Part shown: positions 1-64,000 of the stretch, in pieces | Numbering within the stretch: the stretch's first letter is position 1 | How the letters are laid out: each line of letters starts with the position of its first letter | NCBI GenBank assembly: GCA_965225945.1 | Contig: CBDDBZ010000037.1 | Coordinates: forward strand, 224,001-288,000 | Source: Alphaproteobacteria bacterium | Lineage (GTDB): Bacteria; Pseudomonadota; Alphaproteobacteria; GCA-2731375 | DNA length: 64,000 nt | Direction of reading: 5' to 3' | Position numbers and translations under genes: made by a program | Notes under the pieces: model-generated | What the model was told of the DNA's origin: nothing | The model's database searches: none | The model's input: only the letters and a program-made list of their open reading frames with translations

Positions 1-833
1 CGTCGGAGGCGATCAGGAGAGGATCGCCCAGGCCTCGGCTGCGCATGTCCTGGAAGAACGCGGAGACGGTCTCGTTGTCCTCCTTCGAGCCCGCCATCAG
101 ATGCAGGAGAACCTTCTTGCCCTCGAGCGTGAAGCCCCAGGCCGCCAGCACCGGCTCTCGCCTCTGCCCGGCCCGCAGCCGCTCGGCGATGCCGTCGACG
201 AAGAGGTAGGCGATCTCGAACTCGCTAAGGTCGCGCTTGGCGAAGCCGAGGTAGTCCGCCCAGAGCCGCTCCCCCATCTCCGAGACCGCCGTGCGCGACA
301 GCAGCAAGCGCCCACTTTCTTCCCTGAAGGCATCTTCGATGTCGCGCACCGAGAGACCGCGCGCCAGCATCTCCACGGCTAAATCCTCCAGGCCCTCGGA
401 ATGACCCTTCAGCTGCGCTCGCAGATCCGAACGGAACGGTTCGTCCGTCCCGGCGACCTGCGGCGCCGCATACCTGATCCGCCCCTCGGCCGTCTTCAGA
501 TGACCTTCGCGCGAACCGTTCCGGTAACCTCGGCCAGGCTCGGAACCGTGCTCGTAATAGTCCCGGCCCAGGGCGTCGCGCACCTCGGCCTCCAAGCCTT
601 CCTCGATGATCAACCGCGTCGCCAACCGCACCAATTCACTCTTCGCGTCGACCACGCGGGCGCGCCCTTCGATCAGGTCGTTCAAGGCTTCACGCGTGCG
701 CTCGCTTCCGGGTAGTCTCTTCGTCATGGAGGTGCCTCCTGTGCTGGGCTGGCGCGCAGCCATGCCCGGGTGGGAATCGACACCTCGAAGGATGCACCTC
801 CTACCAAATTCCCAGCAAGTCTAGGACTTCACC
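1..833 (-). mobile_element. IS256-family element, copy 1 (runs off the window start; transposase ATG at 727)
   Basis: Matches the complete copies at 35058-36473 and 52889-54304. Left IR GGTGAAGTCCTAGACTTGCTGGGAATTT (minus strand) ends at 833. Confidence 0.95.
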
Positions 834-3800
834 CCGATATCGATCTTGAGGAAGGTGCCAGAGTAACCGCGAACACCAGTGGGTCGGGTGCGGGCGGCTC
901 GGTCGCCATCGCCGCCGATGACTTTTCGGCGAACGACGGTACGGTCCAGGCGATTTCATTGGCAAGCGGCGACGCGGGCGCCGTCTCGGTCATGGTCGCG
1001 GATCTGTTGAGCCTTGACGGCGGTTCCATCGTGTCGTCGACCCTCGGTGGTGGTGCCGGCGGCACCATCGATGTGGATGCGGCGCGAATTGTGATGGTTA
1101 ACGGCGGATCGATCAGCGCCGTTACCAGCGGCAGCGGTGCCGGTGGCAATATCGCCCTGACCGCCACGGACTTTATCACCCTGTCCGGTGGCTCCATTGT
1201 GAACGTGGCCTCATTCCAGCCCGGGAGCGGTGACGCTGGCTCGGTTACGGTCGATGTCACTGGCGACCTTTCCATCCTCACGGGATCGCGCATCGACTCG
1301 GGGACGAATTCTTCCGGCAACGCCGGGTCGATCACGGTCACAGCCGCCAACGTCCTGGTCAATGGTGCCGACTCGGTCGATCCGACCAGCCGGATCACAT
1401 CGGATTCCTTCGGCGCCGGCAGCGCGGGCGCGATTACGGTCACCGCGAGCAGGTCCGTCATCGTGCGAAATGGGGCCGGTATTCAGGCCAATACCTTTGT
1501 TGACGGACCGGCGACCGGGGGCCAGGTGACCATCGTGGCGCCGGATATCAAGCTGCAGGCAAGCGGCAATATCTCGGCGGGAACAGGATCCGCGGGCATT
1601 GGCGGGGATGTCGTGATTTCGACCGAACGCCTCGATGTCGACGACAATTCGCGTGTCGCCAGTCAGACAACCAGGTCCGGCGCGGCCGGCAGCGTCACCG
1701 TCGATGCAACCGAGTCCATCTTCGTGCGCAACGGCTCGATAATTCAGGCGCGGGCCACCACCGGTTCGACGGGCACCGCGGGTACGGTGACGTTGCGGAC
1801 CTCGGACCTGAGGGTCGGCCCCGAATCCACCGTCCGATCGAGCACCGATGGGGCCGGCGATGCGGGATCGGTCGTCGTCGAAGCAGACCGAATCACCGTG
1901 ATCAACGCGACAATTCGCAGCAATACTACCGCCGGCGGCGACGGAGGTTCGGTATCGATTACCGCGAGCGAAAGTCTGACGGGCCAAGTCGGCAGTATTC
2001 GATCGAGCGCCGACGGCACGTCGGCGACGGGCAACGCCGGCTCGGTCACCGTCGTTTCGCCGATCATCGACATGGTCGAATTCGCCATCCGGAGCAACGC
2101 GGACGGCGGTGGCGACGCCGGCTCGGTGGTGGTGATCGCGAGCGAGCGGATCACCGGCACGTTGGTCGGATTTCGCTCGAACGTCGATGGCGCGGGGGCG
2201 AACGGCAATGCCGGCACCGTCTTCGTGATGTCGCCTCTCATCGATCTCACCCGTGCCGGGATCCGCTCGAATGCCGACGGCACCGGCACGGGCGGCACTG
2301 TCACCGTCGAAGCGGATGAGCTGATCCTGACGGACAGCGCCATCCGCACCAATACCGGCGTCGCCGGCGACGCGGGCACCGTGATCGTAAACGTGAGCGG
2401 ACCGATCACGTTGACCGGCTCGACCACCATCAATTCATCGACCGGCGGCAGCGGCAATGCTGGGAGCGTTACGGTTTCGGCGGCCGGTGTCTTGACCCTT
2501 ACCAACAGCTCGATCAATTCCACGACCGCCGGCACCGGTGCCGGCGGATCGGTGGCCGTGAGCGCGCCCACCATCGCCATGTCGGGCGAAAGTCTGATCA
2601 GCGCCTCGACGGCCGGCGGCGGTAGGGGCGGCAACGTCGTGATTTCCGGCGGCACGCTGACCCTCGTCGAGGACGCCGAGATCCTCAGCGACGCCAATGC
2701 CGGCGGTGCCGGGGGCTCGGTTGTAATCCGCGTCGGCACCTTGAGCCTGTTCGGCGATGCCGAGATCGCCAGCGACGTGGATGAAGGCGCCGCCGGACAG
2801 GGTGGCTCCGTGACCATAACGGCGGATCGGATCAGCCTTTCCGGTGATTCCGAAATCTCGAGCGAGACCGGCGGCGCTGGCGCCGGCGGCAGCGTCGCCA
2901 TTACCGCTTCCGAGAGTATCCGGATCTTCGATCAGTCGGAAATTCTGACGACGGCCGAGGCCGACGGCAACGCGGGCGGGTTGGTCCTGAGCACCGGGAC
3001 ATTGGAGCTGAACGGCGGTGCGATCTCGGCCTCCACCACCGGCTCCGGGGATGCCGGCAACATCACCACGACGAGCAGCGGTACGACCAGCTTGCGTTCC
3101 GGCAGCACCATCACGGCTTCAACGACGGCGGCGGGCGCCGGCGGCTCCATATCCATTACCGCCGCCGGCCTGACTCTCGGCCAAGGCACCGAGATAGCGG
3201 CGACGAGTTCCGGTTCAGGTGCCGGCGGAGAGATCACCATCGATAGCGGCGATACCTATTTCAGCGAAGGCGGTTCAATCACCACCAGCACGACGCAGTC
3301 GGACGGCGGCAATATCACGCTGGCGGCCGTGCTATTGATCCATCTCATCGACAGCTCGATCACCACCAGCGTGAGCGGCGGACTTGGCGGCAGTGGCAAC
3401 ATCACCATCGATCCGAACTTCGTGATTTTGGACAACAGTAGAATAGAGGCCAACGCCTTCGGCGGCCCGGGCGGCAACATCTCGATCACGGCCGGCCAAT
3501 TGATCCGGAGCGCGGATAGTATCATTCAGGCGTCGTCACAGCTCGGTGTCACCGGAAACGTCCTGGTCAGCGCGCCGGAGAGTGACATCAGTGCCGGCTT
3601 GACCACCTTGACGGCCGCTTTCCTGGACGCCGCCAATCGGCTCGCCGAGCGCTGTGCGGCGCGCGGCGGCCGGGTCTCGGGCAGTCTTTCGACCGCCGGG
3701 CGGGGCGGCATGCCGCTCGGCCCCGAGGGGGCGCGAACGGCGGGTTACGTCATAGCCAAGGGCGCGACGACAGCCGCGAACGATAATGACGGCGGTGTTG

Positions 3801-3874
3801 GTAGGTCCGCGCAGGCGTCCGCGGGAGGTGTACGAATGATCCCGGCGACGCTGCGACTTCGGTGCTCGGCTTAG
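834..3874 (+). pseudogene. C-terminal part of a filamentous haemagglutinin-like (TpsA) beta-helical exoprotein, interrupted by IS256
   Basis: About 1000 aa of G/S/T/A-rich GNAGSITVTA-type repeats ending in a C-x-A...GRGG tail. The ORF 770..3874 starts inside the IS end. A TpsB-like gene follows. Confidence 0.85.
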
Positions 3875-4063
3875 ATTGGGGCGCCTCGGGGGGAGGGTCG
3901 CGTAATTGTAGCTTTACCTAAATCGTACGCGTCGATTATTGCGTTGTCATACATCACCTTCGGCTTGGCGGCGGCCTGGAGCGAATCCGCCGTCGCCCAG
4001 GTGCCGTCCTCGACGCGCGATCAGATCGAGCGGCCAGGCGATCTTCGTCGGGACCAAATACCG

Positions 4064-4203
4064 AAACCGGAACTCCCGGATGCCGCTCCGGAATTTCGCT
4101 TGCCGCCGATACCGGCGCCGGCCAAGCCCCAACAAACCGGAACTCCCGGATGCCGCTCCGGAATTTCGCTTGCCGCCGATACCGGCGCCGGCCAAGCCCC
4201 AAC
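4064..4203 (+). repeat. Exact 70-bp tandem duplication
   Basis: AAACCGGAACTCCCGGATG...GCCAAGCCCCAAC occurs at 4064-4133 and 4134-4203. Confidence 0.95.
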
Positions 4204-4291
4204 CCCTATCGTCGACAGGCATTATTGAGTCGGACCCGATTTCCTTGGACACAGAATTGGCTTAATCGAAGTGTCCAAGGAGGACCGGAAC

Positions 4292-4702
4292 ATGACCGAC
4301 AATTTTGAGAACAAAGTTGCTGTTGATGGGCCTGTGGTAAACGAGGGCGAGCTTGGCTCGTCCACGTTTTCCCCGGGCCAGGTTTCGCCGGCAGGCCCGC
4401 TGGGACTTGGCCAGCGGTGGACGGTGACGCGCAAGCGTGAGGTTGCCCTGCGGCTTTTGCGTGGCGAGCCGGTGGAACTTTTGTCGCGGCAGTTGGGCGT
4501 GGAGATTTTCCGGCTCGAGCAGTGGCGTGAGAAGGCGATCGCCGGGATCGATGCCTCGCTCAAGGAACGCAAGGGCGATCCGGTAAAGGCGGAACTGGAC
4601 ATCGCCATGAAGCGGATCGGGGAGTTGATCATGCAGGTGGAACTGCTGGAGGCCAAGACGGAGACGTCCGGCCCTTTGGGGCGGCGGAGGTCGCGGCGAT
4701 GA
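4292..4702 (+). CDS. IS OrfA (HTH DNA-binding subunit)
   Basis: RWTVTRKREVALRLLRGE HTH-like segment; AGGAGG RBS upstream; ATGA overlap with OrfB. Confidence 0.8.
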   Translation: MTDNFENKVAVDGPVVNEGELGSSTFSPGQVSPAGPLGLGQRWTVTRKREVALRLLRGEPVELLSRQLGVEIFRLEQWREKAIAGIDASLKERKGDPVKAELDIAMKRIGELIMQVELLEAKTETSGPLGRRRSRR

Positions 4703-5610
4703 GTGCCGCCACCTCTCCCGGCACGGGTTTGGCCTACGGCCTCCAGCGGGTCTGTGCGGCCTGGGGTTTTGCCCGTTCCTCGTTCTACGCCATGAAATCC
4801 CGGCAGCAGGCCACCGCTGAGCGCCCACCAGCAAAGCGCCGGGGACCGAAGCCCTCGATCTCGGACGAGGCTCTGCTGGTGGCCATCGAGGCCGACCTGG
4901 AGGCATCCCCCTGGGAGGGCGAGGGACACCGCAAGGTCTGGGCTCGGCTTCGGGTCTGTCGTGGCATCCGTGTTTCCCGCAAGCGGGTGCTCCGGGTGAT
5001 GCGCGAGAACAACCTGCTCTCGCCCCATCGCTGCCGCCGCCGTGGCGGAAATCCCCATGTCGGTGAGATCATCACCCATGCCCCCAACCTCATGTGGGGC
5101 ACGGACGGCGTTCGGGTGTTCACGGTGGACGACGGCTGGGGCTGGATATTCACCGCCATCGAGCATTGGAACGCCGAGTGCGTCGGCTGGCATGTGTGCA
5201 AGCGAGGCGACCGCTTCGCCGCCCTTCAGCCGATCTCCATGGGGCTTGCGAGGCTGTATGCCTCGACCTCCGCCGGTGCGGCGCGGGGGCTGGCCTTGCG
5301 GATGGATCACGGCTCCCAGTATCTGTCGGACCACTTCACCAACCAGATCAAGTTCTGGGGCATCCAGCCGTCCTACGCCTTCGTCGAACAGCCCCAGACC
5401 AACGGCGTCGCCGAGAGGTTCAATCGCACGCTCAAGGAACAGATCATCCATGGCCGCATCTACCGCAACATCGCGGAGCTGCGGAACGCCGTCCGCGGGT
5501 TCGTCGAACAGTACAATGCCCAGTGGATCGTGGAGAAGAACGGCTACCTGAGCCCCGCTCAAGCTCGTCAGGCGTGGCACACCGCGATGTCACTCAGGCC
5601 CGCCGCATGA
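4699..5610 (+). CDS. IS OrfB, integrase-core (rve) DDE transposase
   Basis: WGTDG, RMDHGSQY and PQTNGVAERFNRTLKE motifs. Confidence 0.9.
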   Translation: MSAATSPGTGLAYGLQRVCAAWGFARSSFYAMKSRQQATAERPPAKRRGPKPSISDEALLVAIEADLEASPWEGEGHRKVWARLRVCRGIRVSRKRVLRVMRENNLLSPHRCRRRGGNPHVGEIITHAPNLMWGTDGVRVFTVDDGWGWIFTAIEHWNAECVGWHVCKRGDRFAALQPISMGLARLYASTSAGAARGLALRMDHGSQYLSDHFTNQIKFWGIQPSYAFVEQPQTNGVAERFNRTLKEQIIHGRIYRNIAELRNAVRGFVEQYNAQWIVEKNGYLSPAQARQAWHTAMSLRPAA

Positions 5611-6318
5611 GACAAACTTGTGTCCAAGGAACCGGGTGCGATACACCGACAGGCATTATCCTGTTCGTCGAGCGCATTGCAATTTCGGGCAATACGGCTG
5701 TTAGGGATGAAGAGCTGGCGGCGATTGCAGCTCCCTATGAGGGCCGAAAGATCGATTCGAGTGAGCTGGAAGCGTTGCGCCGTGCTTTGACACGGCATTA
5801 CGTGGATAAGGGTTACGTCAATTCAGGCGCGATCATTCCCGACCAAGAGGTCAAGGATGGGGTCGTTCGCCTGGAGATCGTCGAAGGCGAACTCACCAAC
5901 ATCGTCGTCAGTGGCTTGGGCCGTCTACGTGATGAGTATGTCTTGGGACGCGTCGAGCTTGGCGCCGGTCCGCCGCTCAACGTCAACGAGCTTCAAGGCC
6001 GCTTGCAGATCCTGCTGCAAGACCCACTCATAGAACGCCTGAATGCCCGCCTCGGTCCGGGCGTCAGACCGGGTCAAAGAGAACTCGAGCTGGAGGTGGA
6101 ACGGGCGCGGCCCTGGGATTTCGGGTTGGCGGTCGGCAACAACCGATCGCCGAGCGTCGGTGCCATCCACGGCGGGGTCTTTGGCACCGCGCGTAACCTT
6201 ACCTGTGGAACGGCGTGCAAAGTTGACCCCTGTTGAGGGGTGATCGGCGTCCAAATTTGACCCCCTGAGCCTGGCTAGTCCAAGTCACCTCGTTTTTGGG
6301 CGGACGAGGTGGTGGGGG

Positions 6319-7830
6319 ATGTTGGTCGTGGAGACGATAGCGCGGATCCGGCGGGAGTATTTCGTCAAGGGGAAGCCGATCAAGGAGATCGTGCGGGACG
6401 TGAAGGTCTCGGGCAACACGGTGCGCAAGGTGATCTGTTCGCAGGCGACGGCGTTCACCTACGACCGGCGGGTCCAGCCGATGCCGAAGCTGGGGCCGTG
6501 GACGGCCGAGCTGGAGCGGATGCTGGAGGCCAACGAGACCAAGTCGAAGCGGGAGCGGCTGACGCTGCTACGGATCTCCGAAGCCCTCGAGGGTCTGGGC
6601 TATGGCGGCGGCTACGACGCGGTGCGGCGCTACGCCAAGGCGTGGCGGTGGCGCCGTTCGGCATCGACGGCGCAGACCTATGTGCCGTTGGTGTTCTCGC
6701 CGGGCGAGGCCTATCAGTTCGACTGGAGCCACGAGTACGTGGTGCTGGCGGGGGTGACGACCAAGGTCAAGGTCGCGCACGTCCGGCTGTGCCACAGCCG
6801 AATGTTCTTCGTCCGCGCTTATCCGCGCGAGAGCCAGGAGATGGTGTTCGACGCCCACGACCGGGCATTCCGGCTGTTCCAGGGTGCCTGCCGGCGAGGC
6901 ATCTACGACAACATGAAGACGGCGGTGCAGACCGTCCTCATCGGCAAGGAGCGCGCGTTCAACCGGCGCTTCGTGCAGATGTGTGGCCACTACCTGGTCG
7001 AACCGACAGCATGCACGCCGGGAGCGGGATGGGAGAAGGGGCAGGTCGAGAACCAGGTCGGGATCATCCGCGGTCGGTTCTTCACCCCGCGGCTGCGCTT
7101 CAAGACCTACGACGAGCTCAACGCCTGGCTCTTGGACCAGTGCGTCGCCTACGCCCGGCGTCATCCCCACCCGGTGTTCAAGGACAGGACTGTCTGGCAG
7201 GTGTTCGAGGACGAGCGTCCGTCCCTGGTCGGCTATCGCGGGCCGTTCGACGGCTTCCACGCGGTCCCGGCGTCGGTGTCGAAGACCTGCCTGGTGCGCT
7301 TCGACAGCAACAAGTACAGCGTGGCGGCGCGCGCCGTCGGCCGTCCGGTCGAGGTCCATGCCTACGCCGATCGCATCGTCATCCGCCAGGACGGCGAGAT
7401 CGTCGCCGAGCATGCCCGGCGCTTCGGCCGCGACCAGACCGTCTATGACCCGTGGCACTACGTGCCCGTGCTGGCGAGGAAGCCCGGTGCGCTTCGTAAC
7501 AGCGCGCCGTTCAAGGACTGGGCGCTGCCCGGCGCCCTGGGTCGCGTGCGCGTCCGGCTCGCCGGCCACGACGACGGCGACAGGCAGATGGTCGAGATCC
7601 TCACCGCCGTGCTGGCGGATGGGCTGGCGGCGGTGGAGGCCGCCTGTGCCGAGGCGCTCGCTGGCGGCGTGTGCAGCGCCGACGTCGTGCTCAACATCCT
7701 CAATCGTCGGCGCCAGCCGTCCGAGACGGCGCCGATCCCGACGCCCGCGAACCTGCGTCTTCGCTTTGAGCCGGTGGCCGATTGCACCCGCTACGACCGC
7801 TTGAGGGGGGTCGGCCATGGAGCGCCATGA
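6319..7830 (+). CDS. istA: IS21 transposase IstA
   Basis: [15 protein letters not shown] and WEKGQVE DDE motifs. Confidence 0.95.
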
Positions 7831-8545
7831 GGTCCTGGAGATGATGGCCGCACTCAAGCTCGCCGGCATGCGCGACGCGTTCGACGAGGTGCTCGCCGAC
7901 GGCCTCAAGCGCCAGCATCCGATGCAGCGAATCATCGGCGAGCTGTTGAAGGCCGAGATCGCCGACAAGCAGGCGCGATCCATCAAGTACCAGATGAGTG
8001 GCGCCAAGCTGCCGCTGGCCAAGGAGCTGGCCGACTTCGACTTCACCGACACCCCGGTCAACGAGCCGCTGGTCCGCGAGTTGGCGGTCGGCGGCTTCCT
8101 GGCCAACCAGCGCAACGCCGTGCTGATCGGCGGCACCGGCACCGGCAAGAGCCATCTCGCCGTCGCCATCGCGCGGGCCTGCATCCGCGATGGCGCCCGG
8201 GGCCGCTTCTTCAACGTCGTCGACCTGGTCAACCGGCTCGAGGCCGAAGCCCGCGCCGGCCGCCAGGGCCGGCTCGCCGATCAGCTGGCCCGGCGCGACC
8301 TCGTCATCCTCGACGAGCTCGGCTACCTGTCCTTCGCCCAAACCGGAGGCCAGCTGCTGTTCCACCTCGTCAGCCGGCTCTACGAGCGCACCTCGATCAT
8401 CGTCACCACCAACCTGACCTTCGGCGAATGGCCGTCCGTCTTCGGCGACGCCAAGATGACCACCGCGCTCCTCGATCGTCTGACGCACCACTGCGAGATC
8501 ATCGAGACCGGAAACGACTCCTGGCGCTTCAAGAATCGGTCCTAA
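7817..8545 (+). CDS. istB: IS21 helper ATPase IstB
   Basis: Walker A GGTGTGKS, Walker [10 protein letters not shown], and LLDRLTHH. Confidence 0.95.
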
Positions 8546-9173
8546 AGGCAACCGATCCACCTGCCGCCCGGTCGCCCAGGTGGGCCCACAGGAACCTCCC
8601 ACGCGCGGTCCGCCGCCAGCCGCGTGGTGGGCGCGTCGGCCCGCGCGCGGGCCCCTCCTATGGACTACCTGTACGACCTCCGCCGTGCATCCCCAAAGGG
8701 GTCAACATTGCACGCCGATAGGGGGTCAATGTTCAACGCCGATTGACACTTCACGAAATTCTGCCAGTTTCGTTCGACCTCAAATGTGACGGAAGGTCCC
8801 CCCCACCATGGGGGATGGGGGGTAGGGCGCGCGGTCGGCCGAGTTATTCGCCCGAAATCGTTCTCGATCGAGCGAGTAGTTCCTCGGATATACATCGATA
8901 CCAAGCTATATTACCGAGAGATATCCCCGATAATCGTTGAGTTAAAGTCTCGCATCATTGGTGAACGATGACGCTATTCGATGGCCATCGCCGAGGCGCG
9001 GGCTGTTATTCGACGGCATCATTGATGGTCGACGGCGCCAGCGGCACACGCATCTTCGCCGGGTGCCGGCGCGGTGGGGGCGCCAAGCAACGTGACGGGC
9101 CGCCATTGCCCTCTCTGTTGGTGACATTCGAAGTGAAGGGCTAAACGGTTTCGATCTAATCCTTTGAATTGAT

Positions 9174-9249
9174 TGGTGCGCCCGACAGGACTCGAACCTG
9201 TGACCCACTGATTAAAAGTCAGTTGCTCTACCACCTGAGCTACGGGCGC
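9174..9249 (-). tRNA. tRNA-Lys (anticodon TTT)
   Basis: 76-nt cloverleaf GCGCCCGTAGCTCAG...ACTGA CT TTT AA TCAGT...TTCGAGT...CGGGCGCACCA with encoded CCA. Confidence 0.97.
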
Positions 9250-9349
9250 GGCGGGCCGGACCATAGGCGCCGCGCCCGGGCCGGGTCAACCGGGCCAGAG
9301 CGGCCCGGGCGGCCCCGGCGCCCTCTCGCGAAAGCCACGGCCGCGGGCC

Positions 9350-11077
9350 TCATCCGGCGTCGGGCTCGGCTGAGGATGGCGGCGCGAGGAAGGCGAAGTC
9401 GCAGCCTCGGTCGGCCTGCAGCACCTGCTCGTGATAGAGCCGCGCGTAGCCCCGCGCCGGGCCGCGCGAGGGCGGCGGCGCCTCGGCTCGGCGCCGGGCG
9501 AGCTCGGCCTCGTCGAGCAGCAGGTCGAGCCGGCGCTCGGCCACGCTGAGTCGAATCGGATCGCCGTCGCGCACCAGCGCCAACGGGCCGCCCGAGGCGG
9601 CGTCCGGCGTCACGTGCAGGACGATGGTGCCGAAGGCGGTGCCGCTCATCCGCGCGTCCGATATCCGCACCATGTCCTTGATGCCGGCCTGGGCCAGTTT
9701 CTTGGGGATCGGCAAGTAGCCCGCTTCCGGCATCGCGGCGGGACTGCGCGGCCCGGCGTTCTGCAGCACCAGGAAATCCTCCGCGCGCACCTCCAGCGCG
9801 GGATCGTCGATCCGGGCCGCGAGGTCCTCGAGCGAATTGAAGACCACGGCGCGGCCCTCGCGCTCGAAGAGGGCGGGGTCGGCCGCGGAGCGTTTCAGGA
9901 TCGCGCCGCCGGGCGCCAGGTTGCCGAAGAGCGCGACCAGGCCGCCCACCGGCTCGAACGGTTCCTCGAGGGCGCGGATCACCTCGCGGTCGACCCAGCC
10001 GCCGGCATCGCGCGCCAGCCGTTCGCCCAGCGTCTCGCCCGCGACCGTGGGGCAGTCGAGATGCAGCATCGGTTGCAACTCGCGCAGCACCGCGCCGAGC
10101 CCGCCGGCGGCGAAGAAGTCCTCCATATAGTGGCTGCCGGACGGTTTGAGGTCGACCAGGACCGGGGTCTCGTCGGAGAGCCGGTTCATCCGCCGAAGCG
10201 AAATCTCGAGTCCCAAGCGCCCGGCGATCGCCGCCAGATGGACGATGGCGTTGCTCGAGCCGCCGAGCGCCAGCAGGACCCTGAGCGCGTTCTCGAGCGA
10301 GGCGCTCGTGATCAGTTCCGAGGGCCTGGGCCCGCCGTTCGCCAGCACCATCGCCCGCTTCCCCGTCGCCTCCGCCGCGCGCAGACGGTTCGCGTGGACC
10401 GCGGGTATCGCCGCCGTCCCCGGCAGCGCCATGCCCAGCGTCTCGGCTATGCAGGCCATGGTGCTGGCCGTCCCCATGACCGCGCAGGTCCCGGCGGTGG
10501 TCGCCAGCCCGCCCTCGATCCGGCGGATCTCGTCCCCGTCGATGCGACCGCCGCGATAGGCCGCCCAGAACCGCCGGCAGTCGGTGCAGGCGCCGAGACG
10601 CTGGCCCTCGTGGCGGTGCGTCAGCATCGGCCCGACCAGCAGCTGGATCGCCGGCAGGTCGGCCGAGGCGGCGCCCATCAGTTGCGCCGGCACCGTCTTG
10701 TCACAGCCGCCGATCAGCACCACCGCGTCCATCGGCTGGGCCCGGATCATCTCCTCCGTGTCCATCGACATCAGGTTGCGGAACATCAGGCTGGTCGGGT
10801 TCAGGAAGGTCTCGCCCAGCGAGATGGTGGGAAAGACCAGCGGCAGGCCGCCCGCCGCCAGCACGCCGCGCTTCACCGCCTCGATCAACTCAGGCACTTG
10901 GCGGTGGCAGTTGTTGAAGCCGCTGGCCGTATCGGTGATGGCGATCACCGGGCGGGACAGCATTTCGCGGCTATAGCCCATGGAGCTGGCGAAGGAACGG
11001 CGCAGATAGGCCGAGAAGTCGGAGTCGCCATAGTCGGTGAGGCCGCCCTCGAGGCCCTTGGGTCCGTCGCCCGTCAT
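9350..11077 (-). CDS. IlvD/Edd-family dehydratase (dihydroxy-acid or sugar-acid dehydratase)
   Basis: FNNCH, GGCDKT, GTCAVMGTASTM and ISDARMSGT motifs. Confidence 0.92.
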   Translation of the reverse strand: MTGDGPKGLEGGLTDYGDSDFSAYLRRSFASSMGYSREMLSRPVIAITDTASGFNNCHRQVPELIEAVKRGVLAAGGLPLVFPTISLGETFLNPTSLMFRNLMSMDTEEMIRAQPMDAVVLIGGCDKTVPAQLMGAASADLPAIQLLVGPMLTHRHEGQRLGACTDCRRFWAAYRGGRIDGDEIRRIEGGLATTAGTCAVMGTASTMACIAETLGMALPGTAAIPAVHANRLRAAEATGKRAMVLANGGPRPSELITSASLENALRVLLALGGSSNAIVHLAAIAGRLGLEISLRRMNRLSDETPVLVDLKPSGSHYMEDFFAAGGLGAVLRELQPMLHLDCPTVAGETLGERLARDAGGWVDREVIRALEEPFEPVGGLVALFGNLAPGGAILKRSAADPALFEREGRAVVFNSLEDLAARIDDPALEVRAEDFLVLQNAGPRSPAAMPEAGYLPIPKKLAQAGIKDMVRISDARMSGTAFGTIVLHVTPDAASGGPLALVRDGDPIRLSVAERRLDLLLDEAELARRRAEAPPPSRGPARGYARLYHEQVLQADRGCDFAFLAPPSSAEPDAG

Positions 11078-11162
11078 GCCGGCCTCTCCGAATTGGTTTG
11101 CCAAGTCCGCCTCGACTATATTCGCCGACGGCGAAATCACCAGAGCCCGGGGGGACACAGCG

Positions 11163-13175
11163 ATGCGTGTCGGCGTGGAAGTGGGCGGCACCTTCACCGA
11201 CCTGGTCGCGATTCGTGGCGAGTCCGTGACGGTCGCCAAGGTCGCGAGCACGCCCGCGCGGCCCGACGAGGGCGCGCTTCACGCCTTGGAGGCGGCCGGG
11301 ATCAAGCTGGGCGAGGTCGACGACCTGGTGCACGGCTCCACCGTCGCCACCAACGCGATCCTGGAGCGCAAGGGCGCCGCCACCGCCTTCATCACCACCC
11401 GGGGCTTTCGCGACATTCTGCTTCTGCAGCGCCACGCCCGGCGCAACATCTACGATCTGGCCTACGCCAAACCGGAACCCGTGGTGCGCCGGCGCGACGC
11501 CTTCGAGATCGAGGAGCGGATCGGGCCGGACGGCGAGGTCGTGGTCGCGCTGGACCCCGTGGAGACGGAGCGGCGGCTCACCGAGATCCTGGCCGCCGGC
11601 GAGTATCGGGCCGTCGCCGTTTGCTTTCTGAATGCCTACGCCAACCCGGTCCACGAGCGAGCGGTCGCCCGGTTGCTCGCCAAGCTCGCGCCCGAGCTCG
11701 CCGTCACCTGCAGCCACGACGTGAGCGGTGAGTTTCGCGAATACGAGCGGGCCTCGACCACCGCGCTCGCGGCCTATGTGCAGCCGGTGATCGAGGGCTA
11801 TCTCTCCCGCTTCGAGGCGAGCCTGGGGGCGCGCGATTTCGCCGGGCGCTTCAGCGTCATGCAGTCGAACGGCGGCCGGCTGCCGGCCGCCGCGATGGGG
11901 CGGAACGCGATCACCTCGCTCTATTCCGGCCCGGCGGCCGGTGTCGTCGGCGCGGTGCGCCAGGCCGGCCTCTCGGGCTACCGCGACCTCATCACCCTCG
12001 ACATGGGCGGCACCAGCACCGATGTGTGCCTGGTCGCCGACGCCACGCCCGCGATCTCCGGCGAGACCGAGGTCGACGGTCTGGCGATCCGAACGCCCGT
12101 GCTCGATATCACCACCGTGGGCGCCGGCGGCGGCTCGATCATCTGGGTCGACGACGGCGGCATGCTCCGGGCGGGGCCGAATTCGGCGGGCGCCGAGCCG
12201 GGTCCGGCCTGCTACGGCAAGGGAGGTGCTGAAGCGACCGTCACCGATGCCCATCTCGCCCGGGGCACGATCCGAGCCGAGGCCCGTCTCGGCGGTCATC
12301 TGAAGTTGGTGGCGGCGGCCGCGACGGCAGCCCTCGCACCGCTCGCGCGAAGCTTCGAGCTTAGCGTCGAGGCCTTCGCGGCGGACGCGATCCGGGTGGC
12401 CGACGCCAATATCGTGCGCGCCATCCAGCTCGTCTCGACGGAGCGCGGGCGCGATCCGCGCGATTATGCCCTGGTGCCGTTCGGCGGCGCCGGGCCGCTC
12501 CATGCCGCCGCCGTGGCGGCGGAGCTCGACATCGCGACCGTCGTCGTGCCGCCCAAGGCCGGCGTGCTGTCGGCCTATGGGCTGCTGGCCGCCGACTATG
12601 TCACTTTTGAATCGCGGACGCGGCGGACCGAGGTCGACGATGCCGTCGGTGACTCGGTCCGCCGGGCCTTCGACGATCTAGCCCGGGCCTCGCTCGAGCG
12701 CTTCGGCGCGCTCGGCGTCGAGGGCGAGGTCCGCCACGCCTATTCGCTGGAGATGCGCTACGTCGGCCAGGCTTTCGAAGTGCCCGTGCCGTTGACGGCG
12801 GCGGAGCTGAACGAACTCGATTTCGACGCGCTGATGGCGCATTTCGACGCCGCGCACCACCGGGTGTTCGAGTTCGGCGGCGCCGCTGGCTTGGCCCGCG
12901 CCGAGATCGTTTCTTTCCGGCTGGGCTCGGCGGTGGCGCCCGAAACCTTGCCGGCCTTGCGCGAGCCGGGGGAGGCGGGCGCCGCCGGCGAGGTAGAGAT
13001 CTTCGAAGCCGGCGCGTGGCGCGCCGCCGCGCTCTGGTCGCGGGCCGCACTGCCGCGGCGAACCACGCTTCCCGGGCCGCTGCTGATCGAGGATGTGACC
13101 AGCACGATCCACGTTCCCGACGGCTGGCGGGCCCGGGTCGACGATTGTGATAACCTGGTGATGACACGGGCTTGA
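11163..13175 (+). CDS. Hydantoinase/oxoprolinase subunit A family (N-methylhydantoinase A-like)
   Basis: GGTFTD, HGSTVATN, SGPAAG, DMGGTSTDV and PGPACYG motifs. Confidence 0.93.
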   Translation: MRVGVEVGGTFTDLVAIRGESVTVAKVASTPARPDEGALHALEAAGIKLGEVDDLVHGSTVATNAILERKGAATAFITTRGFRDILLLQRHARRNIYDLAYAKPEPVVRRRDAFEIEERIGPDGEVVVALDPVETERRLTEILAAGEYRAVAVCFLNAYANPVHERAVARLLAKLAPELAVTCSHDVSGEFREYERASTTALAAYVQPVIEGYLSRFEASLGARDFAGRFSVMQSNGGRLPAAAMGRNAITSLYSGPAAGVVGAVRQAGLSGYRDLITLDMGGTSTDVCLVADATPAISGETEVDGLAIRTPVLDITTVGAGGGSIIWVDDGGMLRAGPNSAGAEPGPACYGKGGAEATVTDAHLARGTIRAEARLGGHLKLVAAAATAALAPLARSFELSVEAFAADAIRVADANIVRAIQLVSTERGRDPRDYALVPFGGAGPLHAAAVAAELDIATVVVPPKAGVLSAYGLLAADYVTFESRTRRTEVDDAVGDSVRRAFDDLARASLERFGALGVEGEVRHAYSLEMRYVGQAFEVPVPLTAAELNELDFDALMAHFDAAHHRVFEFGGAAGLARAEIVSFRLGSAVAPETLPALREPGEAGAAGEVEIFEAGAWRAAALWSRAALPRRTTLPGPLLIEDVTSTIHVPDGWRARVDDCDNLVMTRA

Positions 13176-13200
13176 TGACCCGGGCATAGGGAGCTTCGCC

Positions 13201-14856
13201 ATGCGCGTTGAGGCGGTCGACCAAGCGGTGATCTCGCAGGCCCTGGTGGCGGCGGCCCGCGAGATGGGGGTGAAGCTCGTCCGCTCCGCCTATTCGCCCG
13301 TGGTGCGCGAGGCGAACGACTGTTCCGCGGCCCTGCTCGACACCCAGGGCAACGTCGTCGCCCAGGCCGAGCTGATCCCGATGCAGTTGGGGCCGATCGG
13401 CACCACCTTCCGCCCTTGCGCCGAGCTCTATCCGCCGGAGGATTTGCAAGAGGGCGACTTCTACATCAACAACGATCCTTATAACGGCGGCCAGCACGTG
13501 CCGGACGTCTTCCTGTTCTCACCCGTCTTCCACGAGGGCGGGCTGGTCGCTTTCGGCGCCACCGTATCGCACCACCTCGATCTCGGCGGCGGCGCGCCCG
13601 GCCTCAACCCGGAGGCGACGGACGTGCATCAGGAGGGGATCATCTTCCCGCCGAGCCGCTACAACCTGGCGCGCGACTGGAACGGCGGCCCCTTCGAGCG
13701 GCTGGTGCGCGCCAACATCCGCGTGCCGGAGCAGACCATCGGCGACTTCAACGCCCAATTCGCCGCCAACGCCATGGGCGCCAAGCGGGTGCGAGAGCTC
13801 TGCCGCCGCTTCGGGCCCGAGACGGTGATGGCGGCGATGGCCGCACTTCTGGACTATTCCGAGCGCCGCATGCGCCAGGCGATCCGCGAAGCGCCGGACG
13901 GCGTCTACCAAGGCGAGGACGCGCTCGACGACGACGGCCTCTCCGAGGAGCCGCTCATCGTTCGCGCCACGGTGACGATTCGGGGCGAGGCGGTCGAGGT
14001 CGACTTCGCCGGCACCTGCGCGCAAGTCCGCACCAACATCAACTGCCCCTTCGCCTCGACCATCGCGGCGGCGCTCAGTTGCGTGAAATCGGTGCTGACC
14101 AGCCCCGACATTCCCTTCAACGAGGGCTCCAAACGGCCGATCACGGTGAAGGCGCCCTATGGCAGCCTGCTCAATCCCCGCCCGCCCGCCCCGGTCAGGG
14201 CGCGGATGCTGTCGGGCTACCGGGCCTTCAACGCGGTGATGAAGGCGTTGGCCCGGGCGGTGCCGGAGCGCGTCATCGCGGCCGGCTTCGACACGACCGA
14301 GGTCGCCTGCCTCTCTCGATTGGGGGCCGACGGCTATCGGATCTATCTCGAGATCCTCGGCGGCGGCTACGGCGCCAGCGCCGGGCGCGACGGCTGCGAC
14401 GCGGTCGACAGCCCGCTCTCCAACTGCTCCAACGTGCCGATCGAGGCGTTGGACATGGAGTATCCGTTCTTCCGGGTGGAGGAATACAGCCTCCGCGAAG
14501 GTTCGGGCGGCGTGGGGCGACGGCGCGGCGGGCTGGGGTTTTGCCGGAAGTACCGGGTGCTGGCGGACGAGGTGAATTTCGCGACCTATTCCGACCGTTT
14601 TCGGATCGCGCCCGAGGGTCTGTACGGCGGCGCTCCGGGCGAGTGCGCGCGGAGCTATGTGATGCGCGACGGCAAACGGATCGAGCTCGCCTCCAAGCAG
14701 AGCTTCAAGTTGGAGCGCGGTGACTTGTTGGTGCTGTTGACGGGCGGCGGCGCCGGCTACGGCCCGGTGGCCGAGCGCGGCGAGGCCGACCATGCGCGGG
14801 ACCTGGAGGATGGGCTGATGGCGCCGGATACTGCGCCGGCACGGGCGGCGGAGTAG
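13201..14856 (+). CDS. Hydantoinase/oxoprolinase subunit B family
   Basis: SAYSPVVRE, NDPYNGGQHVPD, HHLDLGG and terminal TGGGAGYG motifs. Confidence 0.93.
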   Translation: MRVEAVDQAVISQALVAAAREMGVKLVRSAYSPVVREANDCSAALLDTQGNVVAQAELIPMQLGPIGTTFRPCAELYPPEDLQEGDFYINNDPYNGGQHVPDVFLFSPVFHEGGLVAFGATVSHHLDLGGGAPGLNPEATDVHQEGIIFPPSRYNLARDWNGGPFERLVRANIRVPEQTIGDFNAQFAANAMGAKRVRELCRRFGPETVMAAMAALLDYSERRMRQAIREAPDGVYQGEDALDDDGLSEEPLIVRATVTIRGEAVEVDFAGTCAQVRTNINCPFASTIAAALSCVKSVLTSPDIPFNEGSKRPITVKAPYGSLLNPRPPAPVRARMLSGYRAFNAVMKALARAVPERVIAAGFDTTEVACLSRLGADGYRIYLEILGGGYGASAGRDGCDAVDSPLSNCSNVPIEALDMEYPFFRVEEYSLREGSGGVGRRRGGLGFCRKYRVLADEVNFATYSDRFRIAPEGLYGGAPGECARSYVMRDGKRIELASKQSFKLERGDLLVLLTGGGAGYGPVAERGEADHARDLEDGLMAPDTAPARAAE

Positions 14857-15195
14857 GCCGCCATGGTGAGAGGCTGAAGCGATCGAGCGCCGGGGGCGCC
14901 CTGGGATTGGCCGGCCGGACCCGGCTCGAGGTGCCGTCGGCGGAACTTTGGCTCGGACAGTCGGAGAAAGCCGAAAATGGGAAACTATCCCCCATTTTTC
15001 CCCAGATATCCCAGATGTCGGAGGCCGCCGAAGTGGACACGCTTGCAACCACGAAGGTGCACCGGGGCGTCTCACAGAATTGTGAATTGCCGCGCAAAGG
15101 GACTTACTCCATTATTTATCCTCCCAGCCGTTCTTTCCAGAATCTTTACGAGACAGAGGACTTTAAATCGAGGGGCGGCGGATAGGTAAGGCAAG

Positions 15196-15746
15196 ATGAA
15201 TACGATGCATCGTCTGGCTAATCTTGGTGCGGTGCTTGCCCTTGTCTTTGCATTTGCTGTCTTGACGCCGAATGCCAACGCGGACGGTGGCGACGGCGGT
15301 GGCGGCGGTGGCGGGATAGCGGCGATAGCGGCGATAGAACCGTTGGAGGGGAAAATTCCGGGAGCCGCGAATGGCGCGTAGCGAAAGAGGCCATCGCCGC
15401 CAAGGACTATGCCCAGGCGGTGCCGCTTTTGAAGCAAGTCGTCGCCAAGCAACCGACACACGCCGATGCATTGAACTATCTCGGCTACGCCCACTCCCGC
15501 ACCGGCCAATACGAAGTAGCGCTCGATTATTATTGCCAGGCATTGGCATCGGTACCAGACCATGCCGGCGCCAACGAATACCTCGGCGAGCTGTACCTCA
15601 AGATGGGTAACCTTGCCGCCGCGGAAGGCCGCCTTGAGGTTTTAGACAAGACCTGTTTCGTCGAATGTCCCGAGTTTGACGATTTGAAATTTGAGATCGA
15701 ACGTTACCGCAAGAACGGTGGCTATCCGGGCGAAAAGCACCGCTAA
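15196..15746 (+). pseudogene. Secreted TPR-repeat protein with a 1-nt frameshift near 15315
   Basis: Signal peptide and poly-Gly in one frame. DSGDSGD...KDYAQAVPLL...ADALNYLGY...YLGELY (TPR) continues in the shifted frame. Confidence 0.75.
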
Positions 15747-15811
15747 TTATCATATTTCAACAAGAAATCCGAACCGCGCCCTTCGCGCGTCGTTGACAGC
15801 CCCCTCGATCC

Positions 15812-15906
15812 GGGCGACCCCACAACCCATGAGATGAAGGGCGGAACACGGTCACGACCGAGCAGACCGCCGTCCCTGCGACGACGCCGCCGTGGCGCGC
15901 CATGCC
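15812..15906 (+). repeat. Repeat family B, copy A (right hairpin arm plus downstream flank)
   Basis: GATGAAGGGCGGAACACGGTCACGACCGAGC...GGCGCGCCATG matches 17442-17513. Confidence 0.75.
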
Positions 15907-16161
15907 CTCAAAACCCGGGGACTGTCGCCCGAACCGCGCAGGATCCGTGCGGGGGGTAACCCGTGTCCCTACCGCGATCGGATTTCCCGGCGCCGGTCCA
16001 CGAGACCGCCTTCACGGTCTGCCCACGTCCATCATCCTCGACGTTGCCGTCGATGGCGCAATGGGCTAGCCTGATGGCCCAAACCGACGGTCGTCTGGGC
16101 AATGTCGGTTCCCTGCGGCCCGCCCCCGCGTCGTGGAAATGCCGGGTTGCCGGCGACCAGG

Positions 16162-17304
16162 ATGGAAAGCGTGAGCCAAACCGAATTCCCACCGTTGTCC
16201 GAAGTCCGCAAGAACCTGCGGGTCGGCTGGTACCGATGCCCCATCGCGCCGGAAAAGCTCCGGGAGCTCTCCAGGCGCAGCGACCTGCGGGGAGGGTTCC
16301 AGGCGATCGGCCATCTGGCGCTTTGGGCCGCGACGGGCGTGGCCGCCTATGGCTTCTTCACACAGCAGATGTGGTGGGGCTTCTTTGTGGCGCTGTTCCT
16401 GCACGGCACCGTCGCCACCTTCTTTTCCGCGCCCCATCACGAGCTTTGCCACGGAACGGTGTTCCAGACGAAGTGGCTCAACGGCTTCTTCCTGCGGATC
16501 TACTCCCTGCTCGGCTGGTACAATTTCCACGTCTACAAATTCAGCCACAGCTACCACCACCGTTTCACGCTCTACCTGCAAGGAGACCGCGAGGTCGTGC
16601 TGCCGAAAACGCCTTCGCTGGATTTGCTCTATTTGCTGCAGCTGTTTAGCGTCAATTTGACCGGCGGTTTCGAATCGCGGGGTGTCGTTCCCACGGTCAA
16701 GAACTTCATCAAGATAGCCTCGAACCGGCTCGACACGCCCTTCAACGAATGGGGCGAGGAGCTCTACGAAGGCCAGACGGACGAGCGGATGAAGGCGGTC
16801 CGCTGGGCTCGCTCAGTGCTGCTCTTCCATATGGTCGTGATCGCCGGCTCGATCGCGATGGGTGAGCCGATAGTGGCCGTTCTCCTTTCCGGGCACGTCT
16901 TCATCGCCAACTGGCTGAGGTACTTCGTCGGCGCGCCGATGCATTGCGGCCTCAGGAGCAACGTCCCCGACTTCCGGAAGTCGGTGCGTACCATCACCCT
17001 CGATCCCCTTTCGCAATTCCTCTACTGGCACATGAACTGGCATCTGGAGCACCACATGTACGCGGGCGTGCCCTGCTACAACCTCCAGAAGCTGTACGAC
17101 GCCGTCCGGGACGATATGCCGAAGCCGAGGACCCTGATCGGTGCCTGGCGCGAAATGCGGGAGACCTCGGCAAGGCAGCGGGATGACCCGGACCACGCCT
17201 TCGATACGCCGGTCCCGCCGTCGCCCGCGGCCGAGTCGTCGAGAGGCGGCGATCCGCTCGCGGCCTCCATCGGCGATCTCGCGCCAAAAGCGCTGGCGTC
17301 GTAA
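16162..17304 (+). CDS. Fatty acid desaturase-family membrane di-iron enzyme
   Basis: His boxes HHELCH, HSYHH and HLEHH with hydrophobic spans. Confidence 0.9.
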   Translation: MESVSQTEFPPLSEVRKNLRVGWYRCPIAPEKLRELSRRSDLRGGFQAIGHLALWAATGVAAYGFFTQQMWWGFFVALFLHGTVATFFSAPHHELCHGTVFQTKWLNGFFLRIYSLLGWYNFHVYKFSHSYHHRFTLYLQGDREVVLPKTPSLDLLYLLQLFSVNLTGGFESRGVVPTVKNFIKIASNRLDTPFNEWGEELYEGQTDERMKAVRWARSVLLFHMVVIAGSIAMGEPIVAVLLSGHVFIANWLRYFVGAPMHCGLRSNVPDFRKSVRTITLDPLSQFLYWHMNWHLEHHMYAGVPCYNLQKLYDAVRDDMPKPRTLIGAWREMRETSARQRDDPDHAFDTPVPPSPAAESSRGGDPLAASIGDLAPKALAS

Positions 17305-17327
17305 CCCGACCGATCGAGCGAGATCAC

Positions 17328-17513
17328 CAGATTTCGGGGGGCCAGTTGACCGTTTCCTCGACGCCGGGCATCGAGGCCACGCCAAACGCACCGAGAGCCA
17401 GAAGGCGCCCTTGATCCCGTGGGTTGAGGGAGCCACTTGGGGATGAAGGGCGGACCACGGTCACGACCGAGCGGACCGCCTTCCCCGCGACGACGACGCC
17501 ATGGCGCGCCATG
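17328..17513 (+). repeat. Repeat family B, copy B (both flanks plus hairpin)
   Basis: Shares its upstream flank with 20340-20475 and its downstream flank with 15833-15904. Central CGCCCTT(G)ATCCC...GGGATGAAGGGCG hairpin. Confidence 0.8.
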
Positions 17514-17579
17514 GCCGCCACGATGCGACCGCGCGCTCGGATCGTGCTCTAATTCCGCTAACCTGTCGGGAGAGACCGC

Positions 17580-18171
17580 GCGCCCATGGCTCAATTGGAT
17601 AGAGCAGGGGCGGTGGTATGGCGCGGGGTTCGGCGCTACCAGTGTCAAGAACTGCGGCAGATAGCCTTCGAGCGGTACCGGCTCGGGCGCACCTTCAACG
17701 AATGGCTGGCGTTCGGGGCGTCGCTCGAAGGGGGATACGGTGAAGGCCTCGGCGGCGCGCTGCGACGTGGCGGTGAGCACGGCGGTCCGCTGGGTCACTC
17801 GTTTCTCAGGAGCGATTCGGAGGTGCTTCCATATGGATCGTGGAAGCGGCCGGACCTACGTCCTGGAGAGCCGGAAGGGCGCGATGCGGGCTGAGCCGCA
17901 TAGGCACGGCGGCGCGGCAAGGCGAAGAAGCGCGGCCTCTCGCGCGGGCAGGTACCGTCTCTCATGGCGGCGGACCGGAACGGAACGCTCAGCGCGGTGC
18001 TGTCAGGGTCGATGCGGCGCGCGACGGCATTGCGACCCGGCCTCGAAGGACGCCTGCGTCCCCGACGGCTTGGTGCGGACCGAGTGCGCCGGCGCTCGGG
18101 GTGAGCCACGAAGCACTCAACCGCTCGGACTTCGAATCCGAAGGTTGCAGGTTCGAGTCCTGCTGGGCGCG
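17580..18171 (+). tRNA. tRNA-Arg (anticodon TCG), split into 17580-17606 and 18125-18171
   Basis: The joined halves give a complete cloverleaf: GCGCCCA TG GCTC AATTGGATA GAGC A | TCGGA CT TCG AA TCCGA AGGTT GCAGG TTCGAGT CCTGC TGGGCGC G. CCA is not encoded. Confidence 0.88.
17607..18124 (+). pseudogene. Degenerate internal copy of the adjacent IS1595 transposase, inside the tRNA
   Basis: Colinear with ~18417-18989 but with many small indels; no IS ends. Confidence 0.85.
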
Positions 18172-18183
18172 CACATAATTTTT

Positions 18184-19208
18184 GGCTCAATTCGTGAATT
18201 GTATGCATTAGTGATAGAGTGCCTGGAACGTCAGGAGGTTGGGTTATGGACGGCAAGGGTTTCCAGGTGTGGCTTTCGGCGGCGCGCGGGCTGACGCGCG
18301 CGCAGCGGCGCGAGGCGCTCGCGGTGCTGTCGGGCCGGAGCGAGGGCGAGGCATCGAAGGCCGCGATCGAGCTTGGTGTGGACGAGGCCCGGCGCTGTCC
18401 GCACTGCGCGAGCGAAGGGGCGGTTTCGCGCGGTATGGCGCGGGGTCTGCGGCGCTACCAGTGCAAGGGCTGCGGCAGGACCTTCAACGCGCTGAGCGGT
18501 ACGCCGCTGTCGGGCTTGCACCACAAGGAACGCTGGCTGTCGTTCGGGGCGTCGCTGGCGAAGGGGGAGACGGTGAAGGCGTCGGCGGCGCGCTGCGACG
18601 TGGCGGTGAGCACGGCGTTCCGCTGGCGTCACCGGTTTCTGGCGGCGGCGCGGAGCGATTCGGAGGTGCTCAAGGGGATCGTGGAAGCGGACGAGACCTA
18701 CGTCCTGGAGAGCCGGAAGGGCGCGCGCGGGCTGGGGCGCAAGGCACGGCGGCGGGGCGGCAAGGCGAAGAAGCGCGGCCTCTCGCGCGAGCAGGTACCG
18801 GTTCTCATGGCGGCGGACCGGAGCGGAACGACGGTCAGCGCGGTGCTGCCCAGGGTCGATGCGGCGGCGCTCACGGCTGCCCTCGACCCGGTGGTCGCGA
18901 AGGACGCCCTGCTGGTCTCCGACGGCGGCGCGAGCTACCCACCGTGCGCCGCCGCGCTCGGGGTGAGCCACGAAGCACTCAACCGCTCGATGGGGGAACG
19001 GGTTCGGGGCGATCTGCATGTGCAGACGGTGAACAGCCGCCACAGCCGGTTGAAGGACTTCCTGCGTCCCCGCCGCGGCATCGCCACCCGCTATCTGGAC
19101 AACTACCTGAGCTGGTTCCACCTCGTCGGCCTCGCCCCCGGCGCCAATGACCGAGCCTGCCTCGCCGCCGCCGTAACAAGGTGACGCATACAATTCACGA
19201 ATTGAGCC
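18184..19208 (+). mobile_element. IS1595-family element
   Basis: IR GGCTCAATTCGTGAATTGTATGC at both ends; 8-bp TSD TAATTTTT at 18176-18183 and 19209-19216. Confidence 0.95.
18246..19184 (+). CDS. IS1595 transposase
   Basis: CPHC...CKGC zinc ribbon; VEADETY, LVSDG and QTVNSRHSRLK motifs. Confidence 0.92.
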   Translation: MDGKGFQVWLSAARGLTRAQRREALAVLSGRSEGEASKAAIELGVDEARRCPHCASEGAVSRGMARGLRRYQCKGCGRTFNALSGTPLSGLHHKERWLSFGASLAKGETVKASAARCDVAVSTAFRWRHRFLAAARSDSEVLKGIVEADETYVLESRKGARGLGRKARRRGGKAKKRGLSREQVPVLMAADRSGTTVSAVLPRVDAAALTAALDPVVAKDALLVSDGGASYPPCAAALGVSHEALNRSMGERVRGDLHVQTVNSRHSRLKDFLRPRRGIATRYLDNYLSWFHLVGLAPGANDRACLAAAVTR

Positions 19209-19254
19209 TAATTTTTTGCCCGCCGCCAAGCGCCAACCCGGCGTGCGAAAGGGT

Positions 19255-19316
19255 AAAAAGGGGTCATTGTACTTTATTCGGCCGAACGGACCAATAAAGT
19301 ACAATGACCCCTTTTT
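19255..19316. repeat. Repeat family A palindrome (24-bp perfect IR), probable bidirectional terminator or REP-like element
   Basis: AAAAAGGGGTCATTGTACTTTATT-N14-AATAAAGTACAATGACCCCTTTTT; related copies at 57356-57557. Confidence 0.88.
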
Positions 19317-19356
19317 CGGGGGGGTGCGAGGCCGGCACCCTGGCCGCTGCCTGGCC

Positions 19357-20235
19357 TCAGTCCTCGAACAGCTTGTAGATCACCGGGGCGTAATAGCGGC
19401 CGAGGCCGCGCTCGGCGGCTTGGCGCAGGCGGCTTTGCGCCAGCTTGGCGCCTTCGGCCTCGACGCCGAGCTTCTCGGCCAGATCGATGGCATAGCCGAT
19501 GTCCTTCAGCGAATAGGTCGTCGGGAACTGGTCGTCGGGAAATTCGCCCGTGGTCATGTGGCTGCCGTGCTTGCGCATGACGAAGCTGTCGGCCGAGCCC
19601 AGCGAGAGGATCTCGAAGACCTTGGCGCGCGCGACCCCGGCGCGCGTCGCGATCGCCATCGCCTCGGCGATCGCCGAGACGTTCTCGAAGACCACCATGT
19701 TGTTCATCAGCTTCATGACTTGGCCGGTGCCGACGTCGCCGCAATGCGAGATCTCGCTGCCCATGCATTCGAGCAACGGCGTGATCCGCGCCAGCACATT
19801 CTCGGCGGCGCCGACCATGATGGCGAGCGTGCCGTTCTCGGCCGCCGGGACGCCCCGGGCCACCGGCGCATCGGCGAAGTCGACGCCCTTGGCGGCCAGC
19901 GCCGAGGCGACCTCGCGGTTGATCTCGACCGTCGCCGTGGTCATGTCGATTATGGTCTGGCCGGCCCGCGCCGCCGCCACCAGCCCCCCCTCGCCGAACG
20001 CCAGCGCGCGCACCTCGGGCTCGCCGGGCACGCAGATGAAGATCATCTCGGCGCCCTCGACCACTTCGGCGATGCTGCCGGCGGCCGCGACGCCCTCATT
20101 CGAGAGCGCGACCGCCTTGGCGCCGTCGATGTCATAGCCGATCACCCGCCTGGCCGACTTTCGCGCCAGATTGCGGCACATCCGCCCGCCCATGACCCCC
20201 AGGCCGATGAAGCCCAGCCGTTCGATCTCGCGCAT
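19357..20235 (-). CDS. NAD(P)-dependent beta-hydroxyacid dehydrogenase (3-hydroxyisobutyrate / tartronate-semialdehyde reductase family)
   Basis: GFIGLGVMG, DAPVARG and GQVMKLMNN motifs. Confidence 0.92.
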   Translation of the reverse strand: MREIERLGFIGLGVMGGRMCRNLARKSARRVIGYDIDGAKAVALSNEGVAAAGSIAEVVEGAEMIFICVPGEPEVRALAFGEGGLVAAARAGQTIIDMTTATVEINREVASALAAKGVDFADAPVARGVPAAENGTLAIMVGAAENVLARITPLLECMGSEISHCGDVGTGQVMKLMNNMVVFENVSAIAEAMAIATRAGVARAKVFEILSLGSADSFVMRKHGSHMTTGEFPDDQFPTTYSLKDIGYAIDLAEKLGVEAEGAKLAQSRLRQAAERGLGRYYAPVIYKLFED

Positions 20236-20339
20236 CACATGCTCCCTTACGGGTTGCTCCGATCCGGGTTCGACCCTCGGCGCCGAGGCTACCACCTGGC
20301 CGAGACATTCCCCAGACGATCGCCGGTTCCGACCATGAT

Positions 20340-20475
20340 CAGATTTCGGCGGACCGTTTTCACCCCACCTCGACGCCGGGCATCGAGGCCACGCCAAACG
20401 CACCGAGAGCCACGAGGCGCCCTTCATCCCGTGGGTTGTGGGGGCGACCTGGGGATGACGGGCGGAACCCGGTCT
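20340..20475 (+). repeat. Repeat family B, copy C (upstream flank plus hairpin)
   Basis: CCTCGACGCCGGGCATCGAGGCCACGCCAAACGCACCGAGAGCCA is identical to 17356-17400. Confidence 0.8.
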
Positions 20476-20599
20476 GGGCGAGGATGGTGGCGCGGGCGCG
20501 CGTCGGTTCGAACCCGGCGAATTGGATCCTGGCGCGCTTCGGCGCCGATGGCGACGCGGCGGTCCGCGCCGATCGTCGTTTCGTGGCCGGCGGGATCAA

Positions 20600-20823
20600 G
20601 GCGCCGGGCCCGTGGGACGCGCTCGCCGGTCGTCTCGGAGGCCGTGGTGGCGATCACTACGCGGATGCTGGCCGAGGCGCGGAAGCCCAACGTCGGACGG
20701 GCGGAGGCGCATCGCCGTGCCATGGGGGCCTTGATCGACGACAAGGACCGTCCCCACTTCGCCCACCCCATGTTCTGGGCCCTCTTTGTCGGGGTCGGTG
20801 AAGGGGGGTTGGCGGGGCAATGA
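20600..20823 (+). pseudogene. C-terminal remnant of a CHAT-domain protein
   Basis: RAEAHRRAMGALI...FAHPMFWALFVGVGEG resembles the CHAT C-terminal HPxxWAxF motif; no intact 5' part. Confidence 0.6.
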
Positions 20824-20838
20824 ATGACGGCTTCTGGG

Positions 20839-21789
20839 TCATGGGCTGGAGTGGGTGATGAACTTCTCCGGCGCGTCGGGGCCCCATTGGCTGCCAAAGC
20901 CGATCTCGGCCGGCGTCAGGTTGCCGCCGCTCGCCGCGTTCAGCCGGTCGGTGTCGGCCCAGCGCTCGTGGACCCGACCCCAGGGATCGCACCAATAGTC
21001 GAAGATCTGGCTGCCCAGGATGTGCCGGCCGATCCCCCACATGTGCTCGTATTTGCCGAGGCCGGCGATGTATTCGTGATCCTTGAAGACCGCGTCGGCG
21101 TCCGGCAGCTCGAACGACAGATGGTTGAGGCCGGCGCGAACGTTGCGGACGCAGAACAGCACGTGGTGGTCGGTAAAGGCCTCGCCCCGGTCGCAGCGGT
21201 TGAACGAGCCGACGATGTTCGCCTCCTCAGCCACATAGACGTCGTCGGAACGGAGGAAGCCGAGGGTGTCGCGGAACCAGCTCGCCGTCCCCACCACCTC
21301 GGGCGTCGCCAGCACGCCGTGGCCGATCCGCTTCACCGGCGAGGGCGAGGCCGGCAGTCGCAGCACCTCGCCGGCGCGCCTCAGGGGTTCGGCCCCACTG
21401 TTGAGCGCCTGGCGCGCCACCGGGATCGCCGCCGGCGTCTCGATGCCGTGCACCACCTCGATTGCGTAACCGTTCGGTTCGGTGAGCCGCACCCGGTGGC
21501 CGCCGCCGGGCTCCTCGATCGCCTCCACCGCCGAGGCCCCGGGCGCGCGCGCCGCCAGGCGTTCCAGGTCGTCCCTGCTCTGGGCCGAGTAGGCGAAGCC
21601 GACGAAAGCGGCTTGGCCCAACTCGGTGACGTGGATGTGGTGGCGCGCGTCCTTCCCGCGCATGTAGAGGGCGTCGGCCGTCCGCGCCGCCCGCATCATG
21701 CCGAAATGGACCAGGAATTCCTCCATCAGGTCCAGGTCCGGCGCCCGAAGCCGTCCGTAAGCCAGTTCCGCCACCTTGACGATCGCCAT
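20839..21789 (-). CDS. Two-domain VOC/glyoxalase-family extradiol dioxygenase-like protein
   Basis: RIGHGVL, DHHVLF, NHLSFE, WGIGRHILGSQIFDYWCDPWG and HERWAD motifs. Confidence 0.85.
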   Translation of the reverse strand: MAIVKVAELAYGRLRAPDLDLMEEFLVHFGMMRAARTADALYMRGKDARHHIHVTELGQAAFVGFAYSAQSRDDLERLAARAPGASAVEAIEEPGGGHRVRLTEPNGYAIEVVHGIETPAAIPVARQALNSGAEPLRRAGEVLRLPASPSPVKRIGHGVLATPEVVGTASWFRDTLGFLRSDDVYVAEEANIVGSFNRCDRGEAFTDHHVLFCVRNVRAGLNHLSFELPDADAVFKDHEYIAGLGKYEHMWGIGRHILGSQIFDYWCDPWGRVHERWADTDRLNAASGGNLTPAEIGFGSQWGPDAPEKFITHSSP

Positions 21790-21925
21790 CGCCGCCCCTC
21801 CGTTGCTGGTTTCCCGGCAAACTATAGCCCGCGCCGGCCCGCGGACCGCAATTTCGCGTGCTTGGCCGGCGGCGATGGGTCGAGATGGCGCCGTTATTTC
21901 ACCCCTCGGCCGGGAATCCGCCATC

Positions 21926-21980
21926 ATGTCGGCCGACATCGTCGCCGAACTCGCCCCGGGCGGCATCCTCCGCGCCGCCA
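21926..21980 (+). pseudogene. Short N-terminal stub of an ABC substrate-binding protein
   Basis: MSADIVAELAPGGILRAA resembles the start of PBPb-type proteins; cut at the left edge of the IS91-like element. Confidence 0.4.
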
Positions 21981-22176
21981 GGCCACCAATGTCGGCTATC
22001 AGGGGTACAGTCTCCGTCGGGCCGGAGTGGCCGATTTGGTGATTCCTAGCCAAAGAACGAAACCGCTTTCAGCGGTAGTTCGTGGTGCCGGGCGGTGAGG
22101 TCGGTGGCGTAACGGATGGGTCGATCCTGTGTTGAGGTTTGGAGTTCCGAAGCTCACGCAACACGGGAGCAGACCC

Positions 22177-23087
22177 ATGACCGATAGTGACAAGACCATC
22201 AGCCCGCTGCGCCAGCGCATGATCGACGACATGGTGCTTCGCGGCTTCAGTGCCAACACGCAGCGCGGCTACATCAGTGCGGTGGCCGGCTTTTCCGACT
22301 TTCTCGCACGCTCTCCGGATCGGGCGGAGGCGGAGGATCTCAGGCGCTATCAAGTGCATATGCGCAAAGCAGGCGCATCGGCGACGACGATGAACGCGGC
22401 GGTCTCGGCATTGCGGTTCTTCTTCGGCGTCACGCTCGGCCGAGGCGACGCCGAGATCGGCATGACGACGGTGGCAATGCCGCGCAAGCTGCCGGTGATC
22501 CTGAGCGTCGAGGAAATGGCGCGGCTTCTCGATGCCGCCCCCGGTCCCAAATACAAGGCGGCCTTTTCGCTGGCCTATGGCGCCGGCCTGCGCGCTTCGG
22601 AGGTGGTCCATCTCAAGGTCCCGGACATCGACAGCAACCGCAAGACGCTTCGCATCGAGCAAGGTAAGGGCCGCCGAGATCGCTACGCCATGCTCTCGGA
22701 TCGCGCCGTCGAGCAGCTCAGGGTCTGGTGGTTGCTTGGCCGCGCCCGCGGCGTGATGCTGCCCGGCGGTTGGCTGTTTCCAGGCCAGAACCCGGTCAAC
22801 CCGTTGACCACCCGCCAGCTCCGTCGCGCCCTCGATGGCGCCAAGGCGGGGGCGGGGATCGAGAAGCGGATCTCGCTTCACACGCTGCGCCACTGCTGCG
22901 CCACTGCTTCGCCACCCATCTCCTCGAACAGGGCGTCGACATCCGCGTGATCCAGGTTCTACTGGGGCACAAGAAGCTGGAGACCACGGCTCACTACACC
23001 CAGGTCGCCAGCACCACCTTGCGGCGCGCCAAGAGCCCACTGGACCTGCTCGAGCCGCCGACGCCCAAGACCAAGCCGCCGAAGTGA
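22177..23087 (+). pseudogene. Site-specific tyrosine recombinase frameshifted by an 11-bp duplication
   Basis: YGAGLRASE, HTLRH and (in the shifted frame) FATHLLEQG...LLGH...TTAHY motifs; GCGCCACTGCT x2 at 22887-22908. Confidence 0.9.
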
Positions 23088-23822
23088 GCCGGCGGCCTCG
23101 GTGCCGCGTCCCGCGCTCGAGGTCCCGGACATCTTCCGCGACCACGGGCCCGGCTTCCGTCGGGCCCGGGCCGGTCGTCTGAGCCTCGGCCAACTGAAGG
23201 TCATGTCGGCGATCGAGTGTTGCCGCACCGCCGCGCTCGGCGGTCATGTCGCGGCCTGCGAGGACTGCGGGCAGAACCACATCGCCTACAATTCCTGTCG
23301 CAACCGCCATTGTCCCAAATGCCAAGGCCAGGTCGCGCGCGAATGGCTGGCGGCGCGAGAGGCCGAACTGCTCTCCGTCCCCTACTACCATCTCGTCTTC
23401 ACCCTGCCAGCGGCGATCGCCGACATCGCCTATCAGAACAAGTCGGTGATCTACGATATCCTGTTCAAGGCGAGCGCCGAGACCATGCTCACCATCGCCG
23501 CCGATCCCAAGCATCTCGGCGCCAAGATCGGCATCACCGCCGTGCTCCACACCTGGGGCTCGGCCATGACCCACCATCCCCACATCCACATGATCGTGCC
23601 GGGTGGCGGAATCTCACCTGACGGTAGCAGTTGGATCTCTTGCCGGCCCGGCTTCTTCCTGCCCGTCCGCGTGCTCTCGCGCCTCTTCCGCCGCCTCTTC
23701 ATCGAGAAGCTCCTCGCCGCCCACGAGGCAGGGCGCCTGAAGTTCTTCACCGACCACACCAGCCTCGCCGAGCCGGCGGCCTTCCGTGTCTTCCTCGCAC
23801 CGATGCGCAAACAAGAACCTGA

Positions 23823-24770
23823 TTACGCATCAACCTCAGCCAATTTGAGGAGCCGATATGGCATGGGGGGCGTGCGCAGGGCGTCGCGTCCGAGGGCCTC
23901 GATCATGTCGGCGAGCCGGTAGCGGCGGTTATATCGGTATTGGAACGCCGCCAGGTAGCGCGGAACGTGTTTGGGCCGGATCGCATGGTAGGTGCCACGC
24001 AGGGTGTTCTTGAGATTGCCGAGGGTGGTGTTGACCCATTTGAAGGCCGGCACGGCGACGGCCCCTGGTCCGGAGCCGGTGGGTATCGGATGGTGGGCGC
24101 AGCCTTGCGCGGTGACCGCGGTGAAGCAGTTGAGCCCGTCGCTGAAGACGCTCGTCCCGGGGCTCAGGTCGCGCTTGGCCATCTTGGCGATTTCGGCCTT
24201 GCGGAAGCCCTTGACGCGGCGCAGCTTGATGCGCACGGGCTGGCCCTCCGCCGTGGTCTGGACGGCGGCGACGAACGGCGTCTTGCCCGGCGCGCCCCGG
24301 CCGCGCTTGGCCCCGGAACGGCGGCCGCCGAGGTAGGCGTCGTCCATCTCCACCCGTCCGGTGAGCGGCAATTTGGCGTCGCGCTCGAGCATGGATTGCA
24401 TCAGTTTCTGCTTGATCTTCCAGGCCGTGGTCTGGGTGACGCCGAGCCGGCGGCCGAGTTCGATGGAGGAGATCCCCTTCTTCGATTGGGTCATGTGATA
24501 GATCGCCGAAAACCACAGGGTCAGCGCCAGCTTGGTCGCGTGGAAGAGCGTGCCGGCGGTCAGCGAGACTTGATGACGGCAGGCGGCGCATTGGTAGAGT
24601 TTTCGCCCGGCGATCTCGCAATGGCGCGTGGCACCGCATCGGGGGCAGGAGAAGCCCTCCGGCCAACGCCAGCGGAACAGGGCCTCGCGACACTGCTCCT
24701 CGGTGCCGTACATTTCACGGAAACGCGGCTCGCTGAGCCCCTACTGGAACTGAACCTTGTTGCGTGACAT
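23823..24770 (-). pseudogene. IS1595 transposase with an in-frame TAG at codon 10
   Basis: MSRNKVQFQ*GLSEPRFREMYGTEEQC; CPRC..CAAC, VEMDDAY and VFSDGL motifs. Confidence 0.85.
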
Positions 24771-24950
24771 CGTGAACTCCCTGAAAAACCACCAAATATT
24801 CGTAACTACCCAGGTACCCCGCTCTTGACCGCGAGAGGATGATGTAGGTGGTCGCCGGGGCCGGGTTTCCGCCGCCGCGTCGTTGATCGTCTCTTGACTC
24901 CATAGAATCGGGCGTCTATGGGTTGCGCTCTCGTGTGACGGGAGCGGCGC

Positions 24951-25616
24951 GTGGAATATTTTGGGTCGAAGGCGACGAGCGGTCTGTGCCAGGCGCTGAT
25001 TGCGCTGATGCCGCCGCACAGCGTTTACATCGAGAGCCACCTGGGGGGCGGTGCGCTGATGAAGCGCAAGCCAACGGGCGTGCGCTCGATCGGCATCGAC
25101 CGCGATGCGCAGGCGCTCGAGGCCTTTGCCTGTGACTACCCGGTCGAGTTGGTGCATGGCTGTGCCCATGCCTTTTTGGCCTCGTTCCCGTTTCTGGGCC
25201 CGGAGCTGGTCTACAGCGATCCCCCCTATCTGCACGCGACCCGCCGTTCGGCACGGCGCTATCGCTTCGACTACGAGGAGGTCGACCATGTCGCGCTCCT
25301 GGACCTGCTCAAGGATCTGCCCTGCCAGGTGATGGTCTCGGGCCATCCCTCGGCGCTCTATGACGAGATGCTGGCGGGCTGGCGCAGTCTGGCGCTGCAG
25401 GTGACGACCCAGGCCCAGGTGCGGACCGAGGTCGTGTGGTTCAACTTCGCGCCCGACCGGGTGCATTGGGCGAGCTACGCAGGCCGGAACTTCACCGACC
25501 GCCAGCGCATCAAGCGTAAGGCGGCCAACTGGGGCCGGCGTTACAAGGCCTTGCCGGCGGGCGAACGCCTCGCGGTGCTGGCCGCCATGATGGCCGTCGA
25601 TGCCGAGGACCCGTGA
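24951..25616 (+). CDS. Small Dam/D12-class DNA adenine methyltransferase
   Basis: YFGSK, motif I-like YIESHLGGGA, motif IV YSDPPY, and TEVVWFNF. Confidence 0.85.
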   Translation: MEYFGSKATSGLCQALIALMPPHSVYIESHLGGGALMKRKPTGVRSIGIDRDAQALEAFACDYPVELVHGCAHAFLASFPFLGPELVYSDPPYLHATRRSARRYRFDYEEVDHVALLDLLKDLPCQVMVSGHPSALYDEMLAGWRSLALQVTTQAQVRTEVVWFNFAPDRVHWASYAGRNFTDRQRIKRKAANWGRRYKALPAGERLAVLAAMMAVDAEDP

Positions 25617-27151
25617 CGCTGTCGCGCTGGCACGAGGACCTCGCCGCCCATGACGAGGCCTTCGCGTGCCTGCAAGATCTTCTTGACCCCTCATCCTTCG
25701 CAATCACAGTCGTCAAGGCCTTCCGGGAATGGGGCCAGGGGCTGTTGCGCCTGGCCACGGCGCTCGTCCGGGAGAATGCCGCGCTCGAGCGGGAGAACGC
25801 GACCCTGCGGGACCGCATCGCCGAGCTCGAGCGGAGCGCGGCGCTTGACAGCACCACCAGCAGCAAGCCGCCCGCCAGCGACGGCCTGCGCAAGAAGAGC
25901 GGAACCCAGAGGCGCACCCGAAGCCAGCGCGGCAAGTCCGGCAGGCCAAGCGGCGGCCAGCCGGGCCACAAGGGAACGACGCTGGCGCGGACCGAGAGCC
26001 CGGACCATGTTGTGGATCATGACCCCTCCGCCTGTTCGGGCTGCGGCGCACCGCTGTCGGACGCCGACCGTCACCGCGCGCCCGTCTGTCGACAGGTCTT
26101 CGATGTGCCCGAGCCACGCCCCCTGGAGGTCACCGAACACCGCGCCCATCGCTGCCTCTGCGGCGCCTGCGCCACCGTGACAGGAGCCGTCTTCCCGGAC
26201 GGCGTGACCGCCCCGGTCCAGTACGGGCCACGCATCACCGCCTGGGTGAGCTACCTGCTGTACGCCCAGTTCGTTCCCGAGAAGCGCTTGGCCGAACTCA
26301 TGAGCGACCTCTTCGCAGTGTCCATCTCCACAGCCACGATCACCGCCATGGGCCGGCGAATCGCCAGGCGCTTCGAGCCCTTCCTCGCCCATGTCGCAGA
26401 CGTGATCCGCACAGCGGTCCCGGTCAAGCACCTCGACGAAACCGGCCTGCGGATCGCCGCCCGTACCCGCTGGCTCCACGTGCTGTGCACCCCATTCCTG
26501 ACCGTCCTGCGCATCGGCGCGGGACGCGGCGATGTCGAAAAGGACCTCGAAGGCATCCTCATCCATGACGATTACGCCGCCTACTTCACCCTCAAGGGCG
26601 TGCGCCACGGCGCCTGCAACGCCCATCACCTGCGCGAACTCCAGGCCCTGATCGACATCGAGAAGGAAGACTGGGCAAAGAGCATGCACCGCCTCCTTGA
26701 GCGCGCACACAGGGCTACCCGCTTCTCCCGTGAGAACGGCCGCGACGTGCCCGCCTCCCTGGTGGCCCGGATCTCGCGGGCCTGGGCCCGCATCCTCGAC
26801 CACGCCATCGCCTTCCACGAGGCGCAGCCGCCGCTCCGGACCGGCAAGCGCGGACGAAAGAAACGCCGCATCGGTCATAACCTCGCGCTCCGCCTCCGCA
26901 AGCACAAGGAGGGATGCCTGCGATTCCTCACCGACCCGCGCACGCCGTTTACGAACAATGAGGCCGAACGTGACCTCCGAATGGCCAAGCTGCGCCAGAA
27001 GATCTCCGGTGGCTTCCGCTCCGAGAGGGGTGCCTACAACTTCGCCAGAATGCGTGCCGTCATCGCCACCGCCCGAAAGCAAGGCTGGAACGTCCTCCAG
27101 ACCCTGGTGCATCCCGATCCGATGCAACTAATCCCCCAACTGCGCCTCTGA
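25613..27151 (+). CDS. IS66 transposase (TnpC-like)
   Basis: SSKPPASDG, GGQPGHKG, zinc finger, HLDETG, CNAHHLREL and FTNNEAERDLRMAK motifs. Confidence 0.95.
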   Translation: MTLSRWHEDLAAHDEAFACLQDLLDPSSFAITVVKAFREWGQGLLRLATALVRENAALERENATLRDRIAELERSAALDSTTSSKPPASDGLRKKSGTQRRTRSQRGKSGRPSGGQPGHKGTTLARTESPDHVVDHDPSACSGCGAPLSDADRHRAPVCRQVFDVPEPRPLEVTEHRAHRCLCGACATVTGAVFPDGVTAPVQYGPRITAWVSYLLYAQFVPEKRLAELMSDLFAVSISTATITAMGRRIARRFEPFLAHVADVIRTAVPVKHLDETGLRIAARTRWLHVLCTPFLTVLRIGAGRGDVEKDLEGILIHDDYAAYFTLKGVRHGACNAHHLRELQALIDIEKEDWAKSMHRLLERAHRATRFSRENGRDVPASLVARISRAWARILDHAIAFHEAQPPLRTGKRGRKKRRIGHNLALRLRKHKEGCLRFLTDPRTPFTNNEAERDLRMAKLRQKISGGFRSERGAYNFARMRAVIATARKQGWNVLQTLVHPDPMQLIPQLRL

Positions 27152-28064
27152 GAACACCGGCACCGCTACCAGCCCGGACCCCCACGATCCCTCACATACA
27201 AACGCTCGGGCCAATCAGACCTGGGTAGTTACAAATATTCACGATTTGTACCACATCAATCCGGCTGAGTAAAGTGCGTAATCAGGAACAAGAATGGGTC
27301 GTCTACGCCAAGCCGCCCTTCGGCGGACCAGAGGCCGTGCTCGCCTATCTCTCCCGCTACACCCACCGTGTCGCCATCTCGAACAGCCGCCTGGTCAGCT
27401 GCGACAGCCAAGGCGTCATCTTCAAGTACAAGGACTACCGGCGCAAAGGACGCGAGCGCTACAAGACCTTGCCCCTGGCCGTGCCCGAGTTCATCCGCCG
27501 CTTCCTCCTCCATGTCCTGCCCTCGGGCTTTCACCGCATCCGCCATTACGGCCTCTTCGCCAACGGCGGTCGCACCCGCAACATCTCCCTTGCCCGCGAA
27601 CTGCTTGCCATGCCGGCACCGGAGAGTGAGGCCGACGATGCCGCGAGTGACGATGATACCGAACCGCCGTCCCTCTCAGAGCCCTGCCCGCAGTGCGGCG
27701 GCCGTATGATCGTCATCGAGCGCTTCGAGGCCGGCGCCCAACCACGCGCCCCGCCCCGTGCACGGCCCCTGGCCAGGGCCACGGCAGCATGACCGACACC
27801 GCTTCGAATAACGCTATTGCCGCCGCTCACCCGCGGCCACGATCCCGCTCGCCGCAACACCATCGAGCGCGCAGGGAACCACCTGCGAGACCCGCCGGCA
27901 TCGACCCGAAGTCGCCATCAAACCACCCTGCCGGTGTCGTCGCCAATCAGATCCGAGCCATCCAGCAGCGCCGGCCACCCGAGAAAGCTGGCCCGCCGCT
28001 CGCAAATCCCCATAGACCGAGCGTGCCGCACCGCCGAGCCTAGTCCTGCCCGCGGTTTCCTCCC

Positions 28065-28143
28065 TTAAGCGTTGTCCGACACCTGCCGATCCAGTCCGCC
28101 GGATGCAACCCCTGCGCCTCGGCAGGTGTCCGACAACGCTTAA
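28065..28143. other. 25-bp near-perfect inverted repeat, candidate oriIS/end structure of the IS91-like element
   Basis: TTAAGCGTTGTCCGACACCTGCCGA ... TCGGCAGGTGTCCGACAACGCTTAA (one mismatch). Confidence 0.7.
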
Positions 28144-28172
28144 CAATTCGAGACCTTTTGTTGTCTCGAGGC

Positions 28173-29090
28173 CTATTCGCCGGCGCGCACTCTCGTCGGT
28201 TCCGAGGCAATGGCGAGATCGAGCGCGGCCACGGTCCGCTCGATCCAGGCCTGCTCGTCGCCGGTGGGCGGCAGGCGAGGCGGTCGGGGCGGGCCGACGG
28301 CGAGGCCCATCAGCGCCAAGGCCGCCTTGGTCGCGGCGACGTAACGATGGGCGCCCACGAGCTCGATCACCGGCAGAATTCGGGAATAGAGCGCGCGCGC
28401 GGCCTCCAGATCGACCTCCTCGACGCAGCGCCGGTACATCTCGGCGAAGGCGCCCGGCATCAGGTTGGCGCCGACGGCGACCCAACCGATCGCGCCATTG
28501 TGGAAGGATTCGTAGCCCATGATCCCGCCGAACACCCCCATCCGCTCGCCACACAGGCGGACGATATCGCGCACCCTGGTGACGTCCAGGGTCGATTCCT
28601 TGATGTAGGCGACATTCTCGATCTCCGACAGGCGTGCCACCAGCGGCGGCGTCATGTCGACGTTGGCGGTCGCGGGGTTGTTGTAAAGCATGATCGGGAT
28701 CGAGATCGCCTCGGCGATTTCTCGGTAGTGCTGGAACAATTCGTCCTCGCTCGGCGTGCTGTAGAAGGGCGGCACGATCATCACTCCGTCGGCGCCCAGC
28801 GCTTCGGCCTCGCGGCTATAGCGGATCGCGTCCCAGGTGCTTTCGGCGGCGGAGCCGATCAGCACCGGCACCCGACCGGCGGCGTGCCGGATCACCAGCT
28901 CCGCGACCCGGTGGCGCTCCTGGTCCGAAAGCGAGAGAAATTCGCCGGTGCTGCCGAGCGGAATCAGGCCGTGGATGGCTTGGCCGATCTGCCAATCGAC
29001 GAAGCGAGCGAGCGCCGTCTCGTCGAGGCGTCGGCCGTCCTCGGTGAACGGCGTCACCATGACGGTGTAGGTGCCCCTGAAGCTGGTCAT
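28173..29090 (-). CDS. DapA/NanA-family aldolase (dihydrodipicolinate synthase family)
   Basis: LGSTGEF, LYNNP and Schiff-base Lys in YIKES. Confidence 0.92.
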   Translation of the reverse strand: MTSFRGTYTVMVTPFTEDGRRLDETALARFVDWQIGQAIHGLIPLGSTGEFLSLSDQERHRVAELVIRHAAGRVPVLIGSAAESTWDAIRYSREAEALGADGVMIVPPFYSTPSEDELFQHYREIAEAISIPIMLYNNPATANVDMTPPLVARLSEIENVAYIKESTLDVTRVRDIVRLCGERMGVFGGIMGYESFHNGAIGWVAVGANLMPGAFAEMYRRCVEEVDLEAARALYSRILPVIELVGAHRYVAATKAALALMGLAVGPPRPPRLPPTGDEQAWIERTVAALDLAIASEPTRVRAGE

Positions 29091-30670
29091 CTCGCCCTCC
29101 CATCGCCCGCCGCCGCCAGGATCGTCTCGCGAAGCCCCATGGGACCATCCAGGAACAGGCGCCGGTCCATCTCGCGCATCTCCGGGGCGACGGCGACCTC
29201 GAAGCCGATTTGATCCAGGACATCAGCTTGGAGACGAATGCCGGGCGCGATTTCGGTCACGACCAGCCCGTTATCCCTCATCCGCAGGACGGCCCGCTCG
29301 GTCACGAACATGACCTCCTGCCCGCGCTCACGCCCGAGGGCGCCGTTGTAGCTGATCTGCCCGACCTTGGTCACGAACTTGGCGAATCCGCCCTCCCGCT
29401 CGATGGCGATTTTCCCGCCCCCGATCGCCACCTCTAGGCCGCCGCCCCTCAGCGTGCCGCCGAAGACGATCCGCTTGGCGTTCTGGGTGATGTTGATGAA
29501 GCCGCCGGCGCCGTCGTTGCGGTCGCCGAAGCGGGTGACGTTGACGTTGCCCTCCGGGTCCACCTCGGCGAAGGAGACGAAGGCGATGTCGAGCCCGCCG
29601 CCGTCGTAGAAGTCGAACATGTAGCCTTGGTCGAGGATGATCCGGGGATTGACGGCGGAGCCGAAGTGGAGCCCTTGGCCGGGAATGCCGCCGACCACGC
29701 CCGCCTCGATCGTCGGAATTACCAGGTCGTCGATCCCTTCCTCCGCGACGACGTTGGGGATCGCCGCCGAGACCCCGACGCCGAGGTTGATCACCGCGCC
29801 GGGGGTGAGTTCGAAGGCGGCGCGACGCGCGATCAGCCGCCGGGGGCTCGGCGAATCGGGCGGGATCGATTCGAGCGGGCGCTGCTCCGCGCCGCAGAGG
29901 CTCGGATCGAAGCGGACGGCGTAGTTCTGCATCTGCTCCGGCTGGACGACGTAATGGTCGATCAGGAAGCCCGGGATCTGCGCCATCCGCGGATCCAGCG
30001 CACGCCCTGGCACCAGGCGCTCGACCTGACAGATCACCGTTCCGCCGGCGTTGTGCGCCGCTTGCGCCATCGAAAGTGCGTCGAGCGTGGCCGCCTCGTG
30101 TTCCAGGCCGACGTGACCCTCCGCGTCGGCCGAGGTGGCGCGGATCAACGCCACGTCGGGCACGGGCGCGCGGTAGAACAGGACTTCGCGACCGTCGAGC
30201 TCGATCACCTCGATCAGCTCCTCCGTGGTCGCCCGGTTCATCCGCCCGCCTTCCTGGCGCGGATCGACGTAGGTGTGGAGGCCGACATGGCTGATCACGC
30301 CCGGTAGCCGAGCGGCCATGGCGCGGTACATCTGGCACATAACGCCCTGGGGGAAGTTGTAGGCCTCGATCCGGTTCGCGCCGATCAGCGTCTTCATGAA
30401 GTCGAGCTGTAGGCCGTAGTTGCCGCCGATCACGCGGCGGACCAGGCCCTCGTGCGCGAGGCGGTTGAGCCCCTGGCTGGTCACCGCGCCGATCCCGGTG
30501 GTGTGCAGCAGGGTGAGATCGCGGGGGCGGCCCTTGGCCAGGAAACGCGCCTCCAGCGCCACCAGCACGGCCTCGGCGACGCCCATTCCGCCGGAGCCGC
30601 CGACGATGACCACTTGGCCGTCGCCGATCAGCCCGGCCGCCGCCTCGGCGTCGATGACACGCTCCCGCAT
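29087..30670 (-). CDS. Fused acyl-CoA:acetate/3-oxoacid CoA transferase (YdiF/propionate CoA-transferase family)
   Basis: YNFPQG, VINLGVG, TIEAG, GAGGFINITQ and VTERAV motifs. Confidence 0.9.
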   Translation of the reverse strand: MRERVIDAEAAAGLIGDGQVVIVGGSGGMGVAEAVLVALEARFLAKGRPRDLTLLHTTGIGAVTSQGLNRLAHEGLVRRVIGGNYGLQLDFMKTLIGANRIEAYNFPQGVMCQMYRAMAARLPGVISHVGLHTYVDPRQEGGRMNRATTEELIEVIELDGREVLFYRAPVPDVALIRATSADAEGHVGLEHEAATLDALSMAQAAHNAGGTVICQVERLVPGRALDPRMAQIPGFLIDHYVVQPEQMQNYAVRFDPSLCGAEQRPLESIPPDSPSPRRLIARRAAFELTPGAVINLGVGVSAAIPNVVAEEGIDDLVIPTIEAGVVGGIPGQGLHFGSAVNPRIILDQGYMFDFYDGGGLDIAFVSFAEVDPEGNVNVTRFGDRNDGAGGFINITQNAKRIVFGGTLRGGGLEVAIGGGKIAIEREGGFAKFVTKVGQISYNGALGRERGQEVMFVTERAVLRMRDNGLVVTEIAPGIRLQADVLDQIGFEVAVAPEMREMDRRLFLDGPMGLRETILAAAGDGRAR

Positions 30671-30678
30671 GCCCTCTC

Positions 30679-31443
30679 TCAGCGGCCCGTGTAGCGCGGC
30701 TTGCGCTTCTCGAGGAAGGCGGCGACCCCCTCGTCGTGATCGCGGGTCTGCCAGAGCAGCATCTTGCGCTCCAGGCTGAGGCTCTCGTCCAAGGGCTTCT
30801 GAAAGGCCATCAGCACCTCCGCCTTCGCCATCTGGACGGCGATCGGGGAATGCTCGGCGATCAGCGCGGCGATCTCCAGCGCACGCTCCACGGTACGCTC
30901 GACCGGCGTCACCTCCACCGCCAAGCCCCACAGCAGCGCGGTCCGGGCGTCGATGAACTCGCCGGTCAGGACCATCATCATCGCCCGGGTCTTGCCGACG
31001 AGGCGCGGCAGCCGCTGAGTGCCGCCGTCGCCCGGAAAGGCGGCAATTCTGACTTCCGGCGTGCCGAAGCGCGCGTTCTCGCCGGCGACGACGATGTCGC
31101 AGAGCAACACCAGCTCGCAGCCGCCGCCCAGCGCATAGCCGTTGACGGCGGCAATCAGCGGCTTGGCGAAGCTCTCGATCGTCTTCCAGGCACGGAGCCG
31201 GCCGGCCTCGGCGAACATGGGAATGCCGCCCTCGGGCATCTCCTTGATGTCGGCGCCGGCGGAAAACGCGCGCTCGCTTCCCGTCAGCACGACGCAGCGG
31301 ACCTCGCCCGACCCCGCCGCCTCGTCCAAGGTCGCGGCAAGTTCCGAGAGCAGGGTTTTGTTCAAGGCGTTCAGGACCTCGGCGCGATCGAGGCGGATCA
31401 GCAAGGTGCCCGGCAGAGGGCGGGTGACCTCGATCGTTTCCAT
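30679..31443 (-). CDS. Enoyl-CoA hydratase/isomerase
   Basis: AFSAGADI, AVNGYALGGGCEL and PGDGGTQRL motifs. Confidence 0.93.
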   Translation of the reverse strand: METIEVTRPLPGTLLIRLDRAEVLNALNKTLLSELAATLDEAAGSGEVRCVVLTGSERAFSAGADIKEMPEGGIPMFAEAGRLRAWKTIESFAKPLIAAVNGYALGGGCELVLLCDIVVAGENARFGTPEVRIAAFPGDGGTQRLPRLVGKTRAMMMVLTGEFIDARTALLWGLAVEVTPVERTVERALEIAALIAEHSPIAVQMAKAEVLMAFQKPLDESLSLERKMLLWQTRDHDEGVAAFLEKRKPRYTGR

Positions 31444-31465
31444 GCGCGGATCTCCTCCGGGCGCG

Positions 31466-32467
31466 TCAGGCGGGCGTCGGCGCCGCATCGGGGAGCAGTC
31501 CCGCCCGCTTCAGCTCGGACCAGAGGGTAGGAGGGATGGGATGGTCGAACAATCGGAAGATCTCCTGCGCCCGGGCCGCCGAGCCGATGCCGGGCAAAAC
31601 CGAGGCGACGGCCGGATGCGCGAGCGGAAAGCGCAAGGCCGCCGCCGCCAGCGGGACGCCGTGTCGGGTGCAGATCCGCTCGATCCGGCGGGTCTTGTCG
31701 AGAATGTCGGTGGGTGGCGGAGAATCAAAATAGGTCGCGCCGGAATCGGCGCCTCGGGCTAGGATACCGGAGTTGAACGGCGCGCCCACGATCACGCCAA
31801 TTCCCCGCCGCGAACATTCGGGAAATATCGTCCCCAGCGCCGCGTGATCTAGCAGGGTGTAGCCGCCGGCGAGCAGGACGACATCGAGGTCCGCCTGGGC
31901 CAAACAGGCGGCCACCACCCGGCAATCGTTCACGCCGACGCCGACGGCGCCGACGACGCTGGTGTCCCGTAGTTCTCGGAGCGTCGGCAGCGCATCCCTC
32001 ATCGCAATCTCGAAGCTCGACGCGTCACTCGCCGACCTCGCTCCGGGTCGTGGCAGGTCGTGGATCAGGACGACGTCCAAGCGCTCGACGCCCAACCTCT
32101 CCAGGCTTTCGTCGATCGAGCGAAGCACGGAGTCCCGACGGTAGTCGCGCGCCGAGCGATATCCAGGCCGCGCTTCGCCGCTGTCGTCGGACGCGAGTCG
32201 CTGTCCGACCTTTGTCGACAGCACGACATCGTCTCGGTCCCGGCCCGCGAGAGCGTGGGCGAGACGCCGCTCTCCGAGCCCGTCGCCATAGAGGGGCGCG
32301 GTGTCGAAATATCGGATGCCCAGATCATATCCCCGGCGGAGCGCGGCGATGGCCGTCGCCTCGGGCACCTTGGCATAAAGCATGCCGACCCGGGAGCCGC
32401 CGAAGCCGAGCGCGGTCGGATGGAAGCCGGTTCGTCCCAGCGGTCGTCTCTCGCGCGGGTCGATCAC
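31466..32467 (-). CDS. Aldo/keto reductase (D-threo-aldose/L-fucose dehydrogenase-like)
   Basis: YFDTAPLYGDG, LSTKVG and LIHD motifs; start uncertain (32467 or 32497). Confidence 0.88.
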   Translation of the reverse strand: MIDPRERRPLGRTGFHPTALGFGGSRVGMLYAKVPEATAIAALRRGYDLGIRYFDTAPLYGDGLGERRLAHALAGRDRDDVVLSTKVGQRLASDDSGEARPGYRSARDYRRDSVLRSIDESLERLGVERLDVVLIHDLPRPGARSASDASSFEIAMRDALPTLRELRDTSVVGAVGVGVNDCRVVAACLAQADLDVVLLAGGYTLLDHAALGTIFPECSRRGIGVIVGAPFNSGILARGADSGATYFDSPPPTDILDKTRRIERICTRHGVPLAAAALRFPLAHPAVASVLPGIGSAARAQEIFRLFDHPIPPTLWSELKRAGLLPDAAPTPA

Positions 32468-32562
32468 GTTGTCTCCCAGGTCGTCCGTGGCGACCATTTA
32501 ATACCGGTGACCCCATGATATGACTCTGGGGGAATCCTCGAGGCGGATTTTGTGATTTTGTC

Positions 32563-33785
32563 CATGGTACACGACGGCATTTACGTAGGACGTTGAAAAG
32601 GTTGTAGGATTCCCGATTCACTCCACGACGAGTCAAGAGGGAAATCATGCGAGACAACCCGATCAACGCCCTGCGTGAGACGCTACGATGCGGCTTCGCC
32701 TTTCGCAAGAGCCGTCTGGAGAGCCTTTGCGTCTTGGTCTTCGGCGTGTTCGTCGCCCGGACGGTGAACCTCTCTCACTTGGCCTGCCACTTTCCGGGGC
32801 GCGCGCGATCCAGCTCCAACTATCGGCGCCTGCAACGGTTTTTCGAGCAAGTCGATTTCGATTACGATCGCCTCGCCGAGTTCCTGGTCGCGATGATGGG
32901 GCTCCAGGCGGGGCCGTGGCGGCTGACCATGGACCGGACCAACTGGCGGCTGGGTCGCCGCGACGTCAACATCTTGATGATCGGCATCGTCAACCGCGCC
33001 ATCGCCATTCCCGTGTGCTGGCGGGTGCTCGACAAGGCGGGCAATTCCAATACCAAGGAGCGGATCGCGATCCTCGAACACGTCCTCCGGCTCTTCGGGG
33101 TCGACAAGATCGCCAGCCTCCTGGCCGACCGGGAATTCATCGGCGACGCCTGGCTGGCATGGTTGCAGGAAAAGGCCATCCCCTTTCACATCCGCATCCG
33201 ATCCAACATCAAGATCGCCAACACGCGTGGTCGCATGGTCAAGGCGAGGGAGCTGTTTCGCGACCTCAAACCCGGGGAAAGCCGCATCCTCTCCAACGCC
33301 AGGCGCCTCTCGGAGGCCAGAAAACCCAAGGCCAGGCCCGTCTTCGTCGCCGCGCTCCATCTCAAGACCGGCGAACTGTTGATCGTCGTGACCAACGACG
33401 CGCCCGAGGAGGCCTTGGCCATCTACGCCCAGCGCTGGCAAATCGAGACCCTCTTCGCCGCCTTGAAAACCCGTGGCTTCAACCTCGAAGACACCCACAT
33501 GACCGACCCGGAGCGCATCTCCAAGCTCACCGCCGTCCTTTCCATCACCTTCTGCTGGGCGCACAAAGTCGGCGATTGGCTCCACGAGGCCGAGCCGATC
33601 CGTCTCAAAACCCACAAAAGGATGGCAAAATCCATCTTCCGATACGGTTTCGAGTGGATAAGGCGACAGCTCGTCAATCCTATCGACAGGCGTCAAGCCA
33701 TTGAGCTGATTCGTTTCCTCGTCCCCGGAAAACCACCAGTCCAGGTGCCCAGGCCAAAGCCAGCATGAACGAGTCGTGTACTGTG
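32563..33785 (+). mobile_element. IS4-family element
   Basis: IR core GTACACGAC; 9-bp TSD GATTTTGTC at 32554-32562 and 33786-33794. Confidence 0.88.
32647..33768 (+). CDS. IS4-family transposase
   Basis: MDRTNW, LADREF and YREK-type YAQRWQIETLFAALK motifs. Confidence 0.92.
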   Translation: MRDNPINALRETLRCGFAFRKSRLESLCVLVFGVFVARTVNLSHLACHFPGRARSSSNYRRLQRFFEQVDFDYDRLAEFLVAMMGLQAGPWRLTMDRTNWRLGRRDVNILMIGIVNRAIAIPVCWRVLDKAGNSNTKERIAILEHVLRLFGVDKIASLLADREFIGDAWLAWLQEKAIPFHIRIRSNIKIANTRGRMVKARELFRDLKPGESRILSNARRLSEARKPKARPVFVAALHLKTGELLIVVTNDAPEEALAIYAQRWQIETLFAALKTRGFNLEDTHMTDPERISKLTAVLSITFCWAHKVGDWLHEAEPIRLKTHKRMAKSIFRYGFEWIRRQLVNPIDRRQAIELIRFLVPGKPPVQVPRPKPA

Positions 33786-34169
33786 GATTTTGTCACCTTA
33801 CACAATTATGTGGTGGGGTTGAGATGGCTGCGCTCAAGATACGGGATGATATGACGACGAATGAGCTTCGGCGGGGCAAAGTCGACCTGTTCGGTGGCAC
33901 GCTGTCGTGCGTCGTCGAGCTGAAGGTTGCCGGCATCGCCGCCGAGGCGGCGGAGCAGCACGGTCGCCTGGCCGGCCGGCTCTCGTGGTCGCCGAGCCCG
34001 AGGGCTACTGGGCCGGGACCCTCCCCCACCGGAGGGCCGGAAGGTGGCTCTCCGGGCTCCGGAGCGTGGCCGAGGGCCTGTCCGTGGAGGTGCACCTGAT
34101 CGCGCCGCGCGGCGGCGGCCAGCCCGACCGACTCACGGGCGACCAGCTTTCTGTCCGGCGGGGGCCGTT

Positions 34170-34471
34170 GGCCGGCTCCATGACCAGACATTCGATGCCG
34201 CGTTGTTCGAGCAACCGCACCAGCCAGAAGCCGTCGTAGCCTGCCTCGTCGCAGAGGACCACCTTTGGCACCTGACCCGAGACGTTGGCCAGGCGGTCCC
34301 GCACCGCATCGAGCTTGGCGATCAGGCCGTCGGCGTCGCCGCCCCTGATTGGATGCAAGCTCGGATTGTCCCGGCCCGGAGACTGGAGCGCCAAAAGCCA
34401 ACTGTTCTTGCCCAGCTCAAGGGCAGCATGGAGAGTTTGTTCGCCGCACGTGGTCGTAGGGGGCGTCATCA
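34170..34471 (-). pseudogene. Truncated IS110-family transposase (N-terminal DEDD part)
   Basis: AALELGKNSW and LC(D)EAGYDGFWL motifs; homology is lost after VMEPA. Confidence 0.7.
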
Positions 34472-34704
34472 TAGCATCTCGCTCCTTCTGATAGCGGTTG
34501 AACCAATCGAAGGAGCTTGAAGCCGCATCCCTCGGCCTCATAGCATCTGGGGTATAATCCCCGTGCTGGCGAATCGGTTGGTTAGGGGACTTGTAGACCC
34601 TATGTCCGTTGAGGTTTCGACGCCGGGACCAGGTGTCCGCCTCAGCATGTAGTTTCGAGGGTTGCACGCGTTTGCGTGCCTATCCTCATACATGGGAGAC
34701 GGAC

Positions 34705-37245
34705 ATGACGGACGATATCACCTTTGTTGGCTTGGATGTTTCGAAGGAGACGATTTCGGTCGGGATCGCGCCGGGTGATCCGCGAGAGGCGGTTCATTAT
34801 TTCGGCACCATCGTGTACCGACCGACGGCGCTCTATTCGCTCTGCAAGAAGCTGTCGCGGGACGGCGCGCGTCTTCACTTCTGCTATGAGGCTGGCCCGT
34901 TCGGCTATTCCCTGCATCGCCGGCTTTTGGACTGGGGCCACACCTGCGATGTGGTGGCGCCCTCGCTGATCCCCAAGCGGCCCGGTGACCGGGTCAAGAC
35001 GGACCGGCGGGACGCGCTGAGCCTGGCTTCGTTGTTGCGTGCCGGACAGTTGACCGCGGTCAAGTCCGGATTCTGCTGGGAATTTTCTCCGGGGTTGCCT
35101 CCGTCGAGGCCTGTTCTGGTAGTTCCAGCTGGGCTTGGTATTCCTGATCGAGTTCCTTCCTGACGGCGTCCATCTGGCGCCGCTCGAAGACGGTGACCTT
35201 GACTGCTTTCCATCGCTCGGCGGCGCGGCTCATGGCACCGAACATGAGCTTCAGTACCGCCTTTTCGCCGAAGGCGTTGGGGATGATCTTCAAGCGCCGG
35301 CGCTCCTCCCCGAACAATCTCTCCAGCAGGTTGGTGGTGCGGATCGCCCGGCGGTGATTGACCGGCATGCGCAGGTGCGCGATGCAGGCCTCGAAATCAT
35401 CCAGGAAACAGGCCACCGCCGAGGGCAGCTCGCGCTCCCAGTCACGCACCACGCCCTCGGCCAGATCGCGGGCGATGGCGCGCGAGGGGGCCTGGTAGGC
35501 CGCTTGGGCGCGGGCCTTGAACTCCGGCCAGAGATCCTCGGGCACCTTCGCCGCCAAGTTCCTCATCCGGTGCGCGAGGCAGCGTTGGCGCGCGCTCCTG
35601 GGAAAACAAATCTCGATCGCCTTGATAATGCCAGGCGCGCCGTCGGAGGCGATCAGGAGAGGATCGCCCAGGCCTCGGCTGCGCATGTCCTGGAAGAACG
35701 CGGAGACGGTCTCGTTGTCCTCCTTCGAGCCCGCCATCAGATGCAGGAGAACCTTCTTGCCCTCGAGCGTGAAGCCCCAGGCCGCCAGCACCGGCTCTCG
35801 CCTCTGCCCGGCCCGCAGCCGCTCGGCGATGCCGTCGACGAAGAGGTAGGCGATCTCGAACTCGCTAAGGTCGCGCTTGGCGAAGCCGAGGTAGTCCGCC
35901 CAGAGCCGCTCCCCCATCTCCGAGACCGCCGTGCGCGACAGCAGCAAGCGCCCACTTTCTTCCCTGAAGGCATCTTCGATGTCGCGCACCGAGAGACCGC
36001 GCGCCAGCATCTCCACGGCTAAATCCTCCAGGCCCTCGGAATGACCCTTCAGCTGCGCTCGCAGATCCGAACGGAACGGTTCGTCCGTCCCGGCGACCTG
36101 CGGCGCCGCATACCTGATCCGCCCCTCGGCCGTCTTCAGATGACCTTCGCGCGAACCGTTCCGGTAACCTCGGCCAGGCTCGGAACCGTGCTCGTAATAG
36201 TCCCGGCCCAGGGCGTCGCGCACCTCGGCCTCCAAGCCTTCCTCGATGATTAACCGCGTCGCCAACCGCACCAATTCACTCTTCGCGTCGACCACGCGGG
36301 CGCGCCCTTCGATCAGGTCGTTCAAGGCTTCACGCGTGCGCTCGCTTCCGGGTAGTCTCTTCGTCATGGAGGTGCCTCCTGTGCTGGGCTGGCGCGCAGC
36401 CATGCCCGGGTGGGAATCGACACCTCGAAGGATGCACCTCCTACCAAATTCCCAGCAAGTCTAGGACTTCACCGTTGACCGCGGTCTGGGTGCCCGACGC
36501 GAGCCACGAGGCGGTTCGCGCGCTGGTGCGCCTGCGCCACCTGGCGGCGGGCGACGTGCGCCGGGCCAAGCAGCAGATCCTGGGCTTCTGCCTGATGCAT
36601 GATCGGGTGTATCGGGCGGGTACGACGCATTGGACGAAGACCCACCGGAACTGGCTGGTGGATCAGAAGTTCGAGCACGGCGCTCTGGCGCTGACCTATT
36701 CGGAATTGCTTGGCCGTCTCGAACGGGCGGAAGAGATGCTGGCGCGAGCGCGCCTGGAGTTGCGGGAACACCTTGGCGGCTGGGCCTTGTATCCGGTCAT
36801 GGACGCCCTTCAGGCGTTACGCGGCTTCGATTGGGAGAATGCCGCCATGGTCGCGGCGGAGATCGGCGACTTCCAGCGCTTCCCCACGGCGGGCCATCTG
36901 ATGGCCTACGTCGGCTTGGTGCCGTCGGAATATTCCAGCGGTGATCGACGCAAGCGGGGCAAGATCACCAAGTCGGGCAACGCCATGGTTCGCCGTGTCC
37001 TGGTGGAGGCAGCCTGGACCTATCGTCACCCGGCGCGCCAGTCGAGCCCGATCCGCGCCCGTTCAGCCCATCTGCCGGAGCCGATCCGCGACAAGGCCTG
37101 GCAGGCGCAGATACGATTGTGTCGTCGCATGCGCGATCTGCGCGGGCGCGGCAAACACCAGAACACCGTGCTGACCGCGGTGGCCCGGGAGCTGGCGGGG
37201 CACGTCTGGGCCATCGCCCGCATGGTGCCCCCGCCGATGGCATAA
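34705..37245 (+). pseudogene. IS110 recombinase split into 34705-35057 and 36483-37245
   Basis: VGLDVSK, CYEAGP, VKTDRRDA, GLVPSEYSSG and AVARELAG motifs. Confidence 0.93.
35058..36473 (-). mobile_element. IS256-family element, copy 2 (1416 bp; transposase 36367..35060)
   Basis: IRs present; 9-bp TSD GTTGACCGC at 35049-35057 and 36474-36482; LFVDG, IASDG, QRCLAH and RTTNLLER motifs. Confidence 0.97.
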
Positions 37246-37540
37246 ATCGCCGCGCGCCGAGCGGCGAATACCAACACGCCCGCTTGCGTGGGCAGCGGCG
37301 GTGGCGGCCACTTGGGGAACTCCCGTTCCTTGGCTATGGGCAGGATTGCATCCGATGCCCGTCTGTAGAGTCAGGACAGCCCCATCGGACATAGGGACAT
37401 GCGGTAGTCGATCCGCGGATAAGAGCTTGATGGACCGTCGATCAAAGCCGTCCCGCCGCTGCCTTCCAAAGCGGGCGTCAGATACCCAGCACCCGGTGAC
37501 GAGCCGGGTGAAAGGCCGCGTTCGTGCTTGACAGGGGAGA
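37246..37540 (+). ncRNA. Candidate IS110 bridge/seek RNA region
   Basis: About 300-nt non-coding end downstream of the recombinase and inside the subterminal IR; the structure was not computed. Confidence 0.45.
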
Positions 37541-37785
37541 GGACATAAGAGCCAAGAATCGTCGGTAAGAGCTTTCTAATATATGAGAGGTTCAGAGCCG
37601 CTGACTGGCTACTCCGGCACTCCGTCGGCTTCGCCAGACTTCGTGCATGTCTGAGAGCACGCAGCGCAAACTGGCAGCGATCATCCTCGACGGTTTGAGA
37701 GAGCTACCGTTTCGCATCAGGCTCCGGATTGCCATCGAGAGCCCGAATGGCTACTCTGATGGCCGGAAACTGCGGAGGCGAGGGC

Positions 37786-38787
37786 ATGGTCGAGACCACG
37801 GTCGGCGTCGATCTGAGCCGAGGCGACGCACCCCCCGCGACACCGATCGTCGAGCCGCCAGTCTTCGTCTGGCCGCCCCGACCGGTCGCAATGTTCAAGT
37901 TCCTGTTCGCCATACCGGGCTACTTCCTGCCCTTCAACATCATCTACATGGGCCTCGCCGTCCTGACCTGGTTCGCCCTCACGCCCGAGCTCTCGCGCAT
38001 GACGACGTTCCAGTGGGACTGGATCGCCATCGTCTACGGCCGGAACCTCGGCCTAACTTTCCTGGTCTTCGGCGGCCTGCACCTTCGTTTCTACATGCTG
38101 AAATCGCAAGGTACCCGCTACATGCTGAACCGGCGGGAGCCGACGGCCGCGCATCGCCGCTTCCTGTTTGGCAACCAGGTCCGCGAGAACGTCTTTTGGA
38201 CCGCGGTGAGCGGCGTCGGCGTCTGGACCGCCTACGAGGTCGTGACGCTCTGGGCTTTCGCCAACGGCTATATCCCGATGCTGAGCTGGGAGGCGCATCC
38301 GATTTACTTCGTGCTGCTGTTCTGCGCCATTCCAATAATCCGCGACGCCTACTCTTATTTCGTGCATCGCCTGCTGCACTACCGCTTCCTCTACAAGTCG
38401 GTGCACGCGCTGCACCACAAGAACGTCGACATCGGTCCCTGGTCGGGCATGTCGATGCACCCGGTCGAGCACGTCCTCTACTTTGGCGGTGTGCTACCGC
38501 ACTGGATCCTGCTGTCCCATCCGCTGCATGCGATCTTCCACGTACAGCAGGCCGGCCTGGCGCCGGCGCTGGGCCACTTGGGCTTCCACAGGCTGCTGAC
38601 GAAGGGCGAGAACGAGTACTCGATCGGTCAGCGCTATTTCCACTATCTGCATCACCGTTATTTCGAGTGTAACTACGGCGGTGACGGCACGGTGCCACTC
38701 GACAAGTGGTTCGGCAGCTGGCACGACGGCACGCCGGAAAGCCACGAAATCATGCGCGCCCGGCGCAAGAAGGCCCACGGCATCTGA
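37786..38787 (+). CDS. Sterol desaturase / fatty acid hydroxylase family protein
   Basis: His boxes HRLLH, HALHH, HPVEH and HYLHH; NYG...LDKWFGSW. Confidence 0.9.
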   Translation: MVETTVGVDLSRGDAPPATPIVEPPVFVWPPRPVAMFKFLFAIPGYFLPFNIIYMGLAVLTWFALTPELSRMTTFQWDWIAIVYGRNLGLTFLVFGGLHLRFYMLKSQGTRYMLNRREPTAAHRRFLFGNQVRENVFWTAVSGVGVWTAYEVVTLWAFANGYIPMLSWEAHPIYFVLLFCAIPIIRDAYSYFVHRLLHYRFLYKSVHALHHKNVDIGPWSGMSMHPVEHVLYFGGVLPHWILLSHPLHAIFHVQQAGLAPALGHLGFHRLLTKGENEYSIGQRYFHYLHHRYFECNYGGDGTVPLDKWFGSWHDGTPESHEIMRARRKKAHGI

Positions 38788-39036
38788 GTCCACCCACGCG
38801 GGCCCGGCATCGCCGAACTGCAAACGCCGAGCAATGTCGGATCACCACGCGTTGCGCCGGCAGGTAGCGATCCGCCCTCTGCCGCCTGCCAGCCTATCGC
38901 CCGCTGACGGGGCTCCTGCGGCGATTGAGCGCAACCTAAACGCACCCTTCAACCCTATCGAGCGTTCGAAGCCGAGGCATTCCGCGGCTTTCCCATCGAT
39001 TGCATGTCGCGCGGCCAGAACTCGATCGCCGAATTA

Positions 39037-40210
39037 TACCAACTGACGCTGACGGAGACTCACATTTGGGATTTCCCTGACGGTTGATTTCTGACTCAAT
39101 TCTGGTGATTCGGGATTGAGGAGGAGATTGACGATGGGCGCGGCGATCAAGCTTCGGGAGGACTATGACGCGGACGAACTTCGTCGACTTGCGCGGCTTT
39201 CGAAAGACGCGGATCAGAGCCGTCGTCTGTTGTCGCTGGCGGTGATCCATGAGGGCGGTCGTCGGCGGGATGCGGCGCGGACCGGCGGCGTCGGCCTTCA
39301 GGTGATCCGGGACTGGGTGTTGCGCTTCAATGCGGCGGGCCCGGATGGCCTGATCGATCGCAAGGCCCCCGGGCCGACGTCGAAACTCGACGATGCACGA
39401 CGCAAGGCACTGGCGGCGCGCGTCGATGCCGGACCGGATCCGAGAACGGACGGCGTGGTGCGCTGGCGTCTGAAGGATCTGGCGCGCTGGATCCAGGACG
39501 AGTTCCAGATCTCGCTCGGTGAGAGGACGGTGAGCCGGGAATTGAAGACGATGGGCTCCACCAAGCTGACGGCGCGCCCGCGCCACCATGCCCAGGAGGC
39601 GGGCGTCATCGACGACTTCAAAAAAAATTCCCCGAGCTGGTCTCGCAAGTCCGCGAAAGCCTGCCCGACGGCGCGGACATAGAAATCTGGTGGCAGGACG
39701 AGGCCCGCGTCGGCCAGAAGAACAAGATCACCCGGCGCTGGGCCCGACGCGGCAGCCGTCCCCGCGCGCCGCATGACCAGCGCACCAAGTCGGCCTACAT
39801 CTTCGGCGCCATCTGTCCCGAACGTGGAACCGGCGCAGCCCTCGTGCTCCCGCGCTGCAACACCGAGGCCATGCAGCGCCATCTGGAGGAAATCTCCTCC
39901 CAGGTCCACACCAGCGCTCATGCCCTCCTGCTTCTCGATCAGGCCGGGTGGCACATCACCGACGATCTGACCATTCCAGACAACATCACCCTCGTCCCGA
40001 TACCGCCACGCTCACCGGAACTCAATCCGGTCGAAAACATCTGGCAATACATGCGAGACAACTGGCTCTCCAACATCGTATTCCAATCCGAGGAAGAGAT
40101 CGTCGACTGCTGCTGCGAAGCCTGGAACAAACTCATCAATAAACCGGGCAAAATCAAATCCATCGGCAAGCGTCAATGGGCCCATGGGTTTTGATCAATG
40201 TCGGTTGGTA
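39037..40210 (+). mobile_element. IS630-family element; transposase 39133..40194 via -1 frameshift
   Basis: IR TACCAACTGAC / GTCGGTTGGTA; slippery A run (TTCAAAAAAAA) near 39620; WQDEAR, LDQAGWH and SPELNPVE motifs. Confidence 0.9.
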
Positions 40211-40971
40211 TTAGTTGCTCAGACGGGCGCGCAAAAACAGTGGGGGCAGAGCGATCCCGAAGGATTAGATTGTCAAGGTCGAGTTCTTAGCGCAGATTCT
40301 GCTCGGCGACCGGCCGCGGCGGCCACCGACGCCGCTCGACTGACTTCGAGGCCATGCCTACCTCTTCCCGCACACTCCGGCCATCCGTAAAGGCAACGCT
40401 ATTGATGCTTGGGGCGATGGCTTTCCGCGCCAAGAAAGTTTGTGTCTGAATTCATCGAGATCCCCGGCAAACCGTTACCATGTTGCCATCGCGCTGACAG
40501 AATCTCGGTGCGACACATAGATGATGGTGCGCTATCCCAGGTTTTGAAGAGCTTGCTCGATAGCCTACGGAAGGCGGGCGTGCCGGAATAGCGTCGGTGA
40601 CACGGGACTTCCGCTGTGGGTCTTGGGTGTGTGGAAACCATTCGGTGGGTCATTCAGGCGCACGATCAGTTCAATCCCAACCCCGTTCTCGCGCGAACTG
40701 GTGGAGGATGAGCGGACCTTTCGCTACCAGCCGGAGACCGGCGAGGCCTGGATCTTCAATACTCGCAACCCGCGCGAGGTGAGCGCCATCGGCGCCTCCG
40801 AGTGCGACCGGCGGGCGGTGGCCTGTTTCGTCGGGCGCATGCCGGCAGGTCGCTTGGCCCCGTGGTCGTAAGGGTTCGCTCACCAACTCGATTGCGCGGC
40901 GGCTCCCGCGACGCGAACGGCGCGATCGATCGTCGATCGGACAGGCCGGATCCGCGGCGGGTCGGGCCTGT

Positions 40972-42264
40972 TCATTTCACCGGCATCACGAGATTGGGCA
41001 GCCAGGTCGTCAGGGGTGGGTACAGCGTGACCAGCAGCAGCATGCAGAGCATGGCGAGGAAGATCGGCCACATATATCGCCAGAATTCGTGCAGCTGCAC
41101 CCCGGCGATGCGGCAGAGCAGATACATCGTCAGACCGTAGGGCGGCGTCACCAGACCGAGAAGCAGGTTGAACACGGTGATTACGCCGAAATGCACCGTG
41201 TCGATCCCCAAGGCCTCGACCGTCGGCATCAGCAGCGGCACGAAAACGAGCAAGAGCGGCACGGTGTCGATCATGCTGCCGAGCAGCAGGTAGACGACGT
41301 TGACCGCGATCAGGAACACCACCGGATTGTCGGTGATGCCGGTGAGCCATTGTTCCAACGCGTCGGCGGCGCCATAGAGCGTGAGGATCCGGCCGAACGC
41401 GGCGGCGGCGGCGATGATGAAGAACACCGAACCCACCGTCTTGACCGAGGCGACCACCTGCCGGCCGAAGATCGCCAGTGTCAAATCGCGGTAGATCAGG
41501 CCGCCGAGCAGGATCACCGCGAGCACACCGAGCACGGCCGCCTCGGTCGGCGTGGCGATGCCGCTCAGAATGCTGCCGAGCACCAGCACCGGCAGCAGCA
41601 GAACCGGAAACCCGACGAAGGTTGCCGTGGCGCGCTCGCGGTAGGTCGCCTTGACCTCGCGCGGGTAGCCGTGCCGGCGCGCCACCACATAGGCCTGCAC
41701 CATCAACAAGATGCCGAGCATTAGGCCCGGAACCGCCCCGCCCAGGAACAACCTGCCGACCGAGGACTCGGTCGCGGCCGCGAAAATAATGAAGGCGATG
41801 CTCGGCGGGATCAGTGGCCCAATTGTCGCCGATCCGCCGATGATCGAGGCGGCGTAGCCCAGCGGATATCCGACCCGCTGCATCGCCGGGATCAGCAGCT
41901 TACCGGTCGCCGCGGCGTCGGCGAGATCGGACCCGGACATGCCCGCCATGATGATATTGACCAGGACGCTGACATGGGCGAGGCCGCCGGAGATGTGCCC
42001 GACGAAAGCCTTGGCCAGCGTGACGAGCCGTTGCGTCACGCCGCTGGCGAGCGCGAGATCGCCCATCAGTATGAAGAACGGGATCGCCATCAGCACGAAA
42101 TGATTGATGCCCTGCCACATGGCCGTCGGCAGCGTCGACAAGGGTATCGGATCCGGCGCCAACACCAGCCCGACGATCGTGGAGGCCAGCAGGACGATGC
42201 CGATCGGGATCCGCAATACGAATAGGACGATGAAAACGGCCAGAACGACCCACAACGGGGCCAT
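40972..42264 (-). CDS. dctM: TRAP transporter large permease
   Basis: AIPFFILMG, GMSGS, LIPPSI, TPTEAA and VTPPYG motifs. Confidence 0.93.
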   Translation of the reverse strand: MAPLWVVLAVFIVLFVLRIPIGIVLLASTIVGLVLAPDPIPLSTLPTAMWQGINHFVLMAIPFFILMGDLALASGVTQRLVTLAKAFVGHISGGLAHVSVLVNIIMAGMSGSDLADAAATGKLLIPAMQRVGYPLGYAASIIGGSATIGPLIPPSIAFIIFAAATESSVGRLFLGGAVPGLMLGILLMVQAYVVARRHGYPREVKATYRERATATFVGFPVLLLPVLVLGSILSGIATPTEAAVLGVLAVILLGGLIYRDLTLAIFGRQVVASVKTVGSVFFIIAAAAAFGRILTLYGAADALEQWLTGITDNPVVFLIAVNVVYLLLGSMIDTVPLLLVFVPLLMPTVEALGIDTVHFGVITVFNLLLGLVTPPYGLTMYLLCRIAGVQLHEFWRYMWPIFLAMLCMLLLVTLYPPLTTWLPNLVMPVK

Positions 42265-42267
42265 GTT

Positions 42268-42867
42268 TCAGACCCCCAGCTCGAGACTCGACCGTATCGG
42301 CTCGTTGCGTAAGCGTCGATACATCAACATCACGCTGTGCACGATCATCAGCGTTCCCGCGACCGGGATCGGATAGGCGAACACCGAGAGCGGAACACCG
42401 AGCGCAATCGTGTACATGACGTCGAGCGAGACCGCCGTCTTCCAGCCGTACCACACCACCGGAATCAGCACGAGAATGGTGACGACGTCGCCGAACAACC
42501 GGATCCAGCGCTGCCAACGATCGCCGATCATGTCGAACAGGATGGTCATGGAGATGTGGTCGTCGCTGCGCTGAATCGACGCCGCACCGAGCAACGCCAA
42601 CCATACCATGACCAAGCGCGCGAATTCCTCGGTCCAGGGAGCCGTCACGTAGTCCGACAGTGCATAGCGGATGCCGATCTGCAGGGTCAAGGAGATCAGC
42701 ATTCCGAGCAACAGGCAATACGAGACGGTGTCCTCGAATAGCTTCCAATAGTCGAGCCGTCCGCCCTCGGGCCACCAATCGCGGCGAAGGACTCGCGTTA
42801 TCACCAGTGCCCCCAGGACCATCAGTACGAAAAGTCCGATCAGCTCCCGGGGGATTGGCATGTTCAT
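42268..42867 (-). CDS. dctQ: TRAP transporter small permease
   Basis: WTEEFARLVMVW...DHI motif; operon position. Confidence 0.85.
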   Translation of the reverse strand: MNMPIPRELIGLFVLMVLGALVITRVLRRDWWPEGGRLDYWKLFEDTVSYCLLLGMLISLTLQIGIRYALSDYVTAPWTEEFARLVMVWLALLGAASIQRSDDHISMTILFDMIGDRWQRWIRLFGDVVTILVLIPVVWYGWKTAVSLDVMYTIALGVPLSVFAYPIPVAGTLMIVHSVMLMYRRLRNEPIRSSLELGV

Positions 42868-42907
42868 GTCGCTCTCTCCGAAGTTCCGTTGGGCGATGCG
42901 GGAGGCG

Positions 42908-43747
42908 TCAGCCCTGCCACGAGCCCCACCGGCCGGCGCCCACGGCCGCGAGGAAGGTCCCGACATGCAGATTGAAAAAATCCGGCTCCTCTGAATTGAG
43001 GGTGTGGCCACACATCGCCAGGACCACCATGCCGGCGTGCGGCGCGTGTTGGCAGATGAAACGACATGCGGCGAAGGCCGGTTCGTCCTGGTCGCCGACC
43101 ATCACCAGCGTCGGCACGTTCATCGCTCCGAGCTCCGCCTCGAGGTCGAAGATCGGCTTTCGGTTCATGAGCGCATTTCGCATCATATGGGCACAGCCGA
43201 GCGGTGAGAAATCGTCCATACCGGCGATGAATTCCTGCCATCCGCGCGGATCCTTGACGCGGAATACGATCCGCTGCGGCGCGTTCTCGACGTTGGCGAC
43301 GATCCCGGCGGTGCCGTCGCGTTCGATGTCATCGGCGAAGGTCTTGGCCGCGGCCAGCCAATTGTCGCGGTCCACGGTGCCGGCACCGGCTCCGGCGACG
43401 ACCAGTGCCCGGGCCAGACCCGGATGTCGAATGCCGAAATTCAGGGCCACGTTGCCGCCGGTCGCCAGGCCGGCGATATATGCCCGCTCGATATCGAGGA
43501 ACCGCAGGAGCTGGTGCAAATCCTCGATCAGGTCGTCATGGCCGTAAGACGCCGCGTCGGCGGGCACCTGCGAGGGCGGATAGCCGCGCTGGTTGTAAGT
43601 GATCACGCGATATCGGCGAGCGAAGTATCGGACCTGCGGCTCCCAGGCCCGCATGTCTCCCGCGAACTCGTGCACGAAGACGAGCGGGAAGCCGCTGCCC
43701 GTCTCTTCGTAATAGAGCTCGACACCGTTTACGATCGCTAACGCCAT
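42908..43747 (-). CDS. Alpha/beta-hydrolase-fold protein lacking the nucleophile Ser
   Basis: VFVHEFAG, YNQRGY, GLATGG elbow, GDQD and GHTLN motifs. Confidence 0.88.
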   Translation of the reverse strand: MALAIVNGVELYYEETGSGFPLVFVHEFAGDMRAWEPQVRYFARRYRVITYNQRGYPPSQVPADAASYGHDDLIEDLHQLLRFLDIERAYIAGLATGGNVALNFGIRHPGLARALVVAGAGAGTVDRDNWLAAAKTFADDIERDGTAGIVANVENAPQRIVFRVKDPRGWQEFIAGMDDFSPLGCAHMMRNALMNRKPIFDLEAELGAMNVPTLVMVGDQDEPAFAACRFICQHAPHAGMVVLAMCGHTLNSEEPDFFNLHVGTFLAAVGAGRWGSWQG

Positions 43748-43831
43748 GGCGGTCTTCCCCTGGATCACGTCGGTGGACAGACGGGGAGAGCGCGGGCGGC
43801 CACCGGCCGCCCGCTCCTCGAAAGAGTACGA

Positions 43832-44821
43832 CTATTGCTGAGCCGCCTTGACTTCCTTCAGCAGCTGGGGACCCACCAGGACGGAGAAGCGATCGTGAAC
43901 TTTCTGGGCCTTGGCGGCGAATGCCGCGCGGTCCGGTTCGATCACGTTGATGCCGTTCCGCTTCATTGTCGCGATGGCATCCTCGTTCGCTTTCTGGGCG
44001 CCGTCGCGCATCGTCTCGCCTGCCGCCTTGGCCGCCTGCAGGATGATTTCCTGATGTTTCTTCGACAGCGAGCCGAACTTGTCCATGTTCATCAGGTAGA
44101 CGGTCGCGGTGAAGATGTGGTTGGTCAGCGCGAGGTCGGTGGCAACCTCGTATAACTTGGCATCACCCATGCCGTGATAGTTGGTCTCGACACCGTCGAT
44201 CGCCTTCTGCTGCAAGCCGGAATAGACCTCGGGCCACGCCATCGGCACCGGGTTGCCGCCGAAGGCTTTGATCGTCTGGACGTACAGCGGATTCTCGACG
44301 ATCCGCATCTTGCGACCCTTCATGCTGTCGGGCGACTTGATCGGGAAGCCGTTGGTAAGAAAGCCGCGGAAGCCCCAGACACCCCAGCCGAGACCCTTGA
44401 TCCCCTTGGGCTCCATCAGCGCGAGGATCTTCCGGCCGATTGGACCGGAGAGCACCTTCCAGGCCGACTCCCGGCTCTTCCAGATAAACGGCAGCTCGGT
44501 GATGCTGAAAGTCGGCTCTATGTTCGCCGCCAGCCCCGAGCCGACCATGGCAATGTCGAGGGTGCCCAAACGCACCTGCGCGACCATCTCGAGTTCACCG
44601 CCGAGCTGTCCGTTCGGAAAGATCGTGATCTTGATCTCGCCGTTCGACAACTCTTCCACCACTTGTTTGAATTTCGTCGAACCCTTCCCGGCGATCGCCT
44701 TTATCGTGGTGACGTGGCCGATCCGCAATTTCACTTCGGCCAGCGCCGCGTTGCCGCCGAAGGCGACGATAGCGACGGCGACGATCGCCGCCGTCGAAAC
44801 GGTGGTAAATCGTTGCAACAT
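43832..44821 (-). CDS. dctP: TRAP substrate-binding protein
   Basis: Signal peptide; FPNGQLGGE, GFR, KMR and PMAWPEVYSGLQ motifs. Confidence 0.93.
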   Translation of the reverse strand: MLQRFTTVSTAAIVAVAIVAFGGNAALAEVKLRIGHVTTIKAIAGKGSTKFKQVVEELSNGEIKITIFPNGQLGGELEMVAQVRLGTLDIAMVGSGLAANIEPTFSITELPFIWKSRESAWKVLSGPIGRKILALMEPKGIKGLGWGVWGFRGFLTNGFPIKSPDSMKGRKMRIVENPLYVQTIKAFGGNPVPMAWPEVYSGLQQKAIDGVETNYHGMGDAKLYEVATDLALTNHIFTATVYLMNMDKFGSLSKKHQEIILQAAKAAGETMRDGAQKANEDAIATMKRNGINVIEPDRAAFAAKAQKVHDRFSVLVGPQLLKEVKAAQQ

Positions 44822-45256
44822 GTGTGATTCTCCTCCCAATCTGCGGGGTGGGCGTGATGGACGGAGCCTCGAGTTCTCGCACGACGCGCCGCCAGCCGCA
44901 TTTCACCGCCACTAATCCTCGCACGATCCGAGCGGGCCTGACAATACGACATGCGTCCGGCTTGAATTCACGCTGGACACATGTCGTCAAATCGTCACCA
45001 AGCACCCGCCGACAAGCTGTCGCGAGGCCTCCGGAACATACCGCCGACGCTTTTCGCGGCGGCCCTCCGGTTTACGCTCGTCGCATTGTCCCGATGGCTA
45101 TTTCCGGCTAATTGTGAAAGGCATGAGCGGGCGACGGGCGTGACGAGGGCCGCCATGGCCCGTCATGGGGATCGAAGGCCGACGACGGCATGCCGCTGGT
45201 ACCGGAAAGCCGTGCGCTCCCGAAACCCACGGCGGCTTTCGAGGGGAGGATCGGAG

Positions 45257-46540
45257 ATGTCGAACAGTCTCAACGAACTCAGCGCCACCGAGGCCGCCGC
45301 CCGGATCGCGGACGGCGACATTTCGTCGGAGGCGCTGGTGCGCGCCTGTCTGGAACGAATCGAAGCGCGCGAGCCGGACGTCGCGGCATGGATCTATCTC
45401 GATCCAAGTCACGCCCTCGCGCAGGCGCGGCGGCGTGACAGCGAGGCCGCCACCGGGCCCCTGCATGGCATCCCGGTCGGCTTCAAGGACATCGTCGACA
45501 CCGCCGACATGCCCACCGCCTACGGCTCGCCGATCTACCGCGACTGTCGGCCCACGACCGACGCGGTTTGCGTTGCCAATACGCGCGCCGCCGGCGGCAT
45601 CGTGATGGGCAAGACGGTCAGCACCGAGTTCGCGTTCCGCTATCCCGGCAGGACCGCCAACCCGCACAACCGCCTGTATTCACCGGGCGGCTCGTCCAGC
45701 GGCTCGGCCGCCGCCGTCGCCGACCGCATGGTGCCGCTCGCGGTGGGGACGCAGACCGGCGGCTCCGTCATTCGTCCCGCCGCCTATTGCGGCGTTTACG
45801 GCTACAAGGCGACCTACAACCTGCTGAGCTTCGCCGGCGTGCGCCATCTCGCCGAGGCATTCGATAATCTCGGCTGCATGGCGCGCACGCTCGACGACAT
45901 CGCGCTGTTCCGCGGCGTGCTCATGGCAATCCCGCCGCGGCCGATCGGCGCGGGGATGGAAACGCCGCCCCGCATCGCCTTCTGTCGCACCCCGTTCTGG
46001 CAGGAGGCGCAGGACGCCACGCGCGAGCTCATCGAGGACGCGGCCGGGCGCCTCGCCGGCAGCGGCGCCGAGGTCGCGGACTTCGAGCTACCACCGTCGT
46101 TCGACGGCATCCTGGATCTCACCTGGCAGGTTACGCATTTCGAATGCGCCCGTTGCTTCGCCTACGACTACGCAGAGCATGCCGACACCATTTCCAGCGC
46201 GGTCCGTGACGCCGTCGAGGCGGGGCGCGCGGTCCCCTATGAGCGCTATATCGAGAATCTGAGGACGCTGGAGTCGCTGCGTGGCGAGATTCACGCCGCG
46301 CTCGACGGATTCGACGCGATCCTGACGCCGAGCGCCGTGGGCGAGGCGCCGCTCGGGCTTGGCGACACTGGCCCCATCACTTTCAATTTTCTATGGACGG
46401 TGCTGCATATGCCGGCCATCACGCTGCCGCTGTTCACCGGCCCGAACGGCTTGCCGATCGGCGCCCAGCTCGTCGCGCGACGCCACGACGACGACCGCCT
46501 GCTGGCGATTGCGCGTTGGGTCGAGCGCCACATCGGCTGA
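45257..46540 (+). CDS. Amidase signature family enzyme
   Basis: GIPVGFKD, PGGSSSGS and GTQTGGSVIRPA motifs. Confidence 0.93.
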   Translation: MSNSLNELSATEAAARIADGDISSEALVRACLERIEAREPDVAAWIYLDPSHALAQARRRDSEAATGPLHGIPVGFKDIVDTADMPTAYGSPIYRDCRPTTDAVCVANTRAAGGIVMGKTVSTEFAFRYPGRTANPHNRLYSPGGSSSGSAAAVADRMVPLAVGTQTGGSVIRPAAYCGVYGYKATYNLLSFAGVRHLAEAFDNLGCMARTLDDIALFRGVLMAIPPRPIGAGMETPPRIAFCRTPFWQEAQDATRELIEDAAGRLAGSGAEVADFELPPSFDGILDLTWQVTHFECARCFAYDYAEHADTISSAVRDAVEAGRAVPYERYIENLRTLESLRGEIHAALDGFDAILTPSAVGEAPLGLGDTGPITFNFLWTVLHMPAITLPLFTGPNGLPIGAQLVARRHDDDRLLAIARWVERHIG

Positions 46541-46547
46541 GCGAGGG

Positions 46548-47168
46548 CTATCCTCTGGCTCGCGCCAGGGCGCGCTCGAGCAGGTCGAGCCGATCCTGGC
46601 CCCAGAAGGGCTCGTCCGCGAAGATGTAGAACGGCATGCCGAACACGCCTTGGGTGATCGCGCGGTCCGTCTGTTCCGTGTAGAGGCGCTCGATCTCGGG
46701 CAGCGCTGCTGCGGCGAGCAGCGTTGAGCCATCGAAGCCCTCGGCCGCGGCGATCCCGAACAGCTCCTCGGGGCCAAACGGAAAGCGTTCCTCGGTCCAG
46801 AGCACCCGCGAGATCGCATGGGCGAGCCGCAGCGAGTCGAGGCCGGCGCGTTTCGCCGCGGTCACCATCAGGGCAGCCTGGCGCTCATCGGGCTCCTCGA
46901 CCTCGCCGCGATAAAAGCGCGGTTCCGGGTTGAGCGGGACGCCACGCACCTCGCTCCAGCGCTTGAGCTCGATCAACCGATAGGCTTTACGCAGCGGCGG
47001 CCGTTTCGGTAGCGGCACGGTGCCGGCGGCGTCGAACATGCGGTCGTAATCGATGATGATCGGATCGATCGTTACGTCGTGGCGTGCGGCGATCTCCCGC
47101 AGCCGATCGTTCCCCAGATACGACCAGGGCGAGGCAAGCGCGTAGTAATACTTTATCTGCCGCTCCAT
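46548..47168 (-). CDS. 2-hydroxychromene-2-carboxylate isomerase / kappa-GST (DsbA-like) family
   Basis: ASPWSYLG, GVFGMP and FWGQDRL motifs. Confidence 0.88.
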   Translation of the reverse strand: MERQIKYYYALASPWSYLGNDRLREIAARHDVTIDPIIIDYDRMFDAAGTVPLPKRPPLRKAYRLIELKRWSEVRGVPLNPEPRFYRGEVEEPDERQAALMVTAAKRAGLDSLRLAHAISRVLWTEERFPFGPEELFGIAAAEGFDGSTLLAAAALPEIERLYTEQTDRAITQGVFGMPFYIFADEPFWGQDRLDLLERALARARG

Positions 47169-47453
47169 ACCGCGATCCCCGCCTATCGAACGCGCCCGCC
47201 GATTGGTGCGCCCCCAGCAAGGTATTGCCGTGCCTTCTGCTTGACAACACCGGCTTTTGGCAACTGATCGGTCCGATCGCGATCTTTGCGACAACGCCCT
47301 CGGCGCGCGACATACTCGCCGGCCGTCTTGCCGCGTGACGCCACGCCGCGGGTCGACTTCTCACGGCTCCGCTCCCTGAATTGACGACGAGGTCGTATGA
47401 GTTCGAGCGCGCAGGGCTTGAGGCGACCGCACCGATGGTAGAAGATTGTCTCG

Positions 47454-48638
47454 CTAGTGTCCCGATTCCGAAGTTCGCATGATTTTCGCCTGCTGTTCAG
47501 CTATTTCGATTGTTCGGAGGCAGAAGCGCTGGATGGCGCCGAGGATGTCATCGGCGGATTTGGTCCATTTGAAGGGTTTGGGGTTCTGGTTTGTCGTGTC
47601 GATGTAGTCGAGGATGGTGCGCTCCAACTCCTTGGTGGAGCGATGGACGCCGCGCCTGATCTGCTTGTCGGTCAGCAGCCCGAACCAGCGCTCGACCTGG
47701 TTGAGCCAGGAGGCGCTGGTGGGTGTGAAATGGGCCTGCCAGCGCGGCCGTTTGGCGAACCAGTCGCGGATCGCCTTGGTCTTGTGGGTCCCGTAGTTGT
47801 CCATGACGATGTGGATGTCGAGATCACCAGGGACGTTCGCCTCGACGAGGTCGAGGAATTTGCGGAACTCTCGGGCCCGATGGCGCGGGAAACATTTGCC
47901 GATGATCTCTCCCGTGGCGATGTCGAGGGCCGCGAAGAGAGAGGTCGTGCCGTGGCGCTTGTAGTCGTGGCTGCGCCGCTCCGCCTGCCCGGGGCGCATC
48001 GGCAAGAGGGGCTGGGAACGGTCCAAGGCCTGGATCTGGCTCTTTTCGTCGACACAGAGAACCAGGGCACGATCCGGCGGCGCCAAATACAGACCGACGA
48101 TGTCGCGGACCTTCTCCACGAAGAAGGGATCGCTCGACAGCTTGAAGGTCTCCGAGCGATGCGGCTGCAAGCCGAAGGCCCGCCAGATGCGATGAATGGT
48201 CGAGGGCGCGTGGCCGCTCGCCCGCGCCATCGAGCGAAGGCTCCAATGGGTCGCGTCCGGCGGCGTCTCTTCCAGCGTCAGCCGGACCGCTTCCGCGATG
48301 GCGTCATCGCCGATTTGACGCGGCGCGCCGGGGCGGGGTTCGTCGTACAGACCGTCGAGGCCCTCCGCCGCATAGCGGCGACGCCACTTGCCCACGGTGT
48401 CCGCGCTCGCCTCGAGACGAACGGCGATCTCCTTGTTCTCCAACCCTTCCGCCGCCGCCAAGACGATCCGAGCCCGCCGCGCAAGCCCCTGCGACGTCTT
48501 GCGACGACGAGACAGCGCCTCCAATTCGGCGCGCTCGTCATCGCTCAAAGAGATCGTCACCGCCACTCTCGCCATCAATCGCGCCTCCTGAAAACAAATA
48601 GAGACATAATCATATCAATTTATCGATCAGGACACTAG
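47454..48638 (-). mobile_element. IS630-family element; single-ORF transposase 48578..47454
   Basis: CTAGTGTCC at both ends; [18 protein letters not shown] and [10 protein letters not shown] motifs. Confidence 0.93.
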
Positions 48639-49377
48639 ACCTCAACCGACATTCCCCAGATGCCATCCAAATTCGTGGAATTCGTACCACCGTCCCACGC
48701 CAAAGGAACTGCATCCCTGCCGTAGCCATCTGATGGTCTGATTTTGGAGATCGGCCCTCGTTTGAAAGGCATTCGCTCAGATTTCCCACCATTCAGACCC
48801 ACCCCTCCTGTCGTCTTCACCTGGCCCCCCTCCCCCCGCCGACCCCCACCCTGAGGCGCCGGCACGACGAGCCCCCGAGGCACCGCCGGCGAGCCCGTGG
48901 ACAAGCAAAGAAACCGCACGGCGGAAATCCAGCGAGAGAGAGCAAAGTCAATTAGACAGCAACTCGATTAGACAACAAAACCCCGTTTTCACCCCGCCTC
49001 GACCCGGGCAAAGGGGCCACCATTTGATGCAGGGCGGACCACGGTCGGCGCGGAAGGAATCACTTTCCCGCCGCCGAAGAGGCTCGAGACCGACCCTCCC
49101 GGCACTGCGGGAAAGCCATCGCCTAGGACGTCATTTTTGCCCCGAGAGAAGCGAAAGCATTCATTTCCGGAGCACGTTTGAATACCCGATGAGGACGCCT
49201 TGTCACCGCCGCGGCGCCCCTCGGCCCCTCCGGGGAGAAAAAATCGGGGGCAGTCGCGACCTATTTTGGGTCTGCCACCGCCCCCGGAATGTCGTGGCCG
49301 GTGGCGCCGGGAGGGAGAATGACGCCGTACGGGACCACGACCACACCGAAGGGAGGGCAAAGCGTGGGAGGAAGTGC

Positions 49378-50961
49378 TCAGCCGGCCTCCGCTCGATTTG
49401 GCGTTTTCTCGCGCCCGCCGCCGCGCCGGCTCAACAACAGGTCGATGTCGACCGCGTCTCGCAATTCCGCCGGCATATGGGTCTCGGCGTATTCCCGCCA
49501 GACCCGGGAATCGAGGAAGAGAGCGAAGATATCGGCGTCGATCTCCACCGCATCGCGCATCCTGGCCATGATGGAGAGCGCCTCGCTCAAGGTCTTGCCG
49601 CGCTTGTAGGGCCGGTCGCCCGCGGTCAGCGCCTCGAAGATGTCGGCGATTACCAGCATCCTGGACGGGATCGAGAGCTCCTCGCCCGTGAGGCCTTTGG
49701 GATAGCCGGTGCCGTTGATCTTCTCGTGATGCGCGCCGGCGATCTCCGTCACCCGGGCGAGCTCGGCGGGGAAGGGCAGTTCGCGCAGCATCTCGATGGA
49801 GACCTCGACGTGGCGGTTGATGATCTGGCGCTCCGCCGGGTTCAGCGTGCCGATCCGGATCGACAGGTTGGCGATCTCGTCCTCGCTCAGCAGCGGGCGC
49901 GTGAAGCCTTCGTGGTCGCGCCACGCGCGGGCGGCGATGGCCTCGACCCGCGCCAGCATCTCGTCGGTCATGAAGGTCTCGCCGTGGTTGGCGTGGACGA
50001 GGAAGGCGAGGTCGTCGTCCAGCCGGCCGATCTCGGCGTACATTTGGGCGCGGCGTTGCTCGCCCTGCTCGGGGTGGCGAAGGATGTGCTTCAGGCAATC
50101 GATCTCGACCTCGCGCTTGGTGATCTCGAAGCGCGCGGAAATCTCGTGAATCCGGTCGTGCACGGTCTCCAGCCGCGTCGCCTTGTCGACCACGTGCTCC
50201 GGCGTCGCGAGCTTGCCGCAGTCGTGTAGCCAGGCGGCGAGCGACAGTTCCTCGAGCCCGTCCTCGTCCAGCTCGAAATCTTCGAAGGGGCCTCGGTCGC
50301 TGGCGCAGGCGGCCCGTGCCAGGAGCTCGTAGATCACCGGCACGCGCCGGCAATGGGCGCCGGTATAGGGCGACATTGCGTCGATCGCGGCGGTCATCAT
50401 CCGAACCAGGGCGCGGAAGAACGCTCGGCTTTCCGCCTTCCGGCGATGCGTGCGCTGCGCGCTGCGCGCGCTCGCCGCCAGGGCCGCCACGCGCTCGCGC
50501 GCCCTGTCGTCGAAGCGCCGGATTTCGACCTCGCCGGTCTCGCGGTAGAGCGAGAGCACGGCGATCGTCTCGCCGTCCTCGTCGGGAATCGGAATTGCGA
50601 GGGCCGCGCTCACCCGCGAGCCGAGAGCGGCGAGGAAGCCCGTGGTGCGATCGAAGGGCGCGAGCGCGTCCGGCCCGTCGAGGTGGATGCTCCGGCCTTC
50701 GAGCGCCGCGTGACAGGCGAGGTCGGCCACATCGGCCTCGCCGCTCTCCGCACACCTGAGGGGTCGGGCGGGGAAGGGGCTCGGCGCGGCGTCGCCGCCA
50801 TAGGCGATGCCGGCGCGGGCGAGGCGCAGGAGGTGCGGGCGGGCGCTGCTGTCCTCGATCAGGTGGATCAGGCCGGCCTCGGCGTCTGCTTGGCGCATGG
50901 CGCCCTCCAACAGCCGTTGCCAGGACGCCTCGAGCGTCGGTGCGTCGGCGATCTCGGCCAT
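49378..50961 (-). CDS. GAF + HD-GYP cyclic-dinucleotide phosphodiesterase; true start possibly 51110 via a frameshift
   Basis: YTGAHC, LHDCGK, HHEKINGTGYP, IADIFEALTA and RPYK motifs. Confidence 0.88.
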   Translation of the reverse strand: MAEIADAPTLEASWQRLLEGAMRQADAEAGLIHLIEDSSARPHLLRLARAGIAYGGDAAPSPFPARPLRCAESGEADVADLACHAALEGRSIHLDGPDALAPFDRTTGFLAALGSRVSAALAIPIPDEDGETIAVLSLYRETGEVEIRRFDDRARERVAALAASARSAQRTHRRKAESRAFFRALVRMMTAAIDAMSPYTGAHCRRVPVIYELLARAACASDRGPFEDFELDEDGLEELSLAAWLHDCGKLATPEHVVDKATRLETVHDRIHEISARFEITKREVEIDCLKHILRHPEQGEQRRAQMYAEIGRLDDDLAFLVHANHGETFMTDEMLARVEAIAARAWRDHEGFTRPLLSEDEIANLSIRIGTLNPAERQIINRHVEVSIEMLRELPFPAELARVTEIAGAHHEKINGTGYPKGLTGEELSIPSRMLVIADIFEALTAGDRPYKRGKTLSEALSIMARMRDAVEIDADIFALFLDSRVWREYAETHMPAELRDAVDIDLLLSRRGGGREKTPNRAEAG

Positions 50962-51000
50962 GCAGGTGGCGAGTGTCTCGGGTGCCGGCGGGTTCGCCGG

Positions 51001-51052
51001 CGCCCGGGCCTCTGCCGCCGCCCGGGCCTCTGCCGCCGCCCGGGCCTCTGCC
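51001..51052 (+). repeat. 18-bp tandem repeat, about 3 copies (AAEARA on the minus strand)
   Basis: CGCCCGGGCCTCTGCCGC repeated. Confidence 0.9.
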
Positions 51053-51168
51053 TCGCCGCCGCCCGCTCGGCGTGCAGGTAGGTGACCTTGGCCTCGATCG
51101 TTGGCGTCATGACGATTTTCCCCCTCGCCGAGCCCGCGCCGCTCGATTGTCGTCGGCCCGGCGCCTCA

Positions 51169-52740
51169 TCAGGCCGTCGCCGTGCTCGCGCCGTCGCGGA
51201 CATCGGCGATTTCGGTAACGATCATGTCCGGGTAGCGCGACCGCGTGTCCGCGTTCCGCGCCGCCTCGTCGATCAGGTGGCTGACCGGCGCGTAGAGCGA
51301 GGGCACCAGCGCCCGGCCGCCACCGGCATGGGCGTGGCGAATGCCGTGGCGAACCCGCGCCCGCTCGGCCTCGGAGAGCCCAGCGATCATGTCCTTCGTC
51401 GCCCAGATCGCGCCGCCCGGCGCCAGATCCGACAGCGCCCGGGCGCGGGCGAGCGTGTCGCCCAGCACCGAGAATTCGAGATTGGTTGGCGAATGCAGGC
51501 AACCGAACCACTCCTGCCCCTCGGCGAGACCCATGGTGAGCACCAACTCGTCCACGCCGCCGTGCCGCCCGCTCCATTCCCGGCTGATCCGGCGCATGGT
51601 TTCGCGCAGCTCGGTCGCGCACAGAAGCGCGTTCATGACGTAATTGCAGTCGGGCTGGGGGAAGAAATAGTACACCAGGCCATCGCTCAGGTGCTTGCCG
51701 TGGGTGCCGTAATAGCGGCGGAACACCGCCTCCATGGCATGCCAGACGTCGTTCACCAGGGCGAAATAGTCCTCGGGCGCCAGCATGGCGCGAAGCGCGT
51801 CGGAATTCTCCAAGTCGGCGACCAGCACCGCCAAGTGGGTCAGCGACGGCAGGCGCTGCTTCAGCAGGTCGCGCACGACCTGCTCGCGCCTGGCCAGCAG
51901 CTCGAGCAGGGATTCGATCTCGTCCTCGGCCGGCACATAGGCGAACAGCACGCCCTCGCGGAAGAAGGTCGCGTGCAGATCGTAGGCGACGGATACACCG
52001 AGTTCGTCGGACAGCTCCGCCGCGACACGGACGATGTGGCGCATGCCGACGGAAGGCGTCTCGCGATGCAGGCGGACCAGGAGCTCGGCGCCCTCGGTGC
52101 CGATGTGGGGCGCGAGGGCGGCCAGCGCCTCCGCGGGCACCCGGTTTCGCGCCACGCCGACGTGGAGCCTGAGCGCTTCCAGCCAATCCCGCTCGCTCGG
52201 CGGCTCATGGGCTTCCAGCAGCAGGCGAAAGACGTTGCGCGCCTCGATCTCGGCCTCGAGCCCCTGGCGGCGGTGGAAGATCTCCTGCGCCGCCTGGTGA
52301 TTCCACCATTCGAGCTCGAAATAGTTGTTCACCATGTAGGCCGGATGCGGCAGGTCGTCGATGGAGAGCCGTAGCGGGCGGCCCGGCTGCACCACGCGCG
52401 GGGGGCCGGGCGAGCGCCGGATCACCGCCGCGACCGCCGCTGTGTCGTCCACGTCGTTGGTGGCTTCGCGCGCGAGCGGAACCGCGCGCGCCTCGCCGTC
52501 CTCGTCCACGGCGAACCGTTCGGCGATCTCCGCCATCGAAAGGCCCTGTTTCTTGTAGACCTGGACCTGCTCGATCCGCTCGATCGCGTTGTCGTCGAAA
52601 TAGCCGATGCGGCGCGCGCCGCCGCTGCTCGGTCCGGCGAGGCCGACGATCGGGCGCCCCAGGATGCCCAGCGCGATGTAGTTGTTGAGCGTGGCGCGGG
52701 AAATGCCGGTGCGCTCCATGACCTCGTGGCTGGTCAACAC
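51169..52740 (-). CDS. MerR-like HTH protein with a degenerate class III nucleotide cyclase domain
   Basis: N-terminal EVMERTGISRATLNNYIALG...QGLSMAEI; C-terminal VLVADLENS, GKHLSDG, MGLAEG and VLGDT. Confidence 0.8.
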   Translation of the reverse strand: MLTSHEVMERTGISRATLNNYIALGILGRPIVGLAGPSSGGARRIGYFDDNAIERIEQVQVYKKQGLSMAEIAERFAVDEDGEARAVPLAREATNDVDDTAAVAAVIRRSPGPPRVVQPGRPLRLSIDDLPHPAYMVNNYFELEWWNHQAAQEIFHRRQGLEAEIEARNVFRLLLEAHEPPSERDWLEALRLHVGVARNRVPAEALAALAPHIGTEGAELLVRLHRETPSVGMRHIVRVAAELSDELGVSVAYDLHATFFREGVLFAYVPAEDEIESLLELLARREQVVRDLLKQRLPSLTHLAVLVADLENSDALRAMLAPEDYFALVNDVWHAMEAVFRRYYGTHGKHLSDGLVYYFFPQPDCNYVMNALLCATELRETMRRISREWSGRHGGVDELVLTMGLAEGQEWFGCLHSPTNLEFSVLGDTLARARALSDLAPGGAIWATKDMIAGLSEAERARVRHGIRHAHAGGGRALVPSLYAPVSHLIDEAARNADTRSRYPDMIVTEIADVRDGASTATA

Positions 52741-52888
52741 AGCGCTGGTGCCGAAAGGGAGAAAAAAATGGGTGAACCATCCGTCGCCCCTCCGCCGGGA
52801 CCGGGGAGGAGGGAGGAGAGGGAGAAAATCCCCGGTCCTTGGATGCAAGCGGCGAGGTCAGGGAGGAGGGACCGCGCCCCATCCGGGC

Positions 52889-54304
52889 GGTGAAGTCCTA
52901 GACTTGCTGGGAATTTGGTAGGAGGTGCATCCTTCGAGGTGTCGATTCCCACCCGGGCATGGCTGCGCGCCAGCCCAGCACAGGAGGCACCTCCATGACG
53001 AAGAGACTACCCGGAAGCGAGCGCACGCGTGAAGCCTTGAACGACCTGATCGAAGGGCGCGCCCGCGTGGTCGACGCGAAGAGTGAATTGGTGCGGTTGG
53101 CGACGCGGTTGATCATCGAGGAAGGCTTGGAGGCCGAGGTGCGCGACGCCCTGGGCCGGGACTATTACGAGCACGGTTCCGAGCCTGGCCGAGGTTACCG
53201 GAACGGTTCGCGCGAAGGTCATCTGAAGACGGCCGAGGGGCGGATCAGGTATGCGGCGCCGCAGGTCGCCGGGACGGACGAACCGTTCCGTTCGGATCTG
53301 CGAGCGCAGCTGAAGGGTCATTCCGAGGGCCTGGAGGATTTAGCCGTGGAGATGCTGGCGCGCGGTCTCTCGGTGCGCGACATCGAAGATGCCTTCAGGG
53401 AAGAAAGTGGGCGCTTGCTGCTGTCGCGCACGGCGGTCTCGGAGATGGGGGAGCGGCTCTGGGCGGACTACCTCGGCTTCGCCAAGCGCGACCTTAGCGA
53501 GTTCGAGATCGCCTACCTCTTCGTCGACGGCATCGCCGAGCGGCTGCGGGCCGGGCAGAGGCGAGAGCCGGTGCTGGCGGCCTGGGGCTTCACGCTCGAG
53601 GGCAAGAAGGTTCTCCTGCATCTGATGGCGGGCTCGAAGGAGGACAACGAGACCGTCTCCGCGTTCTTCCAGGACATGCGCAGCCGAGGCCTGGGCGATC
53701 CTCTCCTGATCGCCTCCGACGGCGCGCCTGGCATTATCAAGGCGATCGAGATTTGTTTTCCCAGGAGCGCGCGCCAACGCTGCCTCGCGCACCGGATGAG
53801 GAACTTGGCGGCGAAGGTGCCCGAGGATCTCTGGCCGGAGTTCAAGGCCCGCGCCCAAGCGGCCTACCAGGCCCCCTCGCGCGCCATCGCCCGCGATCTG
53901 GCCGAGGGCGTGGTGCGTGACTGGGAGCGCGAGCTGCCCTCGGCGGTGGCCTGTTTCCTGGATGATTTCGAGGCCTGCATCGCGCACCTGCGCATGCCGG
54001 TCAATCACCGCCGGGCGATCCGCACCACCAACCTGCTGGAGAGATTGTTCGGGGAGGAGCGCCGGCGCTTGAAGATCATCCCCAACGCCTTCGGCGAAAA
54101 GGCGGTACTGAAGCTCATGTTCGGTGCCATGAGCCGCGCCGCCGAGCGATGGAAAGCAGTCAAGGTCACCGTCTTCGAGCGGCGCCAGATGGACGCCGTC
54201 AGGAAGGAACTCGATCAGGAATACCAAGCCCAGCTGGAACTACCAGAACAGGCCTCGACGGAGGCAACCCCGGAGAAAATTCCCAGCAGAATCCGGACTT
54301 GACC
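52889..54304 (+). mobile_element. IS256-family element, copy 3 (1416 bp; transposase 52995..54302)
   Basis: IRs present; 9-bp TSD CATCCGGGC at 52880-52888 and 54305-54313. Confidence 0.97.
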
Positions 54305-54744
54305 CATCCGGGCGGAGGGTTGACAGACTGCTACGCATCGGTTCACCCATAACAATGGACAACAACGTATCTGAGGATGTTGGACTGTGCAAATGAAATT
54401 TTAACCTTCGATCATTTGGTCTGTCCATTTTGATTAATTTTGCAACAGTCCCGCAGGAGAGATCAAAGTCATTCGCTGATTCGAGCGTGGATTTTCTTTT
54501 ATCCTATTGTTTTAACAGAATAAAACAAAAGCAAGGGTATGCTGGGTGGACACGTTCCCTGCCGGCGGCGAAAGCGCTTGGAAATAAACGTCCAGGCGAA
54601 AATAAACACAGTCAAGCGATGATCGGAAATTTTTTGCCTGGACTGTAGAATCTCTGTCCGATCTGGACAGATAAGGACGATCGACCCTATATTGTGGCTG
54701 AAGACTCGTGACCGTCCAGATGCTGTGAGGGTGTCGGAAGGTGG

Positions 54745-55257
54745 CTATGAATCGGCGCCATCGTCGGCGCGGCGCGCGGCCAAGGCCTGATCCTCGATAG
54801 CGATGCGATGGGCCAGCAGCGCCGCGTTCATCACGCTGAACACCAGCGCCACGCCCCAGGCCCCGAAGGCGAGCGGCAGGACGGCGATTTCCGCCGCGAC
54901 CACCAGGTAGTTGGGGTGGCGAAGCCAGCGATAGGGTCCATGGCGCACCAGCGGCGCGTCGGGGAGCGTGACGATCCGCGTCGTCCAATAGGCGCCGAGG
55001 CTGGCGATGACCCACACGCGCAGCCCCTGGAGGAGGCCGAAGACGCCCAGTAGGTACGCCGCGTTCGGCTCCCCCGCGCCCCGAAGTGCCAGTGCCACCA
55101 GCCATGCCGCGTGCAGGGCGAGGAGCAGCGGGTAGTGTCCGGCGCCGACCTCGCGACCACCCCGCGCCAACAGGCGGCGGACGTTGCGGGCCGACAGCGC
55201 GAGCTCGGCCACGCGTAGCGCCACCACGGCCGCCAGGATCAAATGGAGTGTCGACAT
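54745..55257 (-). CDS. Isoprenylcysteine carboxyl methyltransferase family (BpsB/SrsB-like)
   Basis: LGAYWTTRI, GPYRWLRHPNY and RIAIED motifs. Confidence 0.9.
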   Translation of the reverse strand: MSTLHLILAAVVALRVAELALSARNVRRLLARGGREVGAGHYPLLLALHAAWLVALALRGAGEPNAAYLLGVFGLLQGLRVWVIASLGAYWTTRIVTLPDAPLVRHGPYRWLRHPNYLVVAAEIAVLPLAFGAWGVALVFSVMNAALLAHRIAIEDQALAARRADDGADS

Positions 55258-56315
55258 GTCCCCGGCGCCGCCTCCAGGATCGCGAAGGCCACCGTGAAGC
55301 CGGGCCCGAGGCTGCTCACGAGGTAGCGCTTGGCCCTGGCGTCGGCCACATCGAGCGCGCGCTGGGCGACGAACAGCACCGTCGCGGCGCTCATGTTGCC
55401 GAAGCGGCGCAGGATGTCGCGGGAATAAGCGAGCGCGCCCGGCTCGAGCTCGAGCACCGCCTCCAAGGCCTCCACCACCTTGGCGCCGCCCGGATGGACC
55501 AGGAAGTCGTCGATGTCGGCGCGGCAAAGTCCATGGCGGGCGAGAAATTCGTCGATCGCCGTGCCCATGGAAGCGCGAACGATGTTCGGGATATCGCGCG
55601 AGAAGACCACGGCGAGACCGTCCTCGCGGACCTTCCAGCCCATGACGTCGAGCGTCGCGGGCCAGGTATGCTCGCCCCAGTGGGTGAGCGCGGGACCGTC
55701 GAGCCCGGTGCCGATCACCGCGGCGGCGGCGCCGTCGCCAAAGAGCGCGGTGGCGATGACATTGCTCTTCGAGCGATCGTTCCAGCGGAAGGTGAGGCCG
55801 CAAAGCTCGACCACCAGCAGCAGGACCCTCGTTCCCGGCTCGGCCCGCGCCAGGCTCGCGGCGCGGCCGAGGCCGAGGGTGCCGCCCGCGCAACCGAGGC
55901 CGAAGACGGGGAGCCGCGTCACGTCGCGGCGGAACGCCATCCGCTCCATCAGCCGCACGTCGAGCGTCGGCGTGGCGATCCCGGACGAGGAGATCGTGAC
56001 GATGGCGTCGATCTCCCCCGCCCTCAGGCCCGCACTCGCGATGGCGCGACCCGCCGCCTGTTCCAACAGCTCGACGGCGTTCTCGACATAGAGGCGGTTG
56101 CGTTCCTCGAAGCCGTGCGGGCGCAGATACCACTCGAGCGGAACGCAGGAATACCGGGTCTCGATTTCGGCGTTGGCGTAGACCGGCGCCAATCTCGCGA
56201 AGTCGGAAAAATCGCCGCCGAAGAGCTCCCCCGCCGAGCGCGCGACCTCGGACTGGCGCAAGATGTGCCGAGGCGTCGCGGTGGCGATCGCCGCGATGCG
56301 GGGCAACATTGACAT
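55239..56315 (-). CDS. Type III polyketide synthase (BpsA/SrsA-like)
   Basis: Catalytic triad GLGCAGG, HPGG and GNMS; LFGDG and GPGF motifs. Confidence 0.93.
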   Translation of the reverse strand: MSMLPRIAAIATATPRHILRQSEVARSAGELFGGDFSDFARLAPVYANAEIETRYSCVPLEWYLRPHGFEERNRLYVENAVELLEQAAGRAIASAGLRAGEIDAIVTISSSGIATPTLDVRLMERMAFRRDVTRLPVFGLGCAGGTLGLGRAASLARAEPGTRVLLLVVELCGLTFRWNDRSKSNVIATALFGDGAAAAVIGTGLDGPALTHWGEHTWPATLDVMGWKVREDGLAVVFSRDIPNIVRASMGTAIDEFLARHGLCRADIDDFLVHPGGAKVVEALEAVLELEPGALAYSRDILRRFGNMSAATVLFVAQRALDVADARAKRYLVSSLGPGFTVAFAILEAAPGTCRHSI

Positions 56316-56533
56316 CACCCGGTCTCCCGTGATCCATGGGGCTTCGATGGCCGGAACCCTCGCCGGCTCGTCTCGAAATCGACACGGGCCCGCCCTCGGC
56401 GCAAGGTACGTTCCCGAGAGTCGTGTCACCGCCCGTGAACTTCGGGGCCGGCCGGGGGGTGGCAATGCGCGTGCCAATCATCACATAGGTGGCGTGGGCG
56501 GTACCGACCCGCGAGAGAAAGAGCCTCACGGAG

Positions 56534-57334
56534 ATGGATGAGAACGAAACCGAGCCAGCGGACGACGACCTCCCTCCGAGCCTGATCCCCACGCAAGTGA
56601 TCGCGCCGGCGAGCAAGGCCAGCCTGCTGTCGCGACTGCGGACCTATCTCATCGCCGGCATCATCGTGACCGCGCCGATCGCGATCACGGTCTATCTGAC
56701 CGTGATCATCGTGCAGTTCGTCGACGCCCAGATCGTGCCGCTGATCCCGCCGATCTACAATCCCGAGACCTACCTGCCTTTCTCCATTCCCGGCCTCGGC
56801 ATCCTGGTGGTGCTGATCGTATTGATATTCATCGGCTTCGTCGCGGCGAACTTCTTCGGCCGCTACCTGATCCGCACGGGCGAGCGCATCATCGATCGCA
56901 TGCCGGTGGTGCGCAGCGTCTACAACGCGCTGAAACAGATCGCCGAAACCGTGGCGCGGCAGTCGTCGAACGCCTTCCGCCAGGTCGTGCTGGTCGAATA
57001 TCCGAGAAAGGGCGTGTGGGCGCTCGCCTTCCTCACCAGCGAGGCGAAGGGCGAGGTCCGGCGCCGAGCGGAGCGGGATTTGATCAGCGTCTTCCTGCCG
57101 ACGACGCCCAACCCCACGTCCGGCTTTCTGCTCCTGGTGCCGCGCGAGGATCTGATCATGCTGGAGATGACGGTCGAGGAGGCGGCGAAGATGATCATCT
57201 CGGCCGGCGTGGTCATTCCGCCCGATCGGGGCGCGGCGCCCATGGTGGCGCCGATCCAGCTCTCCTCGCACTTCGCCGAGCGCCAGCCCGAGGTCTCGGC
57301 GGACTCGGAGCAACGGCGCGACGGTGCCGAATAG
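56534..57334 (+). CDS. DUF502 membrane protein
   Basis: VVLVEYPR, VFLPTTPNPTSGF and IISAG motifs. Confidence 0.9.
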   Translation: MDENETEPADDDLPPSLIPTQVIAPASKASLLSRLRTYLIAGIIVTAPIAITVYLTVIIVQFVDAQIVPLIPPIYNPETYLPFSIPGLGILVVLIVLIFIGFVAANFFGRYLIRTGERIIDRMPVVRSVYNALKQIAETVARQSSNAFRQVVLVEYPRKGVWALAFLTSEAKGEVRRRAERDLISVFLPTTPNPTSGFLLLVPREDLIMLEMTVEEAAKMIISAGVVIPPDRGAAPMVAPIQLSSHFAERQPEVSADSEQRRDGAE

Positions 57335-57630
57335 CGCATGATCCGCTCATGCGATTCGGAGAAAAGGAAAAGGGGTCATTCTACTTTTTAGTCCGTTCTG
57401 CCGAATAAAGTACAATGACCCCTTTTTCTTTTCAGCTCTCCTCGCACTTCGCCGAGCGCCAGCCCGAGGTCTCGGCGGATTCGGAAAAAGGGGTCATTCT
57501 GCTTTTTGGTCCGTTCCGCCGAATAAAGTACAATGACCCTTTTCTCCTTTTCTCCGAGCGGCGGCCCGAGGTCTCGGCGGACTCGGAGCAACGGTGCGAC
57601 GGTGCCGAATAGCGCATGATCCGCTCATGC
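57257..57630. repeat. Two family-A palindromes interleaved with duplications of the DUF502 3' end
   Basis: Palindromes at ~57356-57433 and ~57481-57557. Segment 57257-57352 is recopied at 57433-57479 and ~57554-57630. Confidence 0.9.
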
Positions 57631-57638
57631 TCTAGCCT

Positions 57639-59720
57639 TCAACCCGAGCCCAGATAGGCGATCGCGGCGTCGCGCTCGAAGAGATAGAGCAGGACGCGAA
57701 GCGCGCGCCCTCGAGTCGAGGCCAGCGTCGGGTCGGTCTCCATCACCAGGCGCGCGTCGTCCCGGGCGATCGCCATCAGGTCCTGATGAAAGGCGATGTC
57801 GGCCAGGCGAAAGGCGGGAAGGCCGCTCTGCCGCGTGCCGAGCAGTTCGCCCGCGCCACGCAGCCTCAGATCTTCCTCCGAGATGCGGAAGCCGTCGTCG
57901 CTCTCGCGCAGAATCGCGATGCGCGCCCGCGCCGTCTCCCCCAGCGGCTCGGCGTAGAGCAGGAGGCAGGTCCCGGGCCGCTCGCCCCGCCCGACCCGGC
58001 CTCGAAGCTGGTGCATCTGCGCCAGGCCGAAACGCTCGGCGTGCTCCAGCACCATGATCGTCGCATCCCTGACGTCGACGCCGACCTCGATGACCGTCGT
58101 CGCCACCAGCACGTCGATCTCGCCGGCGCGGAAGGCTTCCATCACCCGGTCCCTCTCGGGCCCGCGCATGCGACCGTGGACCAGGCCGACCCCCTCGCCG
58201 AGCGTGGCCACGAGGGCGGCGTGGCGCTCTTCGGCCGCGGCCACGTCGAGAGCCTCCGATTCCGCCACCAGCGGGCACACCCAATAGACCCGATCACCCC
58301 GGGCCCGGGCCCGGGTGAGGCCGGCGACGACCTCCTCGAGGCGCGAGAGGGGGAGCGCGCGGGTGTCGATCGCCGCGCGGCCCGGCGGCTTCTCGTCCAG
58401 ACGCGAGACGTCCATGTCGCCGTAGGCGGTCATGGTGAGGGTTCTGGGAATCGGCGTCGCGGTCATTACCAGGACGTCGGCATTGGCACCCTTTTCGCCC
58501 AGCAGAAGCCGTTGATGGACGCCGAAACGATGCTGCTCGTCGATCACGACGAAGCCGAGGTCGCGGAAGGCGACATCATCTTGGAACAGCGCGTGGGTGC
58601 CGATGGCGATTTGCCCGGCGCCGCTCGCGAGCCGGCCCAGGGTCCCGCTTCGCGCCTTGCCCTTGTCGCGGCCGGTCAGCAGCTCGGCCCGGAGGTCCAG
58701 GCCGGCGAGGAGAGGCGCGATGACGCCGTGGTGCTGGCGCGCCAGGATCTCCGTCGGCGCCATGATCGCGGCCTGGGCGCCGGCCTCCACCGCGGTCAGC
58801 ATCGCGGCGAGCGCGACCACGGTCTTGCCGCTGCCGACGTCGCCCTGCAGCAGGCGCAGCATCCGGTCCGGCCCCCGCATATCGGCCAGAATCTCGGCGA
58901 TCGCACGTTCCTGCGCCCCGGTCATGACGTAGGGCAGGGTCTCGCGCAGGCGGGCGAGGAGGGCGCCGTCGCCGGCCAAAACCCGGCCCTTGCGCCGCCG
59001 CGCCGCCGCGCGGACCAGCATCAGGGCCAGCTGGTTGGCGAGTAGCTCGTCATAGGCCAGGCGCTGGCGAACCGGCGCCTCGGGCGCCAACTGGGCGAGC
59101 TCGTCGGGCGCGTGGGCGGCGAGCAGCGCTTGCTTCCAGCCGACCCAGCCGCGCCGCGTCTTGAACTCGGAGTCGAGCCATTCCGGCAGTTCCGGTAGCT
59201 CCGCCAGCGCGCCTTGCACCGCGCGTGCCAGGGGCCGCGGAGTCAGGCCCGTGGTCGAGGCATAGACCGGCTCGACCAGCGGCAGGTCCGCCGCTTCCTC
59301 TGGTCGGACGATGTGGTCGGGATGGGCCATCTGTGGCGTCCCCTGGAACATCTGCACCGTGCCGCTGACGACGCGGGTTTGGCCCTCCGGTAGGGTACGG
59401 GCCAGGTAATCGCCCTTGGCGTGGAAGAAGACGAGGGTGATGACGCCGCTTTGGTCGCGACAGAGCACGCGATGGGGCAGCCGGGCGTTCCGAGAGGGGC
59501 GGTGTTCCACCACCTCGAGGGTGAGCGTGGCGATGACGCCTTCGCGCGCCTCGGCGACCGTCGGGCGGTAGCGTCGATCGACGATGCCTTTCGGGAGCTG
59601 CCAGCAGAGGTCGACCAAGCGCCCGCCGGCGGCGGTTTCGATCAGTTTGGCCGTCCGCTGGCCCACGCCCTTCAGCGAGATCACCGGCCGGAACAGGGGA
59701 AACAGGATGTCGGGGCGCAT
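57639..59720 (-). CDS. recG: ATP-dependent DNA helicase RecG
   Basis: QGDVGSGKT, DEQHRFG, MTATPIPR and QLRGRVGRG motifs. Confidence 0.97.
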   Translation of the reverse strand: MRPDILFPLFRPVISLKGVGQRTAKLIETAAGGRLVDLCWQLPKGIVDRRYRPTVAEAREGVIATLTLEVVEHRPSRNARLPHRVLCRDQSGVITLVFFHAKGDYLARTLPEGQTRVVSGTVQMFQGTPQMAHPDHIVRPEEAADLPLVEPVYASTTGLTPRPLARAVQGALAELPELPEWLDSEFKTRRGWVGWKQALLAAHAPDELAQLAPEAPVRQRLAYDELLANQLALMLVRAAARRRKGRVLAGDGALLARLRETLPYVMTGAQERAIAEILADMRGPDRMLRLLQGDVGSGKTVVALAAMLTAVEAGAQAAIMAPTEILARQHHGVIAPLLAGLDLRAELLTGRDKGKARSGTLGRLASGAGQIAIGTHALFQDDVAFRDLGFVVIDEQHRFGVHQRLLLGEKGANADVLVMTATPIPRTLTMTAYGDMDVSRLDEKPPGRAAIDTRALPLSRLEEVVAGLTRARARGDRVYWVCPLVAESEALDVAAAEERHAALVATLGEGVGLVHGRMRGPERDRVMEAFRAGEIDVLVATTVIEVGVDVRDATIMVLEHAERFGLAQMHQLRGRVGRGERPGTCLLLYAEPLGETARARIAILRESDDGFRISEEDLRLRGAGELLGTRQSGLPAFRLADIAFHQDLMAIARDDARLVMETDPTLASTRGRALRVLLYLFERDAAIAYLGSG

Positions 59721-59834
59721 CGGCTGCCCAGTGCGGCTGCCCAGTTCGAGGCGACGATTTCGGCGGCGTGTCGGCCCGACGGCTGACAGCCCGCCGACCA
59801 AAGGCTATACCCCGTTCACCCGGCGGAGGGAAGG

Positions 59835-60125
59835 ATGGGCGAGGATTTGGAGCTCAGGCGCAGGCGGCTCGCGTACCGCAGCAAGCATCGCGGCACCAAA
59901 GAGCTGGATCTGCTGCTCGGCGTCTTCGCGGAGCGCCAGCTCGAGCTCATGAGCGGGCGCGAACTGGAGCTCTACGAGGCGATCCTGGAAGCCGACGAGG
60001 TGGAGATCTACGCCTGGCTGATCGGGCGCGAGGCCGTGCCGCCGGCCCACGACAACGACGTGATGCGCCGTCTGCTCAGCTTCGATTTCCCCCGGGCGCT
60101 GTTGAAACGGATCGGCTCGCTTTAG
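59835..60125 (+). CDS. sdhE: Succinate dehydrogenase assembly factor 2 (SdhE/Sdh5)
   Basis: YRSKHRGTKELDLLLG motif; divergent from recG. Confidence 0.9.
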   Translation: MGEDLELRRRRLAYRSKHRGTKELDLLLGVFAERQLELMSGRELELYEAILEADEVEIYAWLIGREAVPPAHDNDVMRRLLSFDFPRALLKRIGSL

Positions 60126-60952
60126 TGATTTCTAGCTTGCTCGATGTTGGTCACTTGCCTTCCAGATAGATTGAAGGTCAAGGACGCCCAGTGGCTCGAC
60201 CAGACCACGGGTTGGTTTTCGACGGGCAACAGGAGAACCGCGTTCAGGAGATAGTCGCCGTCACCCAATATGGCTATGACGGCTCTGCCATCTGCGTCGG
60301 TTTTCACGCTGGTCCGCGTCACGCCGCCATCGTCGCGAAAGATATTGATTTGTCGCCCGGCCATCGGAGCGCCTCGCCAGATCAGCCTGACCGGTAAGGC
60401 TTCGATGTTCGGGTCGTAGGGGTTCGCGTCGGCCACGAGTTCCAGCCGCATGCCGACCACCGCATCGCGGTCGTCCTCCCGAATGTCGCCGACCTGTACC
60501 AGCGCCTTGGCATATCTCGTATAGCGTTCCGCGAACCCCGTTTCCGGCAGGCCGCGTTCGCGATGACGCGCGGCCAAATGATCGAGCCCCTCTTCGGAAA
60601 GGTACCTCCGGAAGAGCGACCAGTCGTCATAAACGACGCGGAACGCGATCGTGTGATGGCTGATGACGTGCAATCCAGACCCGATCGGCGCTTGCGCCAG
60701 GGCGGGAAGATCGCCCTCGTTCCCCACCACCCGTTGTTCCTTGCCATGGAGGCCGATGGTGAATTTTCGGAACCGCTTCGAGAGATAGGGATGGGACACC
60801 CCCTCGAGCATGCGACCGACCTTGAGGTCCGCCCTGATCTCTTCGCCCGGGCCGACCCTGCCCCGCTCCAGACTCATCCAGAATTCATGGGCGAGGGCCG
60901 GCGAGCCGACCGCGAAGGCGGCCACGAGTACGACGATATTTGCCATTATCAT
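60122..60952 (-). CDS. DUF4198-family periplasmic protein
   Basis: Signal peptide ALA/HEFW; YTRYAKAL, LELV...NPY, TDADG and WASLTF motifs. Confidence 0.8.
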   Translation of the reverse strand: MIMANIVVLVAAFAVGSPALAHEFWMSLERGRVGPGEEIRADLKVGRMLEGVSHPYLSKRFRKFTIGLHGKEQRVVGNEGDLPALAQAPIGSGLHVISHHTIAFRVVYDDWSLFRRYLSEEGLDHLAARHRERGLPETGFAERYTRYAKALVQVGDIREDDRDAVVGMRLELVADANPYDPNIEALPVRLIWRGAPMAGRQINIFRDDGGVTRTSVKTDADGRAVIAILGDGDYLLNAVLLLPVENQPVVWSSHWASLTFNLSGRQVTNIEQARNH

Positions 60953-61304
60953 GCGAGACGGTGCCACGGCAATTTCTCCGAGTTTGATCGACTCCTTCAT
61001 GGATACGAAACCGAGCGCCGTTTCGGATGCATTTGAAATAACCGGCGATATCAAAATAATGTGACCGATCCTTTTTTCGAATATGAAACCAGAGTTGGAT
61101 GGCCTGCGTTGTTCTGGTTGTATGACGCACAATGAGGTGGATCCTGGTTTATCCGAATCAATTCAGCACGCCGATCTCGAATAGCGCTTCGTTCTATACA
61201 CGAGCGTTTCCGTTGGGAGCAGTCGTCGGCCGGCTCGTTTGTTTCACCAAGCCAACGCTCCATCTGCGGTATATCGATCAACCCTAACGGAGAAGGAGAC
61301 CATC

Positions 61305-61571
61305 ATGCGTTTCGACATCAAGTTGCCCGTCGCGGCCGTGACCATCGTTCTGGCCCTCGGCGCCTCCTCGACGGCCTTCGCCAAGGCGCACGACCAGGGC
61401 GTCGCCGACGGCACTTTCCCCACGAGCACGTCCGGGGAAATTCAGGCCATCGGAGGGCAGGGCGTGTCGTCGGTCGTGAACGACGGGACGTTCAGCGACG
61501 CCAAGTCGGCGGCCGGTGGCGACAACGCCGTCGAGCCGGTCGTGGGGAATGGCGCCAACGAGCCCGACTAA
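61305..61571 (+). CDS. Small secreted acidic protein (88 aa)
   Basis: Strong RBS AAGGAG; signal peptide ending AFA; followed by a hairpin terminator. Confidence 0.8.
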   Translation: MRFDIKLPVAAVTIVLALGASSTAFAKAHDQGVADGTFPTSTSGEIQAIGGQGVSSVVNDGTFSDAKSAAGGDNAVEPVVGNGANEPD

Positions 61572-61621
61572 TCGGGTTCGCTCCGCCGGCGACGTCATTC
61601 CGGCGGCCACCTCACAGACGA

Positions 61622-61654
61622 GAAAGGCCGGGCGCCGAGCGCGTCCGGCCTTTC
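61622..61654 (+). terminator. Intrinsic terminator-like hairpin
   Basis: GAAAGGCCGG-GCGC...GCGT-CCGGCCTTTC. Confidence 0.7.
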
Positions 61655-62014
61655 GCTGCGTGTTTGCCGATCCTATGAGCGATCATCCCAGACTCGACAC
61701 CTCAATCGTGGCAATAGAGCTGGTGCATCGACGTTTGAGCTTTCTTATTATCGACAAACGTCATAAAACCAGGATTGCTGAAATCATCTCGATCTAGGCG
61801 GCGGCGCTTATCAACAACAGGCAGCCGTCTCGACTCGACGCGGTCGGATGATCGGAACGGGGCAGGCCGACATGGTAGTCTCCCGCCCGCAGCTCATGGC
61901 GGCCGAACGACAAACCTTCCGGTAGCGTAACGATCCGGGCAGACGAGAGCAACATCGGCGCTTGCGGTGACGTCGTGACTCATGGGGTCATGCGGATCCT
62001 ACGAACGCTTCCTG

Positions 62015-62595
62015 CTAGTCGCTTCGAAGCGCCGTCGCGGGAAGTAATCCGGCCGCTCTTCGCGCCGGGTAAAAGCCGAAAACGAGCCCGATCACGGTGG
62101 AAAAGGCCAGCGCGGCGGCGACCGTCGAGGGGTCGATCAGGACCGGCCAGTCGGTGATCCCGGAGATCAGCCAGGAGGCGCCGCCTCCCGCCGCGACGCC
62201 GATCAGCCCGCCCACGACACAGATCAGCAGCGCCTCGGTCAAGAACAGCCGACTGATATGCCCGCGCGTCGCGCCCAGAGCCAGCCGGAGGCCGATCTCA
62301 CGGGTTTGCTCAGCGACGGACACCAGCATGATGTTCATGATGCTGATGCCGCCGACCACCAAGGAAATCGAGGCGATGGCGGCCAGAAGCCAGCCGATCG
62401 TGCGGCTGGAGCGTCGCTGGGCGGCCATCGCCGCCGCCGGATCGCTCACCCGAAAGCCCGCGGGCGCTCCGGCGGGAACGTGATGACGCGCGCGAAGCAG
62501 GCTCTCCACGCGGTCTCTCGCATGAGTGACGAGATCGCCCGATCCGGCCTTGGCGAGAATGTAGGACACGGAATCGGGTGTGATGCCTCGGCTCG
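62015..62595 (-). pseudogene. C-terminal part of a MacB/FtsX-type ABC permease cut by IS256
   Basis: VGGISIMNIMLVSV.EQTREIGLRLALGA and FGFYPARRAA motifs. Confidence 0.9.
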
Positions 62596-63808
62596 GGTGA
62601 AGTCCTAGACTTGCTGGGAATTTGGTAGGAGGTGCATCCTTCGAGGTGTCGATTCCCACCCGGGCATGGCTGCGCGCCAGCCCAGCACAGGAGGCACCTC
62701 CATGACGAAGAGACTACCCGGAAGCGAGCGCACGCGTGAAGCCTTGAACGACCTGATCGAAGGGCGCGCCCGCGTGGTCGACGCGAAGAGTGAATTGGTG
62801 CGGTTGGCGACGCGGTTGATCATCGAGGAAGGCTTGGAGGCCGAGGTGCGCGACGCCCTGGGCCGGGACTATTACGAGCACGGTTCCGAGCCTGGCCGAG
62901 GTTACCGGAACGGTTCGCGCGAAGGTCATCTGAAGACGGCCGAGGGGCGGATCAGGTATGCGGCGCCGCAGGTCGCCGGGACGGACGAACCGTTCCGTTC
63001 GGATCTGCGAGCGCAGCTGAAGGGTCATTCCGAGGGCCTGGAGGATTTAGCCGTGGAGATGCTGGCGCGCGGTCTCTCGGTGCGCGACATCGAAGATGCC
63101 TTCAGGGAAGAAAGTGGGCGCTTGCTGCTGTCGCGCACGGCGGTCTCGGAGATGGGGGAGCGGCTCTGGGCGGACTACCTCGGCTTCGCCAAGCGCGACC
63201 TTAGCGAGTTCGAGATCGCCTACCTCTTCGTCGACGGCATCGCCGAGCGGCTGCGGGCCGGGCAGAGGCGAGAGCCGGTGCTGGCGGCCTGGGGCTTCAC
63301 GCTCGAGGGCAAGAAGGTTCTCCTGCATCTGATGGCGGGCTCGAAGGAGGACAACGAGACCGTCTCCGCGTTCTTCCAGGACATGCGCAGCCGAGGCCTG
63401 GGCGATCCTCTCCTGATCGCCTCCGACGGCGCGCCTGGCATTATCAAGGCGATCGAGATTTGTTTTCCCAGGAGCGCGCGCCAACGCTGCCTCGCGCACC
63501 GGATGAGGAACTTGGCGGCGAAGGTGCCCGAGGATCTCTGGCCGGAGTTCAAGGCCCGCGCCCAAGCGGCCTACCAGGCCCCCTCGCGCGCCATCGCCCG
63601 CGATCTGGCCGAGGGCGTGGTGCGTGACTGGGAGCGCGAGCTGCCCTCGGCGGTGGCCTGTTTCCTGGATGATTTCGAGGCCTGCATCGCGCACCTGCGC
63701 ATGCCGGTCAATCACCGCCGGGCGATCCGCACCACCAACCTGCTGGAGAGATTGTTCGGGGAGGAGCGCCGGCGCTTGAAGATCATCCCCAACGCCTTCG
63801 GCGAAAAG
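62596..63808 (+). mobile_element. IS256-family element, copy 4, 3'-truncated
   Basis: Matches copy 3 up to GGCGAAAAG (63808), then switches to unrelated sequence. Confidence 0.93.
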
Positions 63809-64000
63809 CCGCCCGATGTACGTGAAGCTCCATGGTTGATCGATGAGCTTGTTCCAGGCTTCGCAGCAGGAGGTGATGATCTGCTCGTCGGATTGGAGAC
63901 CAAGATGGACAGCCAGCATGAACTGCCAGATGTTTTCGGTCGGATTGAGCTCCGGCGAGCGTGGTGGCAGGGGCAGGAGGGTAACGTTGGCGGGGATCTT
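63809..64000 (-). pseudogene. IS630 transposase fragment (runs off the window end)
   Basis: LPPRSPELNPTENIWQFM and CCEAWNKLIDQP, homologous to 39990-40170; the right IR is missing. Confidence 0.8.

Follow-up and report, generated by a model that had tools for sequence, protein, structure and literature searches.

The window, the whole 64-kb stretch of DNA analysed here, carries an intact insertion sequence (IS) of the IS66 family in which the transposase gene is preceded by a cassette of ~750 bp, composed of a promoter, a palindrome and a gene of the Upf31 family. We consider that this is, on balance, probably a portable, self-repressed cassette that both drives and throttles the transposase. 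The present analysis contributes the link to Upf31 and the geometry of the putative operator.

Results

The IS (24802–27232, plus strand, 2431 bp) is bounded by terminal inverted repeats identified by direct reading and by repeat search: GTAACTACCCAGGT at 24802–24815 on the plus strand and the reverse complement of GTAACTACCCAGGT at 27219–27232 on the minus strand. A first-pass annotation of this DNA had described these repeats as perfect over 13 bp; they are perfect, but direct reading gives a length of 14 bp. The corresponding repeat-finder pair (I2, 21 nt at 95%) takes in part of the target duplication. As that annotation had noted, an 8-bp target-site duplication, AAATATTC, flanks the element, the left copy (24794–24801) being identical to the right one (27233–27240). 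The boundaries of the IS are common to its genomic copies: its own genome holds 15 full-length copies with ~100% identity and identical boundaries, and one additional copy split by an insertion. Five copies were resolved (L001–L005, L003 being that of the window), and an exact-match script found a perfect 8-bp duplication at four of them and none at L005. In contigs of four runs, the breakpoints of the element fall at 24799–24806 and 27232–27234. A single contig, from run X5, connects 24794 with 27238 and is a weak candidate (depth 2.7, 7 other letters) for the empty site, that is, for the host IS1595 without the insertion. The element is also present in RNA-library contigs, which cannot reveal a transcript or its start. 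It inserted between the IS1595 transposase ORF and the IS1595 end. Both of its ORFs had been reported as intact within two broken host elements; this is correct for the host IS91, the transposase gene of which is split (23101–23922 and 27274–27792), whereas the IS1595 transposase ORF (23823–24713, minus strand) is whole. The segment 24802–27232 is an intact, active and mobile IS66-family insertion sequence.

Two genes, and neither tnpA nor tnpB, are found between the IS ends: in agreement with the earlier description, these are a 221-aa ORF and tnpC, which overlap at GTGA (25613–25616). The tnpC gene (25613–27151, plus strand) encodes a 512-aa IS66-family DDE transposase that scores 290.7 bits against NF033517 (cut-off 180; E 1.8e-86) and matches DDE_Tnp_IS66 (PF03050, 3.9e-41), DUF6444 (5.3e-10) and, weakly, zf-IS66. 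Its GTG start codon, located 3 nt downstream of GAGGA, overlaps the stop of the 221-aa gene, and this start is supported because the first 45 residues of TnpC are also present in an 80%-identical relative (L018). All three inspected among the nearest annotated relatives of TnpC (45–48% identity) belong to IS66 elements that consist of a single gene and contain no tnpA/B and no methylase gene, and the same genome also carries a single-gene IS66 relative devoid of the 221-aa gene. The proposal that the 221-aa ORF takes the place of tnpA/tnpB hence describes a position only. That homologous ISs might mostly lack the methylase-like gene had also been envisaged, and this is true of the nearest annotated transposase relatives; the finding is still not an ordinary one, since other IS families carry this cassette too. 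We place the element in what we take to be the single-transposase, ISBst12-like branch of IS66, the group definition being that of ISfinder. It shares with the ISBst12 group a DDE_Tnp_IS66 transposase with a DUF6444 N-terminus, the lack of tnpA and tnpB, ends starting with GTAA and an 8-bp duplication; it differs in having gained a second gene, upstream of the first and equipped with a promoter and candidate operator, which the three nearest relatives inspected do not have. More distant relatives of TnpC (36–38% identity) are found on Geobacillus plasmids, and for pHTA426 of G. kaustophilus the IS66 copy is listed under the ISBst12 subgroup (PMC8024623, Table 4).

The upstream gene (24951–25616, plus strand), assigned on the basis of Upf31 homology, an AlphaFold2 model and sequence motifs, starts with a GTG codon 6 nt downstream of GGGAG. 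Its 221-aa product belongs to neither the IS66 Orf1 nor the IS66 Orf2 family. It carries motif I (LGGGA, residues 31–35, with GGG at 32–34), the SAM-ribose acid D50 and a DPPY motif (90–93), and the distance from GGG to D90 is 55 residues, as first estimated. DPPY, GxG and D50 are nearly invariant: the motifs are retained in 119–120 of 120 close members, DPPY also in 82–86 of 86 distant ones, and their conservation is likewise seen in a 52-member family alignment. The AlphaFold2 model (pLDDT 92.3) comprises a methyltransferase core extending to residue ~164 and a C-terminal two-helix hairpin (helices 181–199 and 203–219), with no target-recognition domain. Its best structural matches are DpnM, Mcbe1 and E. 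coli Dam, with TM-scores of only ~0.5, and the family profile likewise matches DpnM (3.5e-10) and then E. coli Dam (2.3e-6) best. The profile aligns to DpnM in two pieces (2–68 to 16–80 and 81–159 to 183–266) and leaves DpnM residues ~81–182 without a partner, which bears out the earlier suggestion that the target-recognition domain is missing. The basic C-terminal tail, pointed out at the same time, is real and conserved across homologues. The 221-aa protein is a Dam-type SAM-methyltransferase fold without a target-recognition domain and with a C-terminal helical hairpin.

Compared with Dam and DpnM (alpha class, D12), the protein shares the N-terminal GxK loop, the LGGGA motif I and DPPY, but it is devoid of the ~100-residue target-recognition domain, has gained the hairpin and stays under the Pfam and TIGRFAM family thresholds: a Pfam search gave no match at E 0.01, PF02086 scored 13.1 bits (cut-off 22) and TIGR00571 scored 24.2 (cut-off 114.85). 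The initial designation as a Dam/D12-type methyltransferase is thus less firm than it was given: the fold, motif I and DPPY agree with it, the scores of these two models do not. Across the family, 50 of the 52 members match PF02086 at E values up to 1, the best being 9.2e-15. The ORF is intact in 16 of the 16 copies in its own genome, and dN/dS values of 0.14–0.29 within ISs (17 pairs, an 18th being saturated at synonymous sites) show that the coding sequence is under purifying selection. The near-invariance of the SAM and DPPY motifs implies that the active-site pocket still has a function, which may be catalysis or else the recognition of DNA alone.

Sequence alignments show homology to Upf31 over the full length of the protein, C-terminal domain included. 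It has 96 of 222 positions identical to Upf31.0 of pB8 (43%, E 4e-64) over residues 1 to 218, comprising the C-terminal RIKRK..W..ER segment, and is 46% identical to the truncated Upf31 of R751 (E 8e-53). The 221-aa protein and the upf31.0 products of the IncP-1beta plasmids pBP136, R751 and pB8 (224–225 aa) are nearly equal in length; they share a globular Dam-like domain followed by a basic C-terminal helical domain with a conserved tryptophan (W194 here, W198 there), the DPPY motif and an own promoter in which a CATNG-N10-CNATG palindrome comes right after TTGAC. They differ in that (i) upf31 is a plasmid backbone gene whereas the gene described here heads a transposase operon inside ISs, (ii) the best-studied effect of Upf31 is proposed to act via KorB, which the IS does not have, and (iii) the half-site is CATCG in the plasmids and CATAG in the window element.

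In the part of the study of Upf31 by Elg et al. that was available (2025, Mol Biol Evol, PMC11997246), the protein is divided into an N-terminal domain (1 to ~180) and a C-terminal domain (~180–225), and in its full-length form it reduced expression from the 68-bp promoter of its own gene ~50-fold (4.76 to 0.09 XylE units), an effect that needs the C-terminal domain; in this part the measurement is given only for the R751/pBP136 hybrid Upf31. The inverted repeat CAGCATCG is named there as the likely operator. For pBP136 Upf31, the same text reports no methylation by SMRT sequencing in methylase-free E. coli or by GATC digest. According to this text, 99 plasmids carry homologues, and nearly all of them are IncP-1beta. 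Our searches retrieved 189 plasmid records and 5554 clusters at 50% identity, and the family is hence far wider than described in those sections.

This wide distribution bears on one alternative, according to which the element carries a relaxed-specificity adenine methyltransferase that shields element-bearing DNA (plasmids, phages, the recipient chromosome) or alters the host epigenome, its tie to the transposase being shared expression only. We regard this as unlikely. The Dam-type fold and motifs without a recognition domain would fit such an enzyme, as would the homologues at 45–55% identity in the 189 plasmid records, 134 of them conjugative, where they adjoin transfer genes or genes for SprT-like/zincin-like metallopeptidases (anti-restriction-type), and those in 75 phage records, such as P2-like Salmonella phages (48%). 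Non-specific phage adenine methylases such as Hia5 do exist, and the portion of the source consulted gives enzymes of this type as 281 aa long, with a divergent recognition region retained (PMC3299994). However, overexpressed Upf31 gave no kinetic signal across the E. coli genome in the experiments covered by the accessible text of PMC11997246; relaxed specificity being the easiest case to detect, this negative result counts against such a role. Nor would this alternative explain the conserved palindrome in the promoter. In addition, nothing obliges a passenger to precede the transposase gene in the same orientation, as the gene does in 75 of 80 loci and in four IS types, and restriction shielding, which had been put forward at first, does not explain this constant placement.

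A sigma-70-type promoter is predicted upstream of the gene at 24894–24922 (plus strand), with a -35 TTGACT (24894–24899), a 17-nt spacer and a -10 TATGGG (24917–24922). The -10 of the window copy is poor, and a promoter consensus scan lists no promoter at 24894–24922 because this -10 lacks the T at position 6. A palindrome, CCATAGA-N8-TCTATGG (24900–24921; core CATAG at 24901–24905 and CTATG at 24916–24920), sits within the spacer and the -10 and is presumed to be an operator. CATAG-N9-11-CTATG has a single match in the window, against 0.04 expected. The upstream regions of 39 distinct cassettes yield the consensus CTTGAC-a-N-cATAG-N10-CTATGg; the strict palindrome is present in 20 of the 39 and the core ATAG-N10-CTAT in 29, compared with 0 to 0.05 in shuffles, the counts not being independent events since these upstreams share descent. 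At least one half-site is altered in the remaining 10, by a single base in nine of them, and the second half-site is degraded in L023. When six upstreams from the four IS types were aligned, only TTGAC, ATAG, CTATG and a few scattered bases were invariant. RNA polymerase needs no particular sequence in a promoter spacer, and the conservation of the first half-site there therefore counts for an operator role.

The comparison with plasmids points in the same direction. The window upstream reads TTGACTC-CATAG-N10-CTATG-GG, and those of upf31.0 in R751 and pB8 read TTGACAG-CATCG-N10-CGATG-CTGG: the spacing after TTGAC is identical, N10 separates the 5-mers in both, and the difference between the half-sites is symmetric across the palindrome (A/T against C/G). 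CATAG-N10-CTATG is found upstream of a Xanthomonas plasmid homologue. Promoter function is proposed for the window element because the 68-bp upf31 promoter region showed measured activity, according to the part of PMC11997246 considered here. In each of the seven elements examined, the palindrome is absent from the IS ends and occurs exactly once, in the promoter. Regulation of the element's own ends, as suggested by the first-pass annotation, is thus unlikely, and regulation of its own promoter is likely since the sole palindrome lies there.

The cassette was found inside the ends of four IS types, namely two distant IS66 lineages, ISAs1 and IS701, the ends having been delimited from the identity between multiple copies, from inverted repeats and from duplications that measure 8, 8, 9 and 5 bp. 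Among 80 related loci (IS66-A, 34; IS66-B, 22; ISAs1, 13; IS701, 6; none of these, 5), a DDE transposase gene lies directly downstream on the same strand in 75. The GTGA overlap is shared by the window element and the ISAs1 type; the genes are separated by 20–35 nt in IS66-B and by ~70 nt in IS701, where coupling would consequently rely on co-transcription alone. DNA similarity between IS types covers the gene and extends at most ~70 bp in front of it and 18 bp beyond it. A protein tree unites the IS-borne members in a single clade (100/97) that does not sort by transposase type: IS701 falls within the IS66-A clade (100/99) and ISAs1 groups with IS66-B (99/93).

These data also make it very unlikely that the ISs only gained a strong, outward-reading promoter for the transposase, accompanied by a hitch-hiking protein with no role in transposition. 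The gene does travel with a -35 close to consensus and with a conserved -10-like hexamer, and the single-gene relatives show that such ISs can do without the protein. However, the coding sequence is under the purifying selection described above, the ORF is unbroken in every copy of its own genome, and the deletion derivatives L051–L053 of one genome keep the gene and have lost most of the transposase. Passenger-carrying elements are termed 'transporter IS' (tIS) in ISfinder usage; 'passenger' may be the wrong label for the 221-aa gene, because its fixed upstream position and its promoter/operator point to control of the transposase.

Discussion

We propose that an ISBst12-like IS acquired the promoter/operator/Upf31-family cassette upstream of its transposase gene. 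The Upf31-like protein would bind CATAG-N10-CTATG as a dimer and repress the single promoter shared by its own gene and the transposase gene, which is translationally coupled to it, so that transposase output would be low and self-limited. As the repressor made from each copy would act in trans on all copies, expression per copy would drop as the copy number climbs. Since it moves with its own promoter, operator and regulator, the cassette would fit any transposase, which would explain its movement between IS families. For the window element, binding, repression and co-transcription are suggested by analogy, the functional reading being transferred from a homologue at 43–46% identity. A pure repressor role does not explain the near-invariance of DPPY, GxG and D50.

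This last point is where an operator-specific methylase switch would do better: a repressor that is also an N6-adenine methyltransferase would target only the adenines of CATAG-N10-CTATG, and methylation would change its binding. A passing replication fork would leave the operator hemimethylated and allow a brief expression of the transposase, a self-contained analogue of the Dam control of IS10 and Tn5. This is possible but unlikely. In its favour are the catalytic motifs that hardly vary family-wide, the complete class-I methyltransferase core of the model, most like DpnM and E. coli Dam, and the A of CAT as the one base adjoining the variable position that the IS and IncP half-sites have in common. 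Furthermore, a 10-base bipartite site is expected ~4–5 times per 4.6-Mb genome (4.6e6 x 4^-10, our estimate) and would escape SMRT motif discovery, and the SMRT-negative strain carried, according to the Methods passage used here, only the Upf31 expression vector (PMC11997246); so rare a site may have lain beyond what the published methylation test could detect. On the other side, methylation has been seen for no family member within the available part of that report, the target-recognition domain that is the source of Dam specificity is absent, and the reading as a whole, with methylation-sensitive binding as an assumption, stacks one inference upon another. Should it apply, the cassette would be, with the same low likelihood, a portable epigenetic switch, a dimeric Upf31-like enzyme methylating only its own operator and installed before IS66, ISAs1 and IS701 transposases, and Upf31 and the CAGCATCG repeats in IncP-1beta plasmids may work in the same way. 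The initial view of a mobile epigenetic module accordingly holds for a real mobile IS66 element in which a Dam-fold gene is tightly joined to the transposase gene; its epigenetic part is at odds with a Upf31 homologue without detected methylation in the sections of PMC11997246 at hand.

In the usual picture, an IS consists of a transposase gene and ends, and any regulator derives from the transposase gene. IS1 InsA, the Tn5 inhibitor protein and IS911 OrfA are element-encoded negative regulators of transposase that act in trans; each of these regulators is restricted to a single IS family and either is derived from the transposase gene or overlaps it. The self-repressing role that we favour resembles theirs in being element-encoded, in limiting the transposase and in acting in trans on all copies. 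In contrast to them, the protein is a methyltransferase fold unrelated to the transposase, with its own promoter and candidate operator, and the cassette is common to at least three IS families. In IS10, Tn5 (IS50) and IS903, the host Dam methylase has its GATC targets in an IS end and in the promoter of the transposase gene. That control likewise links an adenine-methylase-type protein to transposase expression, but here the protein is element-encoded, no site is present at the ends and methylation is putative.

A foreign methyltransferase-fold regulator that comes with promoter and operator thus seems to behave as an exchangeable module, kept under selection in several IS families, and the element may serve as a simple experimental system for the self-limitation of copy number. 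Upf31, once described as nearly confined to IncP-1beta plasmids, now appears to belong to a family that counts thousands of members and has kept its operator architecture, and this shared architecture points to a DNA site read by Upf31-type proteins. The thousands of 'DNA adenine methylase' annotations borne by genes of the Upf31-like family are unproven. The cassette-bearing IS families themselves have had great success in bacteria of many phyla that are marine and for the most part sponge-associated.

The element is a live insertion sequence filled by two overlapping genes

The IS66-family element occupies positions 24802-27232 and is bounded by the end repeat GTAACTACCCAGGT and its exact reverse complement, a pair also recovered by a repeat search of the window (pair I2). 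The direct repeat AAATATTC flanks it on both sides (24794-24801 and 27233-27240). The interior is filled by exactly two open reading frames: a 221-codon ORF (24951-25616; GTG start, with GGGAG 6 nt upstream), whose product resembles the plasmid protein Upf31, and a 512-codon transposase ORF (25613-27151; GAGGA 3 nt upstream), whose GTG overlaps the TGA of the first. The latter encodes an IS66 transposase, as shown by its matches to NF033517 (290.7 bits, cut-off 180), PF03050, DUF6444 and, weakly, zf-IS66. The first-pass annotation had described perfect inverted repeats, a target duplication and two genes with overlapping start and stop codons; this observation was confirmed as a whole, with the amendment that the repeats, read directly, comprise 14 bases and not 13. 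The element is the innermost part of a three-level nest (23101-27792). Outermost is an IS91 transposase gene, whose two parts (23101-23922 and 27274-27792) are separated by an IS1595 element (23818-27286). The latter has 31-nt imperfect end repeats, the 8-bp duplication AACAAGAA and an intact transposase ORF on the minus strand (23823-24713), and the IS66 element lies between this ORF and the IS1595 end. A consensus scan of 24750-27300 returned four terminator-like matches, all within coding sequence, which were left unused.

The genome from which the window derives (39 contigs, 6.27 Mb) contains 15 full-length copies of ∼100% identity with exactly the same ends and one interrupted copy, the 221-aa ORF being intact in 16 copies. 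An exact-match test resolved the flanks of five copies, four of which, including that of the window, have a perfect 8-bp duplication; it is absent at the fifth (L005), and three further loci gave no resolved flanks. The element ends coincide with contig break points in four public runs, and one low-depth contig joins both flanks without the element, suggesting an empty site. These data demonstrate that the element is a live insertion sequence. L005 belongs to a pair of copies lying in opposite orientation, 3 kb apart, on contig C25 (13797-21713), and its lack of a target duplication is as expected after recombination between copies. On contig C38 (239517-243982), one copy is interrupted by ∼2 kb near its position 2280. 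The element is also present in contigs of eight metatranscriptomic runs from three studies; as these contigs may contain DNA and carry no start, strand or level, we do not claim transcription.

The small gene was acquired by a single-gene IS66 lineage

Sequence comparison places the transposase in a single-gene branch of IS66. Its best matches in the plasmid collection (45-48% identity; Bradyrhizobium, Octadecabacter, Fischerella) were each encoded by a lone IS66 transposase gene, lacking tnpA/tnpB and any methylase gene ahead of it (3/3 examined). More distant matches, at 36-38% identity, come from Geobacillus elements; an IS66 copy on the G. kaustophilus plasmid pHTA426 is assigned to subgroup ISBst12 (PMC8024623, Table 4). 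The genome itself holds ∼20 copies of a second, single-gene IS66-type element devoid of the small gene, whose DDE region is 66% identical at the DNA level. As the single-gene relatives have neither methylase nor tnpA/tnpB, the small gene is an acquisition; it did not replace tnpA/tnpB, in whose usual place the first-pass annotation had seen it. In one copy of the second element (L095 1328-3539, contig C35), the transposase gene is split by ∼720 bp of other DNA into a leucine-zipper N-terminus (1328-1534) and the remainder (2253-3539).

The same cassette precedes transposases of four IS types

Among 154 confirmed loci encoding a relative of the 221-aa protein, the best 80 (69-100% protein identity) were compared. 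A DDE transposase gene lies directly downstream of the small gene, on the same strand, at 75 of these 80 loci: it is close to that of the window at 34 (IS66-A), belongs to a distant IS66 lineage only ∼28% identical to it at 22 (IS66-B), is of the ISAs1 type (DDE_Tnp_1_assoc and DDE_Tnp_1) at 13 and of the IS701 type (DDE_5, Pfam) at 6. The five other loci, nested or truncated, fall into none of the four types. The extent of each type was defined from near-identical copies lying in different flanking DNA, and every such unit encloses a cassette of ∼750 bp, composed of the gene, its predicted promoter and a palindrome that is a candidate operator. The IS66-A unit (window 24802-27232) measures 2431 bp and is associated with an 8-bp duplication. 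The corresponding values are 2253 bp, end repeat GTAACTACTCACCCC and 8 bp for IS66-B (L057 3886-6138), and 2143 bp, end repeat CAGCAGTTCTCATTTTG and 9 bp for the ISAs1 type (L070 3898-6040), while the IS701-type unit (L048 3446-6229) has 2784 bp and the duplication CTNAG. DNA similarity between types is confined to the gene, except in the closest pair, the window and the IS701 type, which share 83% identity over 761 bp, including 73 bp before and 18 bp after the gene. The gene and the transposase ORF overlap by the bases GTGA in IS66-A and in the ISAs1 type; they lie 20-35 nt apart in IS66-B and ∼70 nt apart in the IS701 type.

A maximum-likelihood analysis of 49 proteins placed the IS-borne members in one clade (100/97), apart from three plasmid homologues. 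Within it, proteins associated with different transposase types are interspersed: the IS701 pair nests in the IS66-A clade (100/99), and proteins of the ISAs1 type group with those of IS66-B (99/93). The tree labels 'IS701' for L079 and 'other' for L066 and L071 are doubtful; all three belong to the five unclassified loci, their left ends carry IS66-type repeats, and the transposases downstream may be later insertions. Comparison of cassette lineages in pairs gave dN/dS values of 0.14-0.29 (17 pairs computed, one more being saturated), showing that the gene is under selection.

In the IS701-type unit, ∼500 bp of extra DNA (L048 3446-4000) between the left end and the cassette hold a 176-codon ORF on the opposite strand with no Pfam family. 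Near-identical elements (84-100% protein identity) were observed in metagenome-assembled genomes (MAGs) of Alphaproteobacteria, Dehalococcoidia, Tectimicrobiota and Binatia, and more distant cassette-bearing elements in Gammaproteobacteria, Caldilineaceae, Kiritimatiellota and Thermodesulfobacteriota. Many of the runs holding the element are labelled sponge metagenome; recent cross-phylum spread within one habitat is suggested. A literature search, largely at the level of abstracts, brought up no IS66, ISAs1 or IS701 element described as carrying a gene of the Upf31 or methylase kind, nor any such gene described as regularly preceding a transposase gene.

The 221-aa protein is related to the self-repressor Upf31

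The 221-aa protein is 46% identical to the truncated Upf31 of R751 (E 8e-53). With the pB8 protein Upf31.0, which was used as the full-length reference, identity is 43% over 222 residues (E 4e-64) and the alignment includes the C-terminal tryptophan segment. Published Upf31 homologues come from 99 plasmids, nearly all of the IncP-1beta group (Elg et al. 2025, PMC11997246). Our searches recovered homologues in 189 records of the plasmid collection (134 conjugative) and in 75 phage records; a word-indexed protein search gave 3793 proteins at E ≤0.001 among 4372 candidates, and 5554 clusters at 50% identity were homologous, 521 of them at ≤1e-30. Judged by these similarities, the Upf31 family is much larger than its published description.

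As a single sequence, the 221-aa protein stays below the thresholds of the methylase families. Searched alone against Pfam, the protein had no match at E 0.01; its scores were 13.1 bits for PF02086 (cut-off 22) and 24.2 for TIGR00571 (cut-off 114.85), and as a single sequence it retrieved only DpnM among solved structures (E 0.2). A profile of 52 homologues (A1) was needed to recover DpnM (3.5e-10) and E. coli Dam (2.3e-6), each in two pieces: profile residues 2-68 pair with DpnM 16-80, and 81-159 with DpnM 183-266, so that the Dam-type target-recognition domain of ∼100 residues has no counterpart in the alignment. The matching clusters in the ESM Atlas are all named methylases. An AlphaFold2 model (pLDDT 92.3, pTM 0.87) predicts a class-I methyltransferase core followed by long helices at 181-199 and 203-219, and its top Foldseek matches are DpnM, Mcbe1 and E. 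coli Dam, with TM-scores near 0.5. These alignments place the protein in the Upf31 family and mark it as an offshoot of the Dam/D12 class that has diverged and is devoid of the recognition domain; since it lacks two defining features of that class, we did not file it as a Dam/D12-class enzyme. The non-specific methylase Hia5, described as a 281-aa protein with a divergent recognition region (PMC3299994), was considered as closest relative and rejected. In P0127, a 236-aa database protein, the first ∼150 residues of the Upf31-like protein run into the C-terminus of an IS66 transposase, probably through an internal deletion in a cassette-bearing element.

A palindrome is embedded in the predicted promoter

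A promoter is predicted at 24894-24922 (TTGACT-C-CATAG-AATCGGGCGT-CTATG-GG), with TTGACT as -35, a 17-nt spacer and TATGGG as -10. The 7-base arms of a palindrome, CCATAGA and TCTATGG, fall in the spacer and the -10. CATAG-N9-11-CTATG occurs once in the 64-kb window, where 0.04 occurrences are expected. A consensus promoter scan of 24750-27300 found no promoter-like site because it demands a T at position 6 of the -10, which TATGGG lacks. The 130 nt upstream of the gene at 73 related loci gave 39 distinct sequences, with the consensus CTTGAC-a-N-cATAG-N10-CTATGg. Of the 39, 20 contain the strict motif and 29 the core ATAG-N10-CTAT, for 0 to 0.05 per 39 in base-shuffled controls; these sequences share descent, and the counts are not independent. 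Among the 10 upstreams without the core, 9 differ by one base in one half-site, and in L023 the second half-site is degraded. Outside the motif, however, the upstreams have diverged: across the four IS types, aligned columns average 48% identity, and little apart from TTGAC, ATAG and CTATG is invariant. Since RNA polymerase has no sequence requirement at the first half-site, its conservation is what would be expected of an operator.

The same arrangement, TTGACAG-CATCG-N10-CGATG-CTGG, precedes upf31.0 in R751 and pB8. The conserved IncP-1beta repeat CAGCATCG has been named the most obvious Upf31 operator, and full-length Upf31 repressed the upf31 promoter (68 bp), with XylE units dropping from 4.76 to 0.09 (PMC11997246). 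A second CATCG-N10-CGATG lies ∼50 nt further upstream of upf31.0, so that two palindromes stand in tandem in pB8 (L096 575-603 and 621-648) and also in R751 (L094), whereas the IS cassettes have the promoter copy only. In all seven IS elements examined, the promoter holds the sole full site; the ends and the rest of the element have none. A Xanthomonas plasmid homologue has CATAG-N10-CTATG upstream; no such palindrome was found in the 170 nt examined ahead of a Sphingobium plasmid homologue. This analysis contributes the end-to-end homology to a self-repressor known from experiments, together with the matching IncP-1beta operator geometry. A 9-bp leader hairpin (24926-24946; -14 kcal/mol) covers the ribosome-binding site; it does not stand out significantly from shuffled sequences (z -1.1, 29/200 folding as well), but similar pairings can be seen in related cassettes.

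The cassette as a proposed self-contained control unit

The simplest reading that fits all the evidence, and the most likely one, is that the cassette is a self-contained control unit. A single promoter would transcribe the regulator gene and continue into the transposase gene; the regulator would dimerise through its C-terminal helices, bind the palindrome and shut the promoter. The transposase would be kept low and would drop further as copies accumulate, and such a unit could be placed before any transposase. The data establish the anatomy, the homology, the common geometry, the distribution and the selection, and it is from these that binding, repression and co-transcription are inferred. 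In Upf31, the C-terminal domain (∼180-225) is required for repression and resembles the KorA dimerisation domain (PMC11997246). A two-copy complex prediction from A1 scored 0.23 and 0.27 for a mark of 0.42 and speaks neither for nor against dimerisation. In two sets of homologues, one close (120 at ≥65% identity) and one more distant (86), the basic C-terminal segment RIKRK..W194..E205 is nearly invariant.

The N-terminal GxK loop, H23, motif I (GGG 32-34), D50, DPPY (90-93) and H113 are nearly invariant in the same sets. That the SAM-binding and DPPY motifs are conserved almost perfectly, although a plain repressor would have no need of them, is the main tension of a regulatory role, and two enzymatic readings were retained because of it. 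The relaxed-specificity methylation proposed in the first-pass annotation is made less likely by SMRT sequencing of methylase-free E. coli over-expressing Upf31, which gave no kinetic signal (PMC11997246); it also explains neither the fixed position of the gene nor the palindrome. In the same study, a dam-negative strain did not regain GATC methylation when given Upf31. Of that first interpretation, which is partly supported, the mobile IS with a Dam-fold gene stands and the relaxed methylase is unlikely. Alternatively, the protein might methylate just its own operator. Such an activity would be invisible to the SMRT test, as the strain carried only an expression vector (PMC11997246), and by our estimate a 10-base bipartite site occurs ∼4-5 times per 4.6-Mb genome. 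We thus read the protein as a regulator first and only perhaps as an enzyme, and the element as an IS with an accessory regulator that is here foreign and exchangeable.

Three IS66-B deletion derivatives of 1.0-1.1 kb were observed in one Pseudomonadales MAG (L051 3916-5048, L052 ∼3925-5045 and L053 3917-4929). They retain both end repeats, the promoter/operator region and a complete Upf31-like gene, with only ∼85-120 codons of the transposase, and L052 is flanked by an 8-bp duplication matching at 7/8 positions. By analogy with the repressor-making deletion derivatives of other transposons, these could be regulator-only non-autonomous copies.
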